Origin: Saccostrea echinata
Taxonomy: Eukaryota
Length of the DNA stretch: 64,000 nucleotides
Assembly (NCBI RefSeq): GCF_033153115.1
Contig: NW_026889761.1
Location: forward strand, 18,042,001 to 18,106,000
Reading direction: 5' to 3'
In this document: positions 1 through 64,000 of the stretch, piece by piece
How positions within the stretch are numbered: position 1 is the stretch's first letter
Layout: every line of letters begins with the position of its first letter
Program-made: the position numbers and the translations under genes
Notes under the pieces: generated by a model
The model's input: only the letters and a program-made list of their open reading frames with translations
Told to the model about the DNA's origin: nothing
The model's database searches: none

Positions 1-13987: not shown

Positions 13988-14409
13988 AGAAAAGAGTTAA
14001 GAAGTCATAAAAACAAAGGAAACAGAGAAACAAAAACAACTAGCACTACTACTAAACTACGTATACCAAACACTAAATATATACAGTGTTACATGTTTAA
14101 TTTGAAGTTTAAACAGTTGTGAAGAAAGAAATCCGGAGCGCTATGAATTGCGTCCGGTCTATCGGGTGTACTCTGGTGAAGTGCGATTTACATAATTGAA
14201 CGAATTAATTATCGCTAATTAATTACGACCATGTAGTAAACCGTACACTTTCTTATTCTCTGAAAATAGCGTAACTATACATGATAAAAAGAAATTAAAG
14301 AAAGATAATATGGAAGGGCAATTTTAAAACATTAATTTGGATATATTATAAATTTAGAAATTGGATAAAAGAAAAAACAAAAATGTAAGCAATAAATATT
14401 TGCGTAGGT

Positions 14410-14688
14410 CATGGCCGTAGGAACCGGGGGGCACGGGGGGGGGGGGCGTGCCCGCCCCCCCCCCAATAATTTTGCCGAAATATAGATTACAATAGAAAAC
14501 ATAGCTTTTATACGCTTGTGCCCCCTCAATAAAAACGTCTGATGACCTTTTTTTTTTTTTTTATTTATTTATTTATTTTTTTTTTTTGCTTGTCAAGGAA
14601 TTTTTTGTAGTCGATATAGTGCCCCCTCAACTGAAAATGTATAGCTGTGCCCCCCCCCCCCAAACTGGAATTGCTTCCTACGGGCCTG
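14410..14688. mobile_element. MITE with 5-bp TSD inserted in the Penelope element
   Basis: TIRs catggccgtaggaacc / gcttcctacgggcctg; taggt duplicated at 14405-14409 and 14689-14693. Confidence 0.85.
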
Positions 14689-15521
14689 TAGGTTGTTCCA
14701 GAATTGCTAATGCGAATTAACGGTAAAGTTTACACTATATGGAGAGAATGAACTTGTTTGTTACAATCCGGGATTGGGTCTAGTTCACGTTCATCCTGGT
14801 GAAGTCATTTAGTTTGTTAATACCATTAGGGCGGAATGACTTCAGCCTTTGCATCCAGAACTTTTCCTTGCCTTTTCTCAGAGCGTCTGTCCATCTTGGA
14901 TTATGGTCAATAACTACTACTGTCATGTCCTCCCATGTGTGACCTTCAAGGTTGAAATGTTCCCCAACGAGTTCATTGAGTTTTTTGGTCCTAATAGTAG
15001 AACGGTGATTATTGACTCTCCTGCGGAGATCTCCTGTTTCACCAACATACTGTTTGGAGCAAACTTTGCAACTAACGAGATAAAAAATATAATAGTAAAA
15101 ATTAATTCAAGAAAAATTTATCAAAATCTCTAGGCTAGAAATAATTAGACTCGGCCTCGATCGTTAATTTAAAATTAAGGAAAATACGCAATACTATATC
15201 AAAAACTATTACAGAGCAATATGTGACAGACTCATGTTTTTATATATTATACACATGTGCATGGCAATGCATATTGCATGTGCATTTATTAATTGATCTA
15301 ATTATGTATATATTTTTATTTACAGCACACTATTACTAACAGCTGAATCATATAATTATTCATTTAATCTGTAGTAGAGTGTATTGACTTTTAAATTGTT
15401 CTTTTCCAGAGAAGTCCAGAGTTAGCCTCAGGGCTGTAATTATATTCTGGCCAAGGTCATTTTGTATCTTTTAATTTCATTGTTTTTTTTTTTAGTTTGT
15501 CTTATGCTTTTGGATTGGGTT

Positions 15522-15676
15522 NNNNNNNNNNNNNNNNNNNNNNNNNNNNNNNNNNNNNNNNNNNNNNNNNNNNNNNNNNNNNNNNNNNNNNNNNNNNNNN
15601 NNNNNNNNNNNNNNNNNNNNNNNNNNNNNNNNNNNNNNNNNNNNNNNNNNNNNNNNNNNNNNNNNNNNNNNNNNNN
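15522..15676. other. Assembly gap
   Basis: Run of N. Confidence 1.
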
Positions 15677-16412
15677 AAAGCTATAGTCATATCTTGGTGA
15701 TTGAGTTTTTCAAGTTGTCATAAACGACCTTTTGACATTGAGACTTATATTTCCACTTGCATGGTAAGTAATTCTTTCATACTAATGTTAATAGATTATT
15801 CTAATTTTATTAAATGTGAAATCTGTAATTTTGCACTTAATTCCTAAAGTCACTTTTCCTGGAGTAAATGAATAGTGAAAGTGAGACTGTAGATATAAAG
15901 TTATGTGTAAATAATACATGGATGTCTCACTTTTACATATTTTTAAAGTAAACTTCATTTTATGCTTAGTGTAGATATCTACAAAGTTGTTCATTGTTAA
16001 TTTGTAGATATTGATCTGTCTGTCTAGTGTATGCAGCTTATATATGTGCTGCAGTATGACCCATTCCCATTTAATGGTATGAATAATATTGTTTTTATGA
16101 GCAACAATAATTAATTATGTACATATACATTATCAGGATAATTATTGTAAAGTTTTTATGATAAATATGTATTGATTAAAGAAGTGGGAGATTTGATTGT
16201 GTACATATCATATAATTGGATTATCTCCCTTTGATTCTGACACAACTATATATTGATTGTATATTAATCAATAATTCTATAGTTTTTATGCTGAATATTT
16301 ATAATTTGTTATTTCATTACAGGGTTTCTCTACTATTACTGATTCATCATAATAAAGAGATCCGTCTTGTTTAAACACGAACCAACAGTCTTGTTGTTTT
16401 TCATCATCACCA

Positions 16413-16415
<3 letters not shown>

Positions 16416-16473
<58 letters not shown>
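16416..16473. repeat. (TA)n microsatellite
   Basis: Directly visible. Confidence 0.95.
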
Positions 16474-16477
<4 letters not shown>

Positions 16478-16563
16478 TTTTTTTTCTTGGCTTCACAGCT
16501 TACAATGATTATGTACAACTAGTTATGTGAACCTCCCAGCCCCTCTAACACACAGGTACTTGT

Positions 16564-16835
16564 GGACAGGACCCCCACCCCACCCCCAATATTCAATCCG
16601 GGGCTTGTTGGACATTTTTTCACAAATTATATTTATTGCACTTATTCATCATGTGTGTGTAGGAAAAAATCGTGAAAACCCCAAAATAGTCGTTCCACAC
16701 AAAAATACCCAACGAAAACATTATAATTTTTTTCCTATGGCACACATGGTGAATAAGTGTAATAAATATAATTTGTGAAAAAAAAATGTCCAACGGACAT
16801 CGGGCTTGAATTGGGGGGGGGGGGGGTTCCTGTCC
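16564..16835. mobile_element. Foldback MITE with about 105-bp inverted arms
   Basis: ggacagga...ttggacattttttcacaaattatatttattgcacttattcatcatgtgtg is mirrored by cacacatggtgaataagtgtaataaatataatttgtgaaaaaaaaatgtccaa...tcctgtcc. Confidence 0.75.
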
Positions 16836-16894
16836 AATAGAAACTGCATGTGCTCTATCAAAATGATTCTGTGAACATATGTACATGAACATCT

Positions 16895-17150
16895 CAGGCC
16901 CGTAGGAAGCAATTTCACTTTGAAGGGGCACAACCATACATTTCCAGTTGGGGAGGCACTATCAACTACCAAAATTCCTTGACAAGCCAAAAAAAAAAAT
17001 ACAAAAAAAAAAAACGTCATCAGAAGTTATTATTGAGGGGGGCACAAACATATAGTAGCTATGTTTTCTATAGTATTCTTTATATCGGCAAAATTATTGG
17101 GGGGGGGGGGGGGGGGCAAGGCCCCCCCCCCCGGTTCCTATACGGCCATG
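16895..17150. mobile_element. Second copy (opposite orientation) of the 5-bp-TSD MITE
   Basis: Reverse-complement match to 14410-14688; catct duplicated at 16890-16894 and 17151-17155. Confidence 0.85.
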
Positions 17151-18347
17151 CATCTATACAAAAGTCGTGTATCTATTTTAAAAGAAAAAAATACAACATT
17201 TATCCCACCTTCAGAATATCAACGTTTTGTGATATCTTTCCTCTTCACAAACCCTTGGATATGGTTTCCTTTACTATCACATGATTGTCTGATTATTTAA
17301 ACACACTTAAATGCAGAGTGATCGAAGAGAATACTAGGCCTAATTCACAGAAAAATCCCCCCTCCCCTCCTGTGATTGTATTTTTTTTTTCTTCGTGCAA
17401 ATGTCTTTTACGATTTGTCATACAACTCATACCTCATGCATATATAATAAAAATTTAAGATCAAAAACACGTGTCTATACTATTTTGACAGCTTTCGTAT
17501 TTCGCGGAATTTTTTCTCGGCATTTTGTTCCGAAGGAACAGTCTTCGCCATCTTTGTTTACATTCTATCACGAAGGAAGGAAAGTTTTTCCAAAATTTGT
17601 ATCATTTTGGTGCTTGGGAGAAGTGTTTACCAACCAAGGTAAGGCATGATAGACAACTATTATAACTCTACATTTATATTATTATTCTTTGCATTTGCCA
17701 AACCTAAAGTTTCCATTTAGTAAATCAGTAAGTCGGATGTATACCCTGGTTAAGTATATATATGTGTCACACGAAAATTCATGTGTGTTTTAGGGATATC
17801 AGTGGATATAATTGCAACAAAGTGGTCAATACAATGCGTTTTTCCAAATACCATTTAATAATTTGCATGAAAGCCTTTTTAAAGAACGAAACAGTAGAGT
17901 ATCGGAAACAGTACCCGAGGAATTTCGGATGATTCACAGCCATATAAAATTGCAATGCATTATGACAAACATTATCAGTATACTTGTATACTTAACCATT
18001 ATTTTATAATTCAGTTTTCTTTTGTCTGTCTTTTGATTTGTTATCTTGACTGTATCCCAACATGGTGATATGTCAATAAATTGAATTGAATAACTGCAAA
18101 TGACAGTTTTAAGATGAAGATTTATCCCTTTTATATTAGAGAAGATAAGTTTAACGATGTCATTTTGTTGCACGAGAGTCTTTGACGTATGGATCTATCA
18201 TTCTTACAATCACTGAAGTTACTGTAATCCTTGAATAGTCGCTCACATAGCTCTTGCTGTCTTAAAAGTTATCGACTAGTTTTAAGGATTTACACCAATA
18301 TCTCAGAAAACAGTAAATATCAATAATTATCTGCCTGTCTTTTTCAG

Positions 18348-21300
18348 ATGAACTCAGACTTGAGTCACTTGAGCTCAGTCCTTCCATTACTTTTGGAATC
18401 AGTTTTTGTGCCTTTTTCCCTGGTTGTGGTTGTGATTGACCAGAATCATAGCTTTATAGAGAACTCTCTGCTCAGGAGTTATCTCCCTCGATGGAGGAAT
18501 AGGAAGATTAGGCAATATGTCTACGTGTGTTTGTTTGTAATGGCATTGAGTATAATGTACATGAAGCACCTCTCTGTAAACTTGGAACTTTGTATATTGA
18601 CATTCATTACAATGATAATACCCCTGTCATTCTGGTTTCCAAGCAAGTCAAAGACTGACATTGTGTCTGACAAATGTGTTGGGACCCCAAAAGTACCAGT
18701 CTCTAACAAGTCAGTGGGTGGGTCCCCAGTAACACACATGGATCAGACAACCAGTGCCTCCACCTGCTGTAGGGCTGGGATAACTAAGTACCTGTTTCCC
18801 CTGTCTTCCTCCTCACCAGAGCCTCAATCTGAGGTGAATATTGAGGAGGAGCTGAGGAGGTCCTATGTGGAGGCCTTTAGGGAACTGTTTGATGAGGGGG
18901 AGGTAACTCAAGAGGAGCTTGTCACTGCCTTACAGTATCTCAACACACTCAAGGGAGGTAAGTCTGACATTCACCACAAAAAGTCTCTGTAAGAAAGTTT
19001 GTAACATGTATATGCTTGGATATGACAAAGACATTTGTATTTTTCTTGAGGATCACTGATAGCTTTCTATCACAGGCACTTGTTTCTGTAATAAATTTTT
19101 TACCCAGTAGTACATGTACATTGTATTATAACAACAAAAGTTATTTAACTCCAAATAACATGGAGCACCCCTTCCCAGAATTGTACTCATTTTCATTTTC
19201 AGAGAAAACACAGTGGGAAACTGTTTAATAACATTCTTTTCTTCTATAATTTATTTACAAAATCATGTATGGCATGCTTGCTTTAATTGTTTTCTATCTG
19301 CGTAAACAACCTCTGACTGGAAAACTGTATTCACATTATATAAATAGTGCACGTTTTTGAGGGTAACAGTTGAAATTGACACCCCAAGGAAAACCATTGT
19401 CAACCGACGCGTGAGCGGAGGTTGACAATGGTTTTCCAAGGGGTGTCAATTTCAACTGTTACCCTCAAAAACGTGCACTATTTATTTTATTATACTGAAT
19501 GTCTTATTGATTTCGGGTGTCATAAAAAAAATTCGGAGATCGTCGTTAAGTTCACGCTTAGAAAGCTTTCAAACTCCCCGCTTCTATTTTTCTCAATAAG
19601 AATTAAAGCTTCGGAAAAGATTTACCAATCTCTTTATTGTTTGTTTGCTACTCAAAAAGTCCTTTATCATCTAAAGTTTGCACTCGCAAGGATGTTTCGT
19701 CTGTCGTTTGTTGTTTTCAAATAAGCTATATCGGACGCAAGCTTTTATTGACGTCGTTTATTCGGCTTCTTTCAAACGCACAACCGACGTTTTGCGAATT
19801 CTACGGTGAACCGTACGCGCATGATTTGAACGCATGTGATATTTTCGTAATGTTACCCGTTGTCAAGTGTGTTGCTAACGCTGAGGGTAACATTACGGAT
19901 TGTTAAATGCGTCTAAACCAATCAGATTTTAGTATTTAACATGAAAGTATAATAACACAAAATGCTACATGTATGTACTAGACTCAGACAGAAAGCAAAA
20001 TTTAAAATAAAAGAAACTGCCTTATAGCCAGTCAAAATACGTATAGATATTCAGCCAGATACAGTACACAGCACTTTGTGGTGTACGTGAAATAAATTTT
20101 CCAGTCAAAATAAAGGCAAGCATGCTATATATGGTTTTTAATTAAATGATAGTAGAAGAGATTATTAGTCAACAGTTTTCCGCTGTGTTTTCTCTGTAAG
20201 TGTAAATGACTGCAATACTTGGGAGGATGGAACAGTGTACTCCTTGTAATTTAATTGGATTGAGATACCTTGTGATATTATTATACTACTGGGTTAAAAA
20301 TTTATTTTGGAAACAAGTGCTTGTGCTTTCCATCAACTTTAGAATGTAAAAATATACATAAACTTTTATTTGCTGAGGATTTATTGTGTTTTCACAGATG
20401 TAACTGTTACATGTACAAACATAGCATATACATGTTCATGTTAATGTATTATTTGATAATGGTACATGTATGCATCTCTCTGTGTTATCATGGTGAGAAT
20501 TATTTGAGCAGAAATTCTATTTTATTTTGATGATATGAATTAATATTTTTGGATTCATGTACCAAGTGTTGTAAGTTTTCCAAAATGATGTGAAAGTACA
20601 TTGAATTTTCTCAAGAAATATGTCTTGAATTTTTAGGGATAACCGCCCACAGAAGTGCTGAAAAGTTGACAGATGCAGTAGACCATATCAAGAGTATGGG
20701 AGGACAGAGGTCACGGCTGGATGACTCTGGGCTTCCACAAGATTATACATACGAGGAACTCCGACACATTGTGGTAGATGGTAATGGATATTCCCTGGAA
20801 GACTTTGAGAGAGTGTTGGAGAAGTGGTTAGAGAACAACCGTAAGTATGATTGTTACTAACATGACACTGTGAAACAGCCAAGGATTAATTTAAAACACC
20901 CAAGGATGAATTTATTGTTACTGTAACAGTAAAGATAAAGAATTGTCTCCCTTGAAATATGATACAATTATTGGAATTTTATTTATCATATGATGAAAAA
21001 TTAATTGCAAATAAAAAAAACTATATCTGATCACAAGTTGTCTCAATGTAGGATTTCTGTATAAATTACTCAGTTCATCCAACTATCATTGAAATATTTA
21101 ACTTACAGTATTTTTCTGTTATCTAGGTTTTCTCCCTTCTCCTGAGGAGTTTGTTGATATCCACCATGACATGAAAGGTATAGGTAAATAACAGTTTGAT
21201 CATTCAGTGCATTCTTTCTTTTTTTTGCACACAAGAAAATGAAATAAAAATGACAAAGTAATAGTTCTGTGTGTGTACTGAAGATGTCCTTAAAAAAGCA

Positions 21301-22108
21301 TTTGATCTTTGGTTCTTCTTTGATACATGTAATATGTTTTGTTTCATTAAATGATTACATTATAATAAACACCAAATGCAAAGTATATGAATAAGTAGTT
21401 AGAATAATCTAACTTTGTCTCGGGACAGGCCCTCACCGGGTCTGTAGGACATTTAACATTTTGAATATTTTTAAAGAGAATAAGGAATGGACTCTCAAAT
21501 CAATGTTCAAGGATGAATTTTTTACCCATTGGTAACATTTAAAAGAATGGTTGTAAAAAATTTTAATTGTAGTGCAACTGGAGAGAGAGGTGGCAGAGAC
21601 AAAGAGGGAGGTGGAGGAGACTCGTCACGAGATGGAGGAGACTCGTCATGAGATGGAGGAGACTCTGAGGGTGGTGGAGGAAACCACACAGGAAGTGATG
21701 GAATCCCAACAGAAGGTCTCGTCACTCAGAGAGAGGCTGCAGCAGAAGGAGAGGATCATCCTACAGAAGGATCAAGTCTTACAACAGAAGGATCAAGTCT
21801 TACAACAGAAAGACAGACTCCTTGATCAGGAGAGACAGAGGAACAGAATCCTGGAGGAGAGAAGTCATCAGCTCTCTGAGGGGAAGTGGCAGAGGAGGGT
21901 GTGTGAGTTGGAGGAGGAAATCTGTCGACTGTCCGCCCAGTCTGACCGCGCCAAGTGTAAGATCTGTCATGTGAAGGAAGTCCAGGTGTTCTTTACTTCC
22001 TGTAATCACCTGGTCTCCTGTCAGGGATGTGTGGACAGTCTGCCAGAGAAAGTGTGTCCTTTGTGTAGGACACCCATTAAAGGAACAGTCACAATGTTCT
22101 TTGCATAG
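18348..22108 (+). CDS. IAP-type RING E3 ubiquitin ligase without BIR domains (N-terminal hydrophobic segments, helical middle, coiled coil, C3HC4 RING), about 466 aa
   Basis: Phase-1 exons 18348-18957, 20637-20840, 21127-21177, 21573-22108; the C-terminal CKICHVKEVQVFFTSCNHLVSCQGCVDSLPEKVCPLCRTPIKGTVTMFFA is an IAP/XIAP-type RING. Probable non-coding first exon ends at 17638 (AG|GTAAGG); an acceptor lies immediately before the ATG. Confidence 0.85.
19338..19953. mobile_element. Crypton-like non-autonomous element (terminal hairpin plus IR-bounded body)
   Basis: About 145-bp near-perfect hairpin 19340-19485, then a body bounded by ttatact...agtataa; no TSD seen. Confidence 0.65.
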
Positions 22109-25100
22109 AAACTATGCAACATGTAGATCTGTGATTTTGGCAGCTGTTACCTGTACTGGTAGTCATGTATATATGTACATATAACTATGTGTATCATATT
22201 CATTGAATTGGGTTGAATTCTTGTGACAAACCTTTCCCCAACTAACATTTTAATTTACAGTACTTGGAGACTGATGCATATCTTATCAAATGATATTAGT
22301 CCAATTGTTAGATGTTAACATAATTCTTTTTGACTTAAAGTTTTTGTAACAATACAATATTTTATGATTTAGTTAGGATATTTTCCTAGTTCAGATTTTT
22401 ATTTTTCTATGAAAGTAAGTTTTTTTCCCTGGACAGTCAGCATTTTTGCTTGAACAAAAATTTTTTGTTAAAATCATTTCAGGCAGCCTTAATATCTATA
22501 ACTACCTATAATGGGTCATAAATATGTGTCCAATCTAGTGGGAGCAAATTTTTTTATCATGATGAAACATTTTTTCTGATGGAGCAAATAATCAAATTTT
22601 TGGGAACAGAAATAAAACAACTGTAAAAAGTTATGCTTTGGTTTTGTATTACCATAATTGTCCGAGTGTTACTTCTAGCGATATGGCTTGATGGTTTTAA
22701 GTATATACAGGCAGAGATGTAAGTAAGGAATTTTCATTATTGCAAAAGTTAAATGATTTTTTTTTACTTTTGAAACGGTTTTTTTAACACCAAAAATGCT
22801 ATTTTCTGCTAAATCATGTAAATTGTTTAATGCCAACTATTCATTATGTTTATCTAATATTATCTACCAATTATAATTTTTCAAGGTGTGTTATGTCTCA
22901 GAAAATATGTGCTGTAAGTATCGAATTGTAAATGTATACTAGCACAGAAATTAACATTGCAGCTATTGCTGGGAAAAAACACATAACCCTCATAAGTGGG
23001 TTATGTAAAAAAAATTTCTGCAATAGCTGCAACTGTTCCTTCCCGTACTAACAAAGAAAGAATGACATTATATTGTTGATATTTATCATTTATGTCTGTT
23101 GAATAATCCTATAAAGTAGGTTTGAGTTTGTTAAATATTGTATTATTGATATGTGCATCATTGTATATTTCATTGATTGAAAAGCACACTACATTAGAAA
23201 TCTGTAAAGGTGGCTTGAAAAACCAGTCCTAACTGACATGTATTGATTGATGAAAGAAGTGGTTTTCACAAGAAATTTTCAATGGATGTAAATATTATGT
23301 ATACAAGTATTATGTGTGACAAGAATGGCAATTTTAGCTTTGATTATTATTTACTGAAGACAGTATGTGCAATATATAATGGAGAGTGACTGTTTTATAT
23401 GAGTGCATTGGACAAAGTGCTATCTTTTTCTTATCAGTATAAGGATATTTTATGTATTTCATTTCATACTAACAAATTTTAATTAGCTTATGAACAAAGT
23501 ATGGATGTGAGTATAATTTTATTTTAAATTTGTGTCACTCAGAAATGAGTGAAATGTCTGCAAGATGTGGATTTGTGTAATTTGGTAAGATATGAATGGA
23601 TTTTTTTTATGTATAAGATTATTGAATCAGAATACTGTTTATGTATTTATTTTTGCAGAATTTAAATTTTGGCATCATTGATGTAATCTTTATTTTCCAA
23701 TTCAGAAATGTGTTTTCATGAAAACATAGAACATTGATATACTACAAATACTAACTCATGAGTGCCCCAAATTCTTCATTACATTTCATTGTGCTATTTT
23801 TTTTAATGCAGGGTATGCTAAAATATGTACACTTACAGTTTGAGAATACAGAGGGTGTTCAACAAGTTTTAATTTAATCTACTCATGTAGCACATGTAAA
23901 TAAGTGTTTTAACACATCAAAATCAAAATAACACACAGAGCATACATACTTAATGTAGAATGATTTTTAAATTGTTTAAGTATTTTTTGATGGTATAGAT
24001 TTAAATTCTGCGATGATAACAATTGTATAAAAAATTAAAGAGCATAAAAGATTACTTATTGGTATCATATTCTGCATCTTTACTACATTTTACTTTGTTA
24101 CAAATATAAGTAAAATATCTCCTATATCTTGTTTGATCACCCCAACTCAGAAGTTATTATGCATTGAATTGGCAGCTTTTTATATAAAAAAAGTCTTCAT
24201 GTTTACAATAACAAACATGTCTAGATATATTAGTTTATAACTATTCTGCTGAGGTTATTTTTAGCAAAGCCTGATTCCCAAGGTCTCCAATTATGCAATG
24301 ATATTCCTAATATAAAGGTACAGAAAATGATAGTGTTATTAAGACATAAGAATTGTTGATTTTATTTATGGTATAAGGTACAAATCTGAGATATTTTTAC
24401 AGAAAATGCAAAAGAACATATTATTGTTAGAAGAGTGGAATAATTTAAAATGTTGATACTGATAGAATAAAAATTAAATGTAGAATATGTTGGTAGAGCA
24501 ATGCTGACTGTGCCTCAAATGTGCATAGGTGCAATATTTTTATAATGGATATTATTGCAGATCCCAGAACTGATGTGTTTATATACAAAATGCCGTCAGG
24601 CTGAGGTATACTGTAGCTTATTTAAAGATAGTGGATGCTAGTACATATTTAAGAATTGATTAGTGCTATATGCTGGAAAATTCTTTAATGAAGTTTCATT
24701 GTAAATACTGTAGATACTAGATTTAATCTTAGTCAACTTTTTAATCTAACCACACCCTGTTACACAAAATATTAAAATTTAAAACATTTGTTTTCCTGAA
24801 AGACTGAAAAATTTGTTAACTGCATGTTTAATTTTGTTTGGATATTTAAGTACATATTTTGTTGTAAATTTCCAATTTGAAATAATAATAAATCTTCTTG
24901 TGATAAGAAAAAAGTTGAAAGGATTAGAATATATACTGGTGTATACATACATTTGAAATCTTTATTTTAACTATGTTTCATTTTAAATATATAATTTTAT
25001 ATATCCTTTTAACACATGTAAAGTAAATTTCTTAACAGTTTATATGAGCCTTACTTTACACTTGGAAGTAGTTTAAAAGTGCTATTGTTTTACTATTTTA

Positions 25101-26348
25101 TCTGTCTTATTTCATTTGAGATGAAATTAATTTTCAAATTCTTCTATGTATACTCTCCCTGTTCTATTTTGTTCTGTATTCATAAATTTTTAAAGCTTGT
25201 TTTTAGAAGAATAAAAATGACATCAAATTTAGGTTTGAAATTTACTATCTTCTCTCTCTCTCTCTCTCTCAAATCTTGTCCTGTAAATTTTAGCTAAAAT
25301 ATGAATTGTATATAAATTTTATAAATTAGTTGAGTTATTTTTATAATAGAAGTACTAGTGATGCAATAAAAAATGTGCATAAAATGCAAGAAAACTTGAC
25401 GTGCATTTTTTTCTTTATACTGATCAAATTTAACAAGAGTTTTGCTCTTGAGAAATACCTGAGGGTGGTCCTGTTGTGTACCTACAAGTAGCTGTCCATC
25501 CGTCAAATCACTCATTTGACTTTACCTACAAGTTTGCTCCAATTTTGATGGAACTTTGCATAAAGAACAAGAAGATTACATCAACATACCCAATTCCTCA
25601 CATTATGATTGAACAGGGTTTGCACTGTTAATTAAAAATAAACTCTTTTGAAATGCATCTACATCAGGTACATGTCCTCAACGCAAGGGGCCCTGGGTCC
25701 ACTGTTGACGCGGGGCCCGGGGTCCCATGTCCGTAAGTGGACTCGCGACTCCTGACGTTGAGAGGAAGTAGTTAGAACCCGACGTATTTTAGTGCTAGAT
25801 ATACACTTTTCCAAGAGACAGATAAAATTTCCAATATTATTTCCAAATTATGTTTATTGCTTTGATTCGTTTATTAATTTGACAGAAATTTCTTTAGATG
25901 AACTTTTTAAAATCATGATACAATGATGCGTTCATTTTATTACCTATGTTTAAAATTTACATAATTATACATGTTTAAGTTAATCAGCTAGAATACGATG
26001 TGTCTTTAGATTAACAACCACAGAATAGGAACTGGGTGTGATATACATGTACATTTAAAAAGAACTAATCATGTCAAATTTACCAACTATGTACGACGTT
26101 TCTTTTCTAAGTAAAGTAAACTGCAGGTTAAATTCTCAAACCTTTTTTTTTTTGTATAATGACGACAATATATTGTTTTAACTTTAATGTGGTAATTTGT
26201 TCTGTATCTCATAAAACGTTTTTCTGTAATTTTTTTGTTCAAGATGGTTTGTGGCATGATTGAAAATATTAAACGTCAATTTACAAATATGTTCACACTT
26301 GGAACTAGGTGGCAAAGTAACTTAATAGGCTGCACATCAAAAACTCAC

Positions 26349-29318
26349 TCCCACGCTGGAAGCTCCCGCCTTTACCGTATCTAGGATACCGCTACCTTCC
26401 TCCTAAAAGAAAAGAAAAGTAAAACTGTAGGTTCTCTAACTTATTCTGTATAATGATGACATAAATTGTTTTAGCTTTAATACAGTAATTTGTTCTGTAT
26501 CAGTATCACCTACAAGCTAGGTTATTCTGTAAGTTTTCTTTTCAAGATCGTTTGTGACGATGAATGAAAACATTGAACGCCAAGGAGATGGGCGAACATA
26601 GCGTGCAGAAAGCCTATAGCTTCAGAAATATAAAAATCATGTTCAGTTTGTGAATTTAATATTTAGAGTAAAGTTCTCATTATTGAAATTTATGTAACTG
26701 TGATAAACAAAACTTTTCTGAGGAAAAATTTCTCGGCAAAATTTATTTTATTAAAAAAATTAATGTGGTATTCGTGGGGTTCGAACCCTAAGCAATAAAA
26801 ATCCTGAGAATCATTTTCTTTCGAGACTAGCACGCTAACCACTAGACTACACAAGTCCTGACGAACAGTGGCATTTAAATCATGTTTGTGATATGACCCT
26901 TGACTTAATGGACTTCAAGTATTTCTCGAAAAGATGCGAATGTTATGTCATAAAATTATATTTTTAAGGTATAGTGGGTCTTTGCTCCATATTTTTGGTA
27001 AGCAAAAAATGTATATTTTTATGCAAACTTTGAGGATTAACTTTCAAAAAGGTGGAGCGAAGACCCACTCATATCGAAAAACAGTGTTATAGTATGCGAA
27101 AATGACTCTTTTTGCCCTCTTTAGTGTGTGTCTAATATTTCACAAGCAAATAATTTCAAACTTTGAGGGATTTTTGCAAATTGTAGAGATTTTACATAAA
27201 GTATATTTTAATGTTAGACGAAATATCAAGGAAAATTTTGATATAATAGAAATTTAATTTTTCATCTTCATGTTTGTCACACTGTGGGCTTATCGCTCGT
27301 CATGTTCACCCATCTCCTTTACAAATACCGTTATTATCAAACTGTGAACTAGACGACAAAGTAACTTTGAATAGACTGAACATCAAAAACTTACTTCCGC
27401 GCTGGAAGCTCCCGCCTTTATCGTATCCAGGATACCGCCACCTTCTTCCTTTGGTTCCTCTTCCTTCGGTTCCTCTTTGGGTTCTTCCTCTTTTGGTTCT
27501 TCTTTGGGTGGTTCCGGTGCTTCTTCTACAGCTTCTTGGACCTCTTCACAAGGAGAGGGCTCTTCAAATTCAACAATGTCGTCCTCAAGTGTTTTGCCTT
27601 TCTGAATACCCTCAAACTTGGCTGTTGGTTTCTGCTCCTCTGCAACTGTTTCCTCCGACGATCCTGCGTCTTCCTTTGTAGAATCCTCTTTCTTTTCCTC
27701 TGAGCCCTCGTCTTTTGTCTCTTCGGAACCTTCTCCTTTCTCTTCGGAACCTTCCCCTTTCTCATCGGATGATTCTCCTTTCTCTTCCGCTGACTTTTCG
27801 TCTGTTGGTTCTGTTTTCTCTTCCGATGACGTCACAACTGCTTTGTCAGATGGCTTGGGAATAGGATCGTAAATTCGTATATGTGCGTACTCATCCCCGA
27901 CTTTAACCTTATAAATGTAAAATGATTTGTTATTAAGTATGTTTCAAATTATAATTTGATCAATAAAGTTTATAGTACTTGTTGATACTTTGCTTCCGAT
28001 GCTAGCAAATGAAACTACGATTAATTTAAAACTTTTATAGAACTGCTTCTAGAGGTGAACTAAATTAAGGAGCACGAAAGGTCAAAATCAACAAAGAATT
28101 AGAATCATCGATCAATATACGAGTACTATATCAAAAGAAATAGTGAACTATATTAAGAAAAACTCAACAACTCAGTTAAGTTAAAAAGAAGAAAAATTTC
28201 CAATTCAATATGTATGATCGATGTACAGTAATTTCGTATTTGCATCCTCTATGATTTAGGATACAAATACGATTTGGGGAGGATGACATCCTCTTGCTAC
28301 AGTTCATACTAGGAAGCGTGTATTGTCAGGCGGAACCTCTGTCCAAGTAAAGCAAGAAGGAATTGTGAAGTTAATTCATGAACACGAAAAATTATATATT
28401 CTAGAGATCCGTTAGTCCGAAATATCTGACGTTTTCCAGGCTTTTTTCACGTAAAATATTAAATCGTAAAAAAAAAAGCTATTTCGGACTAGAGATCCGT
28501 ATAAAACGTTCTTTCGATAATGACCCAAACACCGTCATTTCGAGGATACAAAGAAAGCACTTTCATGGCAGTTCACCCATTGAAGAAAATAAGATCCCTC
28601 AAATTCCATATAGGAAAGACAATATTTAATTTTAGTGATAAAGTACAAGAGGCTTTCAATTCATAATGCATACTCCCAAACATCGTAGCAAACCACGGCC
28701 AAAATGTACGATCCTCTCCCATGCTAGGAGAGAGCTATATGCGGACTCCGGACCATGGCTTGAGACGATGACTCCCAAAGAAAATTATCAATACTAGTAC
28801 ATGTATGTGTTAAAAAAAAATACTCTCTCTATATAAACTGGATTTATCTTTTCTTAATTTTCCCCCTGAAATGAATCGTTGTAGGCCGTAAAACATACCT
28901 TAATGAAATATAAATTTGCTGCAACGACTTGTTTCCTGAAAGAGACGGCTTCAAAGGTATCCAGTTCTGTTCCAAATTCTTTTTCCACGTCAGCTTTAAA
29001 CTACAATAAAAGAATAAAGTCTATGCTCAAATCATAATAAAGTACGCACATGCACATAGACGAACTTTTAGATAAATGTATAGTTTAAATTTGTGTAGCA
29101 AACAGGATAACGCTGACGTGAATATACATGTATCAAATGATAAAAAAAATTATTTTAAGTATAATTGGTATTGCAGATATTTGTTTCTACAGATAGCACT
29201 TCTTTAACACATAATGAAATACCTTTTCAGCCAGAGCTTTGACTTCCTCGTTTGGTACATTTGTCTGGGAGAGTTCCCCAGTAGTTGGTTCCTGGTTCTT
29301 AGATTTGTTGCAACCCAT
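26349..29318 (-). CDS. Divergent stefin/cystatin-like protein with N-terminal myristoylation motif and Glu/Lys-rich C-terminal extension (3' end uncertain)
   Basis: Phase-0 exons 29318-29223 (MGCNKSK...VKALAEK), 29000-28899 (FKADVEKEFGTELDTFEAVSFRKQVVAANLYFIK, same 102-nt size as stefin exon 2), 27907-27395 (VKVGDEYAHIRIYDPIPK plus acidic tail), 26402-26349; possible last exon 26106-26080 (KRNVVHSW*). Confidence 0.85.
26770..26852 (-). repeat. tRNA-derived (SINE-head-like) sequence
   Basis: Minus strand has an A-box (tagtctagtggttag) and a B-box (gggttcgaacccc) but no complete cloverleaf. Confidence 0.5.
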
Positions 29319-30204
29319 TTTGAAGTTAAATTTCCTGAAACATAAAATACCGATATAAGAAAGATTAATATTCCTTGGCACCAAATTGTGAGCTGATTTG
29401 AATAATATCCCAAACATCCAGACTTACTTGAATTTCCTACAAAGCAGCGACGAAATTCAGAGAAGTTTGGGCTGAGAAACCAATGTGGCACCTGAGGATG
29501 CTGTGTAGACAATGACTTTGGAATCCTCCTCTCTCCTATACAAACATGTCGGACATCCGTCATTGTTCAGGACCTGACCAGGTTGACGTATCAGTGTTAT
29601 AATGTACGGAACATTCAATGTCCGCATACGACACCGAATTTATGTGTATTCATTGTACTATCCCTCATACATTGAACGTTGAACATCCTATTGGAGATCG
29701 ACCGCGGTGAACGATTTGTAGTGAAAACTGGGTGTTTGTAAAAAGAAAATAAAAAAAATCATAGCTTTAAATCTTCATCTTTAAGTTGTTATTTAGTTTG
29801 ATCTGAGGAACTTTTAAATGCATGTATTCTATATATTTTTAAAGAATATCCATTATTCACTGTATGTTCAGAAAAAAATTCTGAATCCATATCACCCAGA
29901 GTATCATCACAAGTCTTTGGGTGGTTGATTTAATATGTATACATGTATCATCAGTTTCATTTTTTCTAAGATCCTCTAATAAGATTTATTATTATGGTAA
30001 TGTGCTCGGTACAATACTCACACTACAGATTCAGAAATTAGACATGTTTTCATCCAAGAAGGAATTAAAACAGAAGCCGACAGCGTGTAAATTTTAAATG
30101 TGAGTAGACATGGACACTACAAGGGGTCGTCAGAACTGGACTAAATTTAGGCTGAAAATGGGTAGAAATGAATTTCGCACCTAAGTTGATTCTAAAAACC
30201 CCAC

Positions 30205-32172
30205 CCAAATTTACTTTCATCAATTACAGTTTGACAAAATAACCCCCAAAAAACCACTGTCAATGGAGGTGCAGCCGAGGTTGACAATCAGCATTGTCTT
30301 GGTTTTCGATAGATGAAATTTTCAATGTTGATTCCTGAACTACATGCAATATTTGTTTTATACTGAATGGTTTAAACAAATAAATTTAGCGTTAAACGTA
30401 TGTGCATATATTCCGTGCAGTCAACATTTTTGTATATCCCGTCGTCAAGTAATATTGACTGTTGCTAAGTTCCATCACGCTGGAGGGCGTAGCTTTTTTT
30501 TCATTCAGAGGGTAATAGTATATAAATATTGCATGTAGTTGAGTGAAACATTGAAAATTTTTACCCCAAGAACCGAGGTTGAGAATGGTTTTCTTGGGGT
30601 GATTTTTTTCAATGTTACACTCAACTACATGCAATATTTATTATATTATACCAGTGGCGGATCCAGAAGTTCTTGTTGGGGGGGGGGGGGGGTTTGAGGC
30701 CCGTACGGCCGAAGGGGAAGGGCATGGGAGGGGGTGTCCCCCTCCTATTGGTTGGGGCTTGGGGGGCCTCCCCAGAGAAATTTTTCTTAAAAATGGCTCC
30801 AAATGGTGCATTTTCCAGCATTTTAGATTGAATGAATTAGTTTTTTGCCACTTCTTTTTTCAAGACCGACCTACCCAAATTTTCAAGAATTTGAACAAAA
30901 ATTAAAACTTAACTTCCATGTAAACATGAAAAATGATACTCTTCTAAAAAATAAATAAATAACTGTAAAATCTGATAAAATTAGAAATATCGACATTTGA
31001 TATATATATATATAATATCCAATTCTTTATTTTAAAATGCACGACCAATGTGTCACATGTGAAGCTCTGAGTATAAAAAATGCAACTGATGTGCAATTTC
31101 CCAACACTAAGAAAATTTGGATTTTGTGTAGAAACTCTTATTATTCTTTTCAACCACTTGACTATACTATTTATATAATTTGCAATATAAATAAATAATG
31201 ATATTTCATATTGAAGAATAAATATAAATTATTTTGGGAAAATTCTGAAATTATTGCTTATTTATGGAGGGGGGGTAATTATAATTTTTAACATAAATGC
31301 ACCCTTTAATTCTATTTTTTTTTACCCACTTACTAGCCGAATGTTTGAAAAAAAGTCTTGAAAGTCTCGAATGGTCTACTTTCCCAGTATAGTTATGTCA
31401 TGAAAATATTGTATCAGGGACGTTTATACTATAAAATATACGTCCCTGATTGTATTAATTATTTTTTTTCTAAATAATAATAATCACAGTTTATTCAAGT
31501 AGTTCAATAAAGTAACATTCAATTATCGAAGAAAGAAAATTCATGAAAGAATACGATACCGTAATAACTATGTACAGTTTCGGTTGTTAGTGTAGTTTCG
31601 GTTGTTAGTGTATGACCTTGTGTCATCACTAGCTGCACGGACTAGCATGATCTCTGTACTGTTGATTACTTGTGTATTGTGTGCGCTCAAGCGGAAAGGG
31701 ATTTCTTGTGGTGGCTGTATATTTCACCTCTTTGTGTAAAACAATGGGCTTGGATAGAGTCTCAGTTATGAAAGATATTGTTAAAATGACACTTCTAAAA
31801 ATTTTTTTTGGATTGGGCGGGGGGGGGGGAGGGGGTTTGCCGACCCCCCCCCCCCCAAACCCCCCTGAATCCGCCACTGTTATACTGAATGTTTTATACA
31901 AATACATATAACAGTGAACTGTGCGCGCATAAATTCTGCGCAGTACTATTACCCGCTGAATGATGAAGCCACGCCCTCCAGCGTAGCAACAGTTAACATT
32001 GCTTGGCGACGGGTGATATTCCAAAAAATAATAGTGTATTTTAACAAATGTTTCTCGACGAACATGACGAATCAGATTCAACTAATTTACATGAAAGTAT
32101 AGTATTGTTATTTAACAAATGTTTTTCAACGGTTCAGATTCATGTAATTATATAATTTACACAGAAGTATAA
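30205..32172. mobile_element. Two nested Crypton-like elements (inner copy about 30521-32104)
   Basis: Two hairpins with ccgaggttga loops, each followed by ttatactgaatg and ending in aagtata(a/g)ta; the outer copy resumes after 32104. Confidence 0.6.
30652..31879. mobile_element. hAT-like non-autonomous element with 6-bp TSD
   Basis: TIRs cagtggcggatcc / gaatccgccactg; ttatac duplicated at 30646-30651 and 31880-31885. Confidence 0.85.
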
Positions 32173-32444
32173 TATCACAGAATAAAATACAACGATGCTA
32201 ACCACTCGAAATACACTAGGTGTGCGTTTGACTCAGGTTACCAAACGAAAACAAACGCACAGGAGGCTAAGAAATCGAACGCATCTAATAAGTAAAGAAA
32301 GATAACTCTTTTTTTTCCTGCACTTCCGGTAGATCACATGAATGAATGAAATGAAAGAAAGATGATGAACAGCTGATTAATGAAAACAATGCTAGTTAAA
32401 TCAGGATCCGCATGTCTCCGATGCACAGTTCAGTTTAGCAGATC

Positions 32445-35400
32445 ATGAGTTACAAAGATAGCATCAGTCCACCGGAAGACACGGATGGGGATCCAGGCGT
32501 TTACAGGAATATCCCCCCAGTAGCACAAGGTGACGCTCAAACAGAAGGTGATGATGGGCAGTTTGATTTCTCATTCTCGACTTCTCTGGTGCGGGATGCA
32601 TCTGAAAAATGCAAGAACATTGCTCACTCAATTAATTCTTCACAAAATAATCAACGCGTGATCAACGATAGAAAACTGTCTTTCTGTAAAGAAATAGCTG
32701 GTAAAAATATTTATATGATAACTAAGCCTAGGTTTAGAAGTTTACCCCTCACACTCAGGCTTCAGTGGGATACTATGCTCAGCTATGCTATTTTGATTGA
32801 CTTCTTCACTGAAATCGTCAATACAAATATTTTACCTGAGCAGAAGTATTTCAGTGTTACCCCCACTAACTTTTCCTGAACCAAATAAGGTTACTGTTTC
32901 ATTATGATATGAGGCAATGTACTTCTCAAATACACTGTGATTTCCTGTCACACAGAATCTGTCCTCAAATAGCATGATTTCTATGTATCACAGTTGTTTT
33001 CCCATTGCACACATCCTTAAAATCTTATACACATTGGCAAAATACTATTATTACATGTGTCTTGTTCAGTTCTTGTTTGTAAAGATACAATGAATTGCAT
33101 ACCAAGTTCTGAGTGCAGATGCATATGAAAGTATAAAATAATGTATTAATCTCAAATGAATTTAAAGAACATGGACAAAAGAAAAAGTAAATTGAAGACA
33201 AATTTCATTTGTGCAAAGATTTGTTTTATTTTGATTAGTAATTTAATATAGGGTGGCATTTGTAGAATTTATCTCAAAAATATTTTATTGCAGAACGGAC
33301 TCATCTCTTACAAGCCACAGTGTTCATAGAAGATGCTGCTAGGGTGAGTAAAGAGGATCTTCAAACTAAAGAGATTAAGTAATTAAGTTTATTGTTTACA
33401 AACATTAATTCAACTACATACACTTATTTTGCTGTGTTGATATTTCAGTATCGGGAGATTTGCCATCGTGTGGACAAGAGAGCTCTACAGATCTACAGAC
33501 TCTACCATTCCAACCTTTTACAAAGGTCATTCCTTAGAGAATTTTTCTTTCATGTCACTCTCAAACACACTCGCATTAAATAACTTTGTCAAATCAACAA
33601 TAGAATTATTTTTTTCCCAAAGGTACATAAACAATAAAAAAAAAGTTGTTAATGAGATTTCAAATTAAAAAGTTAAAGTCAAGTTTTCTTCTCCATTATA
33701 GATCCAAAACATAAGCTTTAATATATGTCAATATTTCAGGAGCCGCTATGCCTTTATTTTTGTGCTCCTTTTCCTGGCATTCTTTGAATTCCCGTCCTCT
33801 CTGACCTGGACGTCAGACATTCGTAACAGGGGAGACAGAGTGGATGTTCCCTGCGGAGTCACAGAGGGGATAGAACTCATCTGTTTACTCTTCTTTGTGA
33901 CAGATGTCATAATAAAAGTAAATTCTTAATTCTTTAAAAAGTAATCTACTTTTTTTTTTACACAAGAAGTAATTATCCTAGTCATGTTTATTTTGAGCTT
34001 ATAACATACATGTGATAATTTTTAGACCCAAATACTGTACAGGGGTCTTCAAAATACTGGAATTTGGATGAAAATACTGTACATTGTTCATCCAAAAACT
34101 GTACAAAAAATGTACAAAATATCAACCAAAAATCAAGAGGTTCATTTTTTATTAAAAAATTTCAAATCAGCGAACAAGTGTATATAATTACTGGGGAAAC
34201 TTGATTTCACTTTCATTATGGTATTGAAATCCTAACATGAAAAAATTCAAAAGATATTTATGAAGAAAGATTATATTTATTTATACTTTCAAAACATGAT
34301 CAAGGGATTTTTTTGTTTGTTTTAAGAGCTGCTTTAGCATTTTTGAATTGTATATGTTAACCACAGTTTGTGTAATTTGATGATGACATTTTCCAGTACT
34401 GGTTGATTGGCTTCACTCAGTTCCGTAAGAAGAAGTGGATGGTAGCTACTGTGTTTGTTCTGGGGATTTCCCTCGTAGACTGGTGTGTCAGCATCAGCTT
34501 CAAATGTAATGAGGTCTGTAAAAGTGTAATAAGGTTTGTAATAATGTAATAAGAAGTATGTAATAATTATTTGATTAGGTTTGTAAAAATGTAATGAGGT
34601 CTGGAAAAAATATGATAGGGTCTGTAGTAATGTAATGAAGTCTCTAATAATGTAATAAGCCTTGTAATAATGTATTGAACTCTGTATTAATGTAATTAAT
34701 AGGCTTGTAATAAAATAATAAGGGTTGAGATACCATATTAAGTCTAGTAATATGATGAAGTTTGTAATAATGTAATAAAGTTTATAATAATGTCATGAGG
34801 TCTGTAATAACGATCCTTATAAATTTCATTGATTCTGATTGATATATACTGATTTATTCTGTCTGATTTATGAAAATTAAAGAATAAATTATCTAACATT
34901 ACATGGATATGAAGTAAACTATTAAAAACCAAGAAATTATAATTAATTTTCATTTAGCAATTTTATAATTTATTGAAGAAGGCTACTTTATTCCTTGTTA
35001 TCTATTGTAGGCAACTCGATTTCGAAGAATAATCCGTCCATTTTTTGTTATAAACTACTCGAGCATCATGAAGAAGACTGTTAAATGTCTGCAGAGGACT
35101 TTACCTGAGGTTATTAGGTAACTTGTTAACATATATTAAGGCTTATAATAAATGTCAAGTAAGACTGATGTTTATTTTGTAATTCTTTTGTCTCTTCATT
35201 GATCAATGCACAACATAATGTACAGGTCAAAGGGAGATAATTTACTTCATAATGTTTACTTTCAGTGTCTTGCTGTTGCTTGGATTACATCTTTTTATAT
35301 TTTCACTGATTGGAATGTTGTTATTCCCTAATCCTAAGGTACAGGTTAAACCCACTTCCTACTTTGATGATATTTTTATAAATTTTCCATCCTTTTCTTC

Positions 35401-38400
35401 AGTATAAGTATCTTTATTGTTTCAGCCCTATGATGAGATGAGCAATATTACTGATGGTGTATCTGCCTTGCTGTCAAACACTACCACTCCCTCCCCCTCT
35501 AACTCTACAACTGTGGTAATTAAGTCAAGTTTCATTCCTAATTCTTAAATTTTGTCCTGTAAAATGTGTTTTCATTCAACACTTTGCATCATAATCCAGT
35601 ACAATGTAGAACTTTGTCGGACTGAACCATAATTGCTCATCATAAATGTTGTTGAGTTATATGCACTAGGTAAAGGATGGATTCTAACAACGGTATTGCA
35701 TTGTTTATTAATATCACTAAATTTTATTTCTAAGATAGGAGAAGGTGATAAATATTTCCGTAGTTTACTCGACTCCTTCATGAATCTCCTGGTTCTCCTC
35801 ACAACAGCCAACAACCCTGATGGTGAGCAGTAAAAGTGTTTCTTCCATTACTTAATTTAATTTCAATTATTTAGTTTATCCATAATTTCTTAAAATAATC
35901 AATCAAATTCTGTTTTTCATTTATGAATTTAGATCGAAAAGATGAGCTCATATTAAAGTCATTCTTTTTTTTCCCTATTCAGTAATGATGCCTGTATACC
36001 AACAAAACAGATTGTACTCTTTATATTTCATCTTGTTTCTCCTTATTGGTAAGAATCTGTTTTATTTTAGAGATACATGTACATCATTTCCTGATAAAAC
36101 TGCTCTATAGAACATTTATTTAAAAAAATACAATGTAACGTATATACTCGCCTATAAGTCGGTCCGCCTATAAGTCGGTTGTATTTTTAAAGCTTAAATT
36201 GAAGGGATTGACCCACTAAAATACCAGTCTTTTTATAACTCGCGTATAAGTCGGATAATGAGTTTTGGATCAAAGTTTAACTCCCAAAAAACTGACTTAT
36301 AGGCGAGTATATACGGTATTTGTCATGCCATTAGTACATTATAACAACACCAAACAACAAAAGCAATTAGTGTTACACATGTATTTTATGCATGCATAAA
36401 AGATTTAAAATTCTGATTTATTTTCATTCTTTTCTTGCACCCAGGGAACTACTGTTTTATGAACATGCTTCTGGCTGTTATTTACAACCAGTTCCGAGGA
36501 TATTTCCAGGTAAATAAGAAATATTTAAAAAGCATTTAATAACAAGATTGAAACTCAGACTAATCTTATTTAACTCTAAAATCTTTTTTGTATCAGTTTT
36601 TTTCACTCTTTTTTAAGCATAGTTTACAGAATTATTTTGTGGTGTGTTGATGCAAATCTACTCAATATATTGCTCTTGCTTTACATTCTCAGCCGGACTT
36701 AATTTGCAGTGTACTATACATTATATTTGTCACACATTATTGTAGACCTCGATGCAGTCTGATCTTTTGAGGAGGAGGGTTGGAGTAAGAGCAGCTTATG
36801 AGGTCCTGAAAGAGACGAACACTCACTCCAACATCTCTCCCTCTGAACAAAGGTTAGAAAATCAGGGAGAAGGGGGGATTTTTATGGTATGTTCTTTATA
36901 AATTAGTGAGAAATTACTTGTTAATTTAGAAAAATGCTCTTTTGTCAGCTGCCAGTGTTTACCATTGTTTTGATTTACATACCATTAAGTATTGCTTTTT
37001 TTTATTGTTGCATATGAATAAGAATTTATATCTTCCAAATAATTGACAAATTCTTATCTTGTTGTTAACGGAGGCTGTTTACTTGTACTTGAATGATTGA
37101 TGCTTGGAATTGAAATGCCAGGTATTTCTGTTAGATGGAGAGGCTTAGTACAAACAATTTTTTTAACATATAAATTAAACAATGCAAAAATATGAAATTA
37201 TTAGGTCTTTTGATGTCATATTGAATAAATATGAACAGAAGGAGTAGGAGTATGAATTGATTGTTCCATCTCTGTTGTAGATATGGTGTTTCTCTGTACA
37301 ATGTGAAAACCATAGTAGAACATGCCGATTTACCTCAACATGTCAAGTCAGCATTAAGAACAGTGAGTTGTCTTTTGTTTTCTGCACATGATCCTTTAGA
37401 AATTTTGCGAGTTCATATTATCTGCCTTATTAAATTTTTGGTTTAAATCACTGAACAAAATTCCATTATTTTTGTAGACTAATTTAGTTCCTAAATACTG
37501 TAAATTTCTTATTTTACCCAAGTACTTATCACAAAATGACTCTTAGACGTCAAATCGGGAGAAAATAATTCACAACTGGATGATTGATCAAGAGATTTTA
37601 CTATTTCAGCACCATAAAAATAAAAGCGAGTAAATTTATTCCATGAGTGATGCTTCTTGCAAAATTACGTGATAATTTATTCTTCGTTATATAATTAGGA
37701 ATCTTCAGTAGATGGATGAAAAAGAAATAGTTTTAATGCTATGCAGATAAAGTTTTAATCATTATAAACAAAGTTTTAATATAAAAGTTAAGAACTTCCT
37801 GCTGAAAAAAAAAACTGAATTCACTCTCTTGAGTGATTGCTTAACAGTAAAATTCAGTTATAAGTAAGTCAGAAGGACTTGAATTTCACTGCCTTATAAC
37901 CGAGAATCATTATTTTCAGTATAGGGAACTTAGTGTAATCTCTTCTTTGGGATTCCTTAAGGTGTCCTGATAACCAAGATTTCCTTATAAGCGAGTTCTT
38001 TATAACCAAGTGTTACTGTGACTTGTTGAATTGATGACTATGGATATTTCTGCCTGTAGGATCTGGATAGGAAGGCAGTAATGGCCGACAACTATCTCTC
38101 TCTGACAGAATTCCAGGCTTGTTTTGATGCCATTGGAATAGACCCTCCTCAGAAACAGGTACAACTACTGATCCTGCCTTTGATTAATGCTTTTGCTTAC
38201 TGAATTTCATTTCTTAACTTGTTTCTGTGAATTTGATGCTTTGTTAACAGAAACCAGAGATTCGATGGTTCTCGAACCCCTGGATAAGAAGGTTACAGAG
38301 ATGTGTGGCACACAGATTCTTTGGTTACTTTGGCAATCTAGTCGCCACGGCCAATGTTATTGTGATTGCAGTAAGTGATTTTAGTGTTTAATGTTTTTTC

Positions 38401-41400
38401 AAATTCATGCAGCATAATTATGGCAGTTTTCCTTTCTTTGCGGAACTTTGTGGTTTATTTAAAATAACAAAATACTAATTTCAAAATATGTATGCATGTG
38501 TTCAAGGCCCATATCTTAAGTATTAACAGTAACTACATAAATTGCAGACACAGAAATTTGAATGCTACTTTTGAAAGGACAAGTTGAACCGCAGGAAGTG
38601 ATTGATAACTAATATTTCTATTTTCACTCCAGGCTGAGCTCTCTGTTGAATATGATAAAAGTTTGGGTGGAAATACATCTAATCTGAATGTGAGTAAATA
38701 AATAAATAATTTTCTTAGTGTTTTATAAACATGTCAATTTTATTTTACACCCAGAGTGATTTTTATGCCTTTTAGTTGAATAGATATAACAAATTACATG
38801 TACATTTATAATGAGTCAATATTTTTTGTCCCAGGCACTTTGCTCTTAGCATGTTTTACTGTATATCATTAAAGCCTTCATTTCTTAAACATGGTATAAC
38901 ACCTTGCCATGCATTTCTGTTGCAGATTGTGAACTTTACTTTTGTGATATACTACTTGGTTGAACAAGTCGTTAAGTTTATTTGTCTCGGAGGGAGGAGA
39001 TATGTGTCAGAATACTGGAATATTTACGACGGCATCATTACTGTGATACTTGTGGTATGTTCGAATATTCTTCATGTTTACAAGACATTAAAATATGAAA
39101 ATTTTAAAAAATACTTTTAGACAGTTATGACAGAGATTGATTTAAGTCTGGTTACATTCTTTAATACATGTAGGTTACTGAGATTTTTGCCGTCGGATAT
39201 TACGGGTTTCCACTCAGGTAAAAATGACGTAATTCACATTACTGTAGTTGCATGTTCGTTATTACTGGAAGAAGTAAAAATATTTGTTTTATATATATGA
39301 GCTTTGTGTTATTGTCTTGAAAGTTAATGTAATGTATAAGTGTCTAGTATATAAGTATATAAAGTATCATGTGTAATTCTTTTACAGCGGCTCCAAACAG
39401 GTTCATGATACTCCTATTGTGTGGAATGTTGTACGCATCATCAACATTCTCATCCTGTTCAGACTGCTACGCATAATACCTAACATAAAGGTCAGAGTTC
39501 ACAAGCTTTTTTTATTATGAAGTCTATTTACATGTATAGTCCCTATATAATCTATACAAATGCAAAAGGAAAGGTTCATAACGCTACAAAATTCACTAGA
39601 ATTGAAGCCATATAAAAAAATGATATTCACTGGAGGATCAGTGCATTGTGACGACACAAAATGGCACCTCAAACAATGTTGTAAACAATTAGTTGCAACG
39701 GATAGAGCCAGCTGTGTATCTGAGCAAGAAAAATGTTTCCCAAGCCTATCGCCAGATTATTTTCCAAATTAACATTCAGACATTTCAATGTCTTACACAC
39801 AAAGAACAGAAAACACAGAAGTTCTAGGGTCATTTTTAATCTGGTTCTATATTTTTTAGACTGTACCCTTTGTTTTTCCAGGCTATGACTATTGTAGCTG
39901 CTACACTGGTAGATCTAGTTAAGAATTTAAAGGCATTTGCTGGAATCTTAATTGTGAGTACAAATCAATCATTAATTGTCTCCCTTGAATTATCTGTTTT
40001 CCCTACTTAATAGTAGCAAAATAGCAACAAGTTTAAAAGTAGCATAATTAGGTGAAGGCAAAATGTTCAGCTTTGATTCACGCAATTGGATGTGCTAGTA
40101 CTAATATATACATTGGAAAAGATTGATGCATAGATTATTTTAATGTAATTAATTATGTGCAAATGTGAAATTCCTTGACATTTTTTGATAGTAAAGACTT
40201 GATTACACATTTACTTTTCTTTTCAGGTTATATATTATTCATTTGCTATACTTGGTATTGAAATCTTCCATGATTCTATCAAATACAACCCCTCCAATGA
40301 CACAGGGTAAGGCCATTTACAGCATGTTGGAAAATAAATGTAGTCCATATATGATGTGAATCTTATGCTGCAGTATTTAAATTAGGAACTTCCAAATGGC
40401 AAATTTCTCTCAAAAACAGTAAATTATTGATTTTTACAAACATCAATGAATTATACAGTATCAAGATTTTCTTCAAATCTGAAAATCGACTAACAAAACA
40501 TGATTTTACAGATTTTATTTCCATTAATAGGTTGGATTTTGAATGTGGGTCTTATCAGCAGCTTAATTACTGGGCCAACAACTTTGATGACTTTGCAGTA
40601 AGTATACTGTGCAGTAAGAAACATTTATATTTAAAAACCATTGAATCCATTAGTCTTAGATATTTACAATAGTAATCAAGCTTGGAGAGGGAAAGGGGGG
40701 GGGGGGGGTATGCCATGTACAAGGCAATAATATTGTGGGAAAAAAAATGAGAAAAGGGAATGGAGTGGGGGAGGGGGAGTAATAAAGCATGCACTGACTA
40801 CATACTTTCTGTCAAAGATTTGCAAATGCAATGGTTCATTACAGGATTACTTTCAACATCTGTTGTAATTCATCGTCTCAAGCCACGGTCTGGAGTCCAC
40901 ATATAGCTCTCTCCTACCTGTGGCTGCTTGATCACAAAAAGTGTCGTAATCTTGAATATTTACGCCTCTATGTTGTGACATCATGTTCAGCCAATGACAA
41001 TATTTGTTTCCATCGCAATTGAAATCAATAACTGACATCAACAGTATACAAGAATTGTTTCGTATACTGCATTTGGGTATTGAAACTTTGCATCAAAGTC
41101 ATCATCTGACTATGCTTTACTCGCATTGGTCAATATTTTAATGAGCTGGGAAATATTCTCTTCTCATTCAGCCACAGCCAGAATGGGAGAGGATCGTACA
41201 TTATGGCGGTGGTTTGCGACGATGGTTGTCGTTGGAAAAGAGATATTGTATATTAAATAGGGAGGAAGGCCATGTCCCTCTAGACCCCATCCACTTCTTT
41301 GGACTTGATGATCTTTTGAAGTAAATTTCTCTTTTACAGGCTGCTCTTGTGGTGCTATGGGATATAATGGTGGTTAATAATTGGAGTGTGTTTCTGAAAG

Positions 41401-42265
41401 CTTATGCAGAGGCAAAAACAGAGTGAGATTTGTATTATTGTGCTTTCCTTTATCAAAGTTCAAGTTTAAATGAGTACAGTATAAGAAGATACTTGTAGAT
41501 GATTTTTCTGTGTGTATATACATGTACATTTTTTTTTATTTTTCAAAGCAAATCGGGGAGAAGTCTTCATTCTACATTAATTTTGTTTTTGATTACTAAA
41601 ACATAGTATTCATTTACAGGTGGTCCTATTTGTATTTTGTTGTTTGGTGGTTGTTTTCTGTTGTCATAGTGATGCAACTGTTTACCGCTCTTATCATTGA
41701 AGTAAGTTTATTTTTTCATGAATGCTTGCATGTAAAGAGTAATATAATTTACTTACTATAAAATTTCTTTGAAAATAAAAATCTATACATACATGTTTGT
41801 TGAACTCAGCATATTTTTGCATAAAATCATCAGAATTTCAACTGCTTTCTTTTATCCATGCATCTTTATTTGATTTTTCTACTGTATCATAGAATTTCAT
41901 AATGAAATGGGACAAGAGTGGCTCTAGAAGGAGCAGAGGAAATTCAGACTTTGAGGAATCTCATCATTTTATGTCTGTACATGATATGTTCAGGTGAGTA
42001 GAATTCACTGATCATAAAAATTTACTTCTTTCAGCATTTCAATGTCAATAGGATTCAATATGATATTAAAATTTGATTCTTTGTCACCATTGAACACCGG
42101 GACTTCAAAATTTAAACATTAACTTTTAAAATTTTATTAATATTTTCCATCTTAAAATGTTGTAGGGAAAGTCTTAAGGAACCAACAGATGATGAGATAA
42201 TGTTACAGATCAGTAACAACCATTACCTACAGGAGGCTACCACTGGATGTGTTATTGGAACATGA
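32445..42265 (+). CDS. TPCN2: Two-pore channel protein 2 (endolysosomal cation channel), 26 coding exons
   Basis: Exons 32445-32700, 33294-33343, 33449-33525, 33740-33917, 34397-34513, 35011-35117, 35266-35338, 35426-35515, 35735-35822, 35983-36048, 36445-36509, 36746-36852, 37281-37362, 38060-38158, 38251-38370, 38633-38689, 38926-39054, 39174-39217, 39388-39490, 39882-39953, 40227-40306, 40531-40597, 41340-41422, 41620-41701, 41893-41993, 42166-42265 join in frame. Motifs QATVFIEDA, HRVD, PCGVTE, RRIIRPFF...SSIMKKT, filter I TTANNPDVM, CGSYQQLNYWANNFDDF and filter II MVVNNW match TPC2. Confidence 0.96.
34502..34810 (+). repeat. Degenerate minisatellite of about 20 bp derived from the TPC2 exon-5 splice donor
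   Basis: Unit aatgtaatgag|gtctgtaat repeated, with decay, directly downstream of the true donor at 34513/34514. Confidence 0.75.
36138..36316. mobile_element. pogo/Tc2-type MITE
   Basis: TIRs cgtatatactcgcctataagtc / gacttataggcgagtatatacg with TA flanks. Confidence 0.8.
37498..37708. mobile_element. TA-flanked MITE (same family as 51706-51902)
   Basis: ctgtaaatttcttattttac...ggaatcttcag; shares the internal ccataaaaataaaagcgagta with the copy at 51706. Confidence 0.7.
37845..38018. mobile_element. Tigger-like MITE
   Basis: Degenerate TIRs cagtaaaattcagttataag / ttataaccaagtgttactg. Confidence 0.5.
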
Positions 42266-42560
42266 AAGTGAGATCACTCTATCATCAGGAGGCTACCACT
42301 TGATGTGTTATTGGAACATGAAAGGGAAATCACTCTGTCATCAGGATTTTGAAAGGTGTCACTGTATGATAATCATGCTAAAGGGAGATCAATCTGTCAT
42401 CAATCTTATGAAAGACGTCACTGATTTATAGGAATTCAAAGGGAGAGCAGTCTATCAATAGGATTTTGAAAGAGGTAGCTGTGCCATATGCAAATAGAAG
42501 GGAGACTACTCTGTCACAAAAATATAATGACGTAAGAACACTGATCATGCTGTCGAAAGA
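42229..42560 (+). repeat. Degenerate tandem repeat of about 57 bp starting inside the last TPC2 coding exon
   Basis: caggaggctaccact(g/t)gatgtgttattggaacatgaaag occurs twice (42229, about 42286), followed by decayed copies containing aagggagatcactctgtcatcag. Confidence 0.75.
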
Positions 42561-43829
42561 AGCCTGGATGTTGATTGAGGCTTTGTCACAGAGAACCTTG
42601 CAATCAAACATTCTGCCTTGGCATTGTTGTAGTGATAGGAAACTCTCACCTTTATCTGTATTCTCTGTGAAAGTCTTCTTTGTAGTGCATACAGTGGTGA
42701 CTCCACAGTAGATCCTGTCCACAGTATGCCCTTTATAATACCTCATCATTCTCAAGAGTTGTTTTTTTTAAATATATATATGACCTTTTAAGTTGCTATT
42801 GTACATTTTTGACTATTTTATAGGAAGAATGGATTAAATCACTCCTATTATTAGCTTAATTTTAGACTTTCGAAGAGAGAAATTTTAGATAAAAAAAGGT
42901 TAAATCAAATATTCATGAAATCAATGAACTTTGTGAACAAAACATTTTATTGTGTGTATTGAAAATAGGTAGCAAAAAGTGAGCATATCACTTCTAAATT
43001 ACAAAAATAGAAAGGTTGTCATATAAGTGAAAAGGTGAACAAAATCATTGGGCATTTTACACCAAAATTTTTATATTTACCTATTTTTAGATTGCATAGG
43101 AAAACTTTATTTGTAATAAAATCATCTATTATGTATTCTGTATGTGTATGTGATCATCATTATCATTTTTATATAAGCTTGTTTTTACAAAATAAGATGC
43201 AACTGAACTGTGCAAACAAATTGTTTTATCATTTTTACTGAATTTTAATGTACATGTATGTCTATACATATTTGAAATTATTTTAATAATTCATTGAAGC
43301 ATACTTCAATACATGTATAAAGATACTGTAAGAGATACAAAGAGTGTATATATGTATTCCCTACATATCCCTAACTATTGAGCTTATATAAATATTTAAT
43401 ATTTAATGTACAGCCATTTTGTCTTGTATAATTTGACAGAAAACACGTTTAGTGTCAGTAGTGGGCTGTGAAGCATGTACATCATTGAAGGAAAGTGGTT
43501 CACAATTTCTCCTATTTTTATCAAAAGACATCAAATGTCCACACCTGACTGTTAACAATCAACAAGTGAAACTTGCTGGACCACTGTGTTTTTGTCTTAC
43601 ATGAAACCTGTTATTTTCCCTAAACATTTGTGACTATACATTATACTTATTGTAGTGTTGTCCTTATTCCAGGTATTCTTTTACTGTGATATATATGGCT
43701 AAAGCTTCATTACAGTTCACTTAATCTTCCTTTGTTGTTTTAGTGTGAGATCTGAGGTTTTTGATTTTGCAGAATTGCCACCATGTTGGCACACAGAAAT
43801 ATAGACCGGTATGCTAAATATAGGTAGAG

Positions 43830-45308
43830 TTCATCCAATTCAGTTAAGTTGTGCCAAACTTAAATTTTCTTGTCACAAACAAAAAGGAATATTTTTATAG
43901 TGCTTCATTCACAAGGAAAGTGTTTTATTTCAAAGAATAAAGGTACTTTTACCTGAAAAAAAAAAAACAAACAAACAAACAAAATCACTGTGAAATATAT
44001 CATATTAAGGTTTTTTGAAGCAGAGAAGTATTGAAAACTCTCTGAAAACTTGTGTCTCTAACTGACTGTACAAATAGAAAATTGTGTCATTGCTAGGAAA
44101 TATAATCATAACCAATATATCTCATCAATTCTTATCACAGATGTAAAATAGAAAAAAAATATTGTATTAAACAGCAATTACTAGAGAAGTTCTAAAATGA
44201 AAATTTGTAATATCTCATTGTCACAAAAAGTTTTTGATTTACATGTACCTTACAAAATTCTTTTGCCATGAAACACAGTAACTTTTGACGCTTTCTTTGT
44301 TATATAATCCTTTGTTGAAAATATATTGTAGTAAAAATATTTATTTTCTGTTTTAAACAAATGCATGAAATTGACAAGCTAATTCAGTGTCCCCTGTTTA
44401 AGGAAAAAAGAAAAGGGTGGAAGATCAGAAAAAATGCAGACAGTGATTAAAAAAAGACTTGACTTGACCTTTCAGCTTTTAGCCTTAAAGTCAACAGGGG
44501 TCTTTTTTAAGTCAAAGAAATTCATGACCGTTCATTTCATTGCAAAGAGAAAGAACAGAGAGAAAACATAAGTTATCATCTGAAAACTGTGTACAGTGTT
44601 CCATATATGAATTTCTGACCTTGGTCTTTGACCTTTTGACCTCAAAATCAATAAATGTCTTTTTTAATTCATATTGACGAAAGATATAAAATTTCATTGC
44701 AAAACTTCTTAGAAAAATAAATTTATCACCAGGAACCATTTTTTGCAAGATATGAAATTTGTGACTTTGACCATTGATTTTTTTTTTTACCAAAAATCAA
44801 TAGGGCTCTTCTCTAAGCCATTGGGAGTTATTATATAAAATTTCATTGAAAAAAGCTGAAAGAGAACCAAAGTTATCATCTGGAAACCATTTTTTGCAGT
44901 AAATGAAATTTGCGATCTTGACCTTTGATTTTCTGATCTCAAAGTCATTTGGGGTGTTTGTTAAGACATTGAGAGTTATGATATAAAATTCCATTGAAAA
45001 GCCCAAAGAAAACCTGAGGTACTGGAAAACGAACAGACCCAAATTAATATCCCCCACTTTCACGGAAACGAAAGTCTTGCACACGGACAGAATGACAGAC
45101 GGACGGTCGAACAAACACAAATTAATATCCCCCACTTTCACTGAAAGCGGGGAACAAAAATTCCAATATAGTCTGTAGAATTTTAAAATTTTCATCTCCT
45201 TGTGACCTACGTTACTTTGATACAACAAGCTATATGAAATGGAATTTACTGAATCGAAACTATCAATGATGCCATTAATATCATTAATCAAAACAATTTT
45301 AGAATGCT

Positions 45309-45345
<37 letters not shown>

Positions 45346-45602
45346 AGCCATTTGGGGTGGAGGGGGGGGGGTGAAATACGTTACAGTGATTTATATTACA
45401 TTTGATCCATATTATGTTGTACCTAAGGCCGAATTTCTCCGTTAGCAATTAATATTAAATAACATCTTTCCTCCTAGTATTTTTTTTTCCATAAAGACTT
45501 GACATACAGAAAACTACCGAAAATGTTTTCTTCAATATTAGGTATGAAATATGGTGGACATTTTTCATGGTCATTGGCACAACTTAACTGAATTTGGTCG
45601 AG
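43830..45602. mobile_element. Old non-autonomous DNA transposon containing a Helentron-like fragment (about 44450-45155)
   Basis: 20-bp inverted match aattcagttaagttgtgcca (43837) / tggcacaacttaactgaatt (about 45576); internal ttgacc-rich repeats, a gacagacggacg microsatellite and a ccccactttc...gaaagcgggg hairpin. Confidence 0.55.
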
Positions 45603-46410
45603 TTACATGTTCATGTACTTGAACAATTGTTGGAACCAATTCAGTGTAAGTTATCTATTAAATATAAGTAGATGCTTTGTGTACATGTATATTGTTTAGT
45701 AGCTACGTATTGTTATTTAAATGTTACTTTATGAAGGCTTTGCTGAAACAATTGTTCATAAATCGACTCATCGAAAACTTTCCTTAAACATTGTTAAACA
45801 GTTAAAGCTGTGTATAAAACAATGAACTTATACAACGGACCGGAGCTCTTAGTTGCTGCATGCTTCCTGAATGAATATGGGTTTCATTTCAAATTAAGAA
45901 TCTTACTTGTAGAAAAAGAATTGACATTGAATCTGAACATCGTTACTCTTTTAAAAGAAACAAAGAGCATGAATATCTCAAAATTGCTTAGAGGAATTAA
46001 TGAAATATACTCGGGTAAATATTGCAAAATTGCTAAGACGTATAAATGAAATGCTCTCACATACTGAAATACCAGACAAGGGAGAATAATCTACTGACCA
46101 CAAAATGTAATTCTTTTTTTTTTTTTTTTTTTAATATTTTTAATTCTTTTTTATACAGAAGATGTAAATGAAAAAGAAATTATTGTTATAACAAAAGACA
46201 CAAATATTTGTTAGAGATGAAAAATTGTATTAATAAACAAACCATCTAGTAATTTATCAGAGTTCTTTCTCTTTGGCAGATAACGTTTAATTAACCTCAA
46301 TTAAAAACAGACTCAAGGGATGACTGTTAATGAAATTGAAACAACTATCTGCAACCAAGCCCAAACGATTAACAATATATATGTACATGTAAGGCATTAA
46401 TATTAATTTT

Positions 46411-46470
46411 TAGCTCTACTGGTCAGAGACCAGAAGAGCTTATGCGATAGTAAGGTGTCCGTCGTCCGTC

Positions 46471-46505
<35 letters not shown>

Positions 46506-47957
46506 CTGTAAACAATTTTTCAAAATGCTACTCCTCCTACAGTTATGGTCCGATTTCAATATAACTTGGCACACAAGTAGACTACACTAAGATACATAAT
46601 TTAGTGCATCGGTTTTTGATTTCGATGGACGGTGTTGCCATGGTTACTAAAAATAGAAATTTCTGTGAAATTTCTTTAAAACGCTACTCCTCCTACAGTT
46701 TTGGTCCGATTTCAATATAATTTGGCATACAAGTAGACTACACTAAGATACATAATTTAGTGCATCGGTTTTTGATTTCGATGGACGGTGTTGTCATGGT
46801 TACTAAAAATAGAAATTTCTGTGAAATTCATTTAAAACGCTACTCCTCCTACAGTTATGGTCCGATTTCAATATAACTTGGCACACAAGTAGACTACACT
46901 TAGATACATAATTTAGTGCATCGGTTTTTGATTTCGATGGACGGTGTTGTCATGGTTACTAAAAATAGAAATTTCTGTGAAATTCCTTTAAAACGCTACT
47001 ACTCCTACAGTTTTGGTCCGATTTCAATATAACTTGGCACACAAGTAGACTACACTAAGATACATAATTTAGTGCATCGGTTTTTGATTTCGATGGACGG
47101 TGTTGCCATGGTTACTAAAAATAGAAATTTCTGTGAAATTTCTTTAAAATGCTACTCCTCCTACAGTTTTGGTCCGATTTCAATATAACTTGGCACACAA
47201 GTAGACTACACTAAGATACATAATCTAGTGCATCGGTTTTTGATTTCGATGGATGGTGTTGCCATGGTTACTAAAAATAGAAATTTCTGTGAAATTCCTT
47301 TAAAACGCTACTCCTCCTACAGTTTTGGTCCGATTTCAATATAACTTGGCACACAAGTAGACTACACTAAGATACATAATTTAGTGCATCGGTTTTTGAT
47401 TTCGATGGATGGTGTTGCCATGGTTACTAAAAATAGAAATTTCTGTGAAATTCCTTTAAAACACTACTCCTGCTACAGTTTTAGTCTGCTTCTAATATAA
47501 TTAGGCATACAAGAAGACTATACTAAGATACATAATTTATTGCATTGGTTTTTGAATTTGATGAACAGTGTTGCCATGGTTACTTAAAATAGAAATTTCT
47601 GTGAAATTCCTTTAAAACGTTACTCCTCCTACAATTTTGGTCTGATTTCAATCTAATTTGGCACACAGTTAGAATACACTACGACACATAATATGTATTT
47701 CTGTTTTTTTTTATTTGGGTGAGTGGTGTTGTCATGGTTACCGGTACTAAAAATAGAAATTTCCGTGAAATACTTTCAAAACGCTACTACTCCTAGTTTT
47801 CATTTGATTTCAATATAACTTGTCACAAAAGTAGACTACATTAAGATACATAATTCTATTTATTGTTGCATGTTGCAATGTTTCAAATCCAAGTGCTACT
47901 TTTCTTTTGTTATACAAACAGACCAGTAGAGCTACAGTCTCATCAGAGACTTCTGGT
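46411..47957 (+). mobile_element. Helentron/HINE-type non-autonomous element with a 156-bp internal tandem array
   Basis: Sub-terminal IRs agctctactggtc / gaccagtagagct, (gtcc/gtct)n microsatellite, about 8.5 units of 156 bp, 3' hairpin agtctc-atca-gagact, T-rich target. Confidence 0.85.
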
Positions 47958-48668
47958 TTCCTCATGTCTTGTACGTCTGGACATTGTAAATATAGGTTAA
48001 TATTTGGACAAATATTACGATGATATTCATGGAAGAGTTATAGAATAGGATTTATTACCAAATCAGGGCCCAAGTGGGCATAAAAATATAACATACATAA
48101 TATATATATAATTACAGATATAGTAATGGACACCATACAGTGAAGGATAATTCTTTCAATTAGTATATTGGTGGCATTTTTAAGTTTCATATGTAGACAT
48201 GTATGTACATTATTACGAAATTTAAGCAGGTTTGTTAAAAGATGTGTATCCTAAATCTTATCAGATTCCTTAACAGGAGAAATAAAAGGTCTGAGACCTT
48301 TTGTGTGTGTATCTGTGATACGTAATAAATTATTTTTATCACTAATGAGTTATCTTGTGTATTGTACAATACAGTGTAGTATCAAGGTTAAAGGAGCACA
48401 CATTTAGACGCCCACATGGTGTATACATTTTAAATCACTTGCTTTTAAAAACCACAATGAATACGAGAGATCTATTTTTATAGTGTAGAAGGGAGTGTAC
48501 ATGTGCTTTTATTTAATAATAAGGAGAGTTTCCGGTGTTGTTTAAATACAACTATCGATAGATGAGCACGAGTGAACTCGATGAATAAAAATATAAACAA
48601 CGCATTGGAAAGTCTATAAAAATCACTCATTTGATAGATGTTTTCACATTATTGTATGACATTGTGGT

Positions 48669-49952
48669 ATGGATGGATGTTGCTATATATCTTGTTCCAA
48701 TAAGGACATTTATTTTGCTAATGGAATAAAGGACCATTTGAGGAATGGGCACTATGACGTCATCATTTCAAGTAACACATGTCTACAATTTCATTACCAA
48801 ACTTCGAGAGGTCAGATTCTTGACAGTAAATTTTTTATCGCCATAGTAACATCCGAGTTTATTAATCAACAAATCCACTTGTATGAATTGGCCCTAGCTT
48901 TGGATCTTGGGAAGAAGACTGTCATTATACAACATGAACTGGCTCGGATCCCGGACCCTTTTCCAGAACTACAATCAATTCAGTGGAACGATGATGTGAC
49001 CATTTTGTCGGAAAATGTGTGTCATGTACTTCAAGACCCGGTATACGGTAAATAAAACAGAAGCAGAATAGAACATTTATATACATGTTATACTTTTGTT
49101 TTTTTTAACTTAATGTAGTTTATGTACGAACGAAACGCAACATTAAATTATCTCTTATCATTTACATTAATTTCTGATTCTATGTTAAGTTTCACCCATT
49201 TCATAAAGAAGTCGCATACTTCAAGAAGTGGAATGCACAATTCACTAATTTTTAAGAAAGGTTTAATTGATGAAAATATTCTTGGGAGGAAAAACAGTGA
49301 ATATGAAAAAATAAATGTAAAATCTATTTTATGTTTTAAAAAAAATGGAGTCTATGTCCATTTAATAAATGAAAATCGAACATTTCTCAAAATAAATTCA
49401 TAGTGGTAAATGCGTTTATCATTACGCCTTAACGCGAGCTTTGGAGAGAGTACGAATCATTTTTGAGACTCTTTTTATTCCACACACCTTTAAACATAAC
49501 TTTTGAGGTGTGTAGAATAAAAAGATAAATTATTTATCAATAAGTAATTCAATGAAATAAGATAATGAACTGTATAAAAGGTGATATTACAACACAATTT
49601 TTGAGAAATGTAACTTCTGTTGAGAGATACATTTATGTAAATTGTTTCATCCTCGCCTTGTATTCACCTGGTATTAAAATTCATGAACATGAGTCCCTTT
49701 TAATGATCTTTTACTGATCATATGATATAATGTCGTCAAATGAATATTATGTTATAAATTTCCTTCATAATAATGACATAAGTTTTTTTTCTGTCTGTTG
49801 ACAACTGAATTGGATGTCGCTCCTAGTTATCGATTTTGTTCTAATTTCAGAGTTTCCGGTGTATATCGATTCCCTTGATGGTGACGCCTTTAAGCGGTAC
49901 ATCTGGAAGTTTGAGGAAACCCAGATAGCGAAACAGCTGTCTCCACACGTAT

Positions 49953-50045
<93 letters not shown>

Positions 50046-50572
50046 CGGGTTAACGGGTCTTTGAGAATCAGTCATCATATCGGGTCTCAATAGCTCAGTG
50101 GTTAGAGCACCAATGACAATGACAAATGAACTTTATTCCTATAACTGAAAAAAAAGTGTAGTGAAGATACAATGTGTACAAATGTACAAAGTGTACAAAC
50201 AATATAATAAATATTACATGCTTGAATAAGGGATAACAGAGTTCAATTAACCAAGAGAGCCAACTCTCTCAATTATAATATCCAACAGTTTAAACATTTT
50301 GCAAAGTTAATTGATATTTGTTGCATTAAAAAGCATTTCAAATTCCAAAACATTTGGATTCGATTGAAAAATCTTTGGTAAATACATAACTCGAGAGTTC
50401 TTTATAGATACATCAGTACATTTAAATAAGTAATGAAATCCATCACCAATATTGCAGTTACATAATTTACAAATTCTATTCTCTCTAGGGATGTTAAACC
50501 ATCATTACTTTTGTATTCCCAGTTCATAATAATAGGCAAATTCAACAAATATTCTTCAAAGAATAATGATTT

Positions 50573-50644
<72 letters not shown>

Positions 50645-64000: not shown

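Follow-up and report, generated by a model that had tools for sequence, protein, structure and literature searches.

Can a stefin be tethered or put to a new use? A gene of the oyster Saccostrea echinata offers a simple test case. Stefins are seen as small, soluble, conserved inhibitors, and diversification is credited to the secreted cystatin lineage (PMC2784779). The window analysed here, the whole stretch of 64,000 nucleotides, holds a minus-strand gene that the original prediction read as a stefin paralogue converted into a lipid-anchored, acidic-tailed protein. We find that it belongs to an oyster-wide stefin family, entered in databases under wrong names, in which the binding edge is remodelled and a lipid anchor is likely.

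Gene structure and transcription

The gene encodes a 258-aa protein and is laid out as follows:

29428..29642, minus strand: non-coding first exon, 5' UTR (spliced contig in one of four runs; 5' limit provisional)
29223..29334, minus strand: exon with the ATG at 29318, residues 1-32 (N-terminal extension, trunk Gly14, first strand, helix start)
28899..29000, minus strand: exon, residues 33-66, with loop 1 QVVAA at 28931-28917
27395..27907, minus strand: exon, residues 67-237 (strands 3-4, loop-2 insert, last strand, acidic tail, first C-terminal motif copy)
26337..26402, minus strand: last exon, coding part (second C-terminal motif copy, end VGVSF, stop TGA)
25861..26336, minus strand: 3' UTR in continuous contigs, with poly(A)-type hexamers at 26188, 25941 and 25875

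The sequence features described in the original prediction are all present, namely the ATG that opens MGCNKSK, the QVVAA loop, HIRIYDPIPK at 27883-27854 and the EEKGEGS and EEPKE repeats. The spliced translation is identical to a misnamed S. echinata RefSeq entry (P0001). Database names given to the family proteins include kinX, TonB-like, CFAP251-like and Ycf2, none of which has domain support in a Pfam scan.

Contig support comes from four runs, which represent at most three samples and two studies; the joint between coding exons 3 and 4 is carried in all four, that between exons 2 and 3 in three, that between exons 1 and 2 in two (one study) and the 5' UTR intron (29427-29335, GT..AG) in one. 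Since these contigs carry GT-AG joints, they establish that the gene is transcribed and spliced, the runs themselves having no RNA label in their records. Run X2 covers exons 3 and 4 deeply and exon 1 not at all, and an alternative 5' end may exist in the species from which it comes.

The gene had been taken to end at 26080. Contigs run through from 26401 with no further joint, one of them to 25861, and the stop therefore lies at 26339-26337 and position 26080 within the 3' UTR. An alternative last exon ending at 26080 (KRNVVHSW) has an AG and an open frame, but no joint to it is listed in the four runs and the contigs read through. Read-through to a stop after exon 3 is likewise rejected, given the exon 3-4 joint in every run.

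Stefin descent and conservation among oysters

A second stefin gene in the window lies tail to tail with the paralogue:

8600..9738, plus strand: canonical 97-aa stefin (cystatin B-like), three exons

As originally proposed, the two genes share their intron positions: both phase-0 introns fall at identical aligned positions. The canonical protein is identical to the O. edulis cystatin-B-like protein at 77 of 97 residues. Pfam PF00031 scores above cut-off, and an insert-less copy has stefins as its best PDB sequence matches. Together with the shared intron columns, these comparisons support the paralogue reading and identify the gene as a descendant of the stefin lineage.

A search of other bivalves for orthologues, suggested at the outset, recovers them in S. 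cucullata, Ostrea edulis, Magallana (M. gigas LOC109619240) and Crassostrea virginica (LOC111105080). All are open frames, with none of the stops or frameshifts that would have spoken against the prediction. Outside true oysters, no orthologue is found among 13 matches (7987 best candidates scored) or among the best 150 of 662 matches, where none of the 147 new proteins has at least 13 acidic residues in a 30-residue window. Identity to the O. edulis orthologue is 72% over residues 14-84 and 77% over residues 159-180, compared with 79% between the two canonical stefins. This is a genuine gene, both spliced and conserved. On a tree from a quick search, in which 44 of 76 inner branches are open, the family sits on a long stem (0.91, SH-aLRT 99) followed by short branches, the pattern of a burst of change and then constraint.

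Two acidic blocks around a retained last strand

The original prediction held that acidic repeats had replaced the stefin C-terminus. This is not what we find, as the last strand and the stefin end follow the first acidic block:

27632..27853, minus strand: acidic Ser/Glu/Lys/Gly insert in binding loop 2, 74 aa, residues 85-158, net charge -19, predicted disordered
27566..27631, minus strand: retained last stefin strand and stefin C-terminal motif, residues 159-180
27443..27565, minus strand: Glu/Pro/Lys tail, 41 aa, residues 181-221, net charge -15

The acidic sequence is thus two blocks, a 74-aa loop-2 insert and a 41-aa tail. A true acidic tail does exist, as had been predicted; the larger block is the loop-2 insert, so the anatomy first proposed was wrong. 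Three lines of evidence (PSSM, AlphaFold and fold search) agree on the retained strand. With the final 19 stefin columns used as a profile, the region of residues 159-180 outscores all 500 shuffles in eight of nine family proteins and 499 of them in the remaining one. The AlphaFold model, built from an eight-row alignment (mean pLDDT 57.9, and 83 at the last strand), places strands at 16-19, 48-57, 60-69, 72-81 and 163-171 and a helix at 24-41, which together make up the complete cystatin fold, a five-stranded sheet packed with a single helix; the insert and the tail are predicted to be disordered. Over the model range 9-180, the fold search aligns 99 of 101 residues with the solved stefin 5zc1 (Z 13.9, rmsd 2.6). 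A second structure comparison gives a TM of 0.88 by target over a gapped alignment of 165 columns, and in the Atlas's own model residues 10-180 align with a cystatin domain. A single-sequence model of the C. virginica orthologue has low confidence and leaves the last strand unplaced. The stefin fold is predicted to be whole despite the long acidic insert, and its conservation indicates that the domain is kept under selection.

Loop 2 is 84 residues long here and 50-92 residues in eight of the nine family proteins, against 7-11 in the 67 scorable of 69 control stefins. Insert length differs among the proteins, and identity to the orthologues in this region is 36-54%. The whole protein has a net charge of -40, and none of six segments measured has a net charge above +1. 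Its N-terminus is hydrophilic, with no signal peptide, and its only two cysteines, at 3 and 186, lie outside the folded domain and form no disulfide pattern. Atlas feature searches with the whole protein or the tail gave no usable match, the structural rows for the tail being uninformative.

A short conserved motif follows the second acidic block and is part of the true tail. It occurs in two copies in the Saccostrea proteins only, and in one copy in Ostrea, Magallana and C. virginica, the doubling being due to a tandem duplication:

26109..27450, no strand assigned: tandem duplication doubling the C-terminal motif (27337-27450 against 26293-26404, 85%; 26412-26583 against 26109-26279, 75%)

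The new intron inside the duplication carries a repeat-like stretch, and many unrelated contigs pile up on 26600-27320. We considered whether the motif is a degenerate second stefin end and rejected the idea, as it did not score on the stefin-end profile. An amphipathic helix is unsupported: the hydrophobic moment of 0.25-0.42 exceeds 95% of shuffles in only one of eight copies, and the motif is not predicted to be helical. It ends in hydrophobic-x-Phe, which might be read as a PDZ-type ending.

A predicted lipid anchor at the N-terminus

The lipid anchor of the original prediction is supported, mainly in its myristoylation signal:

29295..29318, minus strand: MGCNKSKN, predicted N-myristoylation signal (Gly2, Ser6, Lys7) with an optional palmitoylation signal (Cys3)

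MGCNKSK matches MGxxxS/T, the N-myristoylation consensus (PMC4736023). Among 143 other cystatin-type matches, MGxxxS/T occurs once and MGxxx[S/T]K not at all. Myristoylation of Gly2 is likely, because Gly2, Ser6 and Lys7 are invariant in all seven aligned orthologues. Cys3 is variable: it is present in Saccostrea, Ostrea and Magallana, and the palmitoyl cysteine is missing in C. virginica, where Ala takes its place and lysines stand nearby instead (MGAKKSK). The support for the anchor comes from sequence and conservation. In the spliced leader, a stop codon lies in frame 16 codons ahead of the ATG, which argues against translation starting elsewhere.

A remodelled protease-binding edge

Cystatins bind their proteases through a three-part wedge, and inhibition has been lost by mutation in other cystatin-fold families (PMC2784779). 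In the comparisons that follow, the nine family proteins are not independent (they represent about four lineages) and the 69 ordinary stefins were picked by similarity to the family. The QxVxG glycine is kept in 69 of 69 ordinary stefins and in one of nine family proteins (A, A, A, G, A, Q, L, Q, E), the sole protein with an intact QxVxG being the O. edulis orthologue. The trunk residue G5 is Gly in 61 of 69 controls and Glu in every family protein, and N52, kept in 62 of 69 controls, is Leu or Val throughout the family. Other contacts persist. The three contact positions named for stefin A, G4, V48 and residue 73 (PMC2851446), are largely kept: G14, V58 and the hydrophobic-Pro at the start of loop 2 in 9/9, and Q56 and A59 in 8/9. 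Our literature search found no paper on mutants of the QxVxG glycine.

These kept contacts, together with the intact QxVxG of O. edulis and the complete predicted fold, would fit a tethered cysteine-protease inhibitor on the lysosome, phagosome or plasma membrane, catching leaked cathepsins or pathogen proteases locally while the acidic regions tune specificity or gate access. Stefin inhibition covers a wide affinity range (PMC7863939), and the insert starts right after the loop-2 contact residues and could swing clear of the binding edge. We nevertheless regard such an inhibitor as possible rather than probable. The QxVxG glycine varies freely (A, Q, L, E), neither G5 nor N52 survives in any family protein, loop 2 carries 40-80 extra charged residues, and the retained residues may be merely structural. 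Moreover, elongation of the stefin B N-terminus lowers cathepsin H inhibition, according to a title cited in PMC7863939. Both functional options of the original prediction, tethered inhibitor and non-inhibitory scaffold, thus still stand, and the comparative evidence leans towards lost or altered inhibition.

Proposed function

We favour, at roughly even chances of being right, a membrane-tethered stefin scaffold that inhibits papain-family proteases weakly or not at all. In this reading, a stefin-gene duplicate shared by oysters gained a likely myristoylated N-terminus, a long acidic loop-2 insert and an acidic tail. Removal of Met1 would expose Gly2 to myristoylation, with palmitoylation of Cys3 or nearby lysines as the second signal, and acylation would hold the protein at a membrane, on its cytosolic side. 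The trunk and loops 1 and 2 form one edge, and only 12 residues separate the anchor from the trunk glycine; the edge would therefore be turned towards the bilayer and the insert would crowd it. In such a protein the folded domain may act as a stable hub and the two acidic regions as spacers or as cation- or partner-binding regions, in which charge may count more than sequence. The conserved Phe-ending motif at the C-terminus may be a docking site.

A gated arrangement seems improbable: an anchor on the cytosolic face of the lysosome or phagosome would hold a competent stefin whose edge the acidic insert masks until calcium, acid leak or a proteolytic nick collapses or opens the insert. Were it true, cystatin-fold inhibitors would have a previously undescribed way of being regulated, and nature would have shown that stefin loop 2 can bear payloads of 80 residues.

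An equally unlikely reading takes the protein out of the cell without a signal peptide, in vesicles or in the manner of HASPB, to act for example in shell or mucus with acidic blocks that bind calcium. The net charge would suit such a role, Leishmania HASPB leaves the cell by a non-classical route driven by its N-terminal acylation (PMC3491706), and cystatins are often mentioned in a paper on the C. gigas nacre matrix (PMC3361287). Against it, two larval proteomes whose supplements list cystatin-A do not show the M. gigas accessions there, a weak point given that the accession systems differ. Shell acidic proteins are mostly Asp-rich, and the acidic blocks here are Glu-rich.

It is very improbable that the gene is a neutral or decaying duplicate without special function, its repeats enlarged by slippage. 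Such a duplicate would accommodate the variable insert and tail lengths and the young S. cucullata copy (P0005), which has lost insert and acylation motif and has a longer branch. Yet four oyster lineages retain the open frame, the N-terminal motif, the residues of the fold and the terminal Phe at a rate like that of the canonical stefin, and, of the 40 differences shown (100 more in the list), four are coding (three synonymous, one Val to Leu), with all 12 indels shown (14 more in the list) outside the coding sequence.

The family offers a natural series for comparison, with QxVxG intact in Ostrea and degenerate in Magallana and the insert lost in one S. cucullata copy.

Comparison with known systems

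MARCKS is an acylated protein with long acidic disordered regions. BASP1 and GAP-43 also combine N-terminal fatty acylation, which is predicted in the oyster protein, with long acidic disordered regions; they are wholly disordered and have a basic calmodulin-binding effector domain (PMC7494789), whereas the oyster protein has a predicted folded core and no basic stretch. A Pfam scan showed no homology to BASP1 or GAP-43. Leishmania HASPB shares N-terminal acylation (again predicted in the oyster), hydrophilic character and the lack of a signal peptide (PMC3491706), with no homology seen.

In several vertebrate non-inhibitory cystatin-fold families (CRES, fetuin, HRG, cathelicidin, latexin and spp24) the fold is likewise kept while inhibitory motifs are eroded (PMC2784779). 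Those families belong to the secreted cystatin lineage, whereas the oyster protein belongs to the intracellular stefin lineage, described as the more conserved one (PMC2784779). Our literature search found no paper on the oyster protein.

The closest relatives are the stefins or type 1 cystatins (MEROPS I25A), represented by human stefin B (1stf, 4n6v), CsStefin-1 (5zc1) and the neighbouring cystatin-B-like gene, with which the oyster gene shares the predicted complete fold and the two intron positions. It also shares the lack of a signal peptide, the trunk glycine, the loop-1 Q-x-V-A and the stefin-type C-terminal motif. It differs in length (258 aa against about 98), in its N-terminal acylation motif, in the loss of the QxVxG glycine, G5 and N52, in the loop-2 insert and in about 78 aa past the stefin end.

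The engineered stefin A scaffolds (STM, SQM and SQT; PDB 6qb2) similarly carry a foreign peptide in loop 2 of a stefin fold. In the fold search, SQT-1C ranks second among the structural matches (Z 13.8, rmsd 1.7, 87 aligned). The oyster inserts differ in being natural and about 40-80 aa long, and the engineered neutralising changes fall at G4 and V48, which the oyster family keeps. In the engineered proteins, structure or yield often suffered once a loop-2 insert exceeded about 17-20 aa (PMC2851446). The oyster family provides an example of very long loop-2 inserts, of a size hard for scaffold engineers to reach.

Gene structure and expression

Besides the other features listed here, the window contains a pair of stefin-like genes: one canonical stefin and the paralogue.

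Features in the window (position, strand, description)
1492-1848, minus: CCDC81-like gene exon (Pfam HU-CCDC81_euk_2)
8600-9738, plus: canonical stefin, 97 aa
14780-15106, minus: GIY-YIG endonuclease fragment
21557-22108, plus: ORF with coiled coil and RING finger, between the two stefin genes
start 29318, minus: paralogue
48660-49055 and 58085-58726, plus: exons with TIR, Death and CARD domains, possibly of one innate-immune adaptor or receptor gene
53600-56098, plus: retroelement remnant with reverse transcriptase

The motifs quoted in the original prediction were all found where it had placed them, and the shared intron positions it proposed hold, with both phase-0 introns at identical alignment columns in the two stefin genes. 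Exon 3 as a search query retrieves a 258-aa Saccostrea echinata protein labelled 'kinX' that is identical to the window's spliced translation; the paralogue gene is thus already predicted in RefSeq, under a wrong name. The contig also carries a third stefin-like gene, at about 12.347 Mb, in which loop 1 reads QLVNG and loop 2 is short.

In the contigs of four public runs, drawn from two studies and at most three samples, the paralogue is transcribed and spliced, with GT-AG joints for exons 3-4 in all four runs, exons 2-3 in three, exons 1-2 in two and a 5' UTR intron in one. Run X2 covers exons 3-4 deeply and leaves exon 1 without cover at a 90% likeness threshold. The last exon begins at 26402 and is read without another joint downstream (one contig reaches 25861), which places the stop at 26339-26337 and the originally proposed gene end, 26080, within the 3' UTR. 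The spliced leader carries an in-frame stop 16 codons upstream of the ATG, and Gly2 would therefore be N-terminal, as the proposed lipid anchor presupposed. Differences between contigs and window include four coding ones among 40 shown (100 more not shown), three of the four being synonymous and the fourth changing Val to Leu, and no coding indel among 12 shown (14 more not shown). We also note several upstream ATGs in the 5' leader (29428-29642), one of which opens an out-of-frame ORF overlapping the start codon, and a repeat-like stretch within the new intron (26580-27330) where many unrelated contigs pile up.

The predicted stefin fold and its acidic additions

The stefin C-terminus, thought to have been replaced by acidic repeats, is present. 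After PIPK, which ends at residue 84, come 74 acidic-block residues (net -19); residues 159-180, which follow, correspond to the C-terminal end of ordinary stefins by profile, alignment and model. Scored on a profile built from the final 19 columns of 69 control stefins, this segment beats all 500 shuffles in eight of the nine family proteins and 499 in the ninth. In S. cucullata P0005, a family protein almost without the insert, alignment to solved stefins runs straight through, last strand included.

A complete stefin fold is predicted by AlphaFold from an 8-row alignment, with a helix and all five strands (last strand 163-171, pLDDT about 83) and with insert and tail below about 50. The model aligns 99 of 101 residues to CsStefin-1 (Z 13.9, rmsd 2.6, model range 9-180) and reaches TM 0.88 by target against stefin B over a gapped alignment of 165 columns; the Atlas's own model agrees. 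For the C. virginica orthologue, a model made from its sequence alone is of poor quality and does not place the last strand. The chain continues past the stefin end with a Glu/Pro/Lys tail of 41 aa (net -15), followed by a motif of 16-21 aa that local tandem duplication has doubled in Saccostrea.

Family and origin

S. cucullata has three orthologous proteins, and further orthologues come from Ostrea edulis, Magallana gigas, Magallana angulata, C. virginica and transcript contigs. The O. edulis accessions of canonical stefin and paralogue (XP_056013774 and XP_056013778) are four apart, which suggests conserved linkage. Domain identity to O. edulis is 72-77% for the paralogue and close to this for the canonical pair (77 of 97).

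Searching 1.84 billion representatives with a profile yielded 662 hits, of which the best 150 include 147 new proteins: ordinary or multi-domain cystatins and four fragments of the paralogue gene, none with an acidic block. Mudskipper proteins P0022 and P0023, named uncharacterized, carry 5-12 tandem stefin-like domains. A quick tree built on the insert-free domain, with 79 rows, places all nine family proteins in a single group (SH-aLRT 99) that has a long stem (0.91) and short inner branches; the tree gives neither resolution at deeper forks nor a sister grouping with the neighbouring canonical gene. P0005 nests within Saccostrea, and by this placement its short loop 2 is a secondary loss. 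It is a young tandem copy on the same 189-kb contig as P0003, another S. cucullata member, and a natural deletion control, having lost the loop-2 insert, the Cys3/Ser6 register and the loop-1 Gln and retained the acidic tail.

Probable lipid anchor and protease-binding edge

Gly2, Ser6 and Lys7 are invariant in seven of seven aligned orthologues, an alignment without P0005, which lacks them, and the family protein P0002, which has them. The N-terminus fits the myristoylation consensus MGxxxS/T (PMC4736023), a start found in one of 143 unrelated proteins among the best 150 of 662 profile hits. Myristoylation of Gly2 is therefore likely, and palmitoylation would be optional given that C. virginica has Ala in place of Cys3.

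Stefins inhibit through the trunk, the QxVxG loop and the second loop (PMC2784779, PMC7863939). Across nine family rows that amount to about four independent lineages, the QxVxG glycine is kept in one (69/69 controls), G5 in none (61/69) and N52 in none (62/69), and loop 2 spans 50-92 residues in eight, against 7-11 in controls. Equivalents of G4 and V48 are kept in all nine, the loop-1 Q and A in eight, and the hydrophobic-Pro at the loop-2 tip is also kept; scaffold engineers had to mutate these positions to abolish cathepsin binding (PMC2851446). Although these contacts persist, the losses and the grown loop lead us to lean towards lost or altered inhibition.

The likeliest reading, to which we give an even chance, is a protein on the cytosolic face of a membrane, in which the stefin domain would serve as a folded hub, the acidic blocks as spacers or cation- or partner-binding regions and the conserved terminal motif as a docking site for a partner, with protease inhibition weak or absent. 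A tethered inhibitor, for which the kept contact positions may speak and the lost glycine may not, is less likely. Non-classical export of an acidic protein seems improbable, and a neutral duplicate very improbable.

Comparison with known systems

The gene is real and conserved, and apparently undescribed so far: we found no paper on its protein in the literature searched, to which subscription literature and unseen supplements may add. Its accessions are absent from the supplements of two larval oyster proteomes, a weak test as accession systems differ, and work on oyster haemolymph reports only a cystatin B-like protein (PMC11480171). The taxonomic range of the gene is narrow. Its structure, expression, conservation and residue changes are established here, the fold is a prediction, and acylation, location and function are what we infer. 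Stefin descent and fold are kept but two defining features, QxVxG and the short loop 2 and size, are absent, and we therefore class the protein as a stefin-derived variant with the stefin fold kept, not a canonical inhibitor. Its resemblance to BASP1/GAP-43 (PMC7494789) and to HASPB (PMC3491706) is one of architecture only.
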